Below are positions 1 to 64,000 of a DNA stretch of 64,000 nucleotides, piece by piece. The stretch lies in the NCBI GenBank assembly GCA_964542245.1, contig CAZITU010000002.1, positions 9,025-73,024 of the forward strand, in the 5' to 3' direction. The notes below the pieces were generated by a model, which ran no database searches, had not been told where the DNA came from, and was given only the letters and a program-made list of their open reading frames with translations. How positions within the stretch are numbered: position 1 is the first letter of the stretch; every line of letters begins with the position of its first letter. Origin of the DNA: an uncultured Nitrospirales bacterium (GTDB taxonomy: Bacteria; Nitrospirota; Nitrospiria; Nitrospirales; NS-4). The translations under genes were made by a program, and so were the position numbers.

Positions 1-106
1 ACGTGATGCGCATGGACCAAGGGCATCTTACCACATGTCTTCGAAACCGTGTCAACAGCGGGTCCGCAGGTTGCGGGTGACGTTCCCGGCTGTCGTATAA
101 TGGGGC

Positions 107-583
107 ATGACACATCCCCGCAACCAAGCCATCGCCGCCGAGTTCCTCCGCATCGCGGCAGAGCTCGAAGACCGGCATGCCAATCCCTACCGTATTCGTG
201 CCTACCGACAGGCGGCCCGGCTGATCGGACGCCTCACGGTGGACGTCGGGGACGTTGCCCGCCGCGGAGACTTAATTAAAATGCACGGGATCGGAAAGGA
301 GCTGGCCCGCAAGGTCGTCATGTTCTGTGAAACAGGCCGGGTCGAGTTGCACACTCCGGAGGAGCGGCCGCTCCCCCCGGAGGTCGCCGCATGGTTGGCG
401 CTCCCAGGGCTCACCCCCTCACTCGTACACTATTTGGTCGAACATCTTTCCATCCGGACGCTCGACGACCTCGAGGCGTTGGTCCGCTCGCGGATGATGA
501 GGACGCTCTCCAATGTGCAGGCGACGGATGAAGCCATCTTGGAAGGAATCGTACGCCTCCGCGCCGACTCGACACCGTCTTGA
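107..583 (+). CDS. Stand-alone family-X DNA polymerase N-terminal (8-kDa / helix-hairpin-helix) domain protein; no palm or PHP domain
   Basis: 158-aa ORF. NQAIAAEFLRIAAELE..NPYRIRAYRQAARLI plus HGIGKELARKV and LPGLTPSLVHYL follow the PolX N-terminal HhH pattern. The ORF ends at 583 and the next gene is unrelated. TATAAT at 96-101 lies just upstream of the ATG, so the mRNA may be leaderless or have a very short leader. Confidence 0.6.
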   Translation: MTHPRNQAIAAEFLRIAAELEDRHANPYRIRAYRQAARLIGRLTVDVGDVARRGDLIKMHGIGKELARKVVMFCETGRVELHTPEERPLPPEVAAWLALPGLTPSLVHYLVEHLSIRTLDDLEALVRSRMMRTLSNVQATDEAILEGIVRLRADSTPS

Positions 584-632
584 CTTGGAAGGACTCCTCT
601 GTTAACGTCCCGCCCCACTGGAGGCACCTCGA

Positions 633-869
633 ATGGCTGTCACCGCATTTATCCTCATTGATGTCGTAGGCGATCACACCAAAAGCGCCTACAAGACGAT
701 CCAGCGTATAGCCGGGGTGAAGGCGACCTACACCGTGAGCGGTGGTTACGACCTCATCGTCCAAGTCGAAGCCGAAAGCCTGGAGGCCTTGAGCGACCTG
801 TTGTTGTCGAAAATCCGAGCCGTGGATGGCGTCACCAAGACGACGACCTGCATGGTGCTCAACGTCTAG
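633..869 (+). CDS. Lrp/AsnC ligand-binding-domain-only protein (no HTH)
   Basis: 78-aa ORF. AFILIDV...YDLIVQVEAESLEALSDLLLSKIRAVDGVTKTTT is typical of the AsnC_trans_reg/RAM fold. GGAGG lies 8 nt upstream of the ATG. Confidence 0.6.
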   Translation: MAVTAFILIDVVGDHTKSAYKTIQRIAGVKATYTVSGGYDLIVQVEAESLEALSDLLLSKIRAVDGVTKTTTCMVLNV

Positions 870-927
870 CCCCTCACGTCCACCCTCTCCCACAGGGAGA
901 AGGCAAGGGTGAGGGCCAACAAAAGAG

Positions 928-970
928 AAAGGCCCCCGGAGGAAGATTCCCCCGAGGGCCTTCGTGTTTC
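928..970. terminator. Hairpin between convergent genes (AsnC-LBD gene and groEL); candidate bidirectional terminator
   Basis: GGCCCCCGG (931-939) pairs with CCGAGGGCC (952-960) with one mismatch. It is flanked by AAAAGAGAAA upstream and TTCGTGTTT downstream, giving a T-rich tail on both strands. Confidence 0.45.
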
Positions 971-985
971 AAGGCCGAACGGAAC

Positions 986-2632
<1,647 letters not shown>

Positions 2633-2681
2633 TTATTGTCTCATCCTTCAAGCCCTTAAGACGTAAGAACCCAGTTTGGTG

Positions 2682-2984
2682 TTAGTTGTCGAAGATGCCC
2701 AGAATGTCTTCTTCCTTGATGATCAAGTAGTCCGAGCCGTCGACGTTGATCTTGCTTCCGGAATACTTATCGAAGAGAACGATATCCCCGACCTTGACGG
2801 CCTTGACTTCGGCGCCGATTGCCTCGATCTTGCCGCGCTGGGGTTTCTCCTTGGCGGCATCCGGGATGTAGATCCCTCCTGCCGTGCGTTCCAATTCTTC
2901 GGTGTAGCTGACAAAACATCGATCCTTGAGAGGCTTGAACCCTGTGACGGCTGCCTTCTTCTTCTCGACTGTATCCACTGCCAT
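2682..2984 (-). CDS. groS: Co-chaperonin GroES
   Basis: The internal ATG at 2984 gives 100 aa (MAVDTVEKKK..GGIYIPDAAKEKPQRGKIEAIG mobile loop). GGAGGAAGG lies upstream. The longer ORF to 3131 adds a non-homologous basic extension. Confidence 0.95.
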   Translation of the reverse strand: MAVDTVEKKKAAVTGFKPLKDRCFVSYTEELERTAGGIYIPDAAKEKPQRGKIEAIGAEVKAVKVGDIVLFDKYSGSKINVDGSDYLIIKEEDILGIFDN

Positions 2985-3157
2985 AATGTCCTTCCTCCTT
3001 TGCTTTTTTTGCTTCTGCCCGACTGCCCCCTTCACCATAGGCCCCTTGATCCCCTTGCCTACTCCCAAGCCGGCAGACCGAACCGGCCGGCACAAACAAT
3101 GGGCAGGGAAGTAACTCCGCTTTCGGCTCAATCAACCCCTGTAGCTCGAGCTCTTTT

Positions 3158-4579
3158 TTATTTTATGGCGCTTTCCGCCCGGTCGGGACGTTGCAGCGGT
3201 CGCAACTCCTTGAAAATCATCCACGATTTCAACAACTCCACGGCCTTTTGGAGCTGCAGGTCATCCTCATCCTTATCCCGTGTCTCCGTATCCTTGGTCG
3301 CCTCTCTGTCCTTCTTCCCGTCTTTGGACTCCGGCTTCGGGACCGGTTGGCTTTCCCCCGGAGGGGCCGGGGGAGTCACGGACCCTTCGCGATTGGGATC
3401 TCGCAACGACTTATCCAGGTCTCGCTCGCGGATCGGCGGGGTGGCAGTAGGCTTGCCTCTCACCATGATATCCGGCCCGATGCCGACACCGTGGATGCTC
3501 CGTCCCTTGGGGGTGTAATACTTGGCCGTCGTGAGACGAAGTCCCGACCCATCTCCGAGTGGCAGGATCGTCTGAACGGACCCTTTCCCGAAGGTTTGCA
3601 CCCCTACCACCACCGCCCGCCCCCAGTCCTGGAGGGCCCCGGCCACAATCTCGGAGGCGCTGGCGCTCCCTTCGTTCACCAGCACCACGATGGGGTAGTC
3701 GTCCGGTTGATCCTTGATGTGAGACACGTAGTCATCCTTCCGACCCTCACGGGTCTTGATGTAGACAATCAGGCGGTTCATCCCGACGAATTGCTCCGAT
3801 ACCTCCACGGCGGAGGTCAGCAGGCCGCCCGGGTTATTGCGGAGATCGAGGATCAATGACTGCATCTTCTGCTCCCTCAGCTTGCGGATCGCTGCCGCCA
3901 TATCCTTGGCCGTCTGGTCCTGAAATTGGGTCAGCCGGATGTACCCGATATTGCCGTCGAGCAACTTGAACCGGACACTCTCGATCTTGATGATCTCTCG
4001 GGTCAAGACGAACACCAGCGGTTCCGCAACACCCTCGCGCTGGATCGTCAGCGTCACCTTCGTCCCCTTCGGTCCCCGCATTTTCTGCACGGCGTCCATC
4101 AGCGTCATGTCCTTGGTGGACTCCGCGTTCACCTTAATGATGGTGTCCATGGCCTTCACGCCCGCCCGCTCGGCCGGGGTTCCGTCAATCGGGGCGATGA
4201 CCGTCAGACGATTCTCCTTCATCCCGATCTGGATCCCCACGCCTCCGAATTCGCCCTTTGTCTCAACCTGGACTTCTTTATAGACATCGGGAGGCATGAA
4301 AGCCGAGTGCGGATCGAGCGTCGAGAGCATCCCTCGGATCGCACCGTAAATCAGGTCCTTGGACTTGACCTCTTCGACGTAATGTTTCTGCACCTGGGTC
4401 AGCACCTCGGAAAATGTTTTCAGCTCTTCATAGGTTTCGGTGGCCATCACGGCCTTGTCCCATCCTTTCCCGATGAGCACCCCCATGACCAAGGTCACGA
4501 TAAACACCAGCCCCCATCCCGCCCACGTCCGCTTCGCCTGCATCATGCCGTTCATCACCATGCTCCTTTTCCCGGTCAC
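3158..4579 (-). CDS. Carboxy-terminal processing protease (peptidase S41, PDZ-containing)
   Basis: 473 aa with an N-terminal TM segment, a PDZ-like region, the S41 motif NEGSASASEIVAGALQD and TFGKGSVQT. The Lys/Asp/Glu-rich C-terminal tail is unusual. Confidence 0.9.
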   Translation of the reverse strand: MTGKRSMVMNGMMQAKRTWAGWGLVFIVTLVMGVLIGKGWDKAVMATETYEELKTFSEVLTQVQKHYVEEVKSKDLIYGAIRGMLSTLDPHSAFMPPDVYKEVQVETKGEFGGVGIQIGMKENRLTVIAPIDGTPAERAGVKAMDTIIKVNAESTKDMTLMDAVQKMRGPKGTKVTLTIQREGVAEPLVFVLTREIIKIESVRFKLLDGNIGYIRLTQFQDQTAKDMAAAIRKLREQKMQSLILDLRNNPGGLLTSAVEVSEQFVGMNRLIVYIKTREGRKDDYVSHIKDQPDDYPIVVLVNEGSASASEIVAGALQDWGRAVVVGVQTFGKGSVQTILPLGDGSGLRLTTAKYYTPKGRSIHGVGIGPDIMVRGKPTATPPIRERDLDKSLRDPNREGSVTPPAPPGESQPVPKPESKDGKKDREATKDTETRDKDEDDLQLQKAVELLKSWMIFKELRPLQRPDRAESAIK

Positions 4580-4583
4580 GCGC

Positions 4584-5774
4584 CTATCGCCGTTTCGCCA
4601 GCCAGATCAGGGGATCTAAGGCTTCCCCTCCCTGCCGAAGCTCGAAATAAAGCCTGCTCTCGCCTGTCAGCCCGGTATCGCCGATTTCACCAATCGGCTG
4701 GTTACCACGCACCGAGTCCCCGACATTCACCAGAAGCTTGGACGCGTATGCGTAAAGCGAGAAATACCCCTCACCATGATCCACGATCGCCAACAGCCCA
4801 TACCCCCGCATCCAGTCCGCAAAGGCCACAACCCCGTCGAAGACCGACCGGATGACGCTCCCCTGGCTGGCGCGAATCTCGATTCCCTTCCGCTGGACGT
4901 ACGTATCGAATTTCGCATGCCTCTGACGGCCGAACAGAGCCACGACCGCTCCTTCGCTGGGCCATCCCAGCCGGCCCTTGAGCTTTCCCAGGCCCTCCCC
5001 TCCCGATTCAAGGCGTGCCGAGGCGGTCGCTTTCCGGCGGGCCTCAAATTCCCGGAGCAACGCCTCGATCCTTTGAGCGGACCTCTCGAGCTCAACCACG
5101 GCCTTCTCATACACAACCCGCTCGCTCCGGACGCGACCCAGCAGGCGGTCCTTCTTGGCTCGTTCCATCCGGATCTCCGCCAGCTTGTCGGCGATCTCCT
5201 GCTGACTTCCAAGCAGCTCGCCGCGAACCCCTTGCAGACGCGCCTCGACGGATTCGAGTCCGACCACGTCAGCGCGGTACCCTTCGAGCATCTGGAACTC
5301 CCGGCGTGAGACCCAGGACAGCAGCGCGAACCTGGTCAGCAGATCATTGTAGTCGCGCGAAGCCAGCAAAAGTTTCAAGTGTCCGGCAGGACCTTCCTTA
5401 TGCATCACCCGCAAGCGGCTGCGAATTGAGCCATGCCGTTCAATGATCCTGCTCCGCAGGTCTTGAAGAGCTGCGTTCGTCGCATCGAGATCACGGTCCT
5501 TCTGCTTCAGCTTCGCATTAACCTGAGCCAGCTCCTCGCGGCGCAGCTTGAGCCGGTGGTCCATTTCCTCGATCGACTGCAGCACCGACGCTTCTTGGCG
5601 CTGGGCTTCATCCGACTTTCGCTTTTTCTTTTTGATCTCCCCTTTGAGTTGCTCGAGCGTCTGCCGCTCCTTTTTGATCCTCTCGGGTAGCGGATCGCTC
5701 CGATCAGGCTGCGCGGCGAACGCGGGCGTGTTCAGAACGACCGCAGCCAGCAGGGTCAGCGCGGACACCCACAT
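4584..5774 (-). CDS. envC: EnvC-like murein hydrolase activator (coiled coil plus degenerate LytM/M23 domain)
   Basis: Start taken at the internal ATG at 5774 (MWVSALTLLAAVVLNTPAFA signal peptide), which overlaps the ftsX stop by 1 nt (TGATG). There is a long Q/E/K/R-rich coiled coil. The C-terminal M23 fold AIVDHGEGYFSLYAY...SRLYFELR lacks the HxH metal ligands. Confidence 0.8.
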   Translation of the reverse strand: MWVSALTLLAAVVLNTPAFAAQPDRSDPLPERIKKERQTLEQLKGEIKKKKRKSDEAQRQEASVLQSIEEMDHRLKLRREELAQVNAKLKQKDRDLDATNAALQDLRSRIIERHGSIRSRLRVMHKEGPAGHLKLLLASRDYNDLLTRFALLSWVSRREFQMLEGYRADVVGLESVEARLQGVRGELLGSQQEIADKLAEIRMERAKKDRLLGRVRSERVVYEKAVVELERSAQRIEALLREFEARRKATASARLESGGEGLGKLKGRLGWPSEGAVVALFGRQRHAKFDTYVQRKGIEIRASQGSVIRSVFDGVVAFADWMRGYGLLAIVDHGEGYFSLYAYASKLLVNVGDSVRGNQPIGEIGDTGLTGESRLYFELRQGGEALDPLIWLAKRR

Positions 5775-6673
5775 CAATTCCTCACGTCGCGAAGATGGAT
5801 CAGCGAGACCAAGCTCCCCAAACACCCTAACGCGATCCCCCCAATAAGGATGGCGACCGCCACGCGGACCGGGAGAAACGCCATCCTTGTTCCCAGTCCC
5901 CAGAAGAGTCCTTGCAAGAGCATCTTCGACCCGGCAACTTCGAACATGCCCCGCAGGAGGACCAGCGAGCATGCGGCGCCCGCGCCGCCCAGGATGGCCC
6001 CTTCCAGCACAAACGGGGTCTTGATGAATCCCGCCGTGGCCCCGATCAATCGCAAAATCTCGATCTCCTCCCGGCGGGCATAGAGCGCCAGACGGATCGT
6101 ATTCGCCAGAATCGTGACCATTGATGCCGCCAGCACCGCCCCGACCCCCATACCCAACATCTCCAGATATCGTAGGGCGGCGGCCAGGTTCTCGATCCAG
6201 TCCCGGCTGTACAGCACTTCTTCGACTTCGGTGAAGGCCTTGAGCTTCTGGACGAGCGTTCCCACCGCTTCCGGAGAGCGGTACGCAGGGCCGACGCTGA
6301 TGACAAGCGAAGCCGGAAACGGATTCTCTCCGAGTCCATTGAGCAACCGTTCTTCCGAGGGAAACTGCGCTCGGAACGTCGCTAAGGCCTGCTCGCGGGA
6401 TACGAACTCGACCCCCGCCACAGCAGGATCCCGACTCATGCGGACGCGCAATTCAGCAATGTCCCGCAATGACGCGGTGTCCCGGAGATAGACCCTGACC
6501 TTGATTTCTTCACGCAGGGACCCAAGGGCCCCTTGGACGTTCCAGTAGAGGAGCAGGAACACGCCCATTCCCAGCATGGTAAACGTCGTCGTCACGAGAG
6601 CGATCAGGGTGGTGGTCCGGTTGGTCCGGATATTGTCTGCCGCCTCGCTCAGCAGATAGCGTAGCCGCGTCAT
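5774..6673 (-). CDS. ftsX: Cell division permease-like protein FtsX
   Basis: 299 aa with four hydrophobic segments and a large loop after TM1. Overlaps the ftsE stop by 4 nt. Confidence 0.9.
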   Translation of the reverse strand: MTRLRYLLSEAADNIRTNRTTTLIALVTTTFTMLGMGVFLLLYWNVQGALGSLREEIKVRVYLRDTASLRDIAELRVRMSRDPAVAGVEFVSREQALATFRAQFPSEERLLNGLGENPFPASLVISVGPAYRSPEAVGTLVQKLKAFTEVEEVLYSRDWIENLAAALRYLEMLGMGVGAVLAASMVTILANTIRLALYARREEIEILRLIGATAGFIKTPFVLEGAILGGAGAACSLVLLRGMFEVAGSKMLLQGLFWGLGTRMAFLPVRVAVAILIGGIALGCLGSLVSLIHLRDVRN

Positions 6674-7338
6674 GCCTCCGTTACTCCATCCTCGACCACA
6701 CGACCTTGGTCCAAAGCCACCACGCGACGCCGCACCCGTTGCACCAAATCACGGTTGTGCGTGGCCACGACCACCGTCGTGCCGCGTGCGTTGACGGTCT
6801 TCAGAAGTTCCAGGATCTCTCCGGCAAGGTGGGCATCTAGGTTGCCCGTCGGCTCGTCCGCAAGGAGTATCTGCGGATCGTTCACGATCGCACGCGCCAG
6901 GCACACACGTTGCTGCTCCCCGGCGGACAGCGAAGACGGCAGCGCACCCTGCCTGTGTTCGAGCCCGACCGCCCCCAAGGTATCGTTGACCTTCCTACGC
7001 ATCAAAGCTGCCGGAGCGCCGACGACCTTGAGCGTCAGGGCGACGTTCTCGAATACCGTTTTTTTAGGAAGCAGCCGAAAATCCTGGAAGACGAACCCCA
7101 TCGTGCGGCGCAGGTGGGGAACGGCAGACGCCCTGACGTGTGCGAGGTTCCGGTTGTTCACCAAGATCTGCCCTTCATCCGGAGCATCGGCGAGAAAGAT
7201 CAGGCGGAGTAGCGTCGTCTTACCCGCCCCGCTGGGACCGGTCAGATAGACGAACTCACCCTTTTCGATTTTAAGGCTGACGTCTTTGAGCGCCGACCGG
7301 CCATGATAGGTCTTAGAGACATGAAAGATCTCGATCAT
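6670..7338 (-). CDS. ftsE: Cell division ATP-binding protein FtsE
   Basis: Walker A GPSGAGKTT, ABC signature LSAGEQQR, Walker B ILLADEPTGNLD. 222 aa. Confidence 0.95.
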   Translation of the reverse strand: MIEIFHVSKTYHGRSALKDVSLKIEKGEFVYLTGPSGAGKTTLLRLIFLADAPDEGQILVNNRNLAHVRASAVPHLRRTMGFVFQDFRLLPKKTVFENVALTLKVVGAPAALMRRKVNDTLGAVGLEHRQGALPSSLSAGEQQRVCLARAIVNDPQILLADEPTGNLDAHLAGEILELLKTVNARGTTVVVATHNRDLVQRVRRRVVALDQGRVVEDGVTEA

Positions 7339-7724
7339 GCGGGAGCACGGTGGCTGGCGGCCGGGGCCTCGAAGGCCCCGACCAGCAGTTCAATCCGTCG
7401 GGTCTTCGGATCGTCGCCCCAGATCAAGACCACATCGAAGCGGCAGAGCCGGTCACCAAGCCGGCGCTCCGCCAGGTATCGCTGTGCCAAGCGAGCGATC
7501 CGCACCTGTTTCGCGGACGTGATGGACGCTCCGGGACCGCCGAACCGGTCGTCGCGCCTGACCTTGACTTCCACAAAGACCATGGTCTGGCCGTCCTCCG
7601 CGATAAGATCGACCTCGCCCCACCGCGTCCGGTAGTTACGCGCCAGTATCCGATATCCACGGGCCTCCAGGAACTCGGCGGCTAGGTGCTCGCCTTCTGC
7701 CCCGCGAGCACGGCGGGTGCTCAC
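7335..7724 (-). CDS. YraN-family (UPF0102) endonuclease-like protein
   Basis: GEHLAAEFLEARGYRILARNYR..GEVDLIAEDGQTMVFVEVKVR. Start placed at the GTG at 7724, which overlaps the rnhB stop (GTGA). The ORF-track ATG at 7775 would overlap rnhB by 55 nt, so the start is uncertain. Confidence 0.7.
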   Translation of the reverse strand: MSTRRARGAEGEHLAAEFLEARGYRILARNYRTRWGEVDLIAEDGQTMVFVEVKVRRDDRFGGPGASITSAKQVRIARLAQRYLAERRLGDRLCRFDVVLIWGDDPKTRRIELLVGAFEAPAASHRAPA

Positions 7725-8338
7725 CGGCCTCCAGCCTCCCGCACCGGACGAAAACTCCGCCGGTGCAACTCGCACGGTCCAAGGCGTTGCAACTGACGGA
7801 GATGCTCAGCCGTCCCGTATCCCTTGTGGGTAAGGAACCCGTACTCCGGATACCTGGCATGGGCCTCAGCCATCAGGCGGTCCCGGGTGACCTTGGCGAC
7901 CACGGAGGCTGCCGCGACGGACACACATAAGCCGTCACCCTTAACCACCAGCCTCTGCTCCACCAGCACCGCCGGGAGTACCAACGCATCAAGGACGAGA
8001 TAATCGGATGGAGGGGACAATTGCCGGACAGCTTGCTCCATAGCCAGGCGGGTGGCTTCAAGGATATTATGGGTGTCTATCATCTGGGCACCTACGATCC
8101 CTACCCCAATGGCCACAGCCGTATCGACGATACGCGCGTAGAGCCGCTCGCGCTGCCCCTCGCTCAGGAGTTTCGAATCCCGGAGGCCCTCCTGCCGCCA
8201 TCGCCTGGGTAGGATGACGGCAGCCGCCACAACGGGACCGGCCAGAGGCCCGCGTCCCGCCTCGTCCACACCGGCCACCCGCCGGAACCCGCGAGTCCAT
8301 GCCTCGCGCTCAAAGCGATCATCCGGTTCCAGCAGCAC
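7721..8338 (-). CDS. rnhB: Ribonuclease HII
   Basis: AGVDEAGRGPLAGPVVAAAV and DSKLLS motifs. 205 aa. Confidence 0.92.
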   Translation of the reverse strand: MLLEPDDRFEREAWTRGFRRVAGVDEAGRGPLAGPVVAAAVILPRRWRQEGLRDSKLLSEGQRERLYARIVDTAVAIGVGIVGAQMIDTHNILEATRLAMEQAVRQLSPPSDYLVLDALVLPAVLVEQRLVVKGDGLCVSVAAASVVAKVTRDRLMAEAHARYPEYGFLTHKGYGTAEHLRQLQRLGPCELHRRSFRPVREAGGR

Positions 8339-8355
8339 GCCGTCCTTGCACGCCC

Positions 8356-8769
8356 TCAGACGCCGGCCTGAACCTCAGGCGTAGCCGCGACGGGCACAGG
8401 GCCGGGCTTGAGCTTGCCCTCCGCCAGATATTCCCGTTCAGCCACCCGAGCCAGTTTGCCCTTCTTGGTGCGGAGATAGTACAACTTGGCTCGGCGGACC
8501 TGACCTTGACGGATTACATCGATCCGCCCCACAACCGGCGAATGCACCGGGAAAATCCTCTCCACCCACACCCCGTAAGAGGACTTCCTGACCGTAAAGG
8601 TTTCTGCGTTGCGCCCCCCTTTGCGGCTGATGACGACCCCTTCAAACACCTGCACGCGTTCCTTCTCACCCTCTACGACCTTCACGTGAACCCTTACCGT
8701 GTCCCCGATCTCAAAGACCGGCACGTTCTTCTTCACCAAGGTCGCTTGCAACCGCTCGAGCCGATTCAT
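8356..8769 (-). CDS. rplS: 50S ribosomal protein L19
   Basis: [39 protein letters not shown]. The Ala/Pro-rich C-terminal tail is a lineage-type extension. Confidence 0.95.
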
Positions 8770-8801
8770 GACCGCTCTCCTCTCTTTTCCCGCCCCGTCC
8801 C

Positions 8802-9542
8802 TTAGGTTCCGCTCCGGCGCGAGAACTCGTTTAGAACATGCCGATCCTCCGGCGTCAATTTCGCCTGCTCCAGCAAATCAGGCCGCTTGGCGTAAGTGCT
8901 CCGAAGGGCTTGCGCCCGGCGCCAGGCCTGGATCGCCTGATGGTCGCCGGAGCGCAGGACATCCGGGACGTCCATGCCGCGGAACACCGGAGGACGGGTA
9001 TAGTGGGGGTAATCCAACAGTGACCCTGAGAAGGAATCCGTCTCTGCGGACTGGCGATCCCCCAGAACACCCGGAATCAGACGAGCCGTGGCATCCACAA
9101 CAACAAGCGCCGCCAACTCTCCGCCGGTCAGGACGTAATCACCGACGGACAGCTCTTCCGGCGCCAGACCGAGCCGAACGCGCTCGTCGATCCCTTCGTA
9201 GTGCCCACACAAAAACACCAACCGCCGCGATTCCTTGGCGAATTCCTCTGCGACCGCCTGCGTGAACGGGCGGCCCTGGGGGGACAACAGTACCAAACGA
9301 CGGTCATCCCCTTCCGCGCACACGTGATCCACAGCGCGGAAGATCGGCTCAGGTTTCAGGACCATTCCCGCTCCCCCGCCATACGGATAATCGTCCGCAA
9401 CTTTGTGCCGCCCATCCGTGAAATCACGGATGTTCACCACCCGGACTTCCAGCAGGCCTTTCTCACGCGCCCGTTTCAGAATGCTGGCGCTCAGGACCGC
9501 CTCGACCATGTCCGGGAACAGGGTGAGGATGTCACACCGCAT
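8802..9542 (-). CDS. trmD: tRNA (guanine37-N1)-methyltransferase TrmD
   Basis: [34 protein letters not shown]. Confidence 0.95.
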
Positions 9543-10056
9543 CGTTCGTTCCCATTTCCAGTAATCCCGCCACCCGCCGCACGGTCATCCGCCTTCCCGG
9601 CACATCCACCGTGCGGACCACCTCTTTCGTTCCGGGAATCAGATGCTCCACGCCTTCGGGCTCCCGCACAACAAAGACCGCATTGCTTCCGGTCGGGAGA
9701 ATTTCCTTAATCGTTCCCAGCGACGCCCCATCCTCCGTCCTGACGTCCATCCCCAAGAGGTCACACTCGTAGTACTGGCCGTCCGGCAACGGCGCCACGC
9801 TTTCCTGCGAGATCTGCAGCAGGCTGCCGACGAGCGACGCCGCAGCGTCTAGTGTCTCGAGCCCTTCGAAGGCGATGAGATAGCCGCCTGCCGTCCTCCG
9901 TGAGGCAAGGACGGCGACCTCTCGTTGTCCTCCCGTTGGACCCGTAACGGTGACCCGTCTGAGTTCTTCAAAACGGCGCGGTGCATCGGACAAGGAGACG
10001 ACTTTCACTTCACCGCATATTCCGTGAACGCGCACGATCTTTCCGATCGTCACCAT
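9532..10056 (-). CDS. rimM: 16S rRNA processing protein RimM
   Basis: IGKIVRVHGICGEVKV is the RimM N-terminal barrel, followed by a C-terminal PRC barrel. Start taken at the ATG at 10056, which avoids overlap with the upstream KH gene. The ORF-track start is 10092. Confidence 0.85.
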   Translation of the reverse strand: MVTIGKIVRVHGICGEVKVVSLSDAPRRFEELRRVTVTGPTGGQREVAVLASRRTAGGYLIAFEGLETLDAAASLVGSLLQISQESVAPLPDGQYYECDLLGMDVRTEDGASLGTIKEILPTGSNAVFVVREPEGVEHLIPGTKEVVRTVDVPGRRMTVRRVAGLLEMGTNDAV

Positions 10057-10067
10057 GACGCGCCCGT

Positions 10068-10307
10068 CTACTCCAAGATTTCCAGCACGCACCGCTTGCC
10101 CAATTTCGTCCCCGCCGCGTTCAAGATCGTACGCATCGATCGCGCCGTCCGTCCCTGTTTGCCGATGACCTTCCCAAGATCGTCAGGCGCAACCCGTAAT
10201 TCGATGATCGTGGTCTTCTCACCGTCCGTCTCCCGGACGGACACGGCATCAGGTTTGTCCACCAGGGCTTTCGCCATATGTTCGATGAGCGCCTTGAGCT
10301 CGTCCAT
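10068..10307 (-). CDS. KH-domain RNA-binding protein (YlqC/UPF0109)
   Basis: [18 protein letters not shown] carries the GxxG KH loop. It sits in the conserved position between rpsP and rimM. Start at the internal ATG at 10307 ([11 protein letters not shown]). Confidence 0.8.
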
Positions 10308-10353
10308 TGCCGCACCTCCTCCTGGCAGGGATGCGGACACACCAAGATGTCGG

Positions 10354-10623
10354 TCAGGCCTTGGCTGAGGCCCCCTTCATTTGCTTCAGTACACCGGTCT
10401 TGCGAAGCAGATTGTGCACCGTCACCGACGGCTGGGCTCCCTTGCTGAGCCATTCCAGCACCCGCTCCTGCTTCACCGTGATGACGGCCGGTGTCTTCAG
10501 GGGATCGTACGTGCCCAGGACCTCGATGTACCGGCCGTCTCTCGGCATCCTGGAGTCCGCTGCCACAATCCGATAGAAGGGCCTCTTGACCCGGCCCCCT
10601 CGCGTCAGTCTGAGTCGCACCAC
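10354..10623 (-). CDS. rpsP: 30S ribosomal protein S16
   Basis: [34 protein letters not shown]. Confidence 0.95.
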
Positions 10624-10651
10624 GTGTATGCTTCTCCTCTCTTGGTGAATG

Positions 10652-11998
10652 TTACGAGAACGACCGCATCGGCTTGCCGAACCACTTTTGCCCGGCCCGC
10701 CCGGACAACCTTTTCATCATCTTCCGGGCCTCAAGGTACTGCTTGACCAGACGGTTCACATCCTGCACGCTCGTTCCGCTGCCCTTGGCGATCCGCTGTT
10801 TGCGGCTGCCGTTTAGTAACGTGTGATCTCGCCGCTCCCGTGGTGTCATAGAGTCAATGATGGCCGCCGCACGGGCCATTTCTTTCTCCGGCTTCGCACC
10901 GACGACCACGTCCTTCAGCCGCTGGCCTCCCGGCAGCATGTCCAGGAGCTCATCCAAGGAGCCCAGCTTGTGGACTTGCTTCAGCTGCTCCCGGAAATCC
11001 TCCAGCGTCAGACTCTCCGACCGGAGCTTCCTGGCCATCGCCTCGACCCGGTTCTGAGCGACGGTCTCCTGCGCCTTTTCTATCAGCGAGAGCACGTCCC
11101 CCATCCCGAGAATGCGGGACGCCACTCGATCCGGGTGGAACGGCTCTAAGGCATCCAGCTTCTCGCCCGTGCCGAGAAACTTGATCGGCTTGCCGGTCAC
11201 CGCCTTGATCGAGAGGATCGCTCCGCCACGGGCATCACCCTCGGTCTTGGTCAGGATGACGCCGGTCAGGCCGATCCGACGGTCGAACTGTTCGGCCATG
11301 GCTACTGCGTCCTGGCCGATCATCGCATCGGCAACCAGGAGCACTTCGTGCGGCGCCGTTCGGGTCCGGATAGCCGCCAACTCGTCCATCAATTCGTCAT
11401 CAATGTGCAGGCGCCCGCCGGTATCCAGGATCGCCACATCGAACCCTTGCCTCCGTGCCCTCTCGACACCTTCCGCACAGAGGGCAACGGCATCGCCGCC
11501 CCCGGCCTCGGCTCGATGCACCGGCACGTCGAGCGACGCTCCTAAGGCGACCAACTGGTCCACGGCCGCCGGCCGCCGAGGATCGGCCGCCACCAATAAG
11601 ACCCGCTTGCCGTTGGCCTTGAAATAGCGCGCCAGTTTCCCACAGGTCGTCGTTTTCCCGGCTCCCTGAAGCCCGACCATCATGATGATCGTCGGCGGCA
11701 CGGATGAAAGGCTCAGCCCCGTCTGTTGCCGACCCATAAGCGCGCAGAGTTCTTCCCATACCACTTTGACGACGTGGTGGCCTGGAGTCAGGCTCTGGAG
11801 AACTTCTTGGCCGATGGCCTTGGCCCGGACGCGTTCGACGAACTCCTTGACGATTTTGAAGTTCACATCCGCCTCGAGCAACGCCAGGCGAACCTCTTTC
11901 AGAGCCTCGGTGATATTCGCCTCGGTGAGGACTCCATGGCCTCGCAGGCGTTTACAAATACCGTCGAGTTTGGCCGATAGGATACTGAGCACGACCAC
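10652..11998 (-). CDS. ffh: Signal recognition particle protein Ffh
   Basis: [22 protein letters not shown], and a Met-rich M domain. Three GTG/GTC codons cluster at the 5' end, so the start may be 11992. Confidence 0.96.
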
Positions 11999-12130
11999 CT
12001 CTAGTTATTGAAAAACATTGGAGATTTGGAACTGTGAGTGTACTGGAACTATGGCGAGAATGTCAAGGATTGGGGGCCTCGGACTTCTGGGTCAAAATTG
12101 GTAACTATGGTGATTGCATAGGGTTTTGGC

Positions 12131-12160
12131 TTGACTTCATCGCCTACACCTTAGTAGAGT
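12131..12160 (+). promoter_or_regulatory. Candidate sigma70-type promoter for the DUF4321 gene
   Basis: TTGACT (12131-12136), 18-nt spacer, TAGAGT (12155-12160), about 40 nt upstream of the GTG at 12200. Confidence 0.25.
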
Positions 12161-12199
12161 GCGATCATTTCACCACTCCCCTGGGCATGAGATCGAGGC

Positions 12200-12460
12200 G
12201 TGCGTAAATCTCCTTGGATCTTAGTCACCTGCGTCTTGGTCGGCGGTCTCTTCGGCGGGTTGCTCGGGGAAATCCTCATGGCAGTCACCCCGCCAGGCAT
12301 CATCCAGAACATTTTTACCCAGGCCGTGCATCCCGGTCTCTCGCCGCCCGTCACGATTGATCTGTGGCTCCTGAAGTTCACGGTGGGTTTCACGGTGAAG
12401 ATGAACCTGCTCAGCTTCATCGGGATCTTGTTCGGAGTCTTCGTCTACAAGCAGATCTGA
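12200..12460 (+). CDS. Small membrane protein, DUF4321-like
   Basis: 86 aa with a GTG start and two hydrophobic segments. The GGLLGEIL...LKFTVGFTVKMNLLSFIGILFGVFVY pattern resembles the DUF4321 family. Confidence 0.55.
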   Translation: MRKSPWILVTCVLVGGLFGGLLGEILMAVTPPGIIQNIFTQAVHPGLSPPVTIDLWLLKFTVGFTVKMNLLSFIGILFGVFVYKQI

Positions 12461-12468
12461 ATCTGCGC

Positions 12469-12493
12469 GGAGACAGATTTAAAATCTGTCCCC
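12469..12493. terminator. Palindromic hairpin between convergent DUF4321 gene and uvrB
   Basis: GACAGATT (12472-12479) pairs with AATCTGTC (12483-12490). There is no clear U-tract, so terminator function is uncertain. Confidence 0.3.
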
Positions 12494-12501
12494 GATGAAC
12501 T

Positions 12502-14505
<2,004 letters not shown>

Positions 14506-14668
14506 CCTTGGCCCCCCTGTTTTCAGGCTCCACCAGCCTAGACCCTAGCACAGGGGAGTCCCGCTTGACGAGAGACGGGTGATCACCTGTAGACGTCCCC
14601 GATCTGGATGGATTTGGGGAAGGCATGTAGAATACCGTGTGTCACTCGGAGGCGGAAGTTCCCGGCGG

Positions 14669-15343
14669 ATGATCTCCCACACGACCCTGCTGCCCGAGCG
14701 AGCGGCCTGGCTGGCGCTCCTCCCCGCGCTTGCGACGCTCGGTTATTACGCGCTCCCCTCCTCGCTTCAGCAGAACCTGTGGGTGACGTTCAGCCCACAG
14801 GTGGTGGCCTATGCCGCCCTGGCGGCCTGGGCCATCTCCAACACCAAACCGTACCAGTGCCTGCGACTTGATCCAAGTGGGATCATATCCGGCCTGCGAT
14901 GGGGAACGTTCGTGGGCGTGGCCCTCGGTGCAGTCAATCTCAGCCTCATCTTAATAGTCATACCGGCACTGGGTGGCGAGATCGCCTTCCTGCGTGAGAC
15001 CCCCCATGCCCAGGCGCCTGTGTGGGTGATGTTTCCGTTGGGGATTGCCGTAGTCGGGGTCATGGTCGAATTGAACTTCCGCGGCTTTCAGATGGGCCGC
15101 TTGCTGACCTTGCTCGGTGATCAAGCCAACGGCAAGATCGCTGCCACCGTGCTGGCTGCCCTGGTCTTCGCCTGGGATCCATTTCTGGTCCAGGTTTTCC
15201 GGCACCTGCACTGGATCGCCCTGTGGGACGGCCTCGTCTGGGGGATTCTCATGTTGCGGACCGGAAGCCTCTATGCCACCATGGCCGCGCACACCATGGA
15301 AGTCTGGATCCTATACGTCTCGCTCAAACTCTGGTTTGCATGA
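14669..15343 (+). CDS. CPBP-family intramembrane glutamic protease (CAAX protease-like)
   Basis: Multi-pass membrane protein with the VELNFRG motif (EExxxR type) and a late AAHTMEV motif. The start is uncertain, as the ORF track begins at the GTG at 14579. Confidence 0.65.
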   Translation: MISHTTLLPERAAWLALLPALATLGYYALPSSLQQNLWVTFSPQVVAYAALAAWAISNTKPYQCLRLDPSGIISGLRWGTFVGVALGAVNLSLILIVIPALGGEIAFLRETPHAQAPVWVMFPLGIAVVGVMVELNFRGFQMGRLLTLLGDQANGKIAATVLAALVFAWDPFLVQVFRHLHWIALWDGLVWGILMLRTGSLYATMAAHTMEVWILYVSLKLWFA

Positions 15344-15357
15344 GGAAATAATAAATA

Positions 15358-15681
15358 ATGAAATACGCGCTCTACTTCGTGATCGGCGGGGCGGTCGTCA
15401 GTCTCACGACCTACTTGGGAAGTCTCGGGCGCAGTTGGCTCGCCGCGTTCATCACCACATTTCCGGCCCTGACCGGGCTGACGTTCATCCTGATGTATCT
15501 CAATGGCGGAGTGGAGCCGACGGTTCCGTACGCAAGAAACCTCCTCTACTTTGTGGTCCCGTGGCTTGCCTACGTGGGGTTCTATCTGGCGACGATTGAT
15601 CGACTGGGCTTCTGGTTGTCTCTCGGCGGGGCCGTCGCGTTCTTCATCGGGGTCTCCGCCCTCACCAAGCTCGTGGTGTAA
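15358..15681 (+). CDS. Small 4-TM membrane protein (DUF3147/GlpM-like)
   Basis: 107 aa made almost entirely of hydrophobic helices. Lies 14 nt after the CPBP gene. Confidence 0.45.
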   Translation: MKYALYFVIGGAVVSLTTYLGSLGRSWLAAFITTFPALTGLTFILMYLNGGVEPTVPYARNLLYFVVPWLAYVGFYLATIDRLGFWLSLGGAVAFFIGVSALTKLVV

Positions 15682-15723
15682 GAACCGAGAGCTTCTCCGA
15701 AGGCCCCCGGACCGAAGCGTCGC

Positions 15724-15752
15724 TTGCGACACCTCACCTGTTTTGCCATAAT
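15724..15752 (+). promoter_or_regulatory. Candidate sigma70-type promoter for the pdxJ operon
   Basis: TTGCGA (15724-15729), 17-nt spacer, CATAAT (15747-15752), 40 nt upstream of the GTG at 15792. Confidence 0.3.
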
Positions 15753-15791
15753 GCCGGTCGGTTATGAAGCCTCGCCAGGAAGGGAGAACCC

Positions 15792-16505
15792 GTGGCTAGA
15801 CTAGGCGTCAATGTGGATCATGTGGCGACCTTACGCCAGGCCCGGGAAGGCAAGGACCCGGACCCCGTGGCGGCCGCCGTGCTTGTGGAGATGGCCGGGG
15901 CCGACGGCATCGTGGTGCATTTGCGCGAGGACCGCCGCCACATCCAGGACCGCGACCTCAAACTTCTCCGAGAGATCGTCCAAACCAAACTCGATCTGGA
16001 AATGGCGGCCACGGACGAGATGACCCGCGTCGCCATGGAGATCAAGCCCCACCTCGTCACCCTGGTCCCGGAGCGACGGGAAGAGCTCACAACCGAAGGC
16101 GGGTTGGACGTCGCCGGCCAGCTCCAGCGCCTTAAAGAGGTCATCGCGCTCCTCCATCAGTCGGGGATCGCCGTCAGCCTCTTCGTGGACCCCGAACTTG
16201 ACCAGATCAAGGCCGCCCGCCGCGCGGACGCCGACTGCGTGGAGATCCACACCGGCCGGTACGTCAACGCGCTGGGACTCAGGGAACAGGACGGCGAGTT
16301 CGAGGCCCTCGCCCAGGCAGCCCGCGCCGCGTACAAGCTGGAGATGGCGGTCAACGCCGGTCACGGTCTCAACTACCGGAACGTGCGCCGACTTCGGAAC
16401 ATCACGGAGATCGTCGAGTACAACATCGGTCACAGCATCATCGCCCGCGCGGTATACGTCGGGCTCGACCGGGCGGTGCGCGAAATGAAGGAACTCGTGA
16501 AGTAA
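15792..16505 (+). CDS. pdxJ: Pyridoxine 5'-phosphate synthase
   Basis: [31 protein letters not shown]. Confidence 0.95.
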
Positions 16506-16506
16506 T

Positions 16507-18081
16507 ATGGAACTCGTAACTGCCTCCGAGATGCGCGCATTGGACCGCATCGCCATCGAGGAGCGGAAGATTCCCAGCCTCCGGCTCATGGAGAACGCCG
16601 GCAAGGCGGTCGTGCATGAGATGGAACGGCACTTCGGGTCGCTCCGGGGAAAAACCGTGACTGTCGTGGCCGGGAAGGGGCAGAACGGAGGAGACGGGTT
16701 CGTGGTGGCGAGGCTCCTCCGGGAACGACGCTGCAGGGCCCGCGTGGTCCTGCTCGCCCCCCAGTCCGCGTTGAAAGGCGATGCGGCCGTGACCCTGCGC
16801 CGCTTCCAGCGAGCCGGGGGCCGGTGCCATCCGATCAAAAGCGGGGCGGATCTTGCGACCCTGCTCGATCCGTTCATCCAGGGCAGCGATATTCTCGTAG
16901 ACGCGATCTTCGGAACGGGACTGAACGCGACGGTCGAAGGTATGCCGGCCTCCGTCATGACGCTCATGAATGCCTCGGGTCGTCCCATCGTCGCGGTTGA
17001 TCTCCCCTCAGGCCTCGACGCCGATACCGGCGCCGTGTGGGGGACAGCCGTGGCGGCATCCCTGACCGTGACCCTGGCTCGCCCCAAGCGCGGGCTCTAT
17101 CTGGGCGCCGGTCCGAACCATGCCGGGGCGATCCGTGTCGCCGATATCGGCATCCCACCGGACCTCATCGTCGCGGCCAAGATCCCCGTGGCTCTCTTGG
17201 AGCCCGCCGGATTTCGTTCCGTGCTGCCCGTCCGAAACCGCGTCGCCCACAAGGGGACGTTTGGCCATGTCGGGATCATCGCCGGGTCGGTCGGCAAGAC
17301 CGGCGCGGCCGCCATGGCGGCCCTGGGGGCGCTCCGATCCGGCGCCGGTCTGGTCACGGTCGCCGTCCCTTGCAGTCTGAACGATGTGCTGGAGGCCAAG
17401 CTCCTAGAAGCCATGACCGTCCCCGTCCCGGAGACAGAGGCACGCACGCTGTCCAAGGAAGCACTGCCAGCGCTCCTGTCGTTTGCGGCGGGCAAGACGG
17501 CAGTCGCGATCGGACCAGGGCTCGGGACCCATCCTGAGACCCGCGCTCTTGTTCAGGAGCTGCTGGGAAACGTGGCACGACCCATCGTCCTGGATGCCGA
17601 TGGGATCAATGCGGTCGTAGGCCATAGGGAGGTGCTGGGCAAGATTCACGCCCCGTTGGTCGTAACACCGCACCCCGGTGAAATGGCCCGCCTCGTGGGG
17701 TGCAGCACGGCCGATGTCCAAGAGGATAGACTGGGAGTCTCTGCGCGCCTGGCACAAGAGCAGAAGGTCTGCGTGGTACTGAAAGGAGCCGGGACCGTCA
17801 TCGCGGGGCCGGACGGGCGTCTGGCCGTCAATCCCACGGGAAATCCCGGGATGGCCACGGCAGGCACTGGAGATGTGCTGACCGGCATGATCACCGGATT
17901 GATGGCACAGGGACTTTCACCTTGGGAAGCCGCGTGCGCGGGAGTCTATCTCCACGGCCTGGCGGGAGACCTCGCGGCGTCAGACCAGGGCGAGACGGGG
18001 CTGATCGCCGGTGATGTGATCCGGGCGATCCCCAGAGCGATTCACCACGTGCTGACGACAGACGAGGCCCCGGCCCGATAA
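16507..18081 (+). CDS. nnr: Bifunctional NAD(P)H-hydrate repair enzyme (epimerase / ADP-dependent dehydratase)
   Basis: N-terminal YjeF_N domain (GKGQNGGDG) and C-terminal carbohydrate-kinase domain (GTGDVLTG). 524 aa. Confidence 0.9.
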   Translation: MELVTASEMRALDRIAIEERKIPSLRLMENAGKAVVHEMERHFGSLRGKTVTVVAGKGQNGGDGFVVARLLRERRCRARVVLLAPQSALKGDAAVTLRRFQRAGGRCHPIKSGADLATLLDPFIQGSDILVDAIFGTGLNATVEGMPASVMTLMNASGRPIVAVDLPSGLDADTGAVWGTAVAASLTVTLARPKRGLYLGAGPNHAGAIRVADIGIPPDLIVAAKIPVALLEPAGFRSVLPVRNRVAHKGTFGHVGIIAGSVGKTGAAAMAALGALRSGAGLVTVAVPCSLNDVLEAKLLEAMTVPVPETEARTLSKEALPALLSFAAGKTAVAIGPGLGTHPETRALVQELLGNVARPIVLDADGINAVVGHREVLGKIHAPLVVTPHPGEMARLVGCSTADVQEDRLGVSARLAQEQKVCVVLKGAGTVIAGPDGRLAVNPTGNPGMATAGTGDVLTGMITGLMAQGLSPWEAACAGVYLHGLAGDLAASDQGETGLIAGDVIRAIPRAIHHVLTTDEAPAR

Positions 18082-18611
18082 TGTCCCTCCCATCGCACAT
18101 CGTAAGCATGACCGACCCTGCCATCCACCAGCAGCCGATACCGCAAGCTCCGGGCGCCGTGTGGGAAACCACTTCAGCGGAAGAGACCTACGCCCTCGGC
18201 GAGATCATCGGGCGTACCTGCGAAGGCGGGGAAGTGATGGCGCTCATCGGCCAATTGGGAACGGGCAAAACGTGCCTCGCCCGAGGCGTGGCCGTCGGCC
18301 TCGGCGCTTCTCCCGAGCGCGTGGCCAGCCCCACCTTCGCCTTGATCCACGAATATGCGGGGCGGGTCCCGGTCTGCCATGCCGACCTCTACCGCCTCGA
18401 CGAACACGACGCCGTGAACGGGCTTGGCCTGGAGGAGTACACACAACCGCCGACCGTGACATTGATCGAGTGGGCCGATAAGGCTCCCGCAGTACTTCCC
18501 CGCGACCACCTCAGGATTACGTTAGAACACGCCGGAGGCGATCGCCGGCGCATCGCACTGCATCCGCAGGGGGCCAGGTATGAAGCGCTGATCGCGAGGG
18601 TCCTAGCATGA
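18081..18611 (+). CDS. tsaE: tRNA t6A37 biosynthesis ATPase TsaE
   Basis: LIGQLGTGKTCLARG P-loop, SPTFALIHEY, HADLYRL. Start overlaps the nnr stop (TAATG). Confidence 0.85.
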   Translation: MSLPSHIVSMTDPAIHQQPIPQAPGAVWETTSAEETYALGEIIGRTCEGGEVMALIGQLGTGKTCLARGVAVGLGASPERVASPTFALIHEYAGRVPVCHADLYRLDEHDAVNGLGLEEYTQPPTVTLIEWADKAPAVLPRDHLRITLEHAGGDRRRIALHPQGARYEALIARVLA

Positions 18612-19174
18612 AGCAACTGTGGGCACCCTGGCGCCTGGCTTTTGTCGAAAAGGCGAATCACGATGCCGGGTGCATCTTCTGCGAGCAACCGGCGCTGCAG
18701 CACGACCGCCGAACGTATATCGTATGGCGGGGCCGCCACGCCTATGTGATGATGAACATCTATCCTTATAACAACGGTCACCTCCTGATCGCTCCCTATC
18801 AACACCTGGCGAACATCGAAGACCTGCCACCGTCGGTCTTGCTCGACATGATGCGCCTCGTGCAACGGGCCATCAAAGCCATCCGCCTGGCCTATGCCCC
18901 AGAGGGGTTCAACCTCGGCATCAACCAAGGGCGGGTGGCGGGCGCCGGGATCGAGCACCATATCCACCTGCATATCGTTCCGCGCTGGGGAGCCGACACC
19001 AACTTTATGCCTCTGCTTGGGGAGACGCGTGTGTTGCCGCAACACCTGAAGGCCTCCTTTGCGCGGTTGAAAGCGGCGTTCAATTCCAACGCCGCTCGAC
19101 ACAAAGCTCGCAGACACGAAGCAAGCCGCGGGCGCCTCCCGGTTCCCCGCACCGGTTCTAGGCGGGCGTCATAG
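18608..19174 (+). CDS. HIT-family nucleotide hydrolase/transferase
   Basis: CIFCE near the N-terminus and the histidine triad HHIHLHIVPR. The basic C-terminal tail is atypical. ATGA overlap with tsaE. Confidence 0.85.
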   Translation: MKQLWAPWRLAFVEKANHDAGCIFCEQPALQHDRRTYIVWRGRHAYVMMNIYPYNNGHLLIAPYQHLANIEDLPPSVLLDMMRLVQRAIKAIRLAYAPEGFNLGINQGRVAGAGIEHHIHLHIVPRWGADTNFMPLLGETRVLPQHLKASFARLKAAFNSNAARHKARRHEASRGRLPVPRTGSRRAS

Positions 19175-19177
19175 CGC

Positions 19178-19522
19178 ATGGTACGCCTGATACTAGTCGT
19201 CATCCTCTTCGCCCTCTCGATGACCTTCTTCCTGCAGAACCGAGAAGAAGAGGCCATCTTGCATTACTTCGGCGTCACGTCGAAGCCGACGCCGATCTAC
19301 AAACCCATCTTGAGCGCCTTCGGCACCGGCCTGCTGATCACGGGCATCTTGCTCTTTCCTGCCTGGGTCAAGCTACGCATCGAACTTCGGCGCACGCGTA
19401 CCGCCCTCCATCTTGCAGAAGAGGAGCGAGACCGACTGCGCGGCAATCTTGGCACGCCGGCCGGCAGGGCGCCCTTTCCATTCCCCAAGAGCATGGACGC
19501 GGAGGATGAGGATGCCTCCTGA
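19178..19522 (+). CDS. LapA-domain (DUF1049-like) small inner-membrane protein
   Basis: Two TM helices followed by a charged helix (RIELRRTRTALHLAEEERDRLR). 114 aa. Confidence 0.5.
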   Translation: MVRLILVVILFALSMTFFLQNREEEAILHYFGVTSKPTPIYKPILSAFGTGLLITGILLFPAWVKLRIELRRTRTALHLAEEERDRLRGNLGTPAGRAPFPFPKSMDAEDEDAS

Positions 19523-22139
19523 CCTCACTCCGCTCATGCGGCAGTATCGGGAGACCAAACAGCGCCATCCAGAGTCCCTTCTATTCTTCCGTGTCGGGGA
19601 TTTCTACGAGATGTTCTACGAGGACGCCGTGGATGGAGCGCAACTTCTCGAAATCGCGCTCACCTCTCGGGACAAGCGCAAGGAAGGGCACCATGTTCCG
19701 CTCTGCGGCGTCCCGTACCATGCCGCCACCACATACATCGCCAAACTCCTGCGGGCAGGTCGCTCAGTCGCCATCTGCGAACAGGTTGAGGACCCACGGA
19801 TGGCCAAGGGACTCGTCCGGCGCGAAGTGGTCCGCGTCTACACGCCCGGCACCCTGATCGAGCCGGACTTGCTCGCCGCGGGGGAACCAAACTACCTCGC
19901 CGCGCTGATCCCGGCCCCCGCAGGAGCGGGGCTCGCCTGGCTGGATTTGTCCACGGCGGAATTCCGGGCGCTGGAGACCGGCGCCTCCTGGATGGAGCGC
20001 ATCCGCGACGAACTGACGCGAATCGAGCCTCGTGAGATCCTTGTGCCGGAGGACCACGTCGAGCGCCTCCGCACACTTCTCGGCACGGCCCTTCCCGCCC
20101 TCACACCAGTGCCGGGGTCCCCACGCGACCTTCCGTCCGCTCGAACCTTCCTGATGGAGCACTTGCGGGTCGCCTCGCTGGCCGGATTCGGGTGCGAGGA
20201 CAAGCCCCTCGCGGTCGCCGCCGCCGGAGCGCTCCTGCGTTACGTTAAAGAGACACAACCCGCCGCTGCGTTGACCCATGTGACGAAGCTCCAGATATTT
20301 TCCGGGGGAAGCGTGATGACCCTGGACCGAGCCACCCAACGCAACCTTGAGTTGGTGCGGCGAGCCGCCGACGGCCGAGTCGAAGGCTCTCTCCTCGGCG
20401 CCCTCGACCGCACGACCACCCCCATGGGAGCGCGGCTCCTCCGTGAGTGGGTCCTGCACCCATTGACCGACCTCGGGATGATTGCCGAGCGGCAGGAGGC
20501 CGTCGCCGAACTGCACGGCGATCTCCAACGGCGGAGTCGGCTGCGGACCGCATTACGAGAGATCTCGGACCTTGAACGCTTGATGAGCCGGATCGTGCTG
20601 AGCACGGCCAACGCGCGCGACCTCTGCGCGCTCAAGGACTCGCTCACGGCCGTTCCCCAAATCAACCGTCTGCTTGAAACGTGCACCGCGCCTTTTTTGC
20701 GCAAGCGATACGAGCCGTGGGACGATCTTGCTGAGCTGGCGACCCGGATCGAGCGGACGATCCGTCCGGACGCGCCGGCCACGGTGAAGGAGGGCGGCCT
20801 GATCCGGGACGGCTTCGACGCGGCCCTCGATGAGCTGCGCGCCGTGAGCCGGGATGGCAAGACGTGGATCGCCGACATCGAGAAGCAGGAGCGGCAACGC
20901 ACCGGCATCGAGTCCTTGAAGGTGCGGTATAACCAAGTATTCGGTTACTACATCGAAGTCACAAGACCGAATCTGTCCAGAGTCCCGCCCCACTACATCC
21001 GCAAGCAAACACTCGTCAATGCCGAGCGCTTTACGACGTCGGAATTGAAGGCGCTGGAGGACAAAGTGCTTGGGGCTGAGGACCGCATGCGGGCGCTGGA
21101 ATTTACCCTGTTTGATGCCTGTCGGCGGGATGCCGCCGGTGCGGCGGGCCGTGTCCAGGCTCTCGCCTGTACGCTGGCGCACGCCGATGTCGCCGCGTGC
21201 CTGGCCGAGGCCGCCGCGGACGGCGGGTACTGCCGTCCCGAGCTGACGGCCGACGACCGTTTGACGATCAAGGACGGCCGCCACCCCGTCCTGGAACGGG
21301 AACGCATCCTTGGCGGGTTTATTCCGAATGACGTCCACCTCGGCAGGCCGGACCACCGACTCCTGATCATCACCGGTCCCAACATGGCCGGGAAGAGCAC
21401 CTACCTCAGGCAAACGGCCTTGATCGTGTTGATGGCCCAGATGGGAGGGTTCGTTCCGGCCAAGTCCGCCGTGATCGGGCTGGTGGATCGGATCTTCACC
21501 CGCGTCGGCGCCTCGGATAATCTGTTGGACGGCCAGAGCACGTTCATGGTCGAAATGACCGAGACCGCCAATATCCTCCATCACGCCACAGCCCGGAGCC
21601 TGGTCATCCTCGACGAGATCGGACGAGGCACCAGCACCTTCGACGGCCTCAGCATCGCCTGGGCCGTGGCCGAGGGCCTTGCCGACTCCACCCGGCTCGG
21701 AGCCCGCACGCTGTTTGCGACGCACTACCACGAACTGACCGATTTGGCGCGCACCCACGCAGGTGTCCGAAATTACAATGTGGCGGTCCGGGAACGGGGG
21801 GACGAGATTCTCTTCCTGCGGAAGATCGTGGAAGGGGGAACCGATCGCAGCTATGGCATCCAGGTGGCCCGCTTGGCCGGGTTACCTCGTGACGTCATCG
21901 CGCGGGCCAAAGAGGTCCTGGCAAGGCTTGAAAGCGGGATGCCTCAGGAGACCACCGGAGAACTGGATTTTGCGGCTTCCTCCCAACCACCCTCCGCCCC
22001 CAACGATCCCACCTTGCCCCTGCCTCACCCAATACTGGAGGAAGTCCGGCAGATGGATCTCTTCGGGATGACGCCACTGGAAGCCATGAATAAACTGGCG
22101 GAGATCAAAGAACGGTTGGAAAAAGACGCGAGTGCGTAA
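19512..22139 (+). CDS. mutS: DNA mismatch repair protein MutS
   Basis: Start taken at the ATG at 19512 (MPPDLTPLMRQYRETK, GGAGGA 6 nt upstream). Contains GPNMAGKSTY and DEIGRGTSTFDG. The ORF-track start at 19413 adds a non-homologous extension. Confidence 0.95.
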   Translation: MPPDLTPLMRQYRETKQRHPESLLFFRVGDFYEMFYEDAVDGAQLLEIALTSRDKRKEGHHVPLCGVPYHAATTYIAKLLRAGRSVAICEQVEDPRMAKGLVRREVVRVYTPGTLIEPDLLAAGEPNYLAALIPAPAGAGLAWLDLSTAEFRALETGASWMERIRDELTRIEPREILVPEDHVERLRTLLGTALPALTPVPGSPRDLPSARTFLMEHLRVASLAGFGCEDKPLAVAAAGALLRYVKETQPAAALTHVTKLQIFSGGSVMTLDRATQRNLELVRRAADGRVEGSLLGALDRTTTPMGARLLREWVLHPLTDLGMIAERQEAVAELHGDLQRRSRLRTALREISDLERLMSRIVLSTANARDLCALKDSLTAVPQINRLLETCTAPFLRKRYEPWDDLAELATRIERTIRPDAPATVKEGGLIRDGFDAALDELRAVSRDGKTWIADIEKQERQRTGIESLKVRYNQVFGYYIEVTRPNLSRVPPHYIRKQTLVNAERFTTSELKALEDKVLGAEDRMRALEFTLFDACRRDAAGAAGRVQALACTLAHADVAACLAEAAADGGYCRPELTADDRLTIKDGRHPVLERERILGGFIPNDVHLGRPDHRLLIITGPNMAGKSTYLRQTALIVLMAQMGGFVPAKSAVIGLVDRIFTRVGASDNLLDGQSTFMVEMTETANILHHATARSLVILDEIGRGTSTFDGLSIAWAVAEGLADSTRLGARTLFATHYHELTDLARTHAGVRNYNVAVRERGDEILFLRKIVEGGTDRSYGIQVARLAGLPRDVIARAKEVLARLESGMPQETTGELDFAASSQPPSAPNDPTLPLPHPILEEVRQMDLFGMTPLEAMNKLAEIKERLEKDASA

Positions 22140-22150
22140 AGAGAAAAAAA

Positions 22151-22188
22151 GGGGGGCGGCAGGCTTTCAGAACCTGCCGCCCCTTTAT
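22151..22188. terminator. Bidirectional rho-independent terminator (mutS / secreted-protein operon)
   Basis: Perfect 11-bp stem, GGGGCGGCAGG (22153-22163) with CCTGCCGCCCC (22173-22183), and a 9-nt loop. An A7 run precedes it (a U-tract for the minus strand) and TTTAT follows it. Confidence 0.75.
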
Positions 22189-22212
22189 CCAACTCTCTGT
22201 AGTTACTGATGC

Positions 22213-22908
22213 CTACTTCGCAGGCGCCGCCGCAGGAGCGGGAGCAGGATCCGCCGGAGGACCGGCTTCGCAGCCTACATGGTCCCTGAACCGGACGTGC
22301 TTTCCGTACTTCGTGCTGCCGCCAGGAAGGTCCTCGCCGAATACGGCAGTCGGCACACCGGGTTTGCCCTTGACCACGCCGCACTTGGCCTCTTGAGTCG
22401 GCCGTCCCGGATTGGGCGCCATGACGACCGGGCCCTGCTTAAATCCGCCCGGATTGAGGCCGGCCCAAATCTTGTCGTCCACATCCTTCACGTTGGACGC
22501 CACGCGCTTGTTCTGCTCCACTTCACTCACGGTCATTTCAACCACATCGGCATTCGTGCCAGGCGCAACTTTCTCCGCCGCCGCCGGTCCCGGGGCCGAG
22601 CGGGCCTTCGCCTTCAAGGCCGCCAGATCCGCGCCGCTGGCGAAGACGCGCATGTTTTTCCCCGGTAGCATCTTTCCCCAGAACTGATCGATCTCGCCGC
22701 TGTTCATGACCCCTTTCCATGTCCAGTTGACCCAGACTGCGTCCTCATAAGGATCCACGATGATCACGCGGGCGAGAACTGTCTTGGGCGAGCTGAAGTC
22801 CTCCTCGAACCGCTCCGAGAAGGCCTCGATGGCTAGGGCGGAACTCGCCACGCCGCCCAACAGCAAGAGCGCGGCACCGACCCCCAATATCCTGGAATAA
22901 GCCTTCAT
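22213..22908 (-). CDS. Secreted protein of unknown function (Ala/Pro-rich C-terminal tail)
   Basis: Start at the internal ATG at 22908 with GGAGGGAG upstream. Signal peptide MKAYSRILGVGAALLLLGGVASSALA. Two Cys in the C-terminal third. No family recognised. Confidence 0.6.
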   Translation of the reverse strand: MKAYSRILGVGAALLLLGGVASSALAIEAFSERFEEDFSSPKTVLARVIIVDPYEDAVWVNWTWKGVMNSGEIDQFWGKMLPGKNMRVFASGADLAALKAKARSAPGPAAAEKVAPGTNADVVEMTVSEVEQNKRVASNVKDVDDKIWAGLNPGGFKQGPVVMAPNPGRPTQEAKCGVVKGKPGVPTAVFGEDLPGGSTKYGKHVRFRDHVGCEAGPPADPAPAPAAAPAK

Positions 22909-22951
22909 GAGACTCCCTCCTTCGTAAGTCTTACAATTATTGAGGATAAGT

Positions 22952-23398
22952 TTACTTGAGCACCTTGAAGGCCGTGATCGTCGGCCGCCCACCGATGTCC
23001 TCGACGTTCACTTCGAAGTTCACCAGTTCCTGGTTCGCCTTCATCATCTGGTCCATCAAGGCCTTGTCCTTGACGGCGATGCGCACGGTCGTCTGGGCGT
23101 GATACCAACCGCCATAGGGAGCGTTCTTCTCCGGACCGCCCTGGAACCCCCAAGCTCCACCGGCCTGCCACCCATCCGGCACTTCGGTGGTCGTCACGGA
23201 GGTCCGTCCACCCGGAGTCCCGGAACCCGGAGCGCCCGTGTTCCAGTATTGGATCCCGAACAACACTTCTCCGTCAGGATTTTCCGCCCATGCCGCCCAA
23301 ATTCGACCCTTCAAGGTATCAGCCGCCGCCTCATCGGCCGGCCATATACCTACCACCAACAGGGCAAAGACTGCAGCAATGATGATGCCTCGTTTCAT
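22952..23398 (-). CDS. Secreted Trp/Gly-rich protein of unknown function
   Basis: 148 aa with AAGGAGGGG upstream. Signal-like N-terminus MKRGIIIAAVFALLVVGIWPA. No family recognised. Confidence 0.6.
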   Translation of the reverse strand: MKRGIIIAAVFALLVVGIWPADEAAADTLKGRIWAAWAENPDGEVLFGIQYWNTGAPGSGTPGGRTSVTTTEVPDGWQAGGAWGFQGGPEKNAPYGGWYHAQTTVRIAVKDKALMDQMMKANQELVNFEVNVEDIGGRPTITAFKVLK

Positions 23399-23526
23399 GC
23401 TGTCCCCTCCTTGAAAGTAAGCGTGAACGACGTATGACTTAAGACCGTGAAACTTCAGACCCGCTCGCGTATATTTTTCTGAAATTTCTTATACAAAAGC
23501 GCATTACTATCCTACTGTGGTGGCCG

Positions 23527-23555
23527 ATGCTACTAGAGGCACCCAGCTTTGTCAA
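23527..23555 (-). promoter_or_regulatory. Candidate sigma70-type promoter for the two secreted-protein genes
   Basis: On the minus strand: TTGACA (23555-23550), 17-nt spacer, TAGCAT (23532-23527). It sits in an AT-rich island and implies a leader of about 120 nt before the ATG at 23398. Confidence 0.4.
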
Positions 23556-23600
23556 GAAAATTTTGGATGTCGCTGACAATCGTTCAACACACTGAATATT

Positions 23601-24311
23601 CTAATCTTTATCGCGAACTTGGCCCATCACGACATTGGCGATTCCGCTTGTCAAACGCAACCCTTCAGGAACCACGTCGGGAACGAAAACATACGTGCCC
23701 GTTTTCCATGCCAGGAGTGAGACAAGCGGTTCCCGACCTTCGGCGGTTCCGAGGTCAGCGCCGACGATCGCTCCGTCCTTAAAGTAGATCGTCCCTGATT
23801 CACTGTCCCGCTTCAGAATGAGCGCGCCGGTTTTCTGTTGCATCTCAAGCGCCTGGATCAGCTCCACAAGATCAGTGTCGGCGAGCTGGCCGGCAATGCT
23901 GATCGTGTCCAAAGGAATTCGCCGTGCTGCCTCGACACGGGCCAAAAGGGCATCCACGCGTGCGTGAACTTCTCCGAGATCGCAGGGCTTGGCCAGGTAG
24001 TCGTCCGCTCCAATCTTGAGACCTCTGATACGGTCGAGGTCGTCGTCTTTCCCCGTCATGAATAGGAACGGGATCGTGCAGGTGGTCGGATCAGTCCGGA
24101 GACGGCGGCAGAGAGTGTACCCGTCCATGACCGGCATCATGATGTCGGCGATGATGACGTCGGGCCTGGTCTCGGTGATTCGCCGCAGGGCTTCGGCGCC
24201 ATTGAGGGCGGTCCGTACGACGCAGCCACGTTGGCCGAGGTACAGTTCGATCGCCCGCGCCAGTCTGACTTCGTCTTCCACCACCAGGATATTCGGCGGA
24301 TTCGGCGTCAC
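23601..24311 (-). CDS. Response regulator: receiver domain plus C-terminal DUF4388 (PATAN-type) domain
   Basis: ILVVEDE...DVIIADIMMPVMDG...KP is the receiver. The C-terminus LVELIQALEMQQKTGALILKRDSESGTIYFKDGAIVGADLG..EGREPLVSLLAWKTGTYVF matches the DUF4388 pattern. Start set at the GTG at 24311 (GAGG 9 nt upstream). The ORF-track start at 24362 overlaps clpX. Confidence 0.78.
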   Translation of the reverse strand: MTPNPPNILVVEDEVRLARAIELYLGQRGCVVRTALNGAEALRRITETRPDVIIADIMMPVMDGYTLCRRLRTDPTTCTIPFLFMTGKDDDLDRIRGLKIGADDYLAKPCDLGEVHARVDALLARVEAARRIPLDTISIAGQLADTDLVELIQALEMQQKTGALILKRDSESGTIYFKDGAIVGADLGTAEGREPLVSLLAWKTGTYVFVPDVVPEGLRLTSGIANVVMGQVRDKD

Positions 24312-24336
24312 GCGCGTAGACCTCAGCCCCTTGCGC

Positions 24337-25620
24337 TCACCCGGTCCGGATCTCCGGAGCACAGCGACCCTCGATCACACCCTCCGTGATCGTGACCGTC
24401 CGGACATGGGGCTTGGCGGGAATCTCATACATCAAATCGAGCATGACCTCTTCCATGATGGCACGAAGCGCCCGTGCCCCGGTCCGCAGCCGCGCGGCCC
24501 GCCTGGCGATCGCTTTGACGGCGTCGTCGGTAAAGGTCAGATCGACTCCTTCCAGGGCAAACATGGTCTGATACTGCTTGTACAACGCATTGCGCGGTTC
24601 CGTGAGAACGCGCATCATGTCCGACTCATCGAGCTCGGAAAGGCTCACCAGGACGGGAAAACGACCCACGAATTCAGGGATCAAGCCGAAGCGAAGGAGG
24701 TCTTCCGGCTGAACTTGGGAGAGTAATTCCCCCTCTCCATCTCCATCAACCGGACGGACATCGGCACCAAAGCCCATTGCGCGTTCCCTGGTCCGACGAC
24801 GGACGATGTGGTCGAGCCCGACGAAGGCCCCGCCGCAGATGAACAGGATATTCGACGTATCTACCTTGATGAATTCCTGTTCGGGATGCTTGCGGCCTCC
24901 CTTGGGCGGCACGCTGCACGTCGTTCCTTCGACCAGCTTGAGCAGCGCCTGCTGGACGCCCTCCCCGGAAACGTCCCGAGTGATGGACGGCCCCTCGGAC
25001 TTGCGACTGATCTTGTCGATCTCATCAATGTAGATGATGCCGGTCTCCGTGCGGGCCACGTCCCAATCGGCCGCTTGAAGCAGCTTCAGGATCACGTTCT
25101 CGACGTCCTCGCCGACATATCCGGCTTCCGTCAACGTCGTGGCGTCGGCGATGGCAAAGGGTACCTCGAGGATACGCGCCAGGGTTTGACACAAGAGAGT
25201 CTTACCGGTGCCGGTTGGTCCGATCACGAAGACATTGCCCTTCTGGAGTTCCACATCACCGACCCGCGCGTTCGTCTGGACCCGGCGGTAATGGTTGTGG
25301 ACGGCCACCGACAGCACCTTTTTGGCCTTTTCTTGGCCGATCACGTAATCATCGAGGATGCGCTTGATTTGGGGCGGATTGAGGAGTTTAAAAGATGGGA
25401 ACGCGGAGGTCCCGCTTGCGCGATGCCCCTGGGCTATCACGTTCTCGCACCGAGCCACGCACTCGTTGCAGATCCAGAGCGTGGCGGGGGCGTGGCACTT
25501 CTCACAGAGATAAGCCGCAGGGCTCTCGACCAGATCGAGAGCGGCTGCCTTGGACTTCCCGCAGAAGGAACAAAACAATTCCTTTGAGGAACGGTTCCCT
25601 TTATTACTTCCCCAAAACAC
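24337..25620 (-). CDS. clpX: ATP-dependent protease ATPase subunit ClpX (atypical N-terminal zinc-binding domain)
   Basis: CSFCGKS zinc ribbon, Walker A GPTGTGKT, Walker [10 protein letters not shown], ClpP-docking loop MGFGA, and LIPEFVGR. Start placed at the GTG at 25620 (GGAGGGG 8 nt upstream). The ORF-track start is a TTG at 25674. Confidence 0.9.
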
Positions 25621-25694
25621 CGTTTGATCCCCTCCGGAGCCTCCATGATAGCCGGGAGGCCCCGGAGAACTCAACAGGCGCGAACACGGCCTCG

Positions 25695-26603
25695 CTAGCC
25701 TGCCTTCCGGTACTGTTCCTCAGGAGATGGCGCGGTCTCGTACACAGGGAGGCTTGTCCCGCTCTGCGCCACCGTCCGAACGCCCCAGACGATCGTAAAG
25801 AGGGCCGCGAAGAGAATGACACCCGCCTGATACGGGATCTCAGAGGTCCCAGTGCCACCTGCGGCGGAAGCCGTCAGGACCGAGGAGGCGCCGATCGGGG
25901 ACGTAGCCGCCTGAGCGGCGACCAAGACGGCGGAACCCAGCGCTTCCTGCGCGAGCGGCATGCCGGTGTTGATCCTCGCCGCCATCGTCCCGGTATCACG
26001 CAGCGCAGAGCCGAGCAGTTCCTGCACCTGCCCCTCGTGCCTGTCCATGGCGAGCAGCCCTCCCACCACGCTCCAGCCCAACGCTTCCTCGCGGAGCGGG
26101 CTTGCAGCTTGTTCTCTGAGTATCGTGCCGGCCTTAATGCGCCCAAGCGTCTCTATGAACTGCAACTGCGCGGTCTCGGTGTTCCCCGCCCGCCACATGC
26201 GTTGGGCCGCATGGACCACCGCACGTCCGGCCGATTGCTGGATCATCCCGTGCATTCGCAGGAGCGACTCGCGCGCCGCGACACGGAAGCCCGGGACCAA
26301 TGCGCCGCGGGCCTGCTGCGCTCGTGTCGCCGCGACGATAGCCTCGCCGAGACTTTCCTGGCGAGGACCGAACTCAGTGTCCTCCATGCGGCGGATTCTT
26401 TGCGCCGACACGATCGCCTCTCCTAGGTTGGTCTGCGTCACCTCACGGGGATCTATGGACAGGGCACCCATGTCCGTAAGCTGTTGGTCGAGTAGCCCAG
26501 TAGGCGCCCCCCCGAACGCGAAAAAGAAGATCCCCGCCCCGAGGATTGTGGCGCAGGCGCCCACCGTTACAATGACATCCAGGTGGTCCCATGACGACCT
26601 CAT
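25695..26603 (-). CDS. Membrane protein of unknown function, hydrophobic at both ends, with internal LG-x-A-(I/V)-V repeats
   Basis: 302 aa with GGAGGG upstream. N-terminal [23 protein letters not shown] and C-terminal [18 protein letters not shown]. The region between them is Ala/Gln/Arg-rich with a recurring (Q/E)xxLGxA(I/V)(V/L) motif. Confidence 0.6.
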
Positions 26604-26669
26604 CGTCTTTCCCTCCTCTTGCTAAAGTACGTGTTGGGTAGGTCTCAATACCAACCCACCTCAAGCTAT

Positions 26670-26684
26670 AGCAAGACCTACGCC
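26670..26684 (-). promoter_or_regulatory. Candidate sigma54 (-24/-12) promoter upstream of the repeat membrane protein gene
   Basis: The minus strand reads GGCGTAGGTCTTGCT. This gives GGC, then TTGCT, with the canonical GG-to-GC spacing of GGCACG-N4-TTGCW. It lies about 65 nt upstream of the ATG at 26603, directly downstream of a sigma54-dependent activator gene. Confidence 0.3.
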
Positions 26685-26770
26685 GCCTGGATGATTCCAC
26701 AAAATGCAAGGTTTTCTTTGAGGTTATGAGGGGAGTCCAGCCTTTGAACGAGATCGGCCTTGGCCGGTAA

Positions 26771-26788
26771 CCACCAGCAATAGGTGCC
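26771..26788. promoter_or_regulatory. Inverted repeat, possible enhancer (UAS) for the adjacent bacterial enhancer-binding protein
   Basis: CACC (26772-26775), 7-nt spacer, GGTG (26783-26786), within GGCACC..GGTGG on the minus strand. It lies about 100 nt upstream of the candidate -24/-12 element. It resembles but does not equal the NtrC-type TGCACC-N5-GGTGCA site. Confidence 0.2.
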
Positions 26789-26831
26789 CAACAGCAAAGA
26801 TGGAGCGAGGGACGGACCAGAGGGAGGCGAC

Positions 26832-28223
26832 TTACTCGGCTTCTTCCGGAGCCTTGAGGTTGTACTTGGCCATGCGGTAGCGCAGCGTGTTGCGGGTGAC
26901 CTTGAGCAGGCGGGCGGCCTCGGAAACGTTGCCCTTGGCCTTCTCGAGCGCCTCCCGCAGCATGACCTTCTCGACCTCCTCAACCGACAGGCCGTACGAG
27001 AGGAGAGCCGGCAATTCCTCCTTATCCGCATGGACCGGGGCCTCCTTCCCCGCCTTGAGATAACCCGGTAGATTATCCACGCCGACCCGTTCCCCTTTAC
27101 ACGTGATCGTGACCCATTCCACCATGTTCTGAAATTCCCGGACGTTTCCGGGCCACTCGTAGGTCTCCAGAAGGCGCTTGGCCTCCGGGGTCAAGCCTAC
27201 GATCCGGGTCCCCCGTTCACGGTTGTAGCGGCTCAGGAAGTGCTCCAACAGGATTTGCATGTCGCCGGTTCGCTCCCGAAGCGGGGGCAAGTGGAGGGGG
27301 CATACGCTGAGACGATAGAAGAGGTCCTCCCGGAACTTGCTCTTCTTCACCAGGCCACGGAGGTCTTGGTTGGTGGCCGCCACCAGCCGCAGATCCACTT
27401 TGACTCCCTTAACGCCGCCCAGCGGTTCGATCGTATGATCCTCCAGCACGCGCAGGAGCTTGACCTGCGTGGCCGGGCTCATCTCGCCGATCTCGTCCAG
27501 GAAGAGCGTGCCGCGGTGGGCCAGGAGAAAACGGCCCGGCTTGGCCTTCTTGGCATCCGTAAAGGCCCCCTTCTCGTAGCCGAACAGTTCGGATTCGAGA
27601 AGGTGTTCGTGGATGGACGCGCAATTGATCGCCACCAACGGTCTTCCGGCTCGAGGGCTCGCATAGTGGATGGCCCGGGCTAACAGTTCTTTCCCGGTCC
27701 CGCTCTCTCCGGTGATCAAGACCGTCGAGTCCGTCGCCGCGACGTCGCGCGCGAGCGCTTTGACGGTCGCCAGCTCGGGCGACCGCCCGACGATGTTATC
27801 GAATCCAAACTGCTCCCGAAGCCCTTGGCTCAGCCCGAGGTTTTCTTGGGTCAACCGACGCATGTCCAGCGCCCGCTTGACGACGATCTTCAACTCGTCG
27901 TTGTCAATGGGCTTGCTGATGTAATCGAAGGCGCCTTTTTTCATCGCCTCCACGGCGGACTTGACCGTCCCGAACCCCGTGATGATGACCACCGGAACAT
28001 CAGGGCATTCCTTGGTGACGTATCCCAAGACGTCCAACCCGCCGACCTTTCCCATCTGGAGATCGGTCAGGATCAGATCCACCCCGCCCTCGTCCACCGA
28101 CTTGATACCGGCCTCACCCGAGTCAGCCACGAGCAGGTGATACCCTTCCGGTCGCAGGACAAGGTCCACGAGCCTGCGCATCTTTTCTTCGTCCTCAATG
28201 ATCAGAATCGTCGCTTCCCGCAT
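26832..28223 (-). CDS. Sigma54-dependent response regulator (NtrC/AtoC family)
   Basis: Receiver (ILIIEDEE..DLILTDLQM), AAA+ domain (GESGTGKE, the GAFTDA variant of GAFTGA, ESELFGYEKG), and a C-terminal Fis-type HTH (NVSEAARLLKVTRNTLRYRM). Confidence 0.92.
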   Translation of the reverse strand: MREATILIIEDEEKMRRLVDLVLRPEGYHLLVADSGEAGIKSVDEGGVDLILTDLQMGKVGGLDVLGYVTKECPDVPVVIITGFGTVKSAVEAMKKGAFDYISKPIDNDELKIVVKRALDMRRLTQENLGLSQGLREQFGFDNIVGRSPELATVKALARDVAATDSTVLITGESGTGKELLARAIHYASPRAGRPLVAINCASIHEHLLESELFGYEKGAFTDAKKAKPGRFLLAHRGTLFLDEIGEMSPATQVKLLRVLEDHTIEPLGGVKGVKVDLRLVAATNQDLRGLVKKSKFREDLFYRLSVCPLHLPPLRERTGDMQILLEHFLSRYNRERGTRIVGLTPEAKRLLETYEWPGNVREFQNMVEWVTITCKGERVGVDNLPGYLKAGKEAPVHADKEELPALLSYGLSVEEVEKVMLREALEKAKGNVSEAARLLKVTRNTLRYRMAKYNLKAPEEAE

Positions 28224-28239
28224 GCGCCTCCTCGCCCCC

Positions 28240-30228
28240 CTACCGCTTCATGGCCGGCAGCCGTAGCGTGACCTCGGTCCCTTGCCCTTCGGTGCTGTGA
28301 ATCTCCAGATGTCCCCCGTTATCCTCTACCAGACGCTTCACGTTGGTCAATCCAAGCCCGGTTCCGTACTCCTTGGTAGTGAAGAACGGATCGAAGATCT
28401 GCTTCATGTGGTCGGGGGTGATTCCGGTGCCGGTATCGGCGATCAGGATCTCCGCCATCGGAGGGGGGCCACCTGCACCGGCCGGGCGAGCCGAAATGGT
28501 GAGGGTGCCTCCGTGAGGCATGGCCTCCCGGGCATTGATCAGGAGATTGACCAACGCTTCTTTGACCTGGTCCGGGTCCACCATCAATTCCGGGATATCG
28601 GGCGACACCCGCAACTGTAGGGTGATGGGTTCGCCTTTCCCGAGGGCTTGCCACTCTCGTAACGCGGCATCGAGCAACCCCTTGGCCGCGATGGGGTGTA
28701 TTTCAGGAGGCTTCTGCCTGGCGAACCGCAGGAAATGATTGATCCGGTGTGTGAGCCGGTCCACTTCATCAATCACGTACTGTGCCACCTCGCGCTTGAC
28801 GCCATCGGTCTGCTTCTCGTCCAGAACGAGCTGGGCGGAACTACGGATCACGCCGAGAGGATTCTTGATGTCATGGGCGAGGGCCGCCAGGAGTTGGCCG
28901 ACCGAGGCCAACTTTTCCTTGCGCACGAGCTCATCATGTTGATCGTTGATGGTCTTGAGACTCTCGTCCAAGGTCTCCACCATCTGGTTGAAGGCCAGCG
29001 CAAGCGACTCCAGTTCGTCTCCCGTCCGGATCACGACCTGTCGGTCGGCCGCTCCGACAAGGACCCGGTTAAACCGGGCCGCGGAGGCCAGATCCCGCAT
29101 GCCTCGCCGGATGGCCTCGGCCTGTTCCTGCAACATCACGATGGGTTTTACGATGAGACGGCCGACAAAGAACCCCAGCGAGGCCAGCACCGTCGCCATC
29201 CCGAACCCGATCATCCCGACCGTCCGCAGCAGGGTATAGACCGGGGCATAGGTTTCGGCGGGGTCTTGCCGAACAAAGGCGTACCACTCGTGTCCCCCGA
29301 AACTGGCCTCCGAGAACGCATGGGAGAACCGAACCGGTGCGTAGCCCACGATGGAATTGTACCCGCCATGGGCGTCGTCCTCGGCCACCACCCACCCCGG
29401 CGTCTTCTGCATCAACTGGCGCATCAAGGGATCGTTGATCAGATGCGCCTTGGGGGGGAGAACCGGGCAGATCAGCGGGGTGCCCTCGGTATTGAGCAGC
29501 ATGCCATGGCCTAGCTTCCCCACTCGGATTTCCATGATGGTCTTCATGAGATTGTTCCGCCGCAGTTCAAGCTTGACCACCCCAATGGCCCGTTTTCCGG
29601 TCGGGTCCAGGACGGGGACCGCGATGTCCAAGAGATACACACCCGGAGCCTGCTCGTAAAGATCGCTGACGTAAGTGCGGCCGCGCCCTCCATCATAGGC
29701 CTCGCTCCACCACAGCTCCTCGCCGTGTAGGAACCCGACGACCGGGGTCACGCTCGCGACGAGCGCCCCGCGTTCATCCGTTACCAAGATATTCTGATAG
29801 TTGTCCGCCCGGATGAGAGCCCATTCCCGGAGGAAGGAGAGGGTGCCGCGATTGATAAAACCCGGCATGACGGCGTCCGAGTCGGTTCGATACCGTTCCC
29901 ACCGTCGGCTTCGTTCTAGCAATTTGGTGCGAACCGCTTGGGAGTCTCCTCGATACGACCGGTTTGCCGCATCCACCGAAGCGCGGACCGCCAGGGGAGC
30001 GGTCGCGATATGGCGCGCCCCGTCGATCTCATCGTCAATCATCACCTCGATCCGACGGGCGGTCGCGGACGCGATCTGCTGGAAACTGTCGCCGATGGCG
30101 TTCTTGAGGGTCTGGGTACTATAGAGGTAGGTCGCGAAGAGGGCGACGATCCCGGGCGTGAATCCGACGATCAACAGCGAGGCGACGAACTTCTTCTGAA
30201 GGCCACGTCGCGACCGACCGAGTTCCAT
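28240..30228 (-). CDS. Sensor histidine kinase with large periplasmic (Cache-like) domain and HAMP
   Basis: Start at the ATG at 30228 (GGAGGG upstream). Two TM segments flank about 290 aa. H-box LAALAHDIKNPLG, N box LINAREA, G boxes DTGTGI and GTGLGL. Confidence 0.9.
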   Translation of the reverse strand: MELGRSRRGLQKKFVASLLIVGFTPGIVALFATYLYSTQTLKNAIGDSFQQIASATARRIEVMIDDEIDGARHIATAPLAVRASVDAANRSYRGDSQAVRTKLLERSRRWERYRTDSDAVMPGFINRGTLSFLREWALIRADNYQNILVTDERGALVASVTPVVGFLHGEELWWSEAYDGGRGRTYVSDLYEQAPGVYLLDIAVPVLDPTGKRAIGVVKLELRRNNLMKTIMEIRVGKLGHGMLLNTEGTPLICPVLPPKAHLINDPLMRQLMQKTPGWVVAEDDAHGGYNSIVGYAPVRFSHAFSEASFGGHEWYAFVRQDPAETYAPVYTLLRTVGMIGFGMATVLASLGFFVGRLIVKPIVMLQEQAEAIRRGMRDLASAARFNRVLVGAADRQVVIRTGDELESLALAFNQMVETLDESLKTINDQHDELVRKEKLASVGQLLAALAHDIKNPLGVIRSSAQLVLDEKQTDGVKREVAQYVIDEVDRLTHRINHFLRFARQKPPEIHPIAAKGLLDAALREWQALGKGEPITLQLRVSPDIPELMVDPDQVKEALVNLLINAREAMPHGGTLTISARPAGAGGPPPMAEILIADTGTGITPDHMKQIFDPFFTTKEYGTGLGLTNVKRLVEDNGGHLEIHSTEGQGTEVTLRLPAMKR

Positions 30229-30241
30229 CGGACCCTCCGGG

Positions 30242-31495
30242 TTAATGCATGACCCGCTCCACAACCCCCTTCTTGAGAGGTCCCAACGCGGTCACCGTCA
30301 GATAGCGGTCGTCGAAGAGGTCCCGGCTGAGGCGCCAGAGTTGGCGCGCCGAGACACGGTCGATGGCAGTCATGATTTCCCCGAGGGGGATATGACGACC
30401 GAAATACATTTCATCCTTGGCGACTTTGCTCATTCGGCTGTTGGTGCTCTCCAGCCCCAGCATGAGATTGCCCTTCAACTGGCTCTTGGCACGATGCAGT
30501 TCGGCGCTTCCGACCGGCCCGGCCTTCAGCCGGCGGAGTTCCGCCCGAATGAGCTCCAGCACCCGCGGCGCCGAGTCGGGCCGCGCCCCGGCATACACGG
30601 TGAATAAGCCGCTATCCGTGAAGCACGAGAGGGAGGAGTAGATCGAATAGGCCAAGGCCCGCTTTTCCCGTATCTCTTGGAACAGCCGGGAACTGACGCC
30701 TCCTCCCAAAATCGCGTTCAAGGCGTATGCGCCGTACCGGTCAGCATCCGAATGGGAGACGCCCTTCATGCCCAGACACAGATGGACCTGCTCCAGAGGT
30801 TTCGGCCGGACCTGAATCCCTCCATCGATGGTGGGCGGCATCCGGCCGTCCGGGGCGGTCGTCCCGCCCCACTTCCCCCCAAACGCAGACGCGAGCCCCT
30901 TGAGCATGGGGCCAAAGGCGAAATTCCCTGCCACCGCGATGACGACTTGCGACGGGCGATAGTGACTGGATCGGTACGCGAGCAACTGGTCCCGCCGGAG
31001 AGTCTCGATGGTGGACGCCTCCCCTAAGATCGGCCGTCCCAGCGGGTGGGTCGAAAAGGCATTCTTCGTGTGCAGATCATAGAGGTACTCCTCCGGATCG
31101 TCCTCGACCATCCGGATTTCTTCCAGGACGACCTGCTTCTCCTTGGTCAGTTCCTTGGCATCGAACCGCGAGTGGTGAAAGATGTCCGCCAGCAGGTCGA
31201 TGCCCGGTCCGAGGTGCTCATCCAGGACCTTGGCGTAGAAGGTCGTGCACTCACGCGAGGTGAAGGCGTTGAGTTCCCCGCCCAACGCATCAATCTCGCG
31301 CGAAATGGCCTCGGCGGAGCGGCGGCGCGTCCCCTTGAAGAACATATGCTCGATGAAGTGCGAAAGCCCTTCCTCTCCGGGTCGCTCGTCCCGCGAGCCG
31401 ACGTCCACCCAAACTCCGAGAGAGACGGATCGGACCGAGGGAAGCTTCTCGGCGGCCACCCGAACGCCGTTGTCTAAAATTTCTTTGCGAAACAT
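30242..31495 (-). CDS. M16-family zinc peptidase (pitrilysin/insulinase-like)
   Basis: HFIEHMFFKG (HxxEH) near the N-terminus. 417 aa. Sits in the conserved position downstream of pnp. Confidence 0.9.
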   Translation of the reverse strand: MFRKEILDNGVRVAAEKLPSVRSVSLGVWVDVGSRDERPGEEGLSHFIEHMFFKGTRRRSAEAISREIDALGGELNAFTSRECTTFYAKVLDEHLGPGIDLLADIFHHSRFDAKELTKEKQVVLEEIRMVEDDPEEYLYDLHTKNAFSTHPLGRPILGEASTIETLRRDQLLAYRSSHYRPSQVVIAVAGNFAFGPMLKGLASAFGGKWGGTTAPDGRMPPTIDGGIQVRPKPLEQVHLCLGMKGVSHSDADRYGAYALNAILGGGVSSRLFQEIREKRALAYSIYSSLSCFTDSGLFTVYAGARPDSAPRVLELIRAELRRLKAGPVGSAELHRAKSQLKGNLMLGLESTNSRMSKVAKDEMYFGRHIPLGEIMTAIDRVSARQLWRLSRDLFDDRYLTVTALGPLKKGVVERVMH

Positions 31496-31510
31496 AGCGC
31501 GGTGCGACGC

Positions 31511-33613
31511 CTACGACTGGGCCGAGGCATTGGGATTCGGCATCGCTTCTTTCCGGCTGAGCCGGATTTTCCCCTGCCGGTCCACATCCAACACCTTCAC
31601 CAGAAACTCGTCGCCTTCTTTCACTTCATCCGCCACAGCCTTCACCCGATGATGGGCCAACTGCGAGATATGCACCAGCCCGTCGACACCGGGAAGGACT
31701 TCGACGAACGCGCCGAAATCCATGATCTTTTTGACCTTGCCGAGGTAGAGCTTGCCGACTTCCACCTCTTCGGTAATCTGGTTCACACGCTCGATGGCCT
31801 TTTGCGCCGAGGCTTCATCGCTCGACGCGATGGTGACCGTCCCGTCATCCTGGACGTCCATCTTCACCCCGCAGGTAGCCACGATATCACGAATGACTTT
31901 GCCGCCTGGTCCGATCACCTCGCGGATCTTCTCCGTCTTGATCTTGAGGGTATAAATGCGGGGAGCGTAAGGGGACATCGAGGCTCGCGGTGCCGCAAGG
32001 CAGGCGCGCATCCGTCCGAGGATGTGCATCCGCCCCTCACGCGCCTGCGCCAAGGCCTGTTCCATCAGCTTGGCCGTGATCCCGGCGATCTTGATATCCA
32101 TTTGGAGGGCCGTCACGCCTTGCGCGGTTCCGCACACTTTGAAGTCCATGTCCCCCAGATGATCCTCAAGACCCAAAATATCGGAGAGGACCATGACCGC
32201 GTCACCTTCCTTGATCAGGCCCATCGCGATACCGGCCACGGGTTCTTTGATGGGCACGCCGGCATCCATCAACGCCAGGCTCCCGCCGCACACCGTCGCC
32301 ATGGAAGACGACCCGTTGGATTCCAGGATGTCGGAGACCAGGCGCAGGGTATAAGGAAACTCCAGCTTGGTCGGCAGGATCGACTTTAGCGCCCGCTCCG
32401 CGAGGGCGCCGTGCCCGATCTCACGACGGCCTGGTGAACGCAGCGGACGGGCCTCGCCCACGCTGAATGGGGGAAAATTGTAGTGGAGGAGGAAGGTCCG
32501 ATAATATTCGCCTTCGAGCGCGTCGATCTTTTGTTCGTCCTCGGAGGTGCCCAGGGTCACGACCGCCAAGGCTTGGGTTTCCCCGCGGGTGAAGAGAGCG
32601 GAGCCGTGCGCCCGAGGCAAAATTCCCGCCTCGCATGTGATCGGCCGGATGTCGGCGGGCCCGCGCCCGTCGGCGCGCTTGCCGTTCTCGATGATCATCT
32701 TCCGGACTTCCGTGTATTCCAGCTCGTGGAAGACCAGCTTGACGTGGCGCGTGCGGTCGGGGTCATCCTCTTTCTGAAGGGCCTCCACCGCGGTGGCCAG
32801 CACCGCATCCAACCGTTCCTGCCGGGCGGTCTTGTTCGGAATGAAGATCGCCTCCCTGATCTTTGCGGCCGTCAGCGTCTCGATCACCGCCGTTAGTTCC
32901 GGATCGATCTGCTCGGTCACCGCCGCGCGCTTGGGCTTCCCGCCTGCCGCGACGAGCCGTTGGATGGCCTCGACGACCCGCTTGATTTCCTGGTGAGCGC
33001 GTTCGATCGCAGCGATCAGGACAGCCTCCGGGAGACCGACCGCCCCCCCTTCAACCATCATTACGGCATCCGCCGTGCCGGCCACGACCAGACTCAGGTC
33101 GCACTCTTCCAACACCGCCAGCGTTGGATTGATGACAAACTCCCCGTTCAGGCGGCCTACCCGCACGGCGCCCACCGGCCCACCGAAGGGAATATTGGAA
33201 ACGGAGAGGGCCGCCGAGGCCGCGATGATGCCGATCACGTCGGAGGTTCCGGATTGATCGGCGGAGATCACCGTCGCAATCACCTGAGTTTCGAAATACC
33301 ATCCCTCCGGGAACAACGGCCTGAACGGTCGGTCGATTAACCGACTACTCAGTTTCTCCTTCTCAGACGGCTGGCCCTCGCGTTTGAAATAGCCGCCGGG
33401 AATCTTGCCCGCTGCATAGGCTTTCTCCTGGTAGTCTACCGTCAGCGGCAGGAAATCGACGTCCTTCTTGGCGGTCTGCGAGGCCACCGCGGTGGCCAGA
33501 ACATACGTATCTCCGTATGTGGCCAGGACGGCCCCATCGGCCTGCTTGGCCAGGTGCCCGGTTTCCAGTCTGAGCGTACGCCCGGCCAGTTCGAGTTCGA
33601 TGATATGCGCCAT
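31511..33613 (-). CDS. pnp: Polyribonucleotide nucleotidyltransferase (PNPase)
   Basis: Start at the ATG at 33613 (MAHIIELELAGRTL). Two RNase PH domains plus KH and S1 domains (GKLYLGKVKKIMDFGAFVEV). Confidence 0.97.
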   Translation of the reverse strand: MAHIIELELAGRTLRLETGHLAKQADGAVLATYGDTYVLATAVASQTAKKDVDFLPLTVDYQEKAYAAGKIPGGYFKREGQPSEKEKLSSRLIDRPFRPLFPEGWYFETQVIATVISADQSGTSDVIGIIAASAALSVSNIPFGGPVGAVRVGRLNGEFVINPTLAVLEECDLSLVVAGTADAVMMVEGGAVGLPEAVLIAAIERAHQEIKRVVEAIQRLVAAGGKPKRAAVTEQIDPELTAVIETLTAAKIREAIFIPNKTARQERLDAVLATAVEALQKEDDPDRTRHVKLVFHELEYTEVRKMIIENGKRADGRGPADIRPITCEAGILPRAHGSALFTRGETQALAVVTLGTSEDEQKIDALEGEYYRTFLLHYNFPPFSVGEARPLRSPGRREIGHGALAERALKSILPTKLEFPYTLRLVSDILESNGSSSMATVCGGSLALMDAGVPIKEPVAGIAMGLIKEGDAVMVLSDILGLEDHLGDMDFKVCGTAQGVTALQMDIKIAGITAKLMEQALAQAREGRMHILGRMRACLAAPRASMSPYAPRIYTLKIKTEKIREVIGPGGKVIRDIVATCGVKMDVQDDGTVTIASSDEASAQKAIERVNQITEEVEVGKLYLGKVKKIMDFGAFVEVLPGVDGLVHISQLAHHRVKAVADEVKEGDEFLVKVLDVDRQGKIRLSRKEAMPNPNASAQS

Positions 33614-33635
33614 GTCCGTTTGATTCTCCTTATGC

Positions 33636-33905
33636 CTAACGACGGATACCCAACCTCGCAATGAGAGCCTTGTACCGCTCCTCATCGTACCGACGCAGAT
33701 AATCCAGTAACCGGCGGCGGCGGCTGACCATCATCAGCAGCCCGCGCCGTGAATGGTGGTCCTTCTTGTGTCCACGGATATGCTCCGTAAGATACGCAAT
33801 ACGGTTGGTTAAGACCGCGATCTGGACCTCGGGCGAGCCGGTGTCCGTGTCATGCGTCTTGTAGTCCTGAACCAAAGTCTTCTTCGCCTCTTTTGTCAGC
33901 GCCAT
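33636..33905 (-). CDS. rpsO: 30S ribosomal protein S15
   Basis: [37 protein letters not shown]. Confidence 0.95.
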
Positions 33906-33930
33906 GCAGTTCTACCTCCTCCGTGATGAT

Positions 33931-34959
33931 TCATGCCAGCACTTTCTCCACGCGAACCACGGTCCCGGGAGCAACCTGCTCAAATTCCTCCGCCCCGCAG
34001 GGTGCCCGGCCGATCGCCAGCAACCGCCCGCCCTGGGCATGCAGCCGTAGAGGGGCTCCCCGCACCCATCTCCCCTCCACCCGCACCACTCGGGCCGTCG
34101 GGACGGGGATGCCGTGGAGGACCTCCTCAGCCGCATCGTCGTCGAGGGTGAGCGCCGGCAGATCCGCCAAGGCGGCGGCCAGCGAATAGAGGCGCGTGCC
34201 CACGGCTTCCCGCTCCACCAACTCCGCGAGTTCATCGAGGCTGAGGGCCTCCTCGATGCGGAACCGTCCCACCTGCCGCCGCTCCAGATGGGCCAGGTGC
34301 CCCCCGACGCCCAACGCGTCCCCCATGTCGGCACAGAGCGTCCGGATATACGTTCCTTTACTGCAGACGACGTCGAATGCGACATCAAGAGTGGAAGAGG
34401 ACGTCGTGCCGCTCCCAGCTGCTTCCGAAAGCTGGGCGGGGGTAATTGACAGAATCTCCAGCCCACGGACCTTACATTCTCGGGACGTCCGGGTCACGGT
34501 CTGACCGGCCCGGGCCGATTTGTACAACGGAACGCCCTTGACTTTGACCGCGGAATACATCGGGGGCACCTGCCGGTGAATCCCCACAAAGCGACTCATC
34601 ACCGTTCTGATCGTGGCCTCATCGGGCAGAGGACCCACGTTCCGACCGACCACGGACCCGGTCGCATCCTGGGTATCGGTCGAAACCCCGAGACGCAGCA
34701 CTGCCCGGTAAGCCTTGTCGGTGTTCATGAGGTACTCCGCAATCCGGGTAGCCTTCCCGATGCACAGCAGAAGAACGCCGGTCGCGGACGGATCCAGGGT
34801 GCCCGTGTGGCCGACCTTGCGGACACGCAAGAGAGCCCGCGCTTTGGCCACGACATCATGAGATGTCCAACCGGGCGGCTTGTCGAGGACCAACACACCA
34901 TCCAGGGCCAAGCCGACCTGGCGTTCAGATTGATTAACCACCCCCACGTCAGACCCCAC
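33931..34959 (-). CDS. truB: tRNA pseudouridine55 synthase TruB
   Basis: GVLVLDKPPGWTSHDVV, GHTGTLDPSATGVL, and a C-terminal PUA-like region. Confidence 0.92.
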   Translation of the reverse strand: MGSDVGVVNQSERQVGLALDGVLVLDKPPGWTSHDVVAKARALLRVRKVGHTGTLDPSATGVLLLCIGKATRIAEYLMNTDKAYRAVLRLGVSTDTQDATGSVVGRNVGPLPDEATIRTVMSRFVGIHRQVPPMYSAVKVKGVPLYKSARAGQTVTRTSRECKVRGLEILSITPAQLSEAAGSGTTSSSTLDVAFDVVCSKGTYIRTLCADMGDALGVGGHLAHLERRQVGRFRIEEALSLDELAELVEREAVGTRLYSLAAALADLPALTLDDDAAEEVLHGIPVPTARVVRVEGRWVRGAPLRLHAQGGRLLAIGRAPCGAEEFEQVAPGTVVRVEKVLA

Positions 34960-35332
34960 CCACCGCCCCTTCGCTTGAGGCCTCGTGTTTCGGGCGCAAC
35001 TCGTCGAGCAGGTGCAGAACCCGCGACACCCGGTCTACCGAGGTGTCCTTTACAAAGGTCAACTCTGGAACGTACCGGAGCTTCAGCCGCCGACCCAACT
35101 CGCCCCTGATAAAACCACCGGCCCGAGCCAATGCGGCCATGGTGTCGGCCTCTTGGGCGCCCTCCTGTAGAACCGTGAGGTACACCCACGCATGCTTCAG
35201 GTCCGAGGTCACATCCACGGCCGTTACGGTCACGAAGCCGACACGCGGGTCCTTGACCCGGCGCATCAAGATGTCGGCGATCTCCATTCGGATCTGGTCT
35301 CCGACACGGTCCGTCCGCTTATGCCCGGGCAT
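34949..35332 (-). CDS. rbfA: Ribosome-binding factor A
   Basis: RVGDQIRMEIADILMRRVKDPRVGFVTVT. Confidence 0.92.
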   Translation of the reverse strand: MPGHKRTDRVGDQIRMEIADILMRRVKDPRVGFVTVTAVDVTSDLKHAWVYLTVLQEGAQEADTMAALARAGGFIRGELGRRLKLRYVPELTFVKDTSVDRVSRVLHLLDELRPKHEASSEGAVGGV

Positions 35333-35335
35333 CGG

Positions 35336-35617
35336 TTACATCAGCTCCACGTGATGTTGCACGAGCTCGACGGAAGGGTTCGCGCGGACGACGTTGAGCA
35401 CCGCATCCAGAACCTGGTTGACATGATGCCCGTCATTCGCCACGCAGGCCACCCCCAACACCGACCGTTGCCAGAGATCGTTGCCGTCAACTTCCGCAAC
35501 GGACACATTGAACTTTCCCCGGAGGCGTTCCTTCAGGCTCAAAAGTACCTGCCGTTTGCCCTTGAGCGACCCGACACCCGGCAGATGCAGATCGATCGTG
35601 CAGACGCCGACAACCAT
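35336..35617 (-). CDS. DUF503 (YlxP-like) protein
   Basis: Start at the internal ATG at 35617 (MVVGVCTIDLHLPGVGSLKGKRQV). Sits in the conserved position between infB and rbfA. The longer ORF-track version overlaps infB. Confidence 0.8.
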   Translation of the reverse strand: MVVGVCTIDLHLPGVGSLKGKRQVLLSLKERLRGKFNVSVAEVDGNDLWQRSVLGVACVANDGHHVNQVLDAVLNVVRANPSVELVQHHVELM

Positions 35618-35627
35618 TGGGGGGAGA

Positions 35628-38207
<2,580 letters not shown>

Positions 38208-38226
38208 GCCCTACACTCACTTGATT

Positions 38227-39453
38227 CTACCCCGTGGCTGCCCCGGCGTGCCCGCCCTCGATCGGATGGTCCGCCTCGACCGTCTCGTTCCCGTTGGCGT
38301 CGTTACCGTCCTGCTCCGCGGTCGCTGCAGCCGAGTCCGCTTCAACCATCCGAGCGTGTTGATCTTGCAACTGCTGCGCGATGGCGGCGCGAGTTTCTTG
38401 GTCCCGCACGATCTTTTCCTTCTCGTACTCGCTGGAGCCGATGATGTCGATCTTCCATCCGGTCAGCTTGGCGGCGAGCCGCACGTTCTGCCCGTTGCGC
38501 CCGATGGCCAGGGAAAGCTGGTTGTCGGCGACCACCACAAGCGCCGACTTCTTTTCTTCGTCCACGCCGACCTTTTCGATGACGGCGGGGTTCAAGGCCT
38601 CCGCGATAAACACCCGCGGGTCGGGGGTCCACGCGATGATATCGATCTTCTCGCCCCGCAACTCGCGCACCACGGCTTGGACACGCGATCCCTTCATCCC
38701 CACACAGGCCCCGACCGGATCAACGGCGCGATCACGGGACACCACGGCGATCTTGGTCCGATCGCCGGGCTCGCGCACCACGGCCTTGATCTCCAGAATC
38801 TTTTCAGCGATCTCGGGAACTTCCATCTGAAACAGCTTGATGATGAAGTTCGGATGGGTGCGGGAGAGAATCACCTGCACATCGCGAAGAGTCCGTTTGA
38901 CCTCGAGAAGGTAGGCCTTGATCCGGTCCCCGCGCCGGTAGGTCTCGCGTGGTATCTGCTCGTGCGCCGGCAAGATCGCTTCCGTCTTGCCCAGATCCAC
39001 GATGTAGTTGCGTCGTTCCTGGCCCAGGATGATTCCGGTGACCAAATCACCCTGCCGCGCCGAATACTCTCTGAGAACGACCTCCCATTCGGCCTCGCGA
39101 ACTTTCTGAAAGATCACCTGCTTGGCGGTCTGCGCGGCAATACGACCAAATTCCTCCGTCTCAATCATGGACCCAATCTCGTCGCCTAGTTCGGCCTCGC
39201 TGTCCACCTTGCGGGCCTCTTCCAGCGCGACCTCGGATTTGGGGTTGGTCACCTGAGACACGATCTTCTTCAGCGAGATGGCCTCGATCTCACCACTCTT
39301 ACGGTCAATCTTGACCTGAATATTCTCCGCCGCCCCGTACCGCTTCTTGGCAGCGGTGAGCAAGGCGGCTTCCACGGCCTCAAAGATGCGTCCCGCGTCA
39401 ATGCCCTTTTCCCGCCCGATTTGCTCGATGACTGTGAGGAGTTCACGCCCCAT
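38227..39453 (-). CDS. nusA: Transcription termination/antitermination factor NusA
   Basis: Start at the ATG at 39453 (MGRELLTVIEQIGREKGI). S1 domain and two KH domains. The acidic, low-complexity C-terminal tail replaces the AR repeats. Confidence 0.95.
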   Translation of the reverse strand: MGRELLTVIEQIGREKGIDAGRIFEAVEAALLTAAKKRYGAAENIQVKIDRKSGEIEAISLKKIVSQVTNPKSEVALEEARKVDSEAELGDEIGSMIETEEFGRIAAQTAKQVIFQKVREAEWEVVLREYSARQGDLVTGIILGQERRNYIVDLGKTEAILPAHEQIPRETYRRGDRIKAYLLEVKRTLRDVQVILSRTHPNFIIKLFQMEVPEIAEKILEIKAVVREPGDRTKIAVVSRDRAVDPVGACVGMKGSRVQAVVRELRGEKIDIIAWTPDPRVFIAEALNPAVIEKVGVDEEKKSALVVVADNQLSLAIGRNGQNVRLAAKLTGWKIDIIGSSEYEKEKIVRDQETRAAIAQQLQDQHARMVEADSAAATAEQDGNDANGNETVEADHPIEGGHAGAATG

Positions 39454-39475
39454 ATTCACGCGTCTCCGGATTCCG

Positions 39476-40042
39476 TCAAAATTCGACTTCCAGCCTGGCC
39501 TCCACGATCTCTGCCAATGGGAGTGCGACGATCTGCGTCTCGCCCTCCCCACGCCGCCCGGGGAGCAGCGCTTCCACCCTTACCTGGCTTCCTTGCAGTT
39601 GCTGAATCCTCCCGATCAGCACTGACTGCCCCAAAATCGGTTTGATCAGTTTGAACCGTGCCAACCGTCCCCGAAAACGATCATACTCACTCGCTTTCCG
39701 GATCGGACGGTCCAACCCCGGCGACGACACTTCCAGCAAGTACGCGTGTGAAATTGGATCTTCCACATCCAGCGCATGCCCAAGCAGGAGGTGGGCCCGC
39801 TCGCAATCCTCAATGGAAATGCCCCCGCTTGCTCCCCCGTCCTCCGGCATCCGTTCGATCACGACCCGGACCAGGGATTTCGGGTCGCGTCCCCGTACCT
39901 CCACATCGACGAGTGCCAACCCGAGTGAGGCAAGGATCGGCTCCACGATCCGCCCGACTGCGGAGCGAACCGTTTCAGACGCTCGGGCGGATCCTGGGGG
40001 AACGCCTTCGGTCAGCCCGTCAGGGTGGTTTCGACCCGCCAT
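39476..40042 (-). CDS. rimP: Ribosome maturation factor RimP
   Basis: IVEPILASLGLALVDVEV...YLLEVSSPGLDRPI. Lies first in the nusA-infB operon. Confidence 0.85.
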   Translation of the reverse strand: MAGRNHPDGLTEGVPPGSARASETVRSAVGRIVEPILASLGLALVDVEVRGRDPKSLVRVVIERMPEDGGASGGISIEDCERAHLLLGHALDVEDPISHAYLLEVSSPGLDRPIRKASEYDRFRGRLARFKLIKPILGQSVLIGRIQQLQGSQVRVEALLPGRRGEGETQIVALPLAEIVEARLEVEF

Positions 40043-40120
40043 GAAACGAAAAAAGTGGGTTTTGGCCCACTTTCCAGGTGCCTACCCTACCACAAACAAT
40101 TACGATAAAGCAAGGGGTAA

Positions 40121-40960
40121 CTAGGCGTGCGAATCACCAAAACGGCTCATGAGGAGGCCGGTCACACGGCCCGTGGTCCCAGTTCCGATCCGGCGACCGT
40201 TGACTCGCACGACAGGCAGCACTTCGATCGTCGTCCCCGTCAAGAAGACCTCGTCGGCGGCGAAAAGGTCGGCCTCTGTCACCCTCTGTTCTTTGACTGG
40301 GATGCCCGCCGCCTGGGCCAATGCCAGCACCACCTGTCGCGTCACCCCGGATAAGAGCCACGGTCCCTCCGGTGGAGTTACGAGGGTCGCCCCTTGCACA
40401 ACCATCACGTTGCTTGTCGTGCCCTCCAGAACGCACCCGTCACGCACGAACAACGCCTCAAACGCTCCGGCGTCGCGAGCCTGCTGTTTCGCTAGGACAT
40501 TGGCGAGAAGGCAAACCGACTTGATGTCGCATCGAGTCCATCGGATATCGGGCACGGTCACCACGCTCGCGCCACCGGCATAGAAGGCAGCACCCGGAGG
40601 GACTAAAGCGCGGACCGTCAATACAACCGTTGGCTTCAAGGGTCCGCTGACGACATGGTCCCGCGGGCTGACCCCGCGGGTCACCTGAATATAGACCTTT
40701 GCTGCGGGATGACCGCTTCGCGTAACGGCCTCGGAAACCAACGCCGCCCACTGTTCCCGGGTGTAAGGCAAAGGAATCCCCAAGGCAGCCGCACTCCGAT
40801 CGAGTCGCGCAAAGTGCTCCGCAGGCCGGTAGGGAACCCCGGCGTAAACGCGCAAAAGCTCGTACACCCCGTCACCGAACTGAAATCCCCTGTCCTCGAC
40901 CGAGACATGGGCCTCGGATAGGGGCATGAAGGCATCATTGACGAAGGCGATATCAGGCAC
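40121..40960 (-). CDS. Class IV (fold-type IV) aminotransferase, D-amino-acid transaminase-like
   Basis: RGFQFGDGVYE, RCDIKSVCLLANVLAKQQA (candidate PLP lysine), LEGTTSNV. Confidence 0.75.
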   Translation of the reverse strand: MPDIAFVNDAFMPLSEAHVSVEDRGFQFGDGVYELLRVYAGVPYRPAEHFARLDRSAAALGIPLPYTREQWAALVSEAVTRSGHPAAKVYIQVTRGVSPRDHVVSGPLKPTVVLTVRALVPPGAAFYAGGASVVTVPDIRWTRCDIKSVCLLANVLAKQQARDAGAFEALFVRDGCVLEGTTSNVMVVQGATLVTPPEGPWLLSGVTRQVVLALAQAAGIPVKEQRVTEADLFAADEVFLTGTTIEVLPVVRVNGRRIGTGTTGRVTGLLMSRFGDSHA

Positions 40961-40981
40961 CCCTGGGTCTCATGCAATCGG

Positions 40982-41320
40982 TTACCGGGGTCCATCCTCG
41001 CCGCCGACCGTCACAACGTACACGCGACGGTCCTCGGCCGTAAACTTCCACCCCATCCGCTTCTCGAACACGATCCGATGGACGCCGGGTTTGAGCGCGC
41101 GAAACTCGAAGGCGCGTTTCCCGGAGTCCACGGCGTTCGCGCTCTCACCGATCGTGCGCTCATAATCGTCGTTGACCAAAGACAGCACCTCAGCCTCATA
41201 GGAGGGAACGTAAATCTCCCCCCGGGTCCGGTCTTCCCACAACCGGATGGTGATAGTCGTCCCCACGCGGGTCTCCAGAGCCTTTTCCTGTCTCCAGCCT
41301 TCACCGGTCATGACGGACAT
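40982..41320 (-). CDS. Chagasin-family (I42) cysteine-peptidase inhibitor-like protein, no signal peptide
   Basis: 112 aa. TTITIRLWEDRTRGEIY...RAFEFRALKPGVHRIVFEKRMGW follows the I42 beta-sandwich pattern. Confidence 0.55.
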   Translation of the reverse strand: MSVMTGEGWRQEKALETRVGTTITIRLWEDRTRGEIYVPSYEAEVLSLVNDDYERTIGESANAVDSGKRAFEFRALKPGVHRIVFEKRMGWKFTAEDRRVYVVTVGGEDGPR

Positions 41321-41371
41321 CGAGGGTTCCTTACAAAAGGTGCGGTATCTTACGAGAGACGACGGGGAGAG

Positions 41372-41854
41372 TCAAAGCCGCAATGTAAACCGAAGGTCAG
41401 CCCCTAAAGCCAGCCGTTCCCGCCGTACGAACCCGGCGTGAGTTTCGATAACATAGCGCGCCTTCTCTTGAGGCGGGCCGTAACTCGGACATGTCTCGCT
41501 CAGGCATGGCTTGGCGTCCTCCGTGATCAGCAGGACGCGCTTGGCTTCATCGAGCCAGATGATGTCCACAGGGAACCGATATTGGCGTGTGTTTCGGCGA
41601 TGAAAATCCGCTCGCTCGAAGATGAACAGCATCCCCCGGTCAGAGGGGAGGGAATCCCGGAAGGCGAGCCCGGAGATCAGCATCAGCGGTCTGTCGCTGT
41701 CGGCGATTTCTACGTGCAGTTGGGCTCCGGACGGAAATGTGACCACCATGGACTCCGAACCTTGATTGGTCGTCATAAAATAGCTGCCTGCCATCAGCAA
41801 GGCAAGCGCGAGGAAAGCCAGCACGCCAAACCGGGTCGCTTGTGACTTCTCCAT
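41372..41854 (-). CDS. DUF192 domain protein with N-terminal membrane anchor/signal
   Basis: RGMLFIF...FHRRNTRQYRFPVDIIWLDEAKRVLLI...YVIETHAGF matches the DUF192 pattern. Confidence 0.7.
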   Translation of the reverse strand: MEKSQATRFGVLAFLALALLMAGSYFMTTNQGSESMVVTFPSGAQLHVEIADSDRPLMLISGLAFRDSLPSDRGMLFIFERADFHRRNTRQYRFPVDIIWLDEAKRVLLITEDAKPCLSETCPSYGPPQEKARYVIETHAGFVRRERLALGADLRFTLRL

Positions 41855-41983
41855 GAGTTCAGCCCGTCCAGAAAGTCCAGCCCCCGGTAAGGTGACGAGG
41901 CCTCGGGGACGAGGAAGCTAAATTAGGGCTTTTGTGCCTATAAAAACAGGCCTTCAGGCCTATGTCAATCGCCAAAAATCACG

Positions 41984-42013
41984 TTGACAACCCCCTTGGA
42001 GGCCTTTTAGAAT
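41984..42013 (+). promoter_or_regulatory. Candidate sigma70-type promoter for the ferredoxin gene
   Basis: TTGACA (41984-41989), 18-nt spacer, TAGAAT (42008-42013), about 80 nt upstream of the ATG at 42096. Confidence 0.4.
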
Positions 42014-42095
42014 GAGCTTTGCTTTTATCATATTTCTCTTGAGAGAGTAAGGAGCGCCGTCGCGTTACTGTACGCTAGAAGAAGGAGGCGAGTGT

Positions 42096-42443
42096 ATGGC
42101 GTTACTCATAACCGATGAATGTATTTCATGTGGGGCCTGCCTCCCCGAGTGTCCCAACGAGGCTATTTTCGAGACCCGGAGCGATGCCGAGTCAAAGGGC
42201 AACCATGTCGGAGACGGCCAAGGCGTCGGCGACAGCATATACGTTATCACCCACGAGCGATGCACGGAATGCGTGGGGCACTTCGACGAGCCCCAGTGCG
42301 CGGCGGTTTGCCCGGTGGACAATTGCTGCATCTCGGATCCGACCTACCCGGAAGCAACGCAGGTTCTCCTTGAACGGGCCAAGAGGTTGAACCCAGATAA
42401 GGCCATTGATGAAAACAAAGTCTGGAGCGGCGTGCGCAACTAA
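42096..42443 (+). CDS. 2x[4Fe-4S] dicluster ferredoxin (YfhL-like, with insertion and C-terminal extension)
   Basis: CISCGACLPECP and CTECVGHFDEPQCAAVCP cysteine clusters. GAAGGAGG RBS. Confidence 0.85.
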   Translation: MALLITDECISCGACLPECPNEAIFETRSDAESKGNHVGDGQGVGDSIYVITHERCTECVGHFDEPQCAAVCPVDNCCISDPTYPEATQVLLERAKRLNPDKAIDENKVWSGVRN

Positions 42444-42467
42444 CTCACCGTGTCTCTCTAGCCATAG

Positions 42468-42514
42468 AGAAGCCCCCTCTTCCTCGCATCAGGAAGAGGG
42501 GGCTTCTTTGTTTT
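42468..42514 (+). terminator. Rho-independent terminator after the ferredoxin gene
   Basis: Perfect 17-bp stem, AGAAGCCCCCTCTTCCT (42468-42484) with AGGAAGAGGGGGCTTCT (42491-42507), and a 6-nt loop. Followed by TTGTTTT. Confidence 0.8.
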
Positions 42515-42533
42515 CACCAACCGCTTGTGTTCT

Positions 42534-42911
42534 CTATTTCACGATGACGATCGAGCCGCCCACGTGCCCCGGGTGCAAGTGGCAGTAAAACTTGTACACG
42601 GAGAGCGCCTGATCGAGGTCGCCCATGGGGACCGACACCGTCACTTCCTCGCCCGGTTTGACGACCTGCTTGACCTTCATTGCATCAATGGCGAACCCGT
42701 GGTCTGCATCCATCTTATTAATCAGCTTGAACACGAGAGGCCCGGCCGTCCGCTGGCCTGACCGCAATTCCACATCGCCCCCGCCAAGCCAAAACTTGGC
42801 GCCCTGAATCTCCACTGCGACGAATTTACCATCCTGCGCCTGCGCAGGCGTTCCCGACAAGAATCCGATCGCGATGAACAAGAGCATCAACAACAGAGTC
42901 AACTTCTTCAT
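42534..42911 (-). CDS. Secreted single-domain cupredoxin-like protein
   Basis: Signal peptide MKKLTLLLMLLFIAIGFLSGTPAQA. Contains DADHGFAI and the C-terminal YKFYCHLHPGHVGGSIVIV, a type-1-copper-like Cys/His loop. Confidence 0.65.
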   Translation of the reverse strand: MKKLTLLLMLLFIAIGFLSGTPAQAQDGKFVAVEIQGAKFWLGGGDVELRSGQRTAGPLVFKLINKMDADHGFAIDAMKVKQVVKPGEEVTVSVPMGDLDQALSVYKFYCHLHPGHVGGSIVIVK

Positions 42912-43004
42912 ACAGGCTTCCTCCTTTGGTTTTGCTTATCAACAGAAAGATGTGGTTGTGATGAAATCGGGTCGGGTGCACGACACCGGAGGATGCTTGC
43001 TGGT

Positions 43005-43415
43005 CTAAAGCGTGCCCCAGTTTTTAAAATAGCGCAGCAGATCTCGAACCGACAGAATTCCAACTATTTTGCCATCTTCCGTCACGACTAAGTGCCGGAT
43101 GTGCCGTTCCGCCATCAGATCGCTCGCTTCGTGGGCCGAACGGTCGATCTCGATGGTGATGATCGGAGCCATCATCACCTCTGAAACACGGACGCGTCGG
43201 GCGTCCCCCTCCCCAGCCAAGACCTTGCGGACCAAGTCGGTCTCACTGACCACGCCGATGTACCGAGAGCCCTCGGCCACCAGAAGCGCGCCGACCCGAG
43301 CGTCCCGCATGGTCCGAGCAGCCTCGACGACTAGCGCAGTGGGGAGCACGCTCAGGATCTGCCGGCTCATCATTACCGCCAGCGGTCTCTGGATGGCCGA
43401 TCCCCCCATGACCAT
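43005..43415 (-). CDS. CBS-pair domain protein
   Basis: Two CBS repeats (VGALLV..GVVSETDLV and IRHLVVTEDGKIVGILSVRDLL). The start may be the internal MMSRQIL. Confidence 0.8.
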   Translation of the reverse strand: MVMGGSAIQRPLAVMMSRQILSVLPTALVVEAARTMRDARVGALLVAEGSRYIGVVSETDLVRKVLAGEGDARRVRVSEVMMAPIITIEIDRSAHEASDLMAERHIRHLVVTEDGKIVGILSVRDLLRYFKNWGTL

Positions 43416-43448
43416 GACGGGCGGATTCTAGAGGAGCCTCCGTCCGCA

Positions 43449-43476
43449 GTCAATAGGGCAGGGCATGTGCTATACT
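43449..43476 (+). promoter_or_regulatory. Candidate extended -10 promoter for ugd
   Basis: TGcTATACT (43468-43476) with GTCAAT 16 nt upstream (43449-43454). Lies 40 nt upstream of the GTG at 43517. Confidence 0.35.
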
Positions 43477-43516
43477 CCACTGCAATGCGAGGCGCTATAG
43501 GACTGGAGGCGGACAC

Positions 43517-44845
43517 GTGAACATCAGCGTCATCGGCACGGGGTACGTCGGACTAGTGACCGGGGCCTGTTTTGCCGAGTTCGGAATCCATGTGACCTGT
43601 ATGGACAAGGACGAGCGTCGCATCGCCGCGCTGGAGAAGGGAGAAATTCCCATCTACGAACCCGGTCTGTCGGAACTTGTCCAGAAGGGGCTCGCTGAGG
43701 GACGTATCGCCTTCACGACCAACTTGGGGCGGGCCGTCGAAAGCGCCCTGGTGATCTTCATTGCCGTTGGGACTCCTTCCCGTAAGGATGGATCGGCAGA
43801 CCTCTCGTTCGTCGAAGATGTCGGACGTGGAATCGCCGCCAACCTGAACGGCTACAAGGTGGTCGTGACCAAATCCACGGTCCCGGTCGGGACCGGAGAT
43901 CGGTTGCGCGACCTCATCGGCCGTCACGCAGGAAAGGAGGCCTCCTTCGATATCGTGTCGAACCCGGAGTTTCTTCGTGAGGGATCCGCCATCGAGGACT
44001 TCATGCGACCGAATCGGGTGGTGATCGGCGCCAGCAGTCCCCAAGCGGTGGCCGTCATGCGCGACCTGTATCGCCCCCTCTACCTGATCGAGACCCCGTT
44101 CGTGTTCACGGATGTCGCCACCGCCGAGATTATCAAGTACGCCTCCAACACCTTCTTGGCGACCAAGGTCTCGTTCATCAATGAAGTCGCGAACCTCTGC
44201 GAACGGGTCGGGGCCGACGTTCAGGTGGTCGCCAAAGCGATGGGCCTCGACCAGCGGATCGGCTCGAAGTTTCTTCACCCCGGCCCGGGCTACGGCGGGT
44301 CGTGCTTTCCGAAAGACACTGCGGCCCTGATCCAAACGGGGCAGCAAGCCGGATGCGTGATGGAGGTCGCCGCGGCGGCGACGCGGGCGAACGTCCGACA
44401 GCGGGCGCGCATGGTGGATAAGATTCGGGAGTCCGTCGGGGGACGGCTGCAAGGCAAGCGGGTGGGGGTACTGGGTCTCTCGTTCAAACCCAACACCAAT
44501 GATCTGCGCGACGCCCCGTCTCTGGAGATCATTCCGAGGTTGCAGCACGAAGGAGCAGAAATCCAGGCTTACGATCCTGCCGCGATGGATGAGGCACGGA
44601 CGCTCTTGCCCAACGTCACGCTCTGCGCCAACGCCTATGACGCAGCCGCGAGCGCCGATGCCTTGGTGCTCATGACCGAATGGAATCAGTTCAGGAATTT
44701 GGATCTGGAACGCCTTAAGGCTGGCCTCCGGTCGCCGGTCTTCGTAGACCTCCGCAACGTGTATGAGCCTGCCCGCATGGCCGCGCTCGGCTTCCAGTAC
44801 ACCTCTATCGGCCGCCCCACGCCCGTCCCGAAGGGAACGGAGTAG
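43517..44845 (+). CDS. ugd: UDP-glucose 6-dehydrogenase
   Basis: ISVIGTGYVGLVTGACFA Rossmann motif and the catalytic GGSCFPKD. GTG start. Confidence 0.93.
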   Translation: MNISVIGTGYVGLVTGACFAEFGIHVTCMDKDERRIAALEKGEIPIYEPGLSELVQKGLAEGRIAFTTNLGRAVESALVIFIAVGTPSRKDGSADLSFVEDVGRGIAANLNGYKVVVTKSTVPVGTGDRLRDLIGRHAGKEASFDIVSNPEFLREGSAIEDFMRPNRVVIGASSPQAVAVMRDLYRPLYLIETPFVFTDVATAEIIKYASNTFLATKVSFINEVANLCERVGADVQVVAKAMGLDQRIGSKFLHPGPGYGGSCFPKDTAALIQTGQQAGCVMEVAAAATRANVRQRARMVDKIRESVGGRLQGKRVGVLGLSFKPNTNDLRDAPSLEIIPRLQHEGAEIQAYDPAAMDEARTLLPNVTLCANAYDAAASADALVLMTEWNQFRNLDLERLKAGLRSPVFVDLRNVYEPARMAALGFQYTSIGRPTPVPKGTE

Positions 44846-44850
44846 CCACC

Positions 44851-45579
44851 TTACATCACTTCGGTTTTCGGCTTCGGCTTGTACCCCATCCGGTCCAGCA
44901 GCTTCCGGATCTTCGCCTGAAGAGCTTCATCCGCGCCCAGCATGACTTCCGTCAGAGGCTCGACGGCCGGTTTCCCGATCTTTCGCACGATTTCCGAGGC
45001 GGCCTGCCGCAGGTCGTCGTCCTCATGCGTCAGCAGGCTGGCCACGGCCGGCACGCTCGGCGCCCCGATCTTGATAAGGGAGTCATAGGCCCGTTGCCGA
45101 ATATCGTTGACCTCGTCCGTGAGGGCCTCGATGAGAGGGCCCACCGCGCGCGCGTCCCCTACCGTGCCCAGGACCTCCACCGCGTATTTGCGGGTGAGCC
45201 AATGGCCCTCCTTGAGCGCAGCAAGCATCTCCTCGGCGCGCGTCTTGTTCGCATCCCGCGACCGGATCGTGAAGCCCTTGACGATGCGTCGCTTGGCGGT
45301 CCCCGAGTGCAGGGTTCCCTGAATCCCGACGCCCGGCTCTTCTTCGATGACCCGAACCGTGACGCCGTCTCCAGGCTTGAGCTTCTTGAGTTCCTCCAAG
45401 AGCTCTTCCCCGACTTCCAACACGACCGTCTTGCCTTCGTAAGCCAGGAGTTCGATTTCCATGGTCCGGGCTTCGAGATCCACCTTGACGACCTTTTCGG
45501 AGATCAGATTGAACCCGTCCTTCTTGATCCCGGGGCCGCCTTTCGCGATCTGAATTAATTTCGGTGCTTCATCAGCCAT
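44851..45579 (-). CDS. HEAT-repeat protein 5 of 5: non-HEAT N-terminal domain (about 110 aa) plus about 4 HEAT/PBS-lyase-type repeats
   Basis: 242 aa. The N-terminal half (KLIQIAKGGPGIKKDGF..VTVRVIEEEPGVGIQG) has no repeat signature. The C-terminal half has VLGTVGDARAVGPLIEAL-type repeats. Ends ..LLDRMGYKPKPKTEVM. Confidence 0.75.
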   Translation of the reverse strand: MADEAPKLIQIAKGGPGIKKDGFNLISEKVVKVDLEARTMEIELLAYEGKTVVLEVGEELLEELKKLKPGDGVTVRVIEEEPGVGIQGTLHSGTAKRRIVKGFTIRSRDANKTRAEEMLAALKEGHWLTRKYAVEVLGTVGDARAVGPLIEALTDEVNDIRQRAYDSLIKIGAPSVPAVASLLTHEDDDLRQAASEIVRKIGKPAVEPLTEVMLGADEALQAKIRKLLDRMGYKPKPKTEVM

Positions 45580-45597
45580 GCCTGTGTCTCCTTTGCC

Positions 45598-46359
45598 TTA
45601 CGCGTTCGGCGGGGTCCACCCCAAGCTCGACAACGCCCCTTCCGCCGTTTCCCGGACCATTTCGTTTTCATCCTCCAACAGCGGGAGGAGGACGTCCACG
45701 GCCCCGCGGTCTTGCAACCGGGCCAGCGACTCGGCCGCATTCCGCCGCACCAGCCAGTCTTCGTCCCTGAGCGCTTCCCTTAATCCCTCCGCCGCACGCT
45801 TATCCCCGATCAAACCCAGTGCCTCGGCGGCGTGGCGCTTCACCATCCAGTTGCCCCCGGCGAGACCGTTCAGAAGACCATCCACGGCGCGTGGATCCGG
45901 GATCTTTTTGAGGGCCCTGGCCGCTTCTTCGCGCACCGCCTGATCGGTCAGCGCCTCCATCAGGCCTTCCACCGCCCGCGGGTCCCCGATCTTCTCGAGC
46001 GCCTCGACGGCTGCCAACCGGACCGCACCGTCCCGATCCTTGAGGGCGGTCAAGAGCGCAGCGATGGCCCGTTCGTCTTTCAGACGCCCTAGAGCCGCCG
46101 CAGCCTGCTCCCTGACCGCCCATTCGTCGTCCCTCAACGCTCCAAGCAGCGGTTCGACCGCTTCGGCCCCGACTTGAACAAGGGCCTGTCGGGCCGCCTC
46201 TCGAATGACTCGATCCTCGTCTGCAAAGAGCCCGATCAAGCGCTCGATCGCAGCCGGACCCATCTGCCCGAGACTGGCGGCCGCGTGATTCCGCAACTCA
46301 TCGTTGTCGTCACGCAAAGCCGCGAGGAGTTGTTCGATGCGGCGATCGGCCTCATTCAT
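45598..46359 (-). CDS. HEAT-repeat protein 4 of 5 (PBS-lyase HEAT-like repeats)
   Basis: 253 aa built almost entirely of about 31-aa units of the type D(D/E)xxVRxxAAxALGxIGDxRAVxxLxxAL. Ends ..LSSLGWTPPNA. Overlaps the upstream gene by 8 nt. Confidence 0.85.
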   Translation of the reverse strand: MNEADRRIEQLLAALRDDNDELRNHAAASLGQMGPAAIERLIGLFADEDRVIREAARQALVQVGAEAVEPLLGALRDDEWAVREQAAAALGRLKDERAIAALLTALKDRDGAVRLAAVEALEKIGDPRAVEGLMEALTDQAVREEAARALKKIPDPRAVDGLLNGLAGGNWMVKRHAAEALGLIGDKRAAEGLREALRDEDWLVRRNAAESLARLQDRGAVDVLLPLLEDENEMVRETAEGALSSLGWTPPNA

Positions 46360-47503
46360 CCGTCTGCTGTCCTTTTGCAGCCTGGGGGTTGGTGACCGAC
46401 ACCTCGCTGTCCCAGTCGTCGTCTTCTACCTTACTCGCTGCAGGGTGTTCCTCTGCCTGCAGCTTCTCCAACTTATCCAACATCAAGCCGCCGAGGTAAC
46501 TGACCAGCCCGTCCCGGTCTGATTTCATCGTTTGAATAAGCTTGCCGTGGGGTAGTAAAACCTTCACGTCCTTGATCTTTGACAAGGCTTCGGTGGCCGC
46601 CAGGCGGGTCGTCCGGTCCTCGATGGCCGCCACCAACACATCCACCGACCGCGAGTCGCCGAATTCACCCAATGCCTTGATGCAACTCTCCCGGACCCCC
46701 ATATCCCGGTCGGTCTTCGCCTTGTGGAGCAGGGGTTCGACGGCCCGGAGGTCTCCGATAATCCCGAGGGCTTGGGCGGCGGCCTCCCGGACCACCCACA
46801 GATCGTCTTCCAACGCTTCCAAGAGTTCCGAGACGGCGGGACGCCCCAGAGCAATCAGACCCATCGACACGCCGATCCGCGCTTCTTCCAGGGCCACCGT
46901 GTCATCACTATCCCGCAGCCGGTTCAAGATCTCGGCAATCCGCTCTCGTAGATCGGAAATGCGTTTGAGCGACCGAGACGCGGCCTCGCGCAGATCGGGA
47001 TAGGCCATCGCTTCAATCCAGGCATCAACGCTGCGGGGATCCGCCAGTTGTTCCAGCGCCACCGCGGCCATCTGGCGAGCCGTTGGATCCTGGCTTTTCA
47101 GCGTGGCGACCAGCGGCTCCAATGCGCCGGGATCCTTTAAACGCCCCAGAACTGCGGCGGCGGTGTCGCGATGAGCCTCTTCTTCCAGCAATTGGACCAA
47201 CGTGGCGAGGGACGCCGCATCCGACACATGCCCGATCGCTTCCGCCGCCGCTTCGCGGACGTTTGGATCAGGGTCCTTGAGAAGGCCCACCACCGGCACG
47301 CCGGCGGTCCGGTCCTTGATCCGCCCCAGCATGCGCGCCGCTTCGGCACGCAGGCGCGGGTTTTCATCCGAAAGCGACGCAAGCAGGCACCTCACGGCTT
47401 CCGGGCCGCGCTTCAACAACTCGGCCGTGGCGTTCATCCGCTTCCAGTCTTCCTCGTGGATGAGCTCCTTGACCAGGTCCTCTGTCTTGTCCTTCTTGGC
47501 CAT
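46352..47503 (-). CDS. HEAT-repeat protein 3 of 5
   Basis: 383 aa of the same repeat type, with an acidic C-terminal tail (EDDDWDSEVSVTNPQAAKGQQTDE). Confidence 0.85.
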   Translation of the reverse strand: MAKKDKTEDLVKELIHEEDWKRMNATAELLKRGPEAVRCLLASLSDENPRLRAEAARMLGRIKDRTAGVPVVGLLKDPDPNVREAAAEAIGHVSDAASLATLVQLLEEEAHRDTAAAVLGRLKDPGALEPLVATLKSQDPTARQMAAVALEQLADPRSVDAWIEAMAYPDLREAASRSLKRISDLRERIAEILNRLRDSDDTVALEEARIGVSMGLIALGRPAVSELLEALEDDLWVVREAAAQALGIIGDLRAVEPLLHKAKTDRDMGVRESCIKALGEFGDSRSVDVLVAAIEDRTTRLAATEALSKIKDVKVLLPHGKLIQTMKSDRDGLVSYLGGLMLDKLEKLQAEEHPAASKVEDDDWDSEVSVTNPQAAKGQQTDE

Positions 47504-47520
47504 ACACTTTCAGCCCGAGC

Positions 47521-48831
47521 TTAGCCTTTAGCCTTATCCGCTGTCGCTTGGCCTGCTGTCCCCTCCTGACCCTCCTCGGGCGGGGTCCAGCCCAACTGCC
47601 CAAGAATATCCAACAAACAGGCCTGCAAGGCGGATTGAGCGTCCAGACGGTTAGTGGCGAACGACATAATGTTCTCGCTGATCGCTTCCACCTTGGACGC
47701 CTCGGGATCGTTGTAAAATTCCACCACTTGGTCAATGACCTGAGGACCGAGCTCCACCAATGCAATAGCGGCCTTCTCGCGAAGCTGTGTGATCTTCAAA
47801 GCCAGCAAAAGCGCCGGGACGCTACGCAAGTCATTGATATGACCCAATGCCAATGCCGCCTGCTCCCGGATGAACCACTCTTCGCTGACGATGCACCCCG
47901 GCATCGGCGTGCCTTTGAGACTAATGCCGACTCCTTCCAGAACCCGGATCAGGGGCTCGACGGAGCGTGGGTCGGCGAGCATCCCCAGGGCCATGATCGC
48001 CCGAACCCTGACAGAGCCGTCCTGCATGGCCTCGATGAGGGCGGGTACCGCGCTGGGGTCGCCGATCATGCCCAGCGCGATGGCGGCGTCTTCCCGCACC
48101 GCGCGGTCCTTGTCTTTCAACAACGCAATCAGTCCGGGGACAGGCCGTGAGTCCCGCAACCACGACCGGCCGGTTGGATAGTCGCTGGTGATCCCCCCCA
48201 AGGCCTGGACCGAATGCAGGCGCACCTGAAAATTCTCATCTTTGAGGCCTTCGATTAATGGCTCGACCGTAGCCTCTCCGACCTGGGTCAGCGCAATCGT
48301 CGCGCTCACACGTACCAGCTTGGAGGAGTCTTTGAACAGGGCTATCAGGCCCTTGATGGCTTTGGGGTCACCGATCCGCCCTAAGGCTTCGGCCGCCACC
48401 GTTTTAACCGCGCCATCACGGTCCCGCAAAGCGCCAATCAACCCGTCAACCGCCCGCTTGTCCTTAATCAGGCCGAGCGCCCTGGCCGCACTCTCCCGAA
48501 CTCGCCACCGCTCGTCTCGAAGGGCCGCCACCAACCGTTCGACGGCCGGCACCCCGATGGTGACAAAGTCCTCCACCGCCCCATCCCGACAATCCTTAAT
48601 CAGATCGCCCAGCATCGGAACCACCACTTCGATGACACGGGGACCTCCGATCCTCGCCAGTGCATGGCCCGCATACATCCGGACGGACCAGTACTCGTCC
48701 TGCAAGGCCTCGATCAGGGCGTCCGCCTCGCTGGGGCCTGCCTGCCCGACAAGAGCCTGGGCCGCCTCCTCCCGGGTCGCATCGTCCGGGTCGGTCAGGG
48801 CTTCCAGCCAGTCTGCAAGAGTGTTTGCCAT
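47521..48831 (-). CDS. HEAT-repeat protein 2 of 5
   Basis: 436 aa of the same repeat type. Ends ..LGQLGWTPPEEGQEGTAGQATADKAKG. Confidence 0.85.
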   Translation of the reverse strand: MANTLADWLEALTDPDDATREEAAQALVGQAGPSEADALIEALQDEYWSVRMYAGHALARIGGPRVIEVVVPMLGDLIKDCRDGAVEDFVTIGVPAVERLVAALRDERWRVRESAARALGLIKDKRAVDGLIGALRDRDGAVKTVAAEALGRIGDPKAIKGLIALFKDSSKLVRVSATIALTQVGEATVEPLIEGLKDENFQVRLHSVQALGGITSDYPTGRSWLRDSRPVPGLIALLKDKDRAVREDAAIALGMIGDPSAVPALIEAMQDGSVRVRAIMALGMLADPRSVEPLIRVLEGVGISLKGTPMPGCIVSEEWFIREQAALALGHINDLRSVPALLLALKITQLREKAAIALVELGPQVIDQVVEFYNDPEASKVEAISENIMSFATNRLDAQSALQACLLDILGQLGWTPPEEGQEGTAGQATADKAKG

Positions 48832-48853
48832 CTTACCTACCTTCTTTCTTCTT

Positions 48854-49954
48854 TCATTTCATGACGACTTTGGGGCGCCATCCGACTTCAGAGAGGATGG
48901 CCCTCGCGTGAAACAGAATGTTCGAATCCGTCTCGACCTTCATGGCCTCCAGCAGAGGACCCGCCACTCGGAGGCCTAATTGGCCCAAGGCCCCTGCGGC
49001 ATTGGCCCGCAGCCGTGTATCTTTGAGCGCTCGGATGAGCGGATCAATTGCCCGATCCTCCCCGATTTCTGCAAGGGCGCCGATGGCAAAGATCTGCACT
49101 TCCATCTCTTCCACGTCCAGCTCACCGGACTCATCTCCGCAGACCGAGACCTTGCGGACGTTGGCCGGCCGACCCCTACCGGTCACCACGTCAATCAGCG
49201 TGTCCACGGCCCGCGGGTCCTTGAGTTTGCCCAGGGCCTCCACCGCGAAGGGCCTGACGTCCAAATCCGTCAGGGCCTTGGTGAGCGGCTCTAACGCCGC
49301 GACGCCCCCGATGCTCCCCAACGCCTTCGCGGCATCCTGGCGGACCGCCGCGTCGCGGTCATTGAGCATCACCTGACACAACGGCCCAACCGCTTCTTCC
49401 GCGCCGATCTTCCCCAGGGCTTCGCACGCATGGAGCCGCAAGATCCATTCCTGGTGCCGCAATGCCGCGAGCAGCGTCGCCAAAGCCGGCCGGCCGATGC
49501 GGGCCAAGGCGCCGGTCGCATCCGCGCGGACCGCCTTGACATGATCAATCAGAAGGGGAATCAGTGGCTTAACGGCCCGTTCGTCTCCAAGGACGCCAAG
49601 GCCTTTGGCGGCGTGCATGCGGACGACCCAATTGGGGCTGGCCAGGCATTCAATCAACGGTTCCAGAGCACGCTGATCCCGCAGGTCCTTGAGAATGGAC
49701 ACCGCGGCTTCTTGCACGTTGCCATTCGGGTCCTGCAAGACCGAGATCAGGGTCGGGACCGCCGCCTGGCCGATTTTCCGCAAAGCCGCGGTCGCCGCAT
49801 CCCGCACGGCTCGGTCCTCGTCATGGAGAACCTCCACGAGCGGACCGACCGCTCTGGGATCGGCAAACTCCCCCAGGAGCGTGGCGGCCTCCTCCCGAAG
49901 CGCCCAGTCCTCGTCCTTGAGAGCCGCTATTTCCTCGAGTACACGATCGCTCAT
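48854..49954 (-). CDS. HEAT-repeat protein 1 of 5
   Basis: 366 aa of the same repeat type. Ends ..ILSEVGWRPKVVMK. Starts 41 nt downstream of the polA stop. Confidence 0.85.
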   Translation of the reverse strand: MSDRVLEEIAALKDEDWALREEAATLLGEFADPRAVGPLVEVLHDEDRAVRDAATAALRKIGQAAVPTLISVLQDPNGNVQEAAVSILKDLRDQRALEPLIECLASPNWVVRMHAAKGLGVLGDERAVKPLIPLLIDHVKAVRADATGALARIGRPALATLLAALRHQEWILRLHACEALGKIGAEEAVGPLCQVMLNDRDAAVRQDAAKALGSIGGVAALEPLTKALTDLDVRPFAVEALGKLKDPRAVDTLIDVVTGRGRPANVRKVSVCGDESGELDVEEMEVQIFAIGALAEIGEDRAIDPLIRALKDTRLRANAAGALGQLGLRVAGPLLEAMKVETDSNILFHARAILSEVGWRPKVVMK

Positions 49955-49995
49955 GGATTGATCAAGTTAGCACACGGTTTTAAGCATGGTCAACT

Positions 49996-52638
49996 TTACG
50001 GATGGGCCTGGCGCCAGTTCTTGCCGACGCCGACATCCACCTTCAGCGGCACCGCCAACTCCATGACCCTCTCCATCTCCTCAGTCACCGCTTTGCGGAC
50101 AGGGTCCAGTTCGGACTCCGCCACCTCGAAGATCAGCTCATCGTGGACCTGGAGAATCATCTTGGCTGATAGTTTCTCGGCCACCAGCCGACGCCGGACG
50201 GCCAGCATGGCGAGCTTGATGACATCCGCCGCCGTGCCTTGAATCGGCGTGTTCATAGCCATCCGCTCCCCGAACCCCCGCTGCGTCGGGTTGCCGCTTT
50301 GCAATTCAGGAATCGGGCGCCGGCGGCCGAGCAGAGTCGTCACGTATCCGTTCTGTTTGGCCTCCGCGATCGTCCGGTCTAGGAAGGCCTTCACTCCCTG
50401 GAAGCGCGCGAAGTACGCGTCAATGTATTTCTTGGCCTCCTGCTGTGAGATCCCTAACTGGGAGGAGAGCCCGAAGGGACTGATCCCGTAGATGATGCCG
50501 AAGTTGACCGTCTTGGCCACCCGTCGCATGTCCTTCGTAATCTGTCCTCCCGGCAGACCGAAGATTTCTATGGCTGTGGTCGTGTGAATGTCCTCTCCTC
50601 GAACAAAGGCCCCGATGAGGACAGGGTCTTGGGAGAGGTGCGCGAGGATGCGAGGTTCGATCTGGTTGTAGTCCGCCGAAAGCAACAAGCAGCCAGCCTC
50701 GCTGACAAACGCCTCACGGATTCGCCCGCCCCATTCCCCCTTGATGGGAATGTTCTGGAGGTTCGGTTCCGACGACGAGAGCCGCCCGGTCGCCGTGACG
50801 GTCTGGTTGAGCGAGGTGTGCAGGCGGCCCGTCTCGGGGCTGACTAGCAGAGGCAAGGCTTCCACGTATGTGGACTTCAGCTTGCTGAGACTGCGGTAGT
50901 TCAGGATATCGGCCGGCAAGTCATGCTGCACGGCCAGTTGCGTCAGCACCTCCTCGTCCGTGGAGTAGCCGGTTTTGGTCTTCTTGATGGGCGTCAGCTT
51001 GAGTTGCTCGAAGAGGACCTCGCTCAATTGCTTGGGCGAATTGACGTTGAACTCCGCGCCGGCCTTTCGATAAATCTCATCAAGGATCCCTGCGAGCTGT
51101 TGACCAAGCTCTTTCGCCAAGCGGGCCAGGGCGGCGGTGTCCACGCGGAACCCGTTCGCTTCGATCTCGGCCAGCACGACGGTCAGAGGAAGCTCCACTC
51201 GCTCGAAGAGATCCCTCAGTCCATCGGCGGCCAGCTTCTCGGCCAGGACCGCCTTCAGGCGGGCAACGGCATTGGCCGCGGCCCCCGCCCGCGCCGCGGC
51301 CTCCTCTATCTCCACCACATCGAAGAGATCACCCTTTTTCGGCTTCTTCGAGCCAGCGACGCCTCCCAGCGACTCCGAGAGATATTCCTGGCTGATGATC
51401 TCCAGCGCCGGGGCGCGACGGTTGGGGTTGAGAAGAAACGCGGCCACCATCGTATCGAAGCCGGGTTCTGTCGGTGAGATGCCGGCCCGTCTCAAGGCGA
51501 TCCACGCAGTTTTGAAGTCGTGCGCGTAGATTTTCGTGGACGGATCATCCACAGCCGCTCGGACGGCCGCCAACCCCGCCTCCCCGTGAAGATAGACGGG
51601 CTTCCCAGGATAAGGGCACATCCCCACGCCCATGATGGCCGCCCTCAGGGGATCCGCCCCCGTTAATTCGCACTGGATCGCCACTTCGCCCGAGGCCCTG
51701 ATGTCCTCCAAAAGGCGCGTAATGGTCGCCGGATCGTCGAGCACGACGACGCGTTCCTGGGGGTCTCGCTCCTCATCCCCCTCGGGTTGTATCCCTTTGA
51801 GCAAGCCCCAGAACTCCAGCTCGCGAAAGAGGGCGGTCAGGTCGGCGCCCCGCGCCTCGCCGAGCCGGAACCGGTCTCGGTCGAAAGATACCGGACAGTC
51901 GGTCACTATAGTCGCGAGGGTCCGGCTCAGGCGCGCGTCCTCCGCGTGCGCCTCCAACAGGTCCCGGAGCTTTTCGCTTTTCACATCGGGAAGGCGCGTC
52001 AGGAGGTTTTCAATCGAGCCGAACTCGGCGATGAGCTTTCTGGCCGTTTTCTCGCCGACGCCCTTCACGCCGGGAATATTGTCGGTGGCGTCCCCCATAA
52101 GGCCCATGACCTCGACCACGCGGGCCGGCTCGACCCCGAAGCGATCGAGACAGTCCTTTTCCGTAAAAGTCTTATCCTTCACGGAGTCGAAGATGCGGAT
52201 CGCGGGCGTTAAGAGTTGGAACATGTCTTTATCACCGGTCACAATGACTACATCCAGCCCTTGCGACGCGGCTTGGACGGCCAGCGCGCCGATGAGATCA
52301 TCTGCCTCGTAGCCCTGGAGCTTCACGACCGGGATCGCGTAGGCCTCGACCACACGGTGGATATAAGGCACTTGTTGCGACAGGGCGTCGGGCATCGGAG
52401 GCCGGTGGGCTTTATACTCCTTGAATTCTTCGTGGCGAAGGGTCGGCCCCTTTTCGTCGAACGCCACGGCCAGGTAGTCCGGCCGCCGCTCGCGGACGAT
52501 CTTCTGCAACATGGTCGTGAAGCCGTAGATGGCGTTGGTGGGTAAGCCGGTCGAGGTGGAAAGAGCGGGAAGGGCGAAAAAGGCGCGGTAGAGATAGGCG
52601 CTCCCGTCAATGAGGTAGAGGATCGGGCGGTCCTTCAT
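49996..52638 (-). CDS. polA: DNA polymerase I
   Basis: 5'-nuclease domain (LYLIDGSAYLYRAF), a 3'-5' exonuclease-like region, and the polymerase motifs DYNQIEPRILAH and QVHDELIFE. 880 aa. Confidence 0.97.
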   Translation of the reverse strand: MKDRPILYLIDGSAYLYRAFFALPALSTSTGLPTNAIYGFTTMLQKIVRERRPDYLAVAFDEKGPTLRHEEFKEYKAHRPPMPDALSQQVPYIHRVVEAYAIPVVKLQGYEADDLIGALAVQAASQGLDVVIVTGDKDMFQLLTPAIRIFDSVKDKTFTEKDCLDRFGVEPARVVEVMGLMGDATDNIPGVKGVGEKTARKLIAEFGSIENLLTRLPDVKSEKLRDLLEAHAEDARLSRTLATIVTDCPVSFDRDRFRLGEARGADLTALFRELEFWGLLKGIQPEGDEERDPQERVVVLDDPATITRLLEDIRASGEVAIQCELTGADPLRAAIMGVGMCPYPGKPVYLHGEAGLAAVRAAVDDPSTKIYAHDFKTAWIALRRAGISPTEPGFDTMVAAFLLNPNRRAPALEIISQEYLSESLGGVAGSKKPKKGDLFDVVEIEEAAARAGAAANAVARLKAVLAEKLAADGLRDLFERVELPLTVVLAEIEANGFRVDTAALARLAKELGQQLAGILDEIYRKAGAEFNVNSPKQLSEVLFEQLKLTPIKKTKTGYSTDEEVLTQLAVQHDLPADILNYRSLSKLKSTYVEALPLLVSPETGRLHTSLNQTVTATGRLSSSEPNLQNIPIKGEWGGRIREAFVSEAGCLLLSADYNQIEPRILAHLSQDPVLIGAFVRGEDIHTTTAIEIFGLPGGQITKDMRRVAKTVNFGIIYGISPFGLSSQLGISQQEAKKYIDAYFARFQGVKAFLDRTIAEAKQNGYVTTLLGRRRPIPELQSGNPTQRGFGERMAMNTPIQGTAADVIKLAMLAVRRRLVAEKLSAKMILQVHDELIFEVAESELDPVRKAVTEEMERVMELAVPLKVDVGVGKNWRQAHP

Positions 52639-52680
52639 TTACCGCATCGTAGCACCTCCCTCATATCGGGACAAGCCGGT

Positions 52681-52709
52681 TTACTAGTGAACGTAGGTCC
52701 ATGTATAAT
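52681..52709 (+). promoter_or_regulatory. Candidate sigma70-type promoter for the 52757 gene and DsrE-like gene
   Basis: TTACTA (52681-52686), 17-nt spacer, TATAAT (52704-52709), 47 nt upstream of the ATG. Confidence 0.4.
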
Positions 52710-52756
52710 GATTTTAGGGTAGTCACAACAAGCGCAATCCAACACGGAGACCGGCT

Positions 52757-53095
52757 ATGAGGCAGCTTCTGATTCCCGTCCTGGCAGGAGCGCTGGGATG
52801 GTTCCCCCTCTCAGGAAACATCCTCCAAGCCGCAGAGCCTGGCGCCGCAGCGCCTCAGGTCGAGATCAAAAAACATTCGACGGGAAAAGAGGCAACGGTC
52901 CGACACGGCGAGAAGGAATGGTTCATTCTCATTGACGTTGATCAGGATCGGACCATGATCATCCGGACCGAATCCAACAAGGGCAAAGAAACGAAGAATA
53001 CGCCAGAGATCATCGAGCGCCCGATGTCCAGCGCCGAGGTTGACCGGATCATCAACGATTTCATCAGCGGGATTAAGTCCACGATCAAACCCTGA
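52757..53095 (+). CDS. Small secreted protein of unknown function
   Basis: 112 aa. Signal-like MRQLLIPVLAGALGWFPLSGNILQA, then a Lys/Glu-rich mature part. No family recognised. Confidence 0.5.
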   Translation: MRQLLIPVLAGALGWFPLSGNILQAAEPGAAAPQVEIKKHSTGKEATVRHGEKEWFILIDVDQDRTMIIRTESNKGKETKNTPEIIERPMSSAEVDRIINDFISGIKSTIKP

Positions 53096-53112
53096 CCAGA
53101 CCGAGTCCACCC

Positions 53113-53529
53113 GTGAAGAAACCGAAGTTCGTCATCTTCGCCCACGGCGGCACCTACGACAAGTTGCATCAGGCTGCGACGATCGGCCTGACGGCCGCCG
53201 CCATGGGGAAGGACGTCTATGTCTTCTTGATGTTCTGGGCCATCAAGAAGCTGGCGATGGGTGAGCTGGACCGGATCGACTTCTCCCCGGCCTACGAGGC
53301 GCACGCGGATGAGGTGGCCCGCATGATGATCGAAAAGAAGGTGCCGAAGATCACCGAGATGTTTGCGGAGGCCAAGCAAGTCGGCAGTTTCAAACTGATC
53401 GCCTGCAGCGCCGGCCTGGAGTACATGAGCGTGAAGCATGAGGACCTGGCCTCGAAGGTGGACGATGTGTTGGGGCTTCCGCTCATCCTGAATCTGGCCG
53501 CCGACGCCGAGACCACCCTGTTCATCTAG
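53113..53529 (+). CDS. DsrE/DsrF/DrsH-like family protein
   Basis: 138 aa. KFVIFAHGGTYDKLHQAATIGLTAAAMGKDVYVFLMFWA...LIACSAGLEYM has the DsrE-like fold pattern with a conserved Cys. Confidence 0.6.
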   Translation: MKKPKFVIFAHGGTYDKLHQAATIGLTAAAMGKDVYVFLMFWAIKKLAMGELDRIDFSPAYEAHADEVARMMIEKKVPKITEMFAEAKQVGSFKLIACSAGLEYMSVKHEDLASKVDDVLGLPLILNLAADAETTLFI

Positions 53530-53532
53530 CCC

Positions 53533-54189
53533 TCACCGCGATTTCCCCACCCCGACCCGATCGCAGTAACCGGCAAGCTTGCACTGGGTGCAGAGCGGGG
53601 AAACCGGCTTGCACAGGTTCTGGCCGAACGGCACCAGCAGATCGTTGAAAATAATCCAATGCCGCTTGGGCAGTTTGCGTCGTAAGGCCTTCTCGCTCTC
53701 CGCGGGAGTTCGAGTCCGAATATAGCCCCACCGATTGCTGATCCGGTGAACGTGGACGTCGACGCAGATTCCGGGCTTGCGATACCCGAGTGTCACGACG
53801 AGGTTGGCGGTCTTGCGGCCCACGCCCTTAAGCGTCAGCAGTTCCTCAATTTCATCAGGGACACGACCGCCGTAACGCTCCAAAAGGTCTCGGCAGATGC
53901 CGTGGATGTGGCGCGCTTTCGTCCGATAGAAGCCGACGGGGTAGATCGCGCGCTCGATCTGCCGACGAGGCACGGCCAGCATCGCCCGCGGGGAGGTGGC
54001 GAGGCGGAAGAGGCGCTCTGACGCCTCGGCCGTCGTCTGGTCTTTGGTCCGGAGGCTTAGGACTGTGGAGAGCAAAATTTGGAACGGGTCGTTCGAGGCC
54101 TTCGCCACGACACCGACGATCGGCTCCTTCCAGCGGCGAATCTCCCGCTTGAGGATCCGGATGGCAGTGTCGATATCGCGATTTTTCAC
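53533..54189 (-). CDS. nth: Endonuclease III (DNA glycosylase/AP lyase)
   Basis: HhH-GPD motif LKGVGRKTANLV..VDVHVHR and the C-terminal 4Fe-4S loop CKPVSPLCTQCKLAGYC. Confidence 0.9.
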   Translation of the reverse strand: MKNRDIDTAIRILKREIRRWKEPIVGVVAKASNDPFQILLSTVLSLRTKDQTTAEASERLFRLATSPRAMLAVPRRQIERAIYPVGFYRTKARHIHGICRDLLERYGGRVPDEIEELLTLKGVGRKTANLVVTLGYRKPGICVDVHVHRISNRWGYIRTRTPAESEKALRRKLPKRHWIIFNDLLVPFGQNLCKPVSPLCTQCKLAGYCDRVGVGKSR

Positions 54190-54246
54190 TTTGACAGGCG
54201 GTGGACGAAAGGAGGGAGAAAAAGAGTCAGGCCGAGAGAGAGGCGC

Positions 54247-54441
54247 TTAGGCCATCCTGTGCTTGGCCAGCCACTTCTGACGCCGGCGTTGCGCTTCGCG
54301 TTCCTTGTTCTTCTTTTTTAAGCTGGGCTTCTCGTAAAACCGCCGCCGCTTGAGTTCCCGAAAGAGGCCCTCGCCGGCAAGCTTCTTCTTGGCGATCTTC
54401 AGAGCCTTCTCGACGTTGTTATTAAAGACTTTAATCTCCAT
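54247..54441 (-). CDS. rpsU: 30S ribosomal protein S21
   Basis: Start at the internal ATG at 54441 (MEIKVFNNNVEKALKIAKKKLAGEGLFRELKRRRFYEKPS). Confidence 0.9.
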   Translation of the reverse strand: MEIKVFNNNVEKALKIAKKKLAGEGLFRELKRRRFYEKPSLKKKNKEREAQRRRQKWLAKHRMA

Positions 54442-54599
54442 CCCGTCGCTCCAACTTCTGTTGCTCTCGCTAAAAGGCAAAACAATCTAGCACAGATCAG
54501 AAAGGAAGAGCAAGGGTTTGGGGCGTCGGTTTGTGACAGAAGAGGCGAGAAGACAGGTATACCCGGATGACCCAAACCTATTGGATCTCCAGGGAGTTA

Positions 54600-54941
54600 T
54601 CAGATACGGGCGTGGGCCAATGAGGCCACCGCACAGCCTTTGACGGAACAGGGAGTCTCCCCACCCATCGGCGCGGCGGGATGATCCGAGTTATCCGTGG
54701 GATGATACCGGTGATACCAGGCGCACTCCATGTCATACGCCTCAGAGACTTTCGAGGTGTACTCGAACCAGAAATACCGGTACTTCCCCTCGCTGGCCAT
54801 GCGCTGGAGTTCCTCGGCGAGGTTCCCATCGGCGCGGCCTACCCGATCGGCCATCCTCCCATTGCGTGACAAAATAAAGGCACCCGGTGATGCCTCAGTC
54901 ACGAAAAGGTGGATGTACTTCAAGTTATATGGCCCCGACAT
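54600..54941 (-). CDS. Small GIY-YIG-like domain protein, paralog A (downstream of nrdJ)
   Basis: GAFILSRNGRMADRVGRADGNLAEELQRM..YRYFWFEY..AYDMECAWYHRYHP resembles the GIY...YIG...R...E layout and aligns with the ORF at 57434-57748. Start at the ATG at 54941, with GGAGG 5 nt upstream. Confidence 0.45.
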   Translation of the reverse strand: MSGPYNLKYIHLFVTEASPGAFILSRNGRMADRVGRADGNLAEELQRMASEGKYRYFWFEYTSKVSEAYDMECAWYHRYHPTDNSDHPAAPMGGETPCSVKGCAVASLAHARI

Positions 54942-54989
54942 ACGCACCTCCATACCAAGTTTGCTCGACCCGGCGCTTCGGTTATTACC

Positions 54990-57341
54990 CTACCAGCAAC
55001 GCGAATAGCCGCAGCTACATTTCTCGCAGTTCTCCGTATGCATCAATGGTCCCCCGCAGTCAGGGCACGGCAGGCCCTCCGGGCGCGTGGCCAAGACCCC
55101 TACGGTGGACTCTTGCTGCTGCCCCGGCGGGTGATAGCTGGCCAGGGCCTTGGCGATAGCGTCCCAGAGGGAGAGGACCCGATTTGCCCCTACACCATAG
55201 GGATTGCCGTCCTGAATACCGATCAACTGCCTGGTAATCTCGTGGAGCGGGATGCGGTAGCGGAGAGCAAGACTGATGAGGCGGCAGACGCATTCAAGGT
55301 CGGCCTGAATCATCCCGCCAGCCTTGGCCACGGTGGCGAACGTCTCGAACGGCTCCCCGTTCAAGGAATTGATGGTGAGGTACATCTTGCCGTAGCTCGT
55401 ATTGATGGCGATCGTCTCGCCGATCACCCGAACCGGCCGTTCCAACTTGATCGGTTGCGGTCTCGGGGCAAAGACCTCCGCGTGCGAGGGGCCCGCTTCC
55501 GCCTTCACCGGGTGCTTGTCGCTAGCCGGCGAAGGCGCACCGGTCACGGCCGTCGCCTTTTCTTTTTCTTTCGTTGAGACGCCGACGTTCAGAACCTGTT
55601 CTTCGCGGCTCCCATCGCGATAGACCGTAATGCCTTTGCACCCAAGTTCATGGGCCATCAGGTAGGCCTTCATGACATCGTCCACGGTAGCCTGAGCCGG
55701 CATATTGATGGTCTTGGACACGCCGCTATCGGTGTATTTCTGGAAGGCTGCTTGCATCCGGACATGCCACTCCGGCGATACATCGTGGGATGTGGCAAAG
55801 ATCTTCTGCCACCGCTCGGGGACTTCCGAGATGCCCCGGGCCGAGCCGTGATTGGCAAGAATCTTATCCAGCAGCCCGTCCTGCCAGAACCTTTCCTGCT
55901 TGGCGGTCTCAATGAAGTGGTCGAGGACATAGGGCAGATGCTCCCCATCCATCACATTTTTATACCAGATGAGGCTGAATTCCGGCTCGCAGCCTCCCGA
56001 GGTATCCGCGATCATGCTGATCGTGCCGGTCGGGGCCACAGTGGTCACATAGGAGTTGCGCACTCGCTGGCCGCGTGCCTCGTGGAGGGAGCCTTTCCAG
56101 GAGGGGTACACGCCCCGCTTCTCGGCCATGCGCATGGACTCGTCGTAGCCGACCTCGGAAATGAACTTCATGACCCGGGCACCCATCTCCACGCCCATCT
56201 CCGAGTCATACTGGATGCCCAGTTTGAAGAGCATGCGGGCGAAGCCCATCACGCCGAGGCCGATCTTTCGGTTGTCCTTGGTGCACTTCTCGATCTGTGG
56301 AATCGGGTACTTGTTCATATCAATGACATTGTCGAGGAAATGCACGGAGGTCCGGATGGACCGATCCATATGCGCCCAATCGATCTCGTACCGTCCGTCC
56401 TCGGTGCAGCTCATATGGGTTTCGACGTTGATGCTCCCGAGATTGCACGACTCGTACGGGAGCAGGGGCTGCTCGCCGCAAGGATTGGTGGCTTCGATCT
56501 TCGCGTAGTGAGGCGTGGGGTTCGTCCGGTTGGCCTGGTCAATGAAGAAGAGTCCCGGCTCGCCGTTGCGCCAGGCCGACTGCGCAATTTTGTTCAGGAC
56601 TTCGCGGGCGTTGAGCTGTTTGACTACCTTGTTCGTACGGGGACTGACGAGATCATACTTCTCCCCCTTGAGCGCGACCTCCATGAAGACGTCCGTGACC
56701 GCAACACTGATGTTGAAGTTCGTCACTTCCTTCGTGTCGGTCTTGCAGGTGATGAACTCCAGAATGTCCGGGTGATCCACCCGCAAGATCCCCATGTTGG
56801 CGCCTCGCCTGGTGCCACCCTGTTTGATGTGTTCAGTAGATTGGTTATACACCTTCATGAAGGACACGGGGCCGGAGGCCACCCCGCCGGTGCTTCGCAC
56901 CGTATCGTCCTTCGGGCGCAGACGGGAGAACGAGAAGCCTGTCCCGCCGCCGGTCTGGTGGATGAGCGCTTGGTGTTTCAGCGTGTCATAGATGCCCCCG
57001 ATCGAATCTTCGACCGGCAGAACGAAGCACGCAGCAAGCTGCTGCAAGGGCCGACCGGCATTCATGAGAGTCGGCGAGTTGGGCAAGAAATCCAGACGCG
57101 TCATCAAGTCGTAAAATTCCTGCTGGGTCGCCTGTACCGCTTGCGGCGTGGCCCCGTACAGCGCGTCGGCCTCGGCTAGGTTCTTCGCCACACGGCGGAA
57201 CATGCCCTCAGGCGTTTCGATCACTTTTCCGTTTTCATCCTTTGCCAGGTATCGTTTCTGCAGAACGCGCAACGTGTTCTGAGAAAGCCGCAGAGGCCTC
57301 TCCCCTTTCACTGCAGAATCAGTCACAGATGCAGCTTTCAT
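54990..57341 (-). CDS. nrdJ: Adenosylcobalamin-dependent (class II) ribonucleotide reductase
   Basis: 783 aa. Contains LPNSPTLMNAG, ACFVLPVEDS, GGGTGFSFSRLRP, GTRRGANMG, NPCGEQPLLPYESCNLGS, and the C-terminal zinc ribbon CPDCGGPL..CEKCSCG. Confidence 0.95.
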   Translation of the reverse strand: MKAASVTDSAVKGERPLRLSQNTLRVLQKRYLAKDENGKVIETPEGMFRRVAKNLAEADALYGATPQAVQATQQEFYDLMTRLDFLPNSPTLMNAGRPLQQLAACFVLPVEDSIGGIYDTLKHQALIHQTGGGTGFSFSRLRPKDDTVRSTGGVASGPVSFMKVYNQSTEHIKQGGTRRGANMGILRVDHPDILEFITCKTDTKEVTNFNISVAVTDVFMEVALKGEKYDLVSPRTNKVVKQLNAREVLNKIAQSAWRNGEPGLFFIDQANRTNPTPHYAKIEATNPCGEQPLLPYESCNLGSINVETHMSCTEDGRYEIDWAHMDRSIRTSVHFLDNVIDMNKYPIPQIEKCTKDNRKIGLGVMGFARMLFKLGIQYDSEMGVEMGARVMKFISEVGYDESMRMAEKRGVYPSWKGSLHEARGQRVRNSYVTTVAPTGTISMIADTSGGCEPEFSLIWYKNVMDGEHLPYVLDHFIETAKQERFWQDGLLDKILANHGSARGISEVPERWQKIFATSHDVSPEWHVRMQAAFQKYTDSGVSKTINMPAQATVDDVMKAYLMAHELGCKGITVYRDGSREEQVLNVGVSTKEKEKATAVTGAPSPASDKHPVKAEAGPSHAEVFAPRPQPIKLERPVRVIGETIAINTSYGKMYLTINSLNGEPFETFATVAKAGGMIQADLECVCRLISLALRYRIPLHEITRQLIGIQDGNPYGVGANRVLSLWDAIAKALASYHPPGQQQESTVGVLATRPEGLPCPDCGGPLMHTENCEKCSCGYSRCW

Positions 57342-57433
57342 TCCGGTCCACCCCCCTTATTCAAGATGCCTGACCTTACAGTAAGAACAATGAAAACGAA
57401 CGGCAGGGCCATACGCATTCCGTCGCGCACAAG

Positions 57434-57748
57434 TCAGCCGAGGATCGCCGTCGCACCATGGCCTCGCCGATGCCCGAAAGGAGGCTTATAGCGAGCGACC
57501 CAATGCCGCTGTTTCTTCCGAGCGCTGCCGTGACCGTCGGTCTGATACCACTCAAAGTACCGCACGCCCGGGACATCGTTTTCCCGAAGATGCCCCATCA
57601 ACCGTTCACGCAGGCCACACGAGTCGACACTACCAATAAATAAAATATTCTGATTCTGATCCCGCAAGACGTAGACACCCTGGACCTGCGGGACGACAAT
57701 AAGATTATTGCGGTTCCATCCTTTCGGCTGCTCCACCCTCGTAATCAT
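57434..57748 (-). CDS. Small GIY-YIG-like domain protein, paralog B (upstream of nrdJ)
   Basis: GVYVLRDQNQNILFIGSVDSCGLRERLMGHL..VRYFEWYQ..RHWVARYKP. Start set at the ATG at 57748 (AAGAGGT upstream). The ORF-track ATG at 57850 falls between the -35 and -10 elements of the candidate promoter. Confidence 0.5.
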   Translation of the reverse strand: MITRVEQPKGWNRNNLIVVPQVQGVYVLRDQNQNILFIGSVDSCGLRERLMGHLRENDVPGVRYFEWYQTDGHGSARKKQRHWVARYKPPFGHRRGHGATAILG

Positions 57749-57840
57749 TTTGCTAGTACCTCTTACTCGTACCTTGCCTTCTAGATATTGCGGGAGCCTG
57801 AAACCATCATCACAGTATCTTGATTCGTAAAACGGGCCGA

Positions 57841-57869
57841 CTACTACCATAACGACTCGCGTCTGTCAA
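57841..57869 (-). promoter_or_regulatory. Candidate sigma70-type promoter of the GIY-YIG-like/nrdJ unit
   Basis: On the minus strand: TTGACA (57869-57864), 17-nt spacer, TAGTAG (57846-57841). The -10 is weak. It lies immediately downstream of NrdR-like box B. Confidence 0.3.
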
Positions 57870-57876
57870 GGAAAAA

Positions 57877-57923
57877 ATACCATATCTAGACATTCTTATA
57901 ATTGATAGGGGCATATATTGTGG
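57877..57923 (-). promoter_or_regulatory. Two NrdR-box-like operators spaced 31 bp apart
   Basis: On the minus strand: box A CCACAATATATGCCCC (57923-57908) and box B TGTCTAGATATGGTAT (57892-57877). Each matches about 10 of 16 positions of the acaCwAtATaTwgtgt consensus. The start-to-start distance is 31 bp. Confidence 0.4.
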
Positions 57924-58068
57924 AAATGTCTGGGTCTAGAGCAAGGACAGACAGTGCGATAGATGGGGATGGGTTGTGTACAACCTAGATTAAGACTGGC
58001 GTACGCTACAAAACCTATTGTTTTTTAAAGCAAAGAGCGTCACGAAGAGCGCATATAAGGAAGGCAGG

Positions 58069-58317
58069 CTACTTGGTTTTCTTAACGTAGGCCTTGTAGT
58101 GGATAAAGCCGTCGCTTCGCTCCTCTTCGAGCCCTAGGAAATCATGGCCCGTGGTTTCACACCAGGCCGGCATGTCCTCCTTAATCCCTTCATCATCGGA
58201 AACCACTTCGAGGACTTGGCCGATCGCCAGTTCCTTTATCTTCTTCGATGTCTTGATAATGGGCATCGGGCAAAACAACCCTAACGTATCGAGCTGCACA
58301 TCACACTGAATGGCCAT
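58069..58317 (-). CDS. TusA/SirA-family sulfur carrier protein
   Basis: LDTLGLFCPMPIIKTSKKIKEL carries the CPxP active-site motif. 82 aa. Confidence 0.85.
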   Translation of the reverse strand: MAIQCDVQLDTLGLFCPMPIIKTSKKIKELAIGQVLEVVSDDEGIKEDMPAWCETTGHDFLGLEEERSDGFIHYKAYVKKTK

Positions 58318-58336
58318 ACAGTTTCCCTAGTGGAAA

Positions 58337-58867
58337 TTAGATGAAGAGGTTGACCTGGGCGTCTTTCGCCTCAGCAAGGTAGGTCGAAACTCCGGCAAAT
58401 TGATCGATCCCATCCATCAACGTGTCCTTCGTGATGCCCAGCAGGCCGAGGGTGGTCGTACAGGCAATGAACCGGACCCCCAGGTCCTTGGCCATCTCCA
58501 TGAGCTCGGGGACGCTGGGCATACGGTTCTGCTTCATCACCAGCTTCATCATGCGGGTCCCGAGACCCCAGAAGTGAAAACGTGACAAGGGTAACCTGTC
58601 GGCTCCTCCTTTATTTAGCAAGCCGAACATCCGCCGTATCCAATCCTTAGCAGTGCCACGAACACCCTGGCGCCTGATAGCGTTCAGCCCCCAGAACGTA
58701 AAAAACATGGTGACCTGCATGCCCATTGACGCCGCGCCCGTCGCGATGATAAAGGCCGCCATGACGCGGTCCATGTCGCCGCTCAGGACCACCAAAGTTA
58801 CCCGTTCCGGTTTGCTCTCTTGTAACTCCGCGAGAGCCACTTGTGGGTCGAGTTTTACTGTGCTCAT
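58337..58867 (-). CDS. DsrE/DsrF/DrsH-like family protein
   Basis: Start at the ATG at 58867 (GGGGGTGA upstream). Contains VTLVVLSGDMDRVMAAFIIATGAASMGMQVTMFFTFWGL...FIACTTTL. Co-oriented with the tusA-like gene 19 nt downstream. Confidence 0.72.
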   Translation of the reverse strand: MSTVKLDPQVALAELQESKPERVTLVVLSGDMDRVMAAFIIATGAASMGMQVTMFFTFWGLNAIRRQGVRGTAKDWIRRMFGLLNKGGADRLPLSRFHFWGLGTRMMKLVMKQNRMPSVPELMEMAKDLGVRFIACTTTLGLLGITKDTLMDGIDQFAGVSTYLAEAKDAQVNLFI

Positions 58868-59065
58868 GCCATCACCCCCAATGAAAGTCATCGGGGAGGT
58901 CGGGGTCCCCAAGGACCCAGAAACCTCCCCGATTCCCCTCTAGCATCGCAAGAACACTTTAATACGCACTACTCTGGCTTGTCAAGAATGGAGCCGACAA
59001 CATTTTCAGCCCATAAGTGCATTCAACGCATTGATAACATTATAAATATAGACTCTACGCATCTT

Positions 59066-60844
59066 CTAGTCGTCCACGTACCTATCTTCATATCTGTCCT
59101 CGATCCCTTCTGTGACAACGTCTTTTAGTTCCGGTTGGCCACGCCGAAGCAGCGCATAGCCTTCCTTGCGTATACGTTCGGCCTTTTCGGCAACCAGCCG
59201 AGGTGGCATCCGATAGTGCAGCAGCACAAGACTGAAGATCTCGATCGAGGTCTCGAACTCTTCCGGCACCACTTGATTCGCCCCCAAGGCCAGCAGGTCG
59301 TCGATTTCTCTCAAATAGCGAGTTCGGGCGACAATATGAAGGGACTGATTGAGTTGCCGGGCCACCTGGATCGCCCGCCGTGTGGCAAACGGGTCCGAGA
59401 TGGCCAATACCAGGGCTCGCGCATCCTGAATTCCAAGCCGACGGAGGACTTGCGGATGCGTGATGTCCCCGAAGTAGATCGGGACGCCCTTCCGTTGTTC
59501 ATGCCGGACGACCTCTCCATCCATCTCAACCACCACGAAATGGATCTCGGTTTCCCGAAGGACCTTGGCCAGATTCCGTCCGTTGACGCCGTAGCCGGCG
59601 ATGATGGCGTGGTCCCGGATATGGAGGTGCGGCGTTTCTGAGCCATCAGCAGGGCGCGCCGGCCACCAGTGACGGAGCCGTTGGATGGCCTCGGCCCGGC
59701 GGGCCAGGCGCGGCGAAGCCTGGATCAGAAACGGAGCGAGCAACATGGTCAGCACCGACACAGCCAGGAAGACCTGAAACGACTCCGGGGAGAGCAGACC
59801 GGCTTCCTTACCTGCCTTGGATAAGATGAAGGAGAATTCGCCCACTTGGGCCAAGGCGATCCCCATCAGCACCGCCGAGCGCCACGAGTAGCCCACGGCA
59901 ACCGCTGATCCTGCAGCCGTGGCGATCTTGCCCGCCACGATGGCGAGTACCAAGCCTGCCACGAGCAATGGATGGGCAAGCAAGACCCGAAGATCCAACA
60001 GCATGCCGATCGAGATGAAAAACAGACTGTTAAAGCTGTCCCGGAAAGGCAGGACCTCGGCCAAGGCCTGGTGGCTGTATTCCGATTCGGAGATGATGAG
60101 GCCGGCAAGGAACGCCCCGATGGCGAGCGACAGGCCTGCAAGCGAGCAGAGCCAGGCGATGCCCAGGCAGATCAGGATGATGGTGATCACGAAGAGTTCC
60201 CTGCTGCGGCTCCGGACTACCGCGATCAGCAGGTGAGGAACGAGGAATCGCGCGGCGATCAGAATCAAGGTCACGAACAGAACCGCCTTGGCCAGCGGCC
60301 ACAAGACCGCAAGCATTCCCACATCCTCCTCACGTCCCAGAACCGGCGTGAGGACCATCATCGGCACGACCGCGAGGTCCTGGAAGATCAGAATTCCGAT
60401 TGTGAGGCGGCCGTGGGGGGAATTGGTCTCGCCGCGATCCGCCACCGTTTTGAGAACGATCGCGGTGCTGCTCATGGCAGTAAGAAAGCCCCAGAACACC
60501 CCTTGGTTAAAAGGCAGGCCGAAAGCCAGGCCCACCAGGATCGCCGCAAGGATCGCCGATCCGATCTGGATCGCTCCCCCACCCACGACCGCACGAATGG
60601 ACGGGATGTGCGCCAGCGAAAACTCGACGCCGATCGTGAACAGAAGCAACACGACACCGACCTCGGCGAAGACCTCTACCCGGGAGACGCCCTGCACGAA
60701 GTCGAGACCGTAGGGACCCAATGCGGCTCCCGCCACCAGAAAGCCGACGACGGCCGGCAGACGGAGCCGGTCGAAGCAATAGACGACCACGATCGAAACG
60801 CCGAATAGAATGACCAGATCGCGTAGGAAGTCCAACTCGGCCAT
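59066..60844 (-). CDS. Monovalent cation:proton antiporter-2 (CPA2, Kef-type) with C-terminal RCK/TrkA-N domain
   Basis: About 12 TM helices, then a Rossmann-type HAIIAGYGVNGRNLAKVL domain. 592 aa. Confidence 0.88.
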   Translation of the reverse strand: MAELDFLRDLVILFGVSIVVVYCFDRLRLPAVVGFLVAGAALGPYGLDFVQGVSRVEVFAEVGVVLLLFTIGVEFSLAHIPSIRAVVGGGAIQIGSAILAAILVGLAFGLPFNQGVFWGFLTAMSSTAIVLKTVADRGETNSPHGRLTIGILIFQDLAVVPMMVLTPVLGREEDVGMLAVLWPLAKAVLFVTLILIAARFLVPHLLIAVVRSRSRELFVITIILICLGIAWLCSLAGLSLAIGAFLAGLIISESEYSHQALAEVLPFRDSFNSLFFISIGMLLDLRVLLAHPLLVAGLVLAIVAGKIATAAGSAVAVGYSWRSAVLMGIALAQVGEFSFILSKAGKEAGLLSPESFQVFLAVSVLTMLLAPFLIQASPRLARRAEAIQRLRHWWPARPADGSETPHLHIRDHAIIAGYGVNGRNLAKVLRETEIHFVVVEMDGEVVRHEQRKGVPIYFGDITHPQVLRRLGIQDARALVLAISDPFATRRAIQVARQLNQSLHIVARTRYLREIDDLLALGANQVVPEEFETSIEIFSLVLLHYRMPPRLVAEKAERIRKEGYALLRRGQPELKDVVTEGIEDRYEDRYVDD

Positions 60845-60974
60845 AAGGAAAGCTCCTGCTAAAGATGGTGTCGTCTTACATACACGGACGGCTCCGAACG
60901 AGCAAGCCCATTTCTGAGCGGATGCGGTCTAGAGTGACTTAGCGGAAGGGAACTGGTGACGATTGAGCACTTGA

Positions 60975-61724
60975 TTATTGAGCGGTAAACCCACCGTCTA
61001 TCGTAAAAATACTCCCCGTGACCCAGGAGGACTCATCCGACGCGAGATAGAGCAACATCCGGGCGACTTCTTCGGGGGTCCCGAACCGCCCGATCGGGTG
61101 CGCGGCGGTCATCGCGGCGTTCATTACGGGGTCCGCAATCGCGTCGGCCGACATGGGGGTGTCCACCAAGGCCGGACAGACACAGTTGCACCGGATCTTC
61201 TCCTTCGCATAGTCGATCGCCAAGCACCGCGTCAGGGCTTGCATCGCTCCTTTCGTGCTGCTGTACGCGGCGCTTCGAGGAATCCCCACTAGTCCCGCCA
61301 CCGATGAGACATTTACGATCGAACCGCCCCGACCAAGCATGTGGGGGATGGCTGCCCGCGTAAACCGGAACACACCGGTCAGGTTGGTCGCCAGAATCTC
61401 ATCCCAGGCCTGATCCGTCATCTCGTGTATGAGCGGGCCGAACTCGCCGGTCGCCGCGTTGTTCACGAGAATGTCGAGCTTGCCGAACGCCCTCACCGCC
61501 TGCTCCACGGCGGAAAGCACATGGGCTTCGTCTGTGACCGACCCGGGGACTGTCAGGGCCTTGCCGCCGTTTGCCAGGATCACTTTGGCCACGCCCTCCA
61601 AGAGCTCTTTACGCCGACCCGTGATGACCACATGGGCTCCCTCATCGGCGAACAGTTTGGCCGTTGCTGCTCCGATACCCGTCCCGCCGCCGGTGATCAG
61701 CGCCACTTTACCATTCAGTTTCAC
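60975..61724 (-). CDS. Short-chain dehydrogenase/reductase (SDR)
   Basis: TGGGTGIG cofactor motif, NNAA, and the catalytic YSSTK. ATGA overlap with trmI. Confidence 0.88.
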   Translation of the reverse strand: MKLNGKVALITGGGTGIGAATAKLFADEGAHVVITGRRKELLEGVAKVILANGGKALTVPGSVTDEAHVLSAVEQAVRAFGKLDILVNNAATGEFGPLIHEMTDQAWDEILATNLTGVFRFTRAAIPHMLGRGGSIVNVSSVAGLVGIPRSAAYSSTKGAMQALTRCLAIDYAKEKIRCNCVCPALVDTPMSADAIADPVMNAAMTAAHPIGRFGTPEEVARMLLYLASDESSWVTGSIFTIDGGFTAQ

Positions 61725-62569
61725 GGTTCATCCCCCGAACGGACGGCTTCGCCGCTTTCCTCTCCAGCCTCAGCAAGCCCCATAGGAGACGCACCAGGCT
61801 CCACTTTACGGGCGACCGTGAGAAAGCCACTGTGCGCTACCATTCGGTGGTCCGGCCGCACGCTTCGCCCCTCGATGTTCCAGGTCCGGAGCAGGGTCTC
61901 AAACGTCTGGATCATTGAGAAGACCCGGACTCGATGCAGCGCCTCCACCGTCTGCATCACCTGGGGAATCGTCGGCACATAGCTCAGGTACACTCCGCCC
62001 GACCGCAATACCGCCGCCGCGTGTGGCACCACCCGCCACGGCTCGGGCAGGTCCAGGACCACCCGGTCCATATCGGTTTCCTCGATTCCTTCATAGGCGT
62101 TGTTCTGCCGGAGCGTCAGGTTATGGACCGGGCCGAGATAGCGTTCGATGTTCTTCATCGCCGTCCGGGCAAAATCCTCGCGGGCCTCATAGCTGACGAC
62201 GTGCCCCCGTTCGCCGACGGCCCGGAGCAGCGTCATCGTCAGGGCGCCCGACCCGGTTCCCGCTTCGAAGACCCGCGCGCCGGGATAAATGTCGGCCCAC
62301 TGGACGATCACGCCGAGGTCCTTAGGGTAGAGAACTTGCGCTCCCCGGGGCATCTTGAGGACGTATTCCGAGAGGGTCGGGTGGAGGGCAAGCAAGCGAC
62401 GACCGCGGGACAGAGTCACGAGAGACCCGTCGGGCTTGCCGATTAAAACATCGTGCGCGATGGCCTCCCCGCCCAGTTGGAAGGTATCGCCAGCCTTGAG
62501 CGTCAACGCGTACTGGCGTCCCTTCCGGTCCACGAGATGGACCCGGTCGCCGTCTTTCAGCACAATCAT
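61721..62569 (-). CDS. trmI: tRNA (adenine58-N1)-methyltransferase TrmI/GCD14 family
   Basis: N-terminal beta domain (DRVHLVDRKGRQYALTLKAGDTFQ), SAM motif VFEAGTGSGALT, and VLDLPEPW. Confidence 0.85.
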   Translation of the reverse strand: MIVLKDGDRVHLVDRKGRQYALTLKAGDTFQLGGEAIAHDVLIGKPDGSLVTLSRGRRLLALHPTLSEYVLKMPRGAQVLYPKDLGVIVQWADIYPGARVFEAGTGSGALTMTLLRAVGERGHVVSYEAREDFARTAMKNIERYLGPVHNLTLRQNNAYEGIEETDMDRVVLDLPEPWRVVPHAAAVLRSGGVYLSYVPTIPQVMQTVEALHRVRVFSMIQTFETLLRTWNIEGRSVRPDHRMVAHSGFLTVARKVEPGASPMGLAEAGEESGEAVRSGDEP

Positions 62570-62601
62570 GGCATCACCTCAAGATGAGGGAAGGAAGGAC
62601 G

Positions 62602-62781
62602 TCAACTCGGCTTGATGGGCCCGGCCGCGTTGGCGCCGAGGTCCACCATCGTGAGACGAACGAGCGCGTGGCAGTGAGGGCAGGGGAAGCGCATGGTACC
62701 CTCGTCGAGCCATTCAATGATCTCGTCTTTCACCCACATCAGCTTCCCACAAAAGGGACAGGGCTTCACGGGCAGCGGCAT
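62602..62781 (-). CDS. 59-aa zinc-ribbon mini-protein (not in the ORF track; below its 60-aa cutoff)
   Basis: My translation is MPLPVKPCPFCGKLMWVKDEIIEWLDEGTMRFPCPHCHALVRLTMVDLGANAAGPIKPS, with CPFC..CPHC. GGAG lies 5 nt upstream. It starts 10 nt after the preceding mini-ORF stop, and its length is a multiple of 3 with a TGA stop. Confidence 0.5.
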   Translation of the reverse strand: MPLPVKPCPFCGKLMWVKDEIIEWLDEGTMRFPCPHCHALVRLTMVDLGANAAGPIKPS

Positions 62782-62791
62782 CGGTCTCCTC

Positions 62792-62962
62792 TCACACGTC
62801 GCGGACGGCGGCCTTGGCTTTCTCGACGAGATCGGGCGGCAACTGGGGCATCTGGTGAGCGATCATCGCGTGCATCTTCAGCTTGGCGAGCACATCGTCC
62901 ACGGAGGTGCCCTGGACCTCGAAGTTGCATTCCTCCTTCAAACACTTCAGCGCTTTCGCCAT
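62792..62962 (-). CDS. 56-aa DUF1059-like small metal-binding protein (not in the ORF track)
   Basis: My translation is MAKALKCLKEECNFEVQGTSVDDVLAKLKMHAMIAHQMPQLPPDLVEKAKAAVRDV. GGAGGG lies 7 nt upstream. The MAKxLKC...C.FE....eE.l......H pattern resembles DUF1059. Confidence 0.55.
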   Translation of the reverse strand: MAKALKCLKEECNFEVQGTSVDDVLAKLKMHAMIAHQMPQLPPDLVEKAKAAVRDV

Positions 62963-63090
62963 GGCAGTACCCTCCTTCTGCAGGTTCGCTGCTTCCCCTT
63001 CTACCGCATCAGAGGGGTTTCACGCAAGTCTAGGAGCGCATTGCGACACGCCCCTACGAGAGAGAAAGAGGGCGCGGCGACGCCTCGCCT

Positions 63091-64000
63091 CTACACCATG
63101 GGGCCGGTGTGTTTGGCGCAGGCCATCAGCTTGCAGTAGCAGCAGGTCACGGCGGTGGTCGGCTGGCCGCAGTTGGCACACGGATGTAACACGGCCCGAT
63201 CGTTCTCGGACATGGAAGGACGGGCCAGCTCTTCGGCCTTCCGCTTGGCCAGGAAGCCCCAATAGAAAGCCTGCTTGGTCCCGGGCGATTCGCTCTCCAG
63301 ACGGTTAAGGATGTCTTTGTACAACAGCATCTTGGCGCCCTTCGCATTCGGGCATTCCTCGACGATGTAATCTATCCTGTTGACGACGGCGTACGCGGCG
63401 ATCTCCCGTTCCGCCAGGCGGTACAGCGGCTTGACCTTCTTGGCGAACCCCTCGACCGACGCAGGCAGCACGGGTCCCTGCTTGCCCAAATATTCCGTCT
63501 GCCAGTGCAACACGTTGCCAAGAAGCCGCGAAGCTTCATCATCCAGATTGTGCCCCGTCGCCAGGACATCGTAGCCGTGCTCCACCGCCGCGCGATTGAA
63601 ATGATAGCGCTTGATCGTCCCGCAGGCCGAACAGGTCGGACGGTGGACCAAATCGGCAAGCTCGTTGATCCCGGCCCCTTCGTCTCCCTTCAGTTCGTGG
63701 ACATGGAGCGCGATGCCGCGGGCGGCGACAAACCGCTCCACCTTGGCTTTGGACTGCCGCGAATATTCACCGATGCCGAGGTCCACATAGAATGCGTCGG
63801 CCCGGTACCCCAGCTTGCACAGAATGTCCAGAAGAGTCAGGCTGTCCTTTCCGCCCGAGACCGCCACCAGGATGCGGTCGGCCTTGGCGAACATCTTTTC
63901 TTCGTCGACGGCCCGCTCGACCTGATGGCGGACGAACTCCGTCAGGCAGACCTTGCAGAAGGCGGTATGATGACGCGGTATCCCAATGACGGCTCTACTC
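63091..64000 (-). CDS. ttuA: TtuA/Ncs6-type tRNA 2-thiolation PP-loop ATPase (5' end beyond the window)
   Basis: The frame stays open to the window edge (..AVIGIPRHHTAFCKVCLTEFV upstream of the ORF-track Met). PP-loop SGGKDS, CSACG plus ECPN Cys triad, and a C-terminal CANCG..CCYC zinc finger. Confidence 0.8.
   Translation of the reverse strand, partial: SRAVIGIPRHHTAFCKVCLTEFVRHQVERAVDEEKMFAKADRILVAVSGGKDSLTLLDILCKLGYRADAFYVDLGIGEYSRQSKAKVERFVAARGIALHVHELKGDEGAGINELADLVHRPTCSACGTIKRYHFNRAAVEHGYDVLATGHNLDDEASRLLGNVLHWQTEYLGKQGPVLPASVEGFAKKVKPLYRLAEREIAAYAVVNRIDYIVEECPNAKGAKMLLYKDILNRLESESPGTKQAFYWGFLAKRKAEELARPSMSENDRAVLHPCANCGQPTTAVTCCYCKLMACAKHTGPMV

What the first reader, a model, noticed from the sequence alone, without database searches (positions are those of the whole stretch)
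44851..49954. Five tandem, co-directional paralogous HEAT/PBS-lyase-repeat genes forming an operon-like array directly downstream of polA
Five consecutive minus-strand ORFs (366, 436, 383, 253 and 242 aa) are built almost entirely of the same unit of about 31 aa: D(D/E)xxVRxxAAxALGxIGDxRAVxxLxxAL. The intergenic distances are 22, 17, -8 and 18 nt, with only 41 nt to the polA stop. This suggests co-transcription and translational coupling. The block contains no enzyme, transporter or regulator domain, so about 5.1 kb of coding capacity goes solely to alpha-solenoid scaffold proteins. Isolated HEAT_2/HEAT_PBS proteins are common, but an ordered five-gene array next to a replication/repair polymerase is not a described system. 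I see no integrase, tRNA or repeat boundary, so it does not look like a recent mobile insertion. My inference is that the five proteins form a hetero-oligomeric solenoid scaffold or adaptor complex. The function is unknown.
Basis: partly seen in the sequence, partly recalled or inferred. Interest (0 to 1): 0.75.

Follow-up and report, generated by a model that had tools for sequence, protein, structure and literature searches.

The report
Conserved five-gene HEAT-repeat cluster, Nitrospirales
Five neighbouring genes for helical-repeat "scaffold" proteins are real, ancient, kept together and under strong selection in every Nitrospirales genome examined, but their position next to the DNA polymerase gene is a local accident and their function is still unknown.

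Summary
Five minus-strand genes (366, 436, 383, 253 and 242 aa; gaps 22, 17, -8 and 18 nt; 41 nt after polA) are built from the 31-residue HEAT_2/HEAT_PBS repeat.

They are old paralogs, 30-39% identical to each other. Each has its own 1:1 ortholog across the order Nitrospirales, including the genus Nitrospira. I found 47 complete arrays on metagenome contigs plus about 11 complete or end-truncated ones on genome and assembly contigs. No locus with enough sequence lacked a member. dN/dS against the closest relative is 0.04-0.12.

The polA linkage is confined to the window's own family. In Nitrospira the order is H2, H1, H3, H4, H5. There an exported phosphodiesterase-like gene and a small orphan gene precede the array, and polA lies kilobases away or elsewhere.

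The claim that the block holds only solenoid is not quite right. H5 has a lineage-restricted N-terminal domain predicted to be an OB-like beta-barrel. H1 and H2 carry invariant cysteine-containing loops.

Positions that form the binding surface in engineered alphaRep proteins are better conserved between orthologs than other exposed positions. All five proteins are acidic and have no signal peptide or membrane segment.

The most likely reading is a co-expressed, probably hetero-oligomeric, protein-binding scaffold specific to this order. Bilin-lyase, hydroxylase, DNA-glycosylase and defence readings failed their tests. This is an undescribed, moderately interesting lead.

The parts
48854..49954 (-). 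H1, 366 aa, about 11 HEAT_2/HEAT_PBS repeats. C-terminus ends in the conserved motif LGWRP.
   Evidence: ORF. Pfam HEAT_2 E=5.4e-69. Repeats. 1:1 orthologs at 46-55% identity in Nitrospira. dN/dS 0.09 against L004.
49100..49180 (-). H1 non-repeat insertion, residues about 259-285, with invariant Cys272 (motif C-G-D/S). It sits in the turn between the two helices of a repeat.
   Evidence: Ortholog alignment of 17 sequences.
47521..48831 (-). H2, 436 aa, about 11-12 repeats plus conserved loops. LGWTP lies near the C-terminus.
   Evidence: Orthologs at 52-55% identity in Nitrospira. dN/dS 0.12.
47881..47913 (-). H2 loop G-x-P-x-P-G-C-I-V-S-E, residues 307-317, with invariant Cys313. It occupies the position homologous to the H1 cysteine loop.
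   Evidence: Near-identical in 20 of 20 orthologs.
48160..48198 (-). H2 inter-repeat loop G-G-(I/M)-T-x-D-Y-x-x-G-R-x-W, residues 212-224.
   Evidence: Conserved across both lineages.
46352..47503 (-). H3, 383 aa, about 9-10 degenerate repeats. It has a conserved DRDGLVSY motif and an acidic C-terminal tail, and no GW-x-P motif.
   Evidence: Orthologs at 44-49% identity in Nitrospira. dN/dS 0.12.
46352..46359 (-). 8-nt overlap between the H3 stop codon and the H4 start codon (translational-coupling geometry).
   Evidence: The same 8-nt overlap appears in the called genes of L082, L084, L086 and L087. Overlaps of -1, -4 or -8 nt predominate in 60 loci.
45598..46359 (-). H4, 253 aa, exactly 8 repeats and nothing else. 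It ends in LGWTPP and is, with H5, the best conserved member.
   Evidence: Orthologs are 64-69% identical in Nitrospira, against 57-59% for polA. dN/dS 0.10.
44851..45579 (-). H5, 242 aa. An N-terminal non-HEAT domain is followed by about 4 repeats. The C-terminal motif MGYKPK is invariant.
   Evidence: dN/dS 0.04.
45262..45516 (-). H5 N-terminal domain, residues about 22-106. Predicted five-stranded beta-barrel with one helix between strands 3 and 4 (OB-fold topology).
   Evidence: AlphaFold2 models, pLDDT 72-77. All top Foldseek matches in the PDB are OB folds (IF1, CusF, SSB, aaRS anticodon domains), best E 2.8e-3, TM 0.4-0.6. No Pfam match at E<=1. Only 32 clusters among 1.84 billion representatives, all at least 43% identical.
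49996..52638 (-). polA, the upstream neighbour. I do not consider it part of the system.
   Evidence: Pfam families recorded. Adjacency is restricted to the window's family.
43517..44845 (+). UDP-glucose 6-dehydrogenase gene, convergent with H5 with 5 nt between the stop codons. It is the only neighbour conserved in both lineages, but it lies on the opposite strand.

Best explanation
What it is. The block is a vertically inherited core gene cluster, so far seen only in the order Nitrospirales. It encodes five anciently diverged, non-redundant alpha-solenoid proteins of the 31-residue alphaRep/MTH187-type HEAT-like repeat family.

Shown here:
- All five genes are real and under strong purifying selection.
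- All five are retained together in every genome and contig examined.
- They are tightly packed, with a conserved H3/H4 start-stop overlap.
- The proteins are soluble and acidic, with no signal peptide.
- The repeat positions that make the ligand-binding surface in alphaRep complexes are hypervariable between repeats, yet preferentially conserved between orthologs.

Inferred:
- The five are produced together in fixed proportions and act together as a cytoplasmic protein-binding scaffold or adaptor. This is most likely a hetero-oligomer, by analogy with the CpcE/CpcF heterodimer of HEAT_PBS paralogs.
- Each subunit would present a distinct, conserved concave surface to partners or to the other subunits.
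- H5 would add an OB-like beta-barrel as an extra ligand-binding module.
- The invariant cysteine loops of H1 and H2 would form an additional conserved site.
- The client is unknown, but presumably something specific to this order.

The position directly downstream of polA is a rearrangement in one family and carries no functional meaning.
For: Reality and repeat type:
-. The closest solved sequences are artificial alphaRep proteins, then MTH187 (1TE4) and 6VEH.

Old paralogs with 1:1 orthologs:
- The five are 30-39% identical to each other.
- Each scores 2-4 times higher against its own ortholog in Nitrospira than against any paralog.

Retention:
- 20 complete arrays of the window type and 27 of the Nitrospira type among 80 metagenome loci. 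Every apparent absence lies at a contig end.
- Genome and assembly loci add L002, L004-L007, L059, L036, L082, L084, L086 and L087. L032 is cut just before H5.

Selection:
- dN/dS is 0.04-0.12 against L004, where dS is 0.83-0.97.
- H4 (64-69%) is more conserved across the two lineages than polA (57-59%), and H5 (57-61%) is about equally conserved.

Coupling:
- Median gaps in the window's family are 1, 7, -1 and 17 nt.
- The H3/H4 overlap is present in both lineages.

Binding surface:
- alphaRep variable positions 18, 19, 22, 23, 26 and 30 (PMC3754942) correspond to repeat-HMM positions 13, 14, 17, 18, 21 and 25.
- These have the highest between-repeat entropy.
- Their ortholog conservation is 0.69, against 0.60 for other non-framework positions (Mann-Whitney p=1e-4). 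The direction is the same in all five proteins.

Localisation:
- pI is 4.8-6.1 and there is no hydrophobic segment.
- N-termini are conserved and carry no signal peptide.

Precedents:
- CpcE/CpcF are HEAT_PBS proteins that act as a heterodimer (PMC2327270).
Against: - There is no direct evidence for mutual binding, for co-transcription, or for any client.
- In Nitrospira, H2 is separated from H1 by 28-4547 nt (median 181). In some lineages a reverse-strand gene lies between them. H2 instead overlaps the upstream orphan exported-protein gene. The five are therefore not always one transcription unit.
- The surface-conservation contrast is modest (0.69 against 0.60). It rests on 12-20 phylogenetically related sequences per group.
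- The OB assignment rests on medium-confidence models and on Foldseek E-values no better than 3e-3.
- Solenoid proteins can also act singly.
Confidence: 0.45

Rival explanations
1. Five independent adaptor or chaperone proteins. Each paralog binds its own client and they do not assemble with each other. Clustering would reflect common regulation or simply their origin by tandem duplication.
For: - Each paralog has its own conserved, distinct surface and loops.
- H1 and H2 have swapped order, and H2 has been detached into another transcription unit in Nitrospira. Both are tolerated.
- HEAT_PBS proteins can act as single adaptors (PMC2666748).
Against: - None of the five has been lost in any of about 58 arrays.
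- Start-stop overlaps and 1-nt gaps are typical of subunits made in fixed ratio.
- Adjacency has been kept over a divergence at which polA is only 57-59% identical.
Confidence: 0.25
2. A cofactor-handling enzyme of the E/F-lyase type. H1 and H2, the closest pair and each with an invariant cysteine loop, would form a CpcE/CpcF-like heterodimer. That heterodimer would hold a tetrapyrrole or other cofactor and attach it to, or remove it from, a Nitrospirales-specific client. H3 to H5 would be accessory subunits.
For: - CpcE, NblB and CpcF are the top NCBIfam hits.
- CpcE (5N3U) is detected by sequence, with E=1e-10 for H4 and 5e-8 for H2.
- H1 and H2 are each other's best paralogs, at 36% identity over 385 aa.
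- They carry homologous invariant Cys loops.
- E/F lyases are heterodimers of HEAT_PBS proteins (PMC2327270).
Against: - All NCBIfam scores are far below the equivalog cut-offs, for example CpcE 95-112 bits for H1-H4 (22 for H5) against 330 and NblB 27-103 against 300. The hits can be explained by the shared repeat alone.
- No phycobiliprotein or bilin-synthesis gene lies nearby.
- From my own knowledge, Nitrospirales are not known to have phycobiliproteins.
- No catalytic role is known to me for a cysteine in E/F lyases.
Confidence: 0.12
3. A DNA replication or repair accessory linked to polA. Examples would be a HEAT-like DNA-binding or glycosylase protein of the AlkC/AlkD type, or a polymerase-associated scaffold in which the OB domain of H5 binds single-stranded DNA.
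For: - The array lies 41 nt downstream of polA in the window, and no promoter-like or terminator-like site falls between or within the genes.
- Nth, UvrB and MutS are encoded in the same 64 kb.
- The OB-like domain resembles SSB, IF1 and RecO folds.
Against: - polA adjacency is confined to one family. It is broken by a 4.1-kb insertion in L111 and absent in N. kreftii, a N. defluvii-like MAG and Kam-Ns4a.
- H1-H4 carry net charges of -10 to -18, which does not suit DNA binding. The OB domain has net charge 0.
- No Pfam or NCBIfam DNA-repair family matches.
- The surrounding region is general housekeeping, including GroEL, Ffh, ClpX, NusA and IF2.
Confidence: 0.06
4. An anti-phage defence or other accessory or mobile module built on HEAT repeats.
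For: PADLOC models HEAT-ARM_XIII and HEAT_CxxC_PD-DEXK give hits.
Against: - The hits cover only short repeat stretches of very long models.
- There is no nuclease, ATPase or other effector domain.
- The cluster sits at the same chromosomal place across an order, with native G+C and no tRNA gene in the window.
- dN/dS of about 0.1 is unlike fast-evolving conflict genes.
Confidence: 0.02

Closest known systems
alphaRep / MTH187-type 31-residue HEAT-like repeat proteins (Pfam HEAT_2 PF13646, HEAT_PBS PF03130; PDB 1TE4, 6VEH, and the artificial alphaRep series such as 3LTJ and 4ZV6)
   Same: - Same 31-residue unit, (V/I)ExLIxALxDxDxxVRxxAAxALGxIGDxRA.
- The best solved-structure matches by sequence run from E=1e-109 to 1e-15.
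- The same positions are hypervariable between repeats.
   Different: - The natural members solved so far are single short proteins of unknown function, and the alphaReps are artificial.
- Here there are five specialised paralogs in a conserved cluster. They carry non-repeat loops with invariant Cys, a conserved C-terminal G-(W/Y)-x-P motif and one OB-like domain.
CpcE/CpcF (and PecE/F, CpeY/Z) E/F-type phycobilin lyases; NblB
   Same: - HEAT_PBS repeat proteins.
- The paralogous subunits work as a heterodimer (PMC2327270). That their genes are adjacent is from my own knowledge.
- They are the top NCBIfam hits for H1-H4.
   Different: - Scores are a third or less of the equivalog cut-offs.
- There are five genes rather than two.
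- The organism is non-photosynthetic, and no phycobiliprotein context is visible.
[quoted passage not shown]
   Same: - A HEAT_PBS-only protein in a non-photosynthetic prokaryote.
- It acts through protein-protein contacts and together with the product of a neighbouring gene (PMC2666748).
   Different: - It is a single gene in a chemotaxis region.
- No chemotaxis or motility genes flank the Nitrospirales array.
Deoxyhypusine hydroxylase (DOHH, PDB 4D4Z)
   Same: A HEAT-repeat protein detectable by sequence, with E=1e-8 for H4 and 2e-7 for H2.
   Different: The four His-Glu metal-binding motifs are absent. H1, H2 and H4 have no HE dipeptide at all. H3 and H5 have one each, neither at a repeat metal-site position.

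Membership tests
HEAT_2 / HEAT_PBS (alphaRep-type HEAT-like repeat proteins) | Score above the Pfam gathering thresholds for PF13646 and PF03130. | tested here: met
   HEAT_2 scores 229, 189, 159, 201 and 58 bits against a cut-off of 27.7. HEAT_PBS scores 143, 127, 81, 114 and 27.7 bits against a cut-off of 20.9.
HEAT_2 / HEAT_PBS (alphaRep-type HEAT-like repeat proteins) | Tandem 31-residue two-helix units with the framework L..L.D....VR..A..AL...GD..A. | tested here: met
   31 units were aligned. Framework positions are 86-97% identical between repeats. The closest solved sequences are alphaRep proteins and MTH187.
E/F-type bilin lyase (CpcE, CpcF, CpeY) and NblB | Score above the NCBIfam equivalog cut-off. 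| tested here: not met
   Best scores are CpcE 112 against 330, CpcF 79 against 220, NblB 103 against 300 and CpeY 48 against 600.
E/F-type bilin lyase (CpcE, CpcF, CpeY) and NblB | A phycobiliprotein substrate and bilin synthesis in the same organism. | not testable with these tools
   None is seen in the 64-kb window or in the flanks of related loci. The whole genome is not available. That Nitrospirales lack phycobilisomes is from my own knowledge.
Deoxyhypusine hydroxylase | Four conserved His-Glu motifs that bind the di-iron site. | tested here: not met
   HE dipeptides number 0, 0, 1, 0 and 1 in H1 to H5.
HEAT-like repeat DNA glycosylases (AlkC/AlkD) | A basic concave DNA-binding surface and a family-specific sequence match. 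| tested here: not met
   Net charges are -10, -17, -18, -14 and -2, with pI 4.8-6.1. No such Pfam or NCBIfam family appears among the hits.
OB fold (H5 residues about 22-106) | A five-stranded closed beta-barrel with a helix between strands 3 and 4. | tested here: met
   Both AlphaFold2 models give the order E23-34, E39-44, E51-56, H58-64, E72-80, E97-106. This is a prediction with pLDDT of about 72-88 in the strands.
OB fold (H5 residues about 22-106) | Significant structural or sequence match to known OB-fold families. | tested here: inconclusive
Operon (single transcription unit) | Same strand, short or negative intergenic distances, and conserved adjacency. | tested here: met
   Gaps are 22, 17, -8 and 18 nt in the window. 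Family medians are 1, 7, -1 and 17 nt. In Nitrospira this holds for H1-H3-H4-H5 only.
Operon (single transcription unit) | One transcript spanning the junctions. | not testable with these tools
   No RNA data are available. The promoter and terminator consensus scan found nothing inside the array, but it is weak and built for sigma-70 sites.
Known anti-phage defence systems (PADLOC) | A full-length match to a system component together with its partner genes. | tested here: not met
   Only partial repeat-level matches to HEAT-ARM_XIII (a 1972-position model), HEAT_CxxC_PD-DEXK and WGR_XIII. No partner genes are present.

The most novel reading that the evidence does not exclude
H1 to H5 assemble into a previously unknown, Nitrospirales-specific five-subunit alpha-solenoid machine. 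It would include an OB-fold subunit and a cysteine-lined site at the H1/H2 interface. It would be needed for assembly, cofactor loading or turnover of a lineage-defining cytoplasmic component of nitrite oxidisers and comammox bacteria. In the genus Nitrospira it may be functionally tied to the exported phosphodiesterase-like enzyme and the orphan protein whose genes overlap H2.
Probability: 0.2. Interest if true: 0.65.

Novelty: new variant of a known kind. Interest (0 to 1): 0.4.

Why it matters
Nitrospirales carry out nitrite oxidation and complete ammonia oxidation in soils, waters and treatment plants, yet much of their conserved core genome is unannotated.

These five genes take up about 5 kb. 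Two of them are as well conserved as DNA polymerase I or better. All five were present in every genome and contig examined. In Nitrospira defluvii the H5 ortholog is annotated only as "protein of unknown function, contains HEAT-like repeat".

Prokaryotic multi-subunit solenoid assemblies are rare outside cyanobacterial bilin lyases. If the five form a complex, it would be a lineage-specific scaffold with a tractable set of conserved surfaces, loops and one orphan domain to mutate.

There is also a methodological point. The natural biology of the alphaRep repeat family, which is widely used in protein engineering, is almost unknown. This cluster offers a natural case with clear orthology.

The finding does not show anything about DNA replication.

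Tried and rejected
Function searches that gave nothing specific:
- NCBIfam and PADLOC scans gave only sub-threshold or repeat-level hits.
- Pfam at E<=1 found nothing for the H5 N-domain, the H3 tail, the Nitrospira 145-aa orphan or the 419-aa upstream gene.

Literature:
- Four searches (Nitrospira with HEAT repeat, with PBS lyase, with HEAT-like repeat, and bacterial HEAT operons) found no description of the array.

Fold searches:

Hypotheses rejected:
- polA linkage as a functional clue. It is lineage-specific and was interrupted in L111.
- Mobile-element origin. There are no tRNA genes, G+C is native and synteny is conserved.
- Recent tandem duplication. DNA repeats are only 60-72% alike.

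Open or uninformative:
- The Nitrospira-type upstream genes (phosphodiesterase-like and 145-aa) were sought in the window by tblastn and not found. Whether the window's genome has them elsewhere is unknown.
- A check of whether the C-terminal G-W-x-P motif is a general cap of the repeat family was uninformative. alphaRep repeats have G-G or G-D there.
- The apparent 824-aa H1-H2 fusion ORF in L005 is an out-of-frame upstream extension, not a fusion.

Not attempted: looking for members outside Nitrospirales with H1-H4 as queries. Only the H5 N-domain was used for that question.

Full report
OBSERVATION

- H1 48854-49954, 366 aa
- H2 47521-48831, 436 aa
- H3 46352-47503, 383 aa
- H4 45598-46359, 253 aa
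- H5 44851-45579, 242 aa

The polA stop lies 41 nt upstream of H1. The intergenic distances are 22, 17, -8 and 18 nt. The window is a JGI metagenome contig (3300022563, Ga0212128_10000050), and its public gene calls are the same five genes.

All five pass the Pfam gathering thresholds for HEAT_2 (E from 5e-69 to 9e-16) and HEAT_PBS. A repeat HMM seeded on H4 delimits about 11, 11, 9, 8 and 3-4 units of 31 residues in H1 to H5. H4 consists of eight units and nothing else.

By sequence, the closest solved structures are the artificial alphaRep proteins, which are consensus designs of this very repeat. Next come MTH187 (1TE4) and 6VEH. CpcE (5N3U) and deoxyhypusine hydroxylase (4D4Z) are only distant matches.

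At DNA level the units are 60-72% alike, so nothing here is a recent duplication. The five proteins are 30-39% identical to each other.

WHERE IT COMES FROM, AND CONSERVATION

Using polA as an anchor that is unbiased with respect to the array, I fetched 80 genome loci.
- The window's polA is 69-82% identical to that of uncultured "Nitrospirales bacterium" MAGs.
- It is 56-62% identical to polA of the genus Nitrospira and related Nitrospiraceae or Nitrospirota MAGs.
- It is 48-49% identical to Thermodesulfovibrionales polA.

In the close family, the order polA-H1-H2-H3-H4-H5 followed by a convergent UDP-glucose dehydrogenase gene recurs in every locus long enough to show it (L002, L004-L007, L059).

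In Nitrospira each of the five has a clear 1:1 ortholog. The bit score to the ortholog is 2-4 times the score to any paralog. The order there is H2, H1, H3, H4, H5. The array begins 3-7 kb or more downstream of polA (L017, L021, L032, L036, L046, L047, L049, L050, L073) or is unlinked to it.

Look-ups of H5 orthologs show what lies upstream of the cluster:
- Lon in Ca. N. kreftii
- polA followed by one reverse-strand gene in Ca. N. bockiana
- a GGDEF gene in a N. defluvii-like MAG
- a transposase in strain Kam-Ns4a

The polA loci from Thermodesulfovibrionales and other phyla contain no HEAT ORF within 10 kb.

A second, independent sample of 80 metagenome loci was anchored on H5. It gave 20 complete arrays of the window type and 27 of the Nitrospira type. 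No member was missing wherever the contig covers its position.

SELECTION AND PACKING

Against the closest relative (L004, dS 0.83-0.97), dN/dS is 0.09, 0.12, 0.12, 0.10 and 0.04 for H1 to H5.

Between the two lineages, H4 (64-69% identity) is better conserved than polA (57-59%), and H5 (57-61%) is about as well conserved.

In the window's family the median gaps are 1 nt (H1-H2), 7 nt (H2-H3), -1 nt (H3-H4) and 17 nt (H4-H5). The polA-H1 gap is larger and variable: 41 nt in the window and 57-129 nt in relatives. In L111 it holds a 4.1-kb insertion with a Fic-like gene, and the array there is intact.

The 8-nt H3/H4 overlap is present in the called genes of all four Nitrospira genomes and assemblies looked up.

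In Nitrospira the H2-H1 gap has a median of 181 nt and sometimes contains a reverse-strand gene. H2 is instead overlapped by 8 or 20 nt by an upstream orphan gene of about 145 aa. That gene follows an exported PF01663 phosphodiesterase-like gene.

The conserved core unit is therefore H1-H3-H4-H5 with H2 always adjacent. The window's single five-gene block directly behind polA is one family's arrangement.

A sigma-70 promoter and terminator consensus scan finds no site inside the array. That is weak evidence.

WHAT THE PROTEINS LOOK LIKE

All five are acidic: pI 4.8-6.1, with net charges of -10, -17, -18, -14 and -2. None has a hydrophobic segment or signal peptide.

H5 is not all solenoid. Residues 1-112 have no Pfam match at E<=1. 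Two AlphaFold2 runs, one on the full length and one on the domain alone, give the same topology: strand, strand, strand, helix, strand, strand, with pLDDT of about 72-88 in the strands.

All fifty listed Foldseek matches in the PDB are OB-fold proteins or contain an OB-type domain. They include IF1, CusF, SSB, aaRS anticodon-binding domains and RecO. The match is only at fold level, with best E 2.8e-3 and TM 0.4-0.6.

An exhaustive HMMER scan of 1.84 billion representative proteins finds this domain in only 32 clusters, all at least 43% identical. The seven I inspected are mostly fragments or frameshifted copies of the same protein. It therefore looks like a lineage-restricted orphan domain.

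Ortholog alignments of 12-20 sequences per group reveal invariant non-repeat features:
- in H2, the loop G-x-P-x-P-G-C-I-V-S-E (Cys313) and the loop G-G-(I/M)-T-x-D-Y-x-x-G-R-x-W
- in H1, a loop at the homologous position with invariant Cys272
- a C-terminal L-G-W-x-P motif in H1, H2 and H4, and an invariant M-G-Y-K-P-K in H5
- in H3, D-R-D-G-L-V-S-Y followed by an acidic tail

IS THERE A CONSERVED BINDING SURFACE?

In the alphaRep scaffold the randomised, target-contacting positions are 18, 19, 22, 23, 26 and 30 of the repeat (PMC3754942). In my repeat register these are positions 13, 14, 17, 18, 21 and 25.

These are exactly the six positions with the highest between-repeat entropy in the 31 aligned units. 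Yet across orthologs they are conserved at 0.69. Other non-framework positions are conserved at 0.60, and framework positions at 0.83. The one-sided Mann-Whitney p is 1e-4, and the direction is the same in each of the five proteins.

The sequences are related to each other and the contrast is modest. Still, it is what one expects if each paralog keeps a specific ligand-binding face.

MECHANISM

Shown: five real, co-located, strongly constrained, non-redundant soluble solenoid proteins. Their putative binding faces are conserved and differ between paralogs. One carries an OB-like domain, and the start-stop geometry is typical of coupled translation.

Inferred: they are made together and work together as a cytoplasmic scaffold or adaptor, most likely a hetero-oligomer. 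The nearest precedent is CpcE/CpcF, two HEAT_PBS proteins that function only as a heterodimer (PMC2327270). A HEAT_PBS protein acting as an adaptor in a non-photosynthetic prokaryote is also documented (PMC2666748).

I put this reading at 0.45. The rivals are:
- independent adaptors, 0.25
- a lyase-like cofactor handler built around the H1/H2 cysteine loops, 0.12
- a DNA-related role suggested by polA and the OB domain, 0.06
- defence or mobile, 0.02

The DNA reading loses most of its support because the polA adjacency is not conserved and the proteins are strongly acidic.

MEMBERSHIP TESTS
- HEAT_2/HEAT_PBS: met.
- CpcE, CpcF, NblB and CpeY equivalogs: not met, with scores a third or less of the cut-offs.
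- Deoxyhypusine hydroxylase: not met, as there are no His-Glu motifs.
- AlkC/AlkD-type DNA glycosylase: not met.
- PADLOC defence systems: only partial repeat matches.
- OB fold for the H5 N-domain: topology met on the model, but significance inconclusive.

NOVELTY AND SCORE

The repeat family is well known, and single HEAT_2 proteins of unknown function are common. The following are not described in the searched literature:
- a five-paralog cluster with 1:1 orthology seen so far only in Nitrospirales
- its universal retention in the loci examined
- the orphan OB-like domain
- the invariant cysteine loops

The N. defluvii H5 ortholog is annotated as "protein of unknown function, contains HEAT-like repeat".

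I class it as a new variant of a known kind, with moderate interest (0.4). It is a solid, testable lead in an ecologically important lineage. It has no demonstrated function, and it lacks the polA connection that made it look more striking.

Noticed in passing
L084:2608-5467; L082:4138-6982; L086:3849-6763; L087:2264-5228: In the genus Nitrospira, two genes always precede H2: an exported AP-superfamily gene (PF01663 Phosphodiest, about 341-364 aa) and an orphan exported gene of about 145-170 aa. The orphan's stop overlaps the H2 start by 8 or 20 nt in 18 of 27 loci. Neither gene is in the 64-kb window.
   Followed up: partly
L111:1833-5913: In one member of the window's family, a 4.1-kb insertion sits between polA and H1. 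It carries a Fic-like gene (HPFRDGNGR motif) and two unknown ORFs of 291 and 459 aa. The HEAT array downstream is intact.
   Followed up: partly
C-terminus of the H2 orthologs, e.g. in L082 and L084: H2 of the genus Nitrospira has an extra conserved C-terminal tail, A-D-N-L-R-V-D-R-P-L-G-x-T-G-R-F-G-P-S-G-D. The window's family lacks it. It looks like a short linear motif.
   Followed up: no
L084:5530-6795 (-); L087:5281-6570 (-): In some Nitrospira lineages, a reverse-strand exported protein of about 420 aa lies between H2 and H1. It has weak LVIVD and YNCE beta-propeller hits. It splits the five genes into two transcription units.
   Followed up: partly
window 42534-42911 (-): A 125-aa ORF has a signal-peptide-like N-terminus and C-H-L-H-P-G-H near its C-terminus. 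This may be a small cupredoxin-like metal protein, which is my guess from the motif. No Pfam hit is on record, and blastp detected a homolog in only some related loci.
   Followed up: no
window 44851-50242 (+ strand): Long antisense ORFs lie opposite the HEAT genes and the polA 3' end, for example 48242-48979 (245 aa), 49430-50242 (270 aa) and 45025-45558 (177 aa). I read them as stop-poor antisense frames typical of high-G+C DNA, not as genes.
   Followed up: partly
L084:16721-17038; L086:16803-17120; L087:16804-17154: A small Rieske-protein gene sits between the DUF192 and Inhibitor_I42 genes in Nitrospira. It is absent from that position in the window, where 41372-41854 is followed directly by 40982-41320.
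   Followed up: no
L002: The NrdJ gene (554 + 266 aa) and the UDP-glucose dehydrogenase gene (232 + 280 aa) are each split into two ORFs in this MAG. These are probably assembly frameshifts rather than biology.
   Followed up: no
window 1-64000: The window is a dense housekeeping region with no tRNA genes. It encodes GroEL, a CtpA-like S41 protease, an M23 peptidase, Ffh, UvrB, Nnr, MutS, a ClpX-like ATPase, an NtrC-type regulator, RimP, Nth, S21 and class II RNR.
   Followed up: partly
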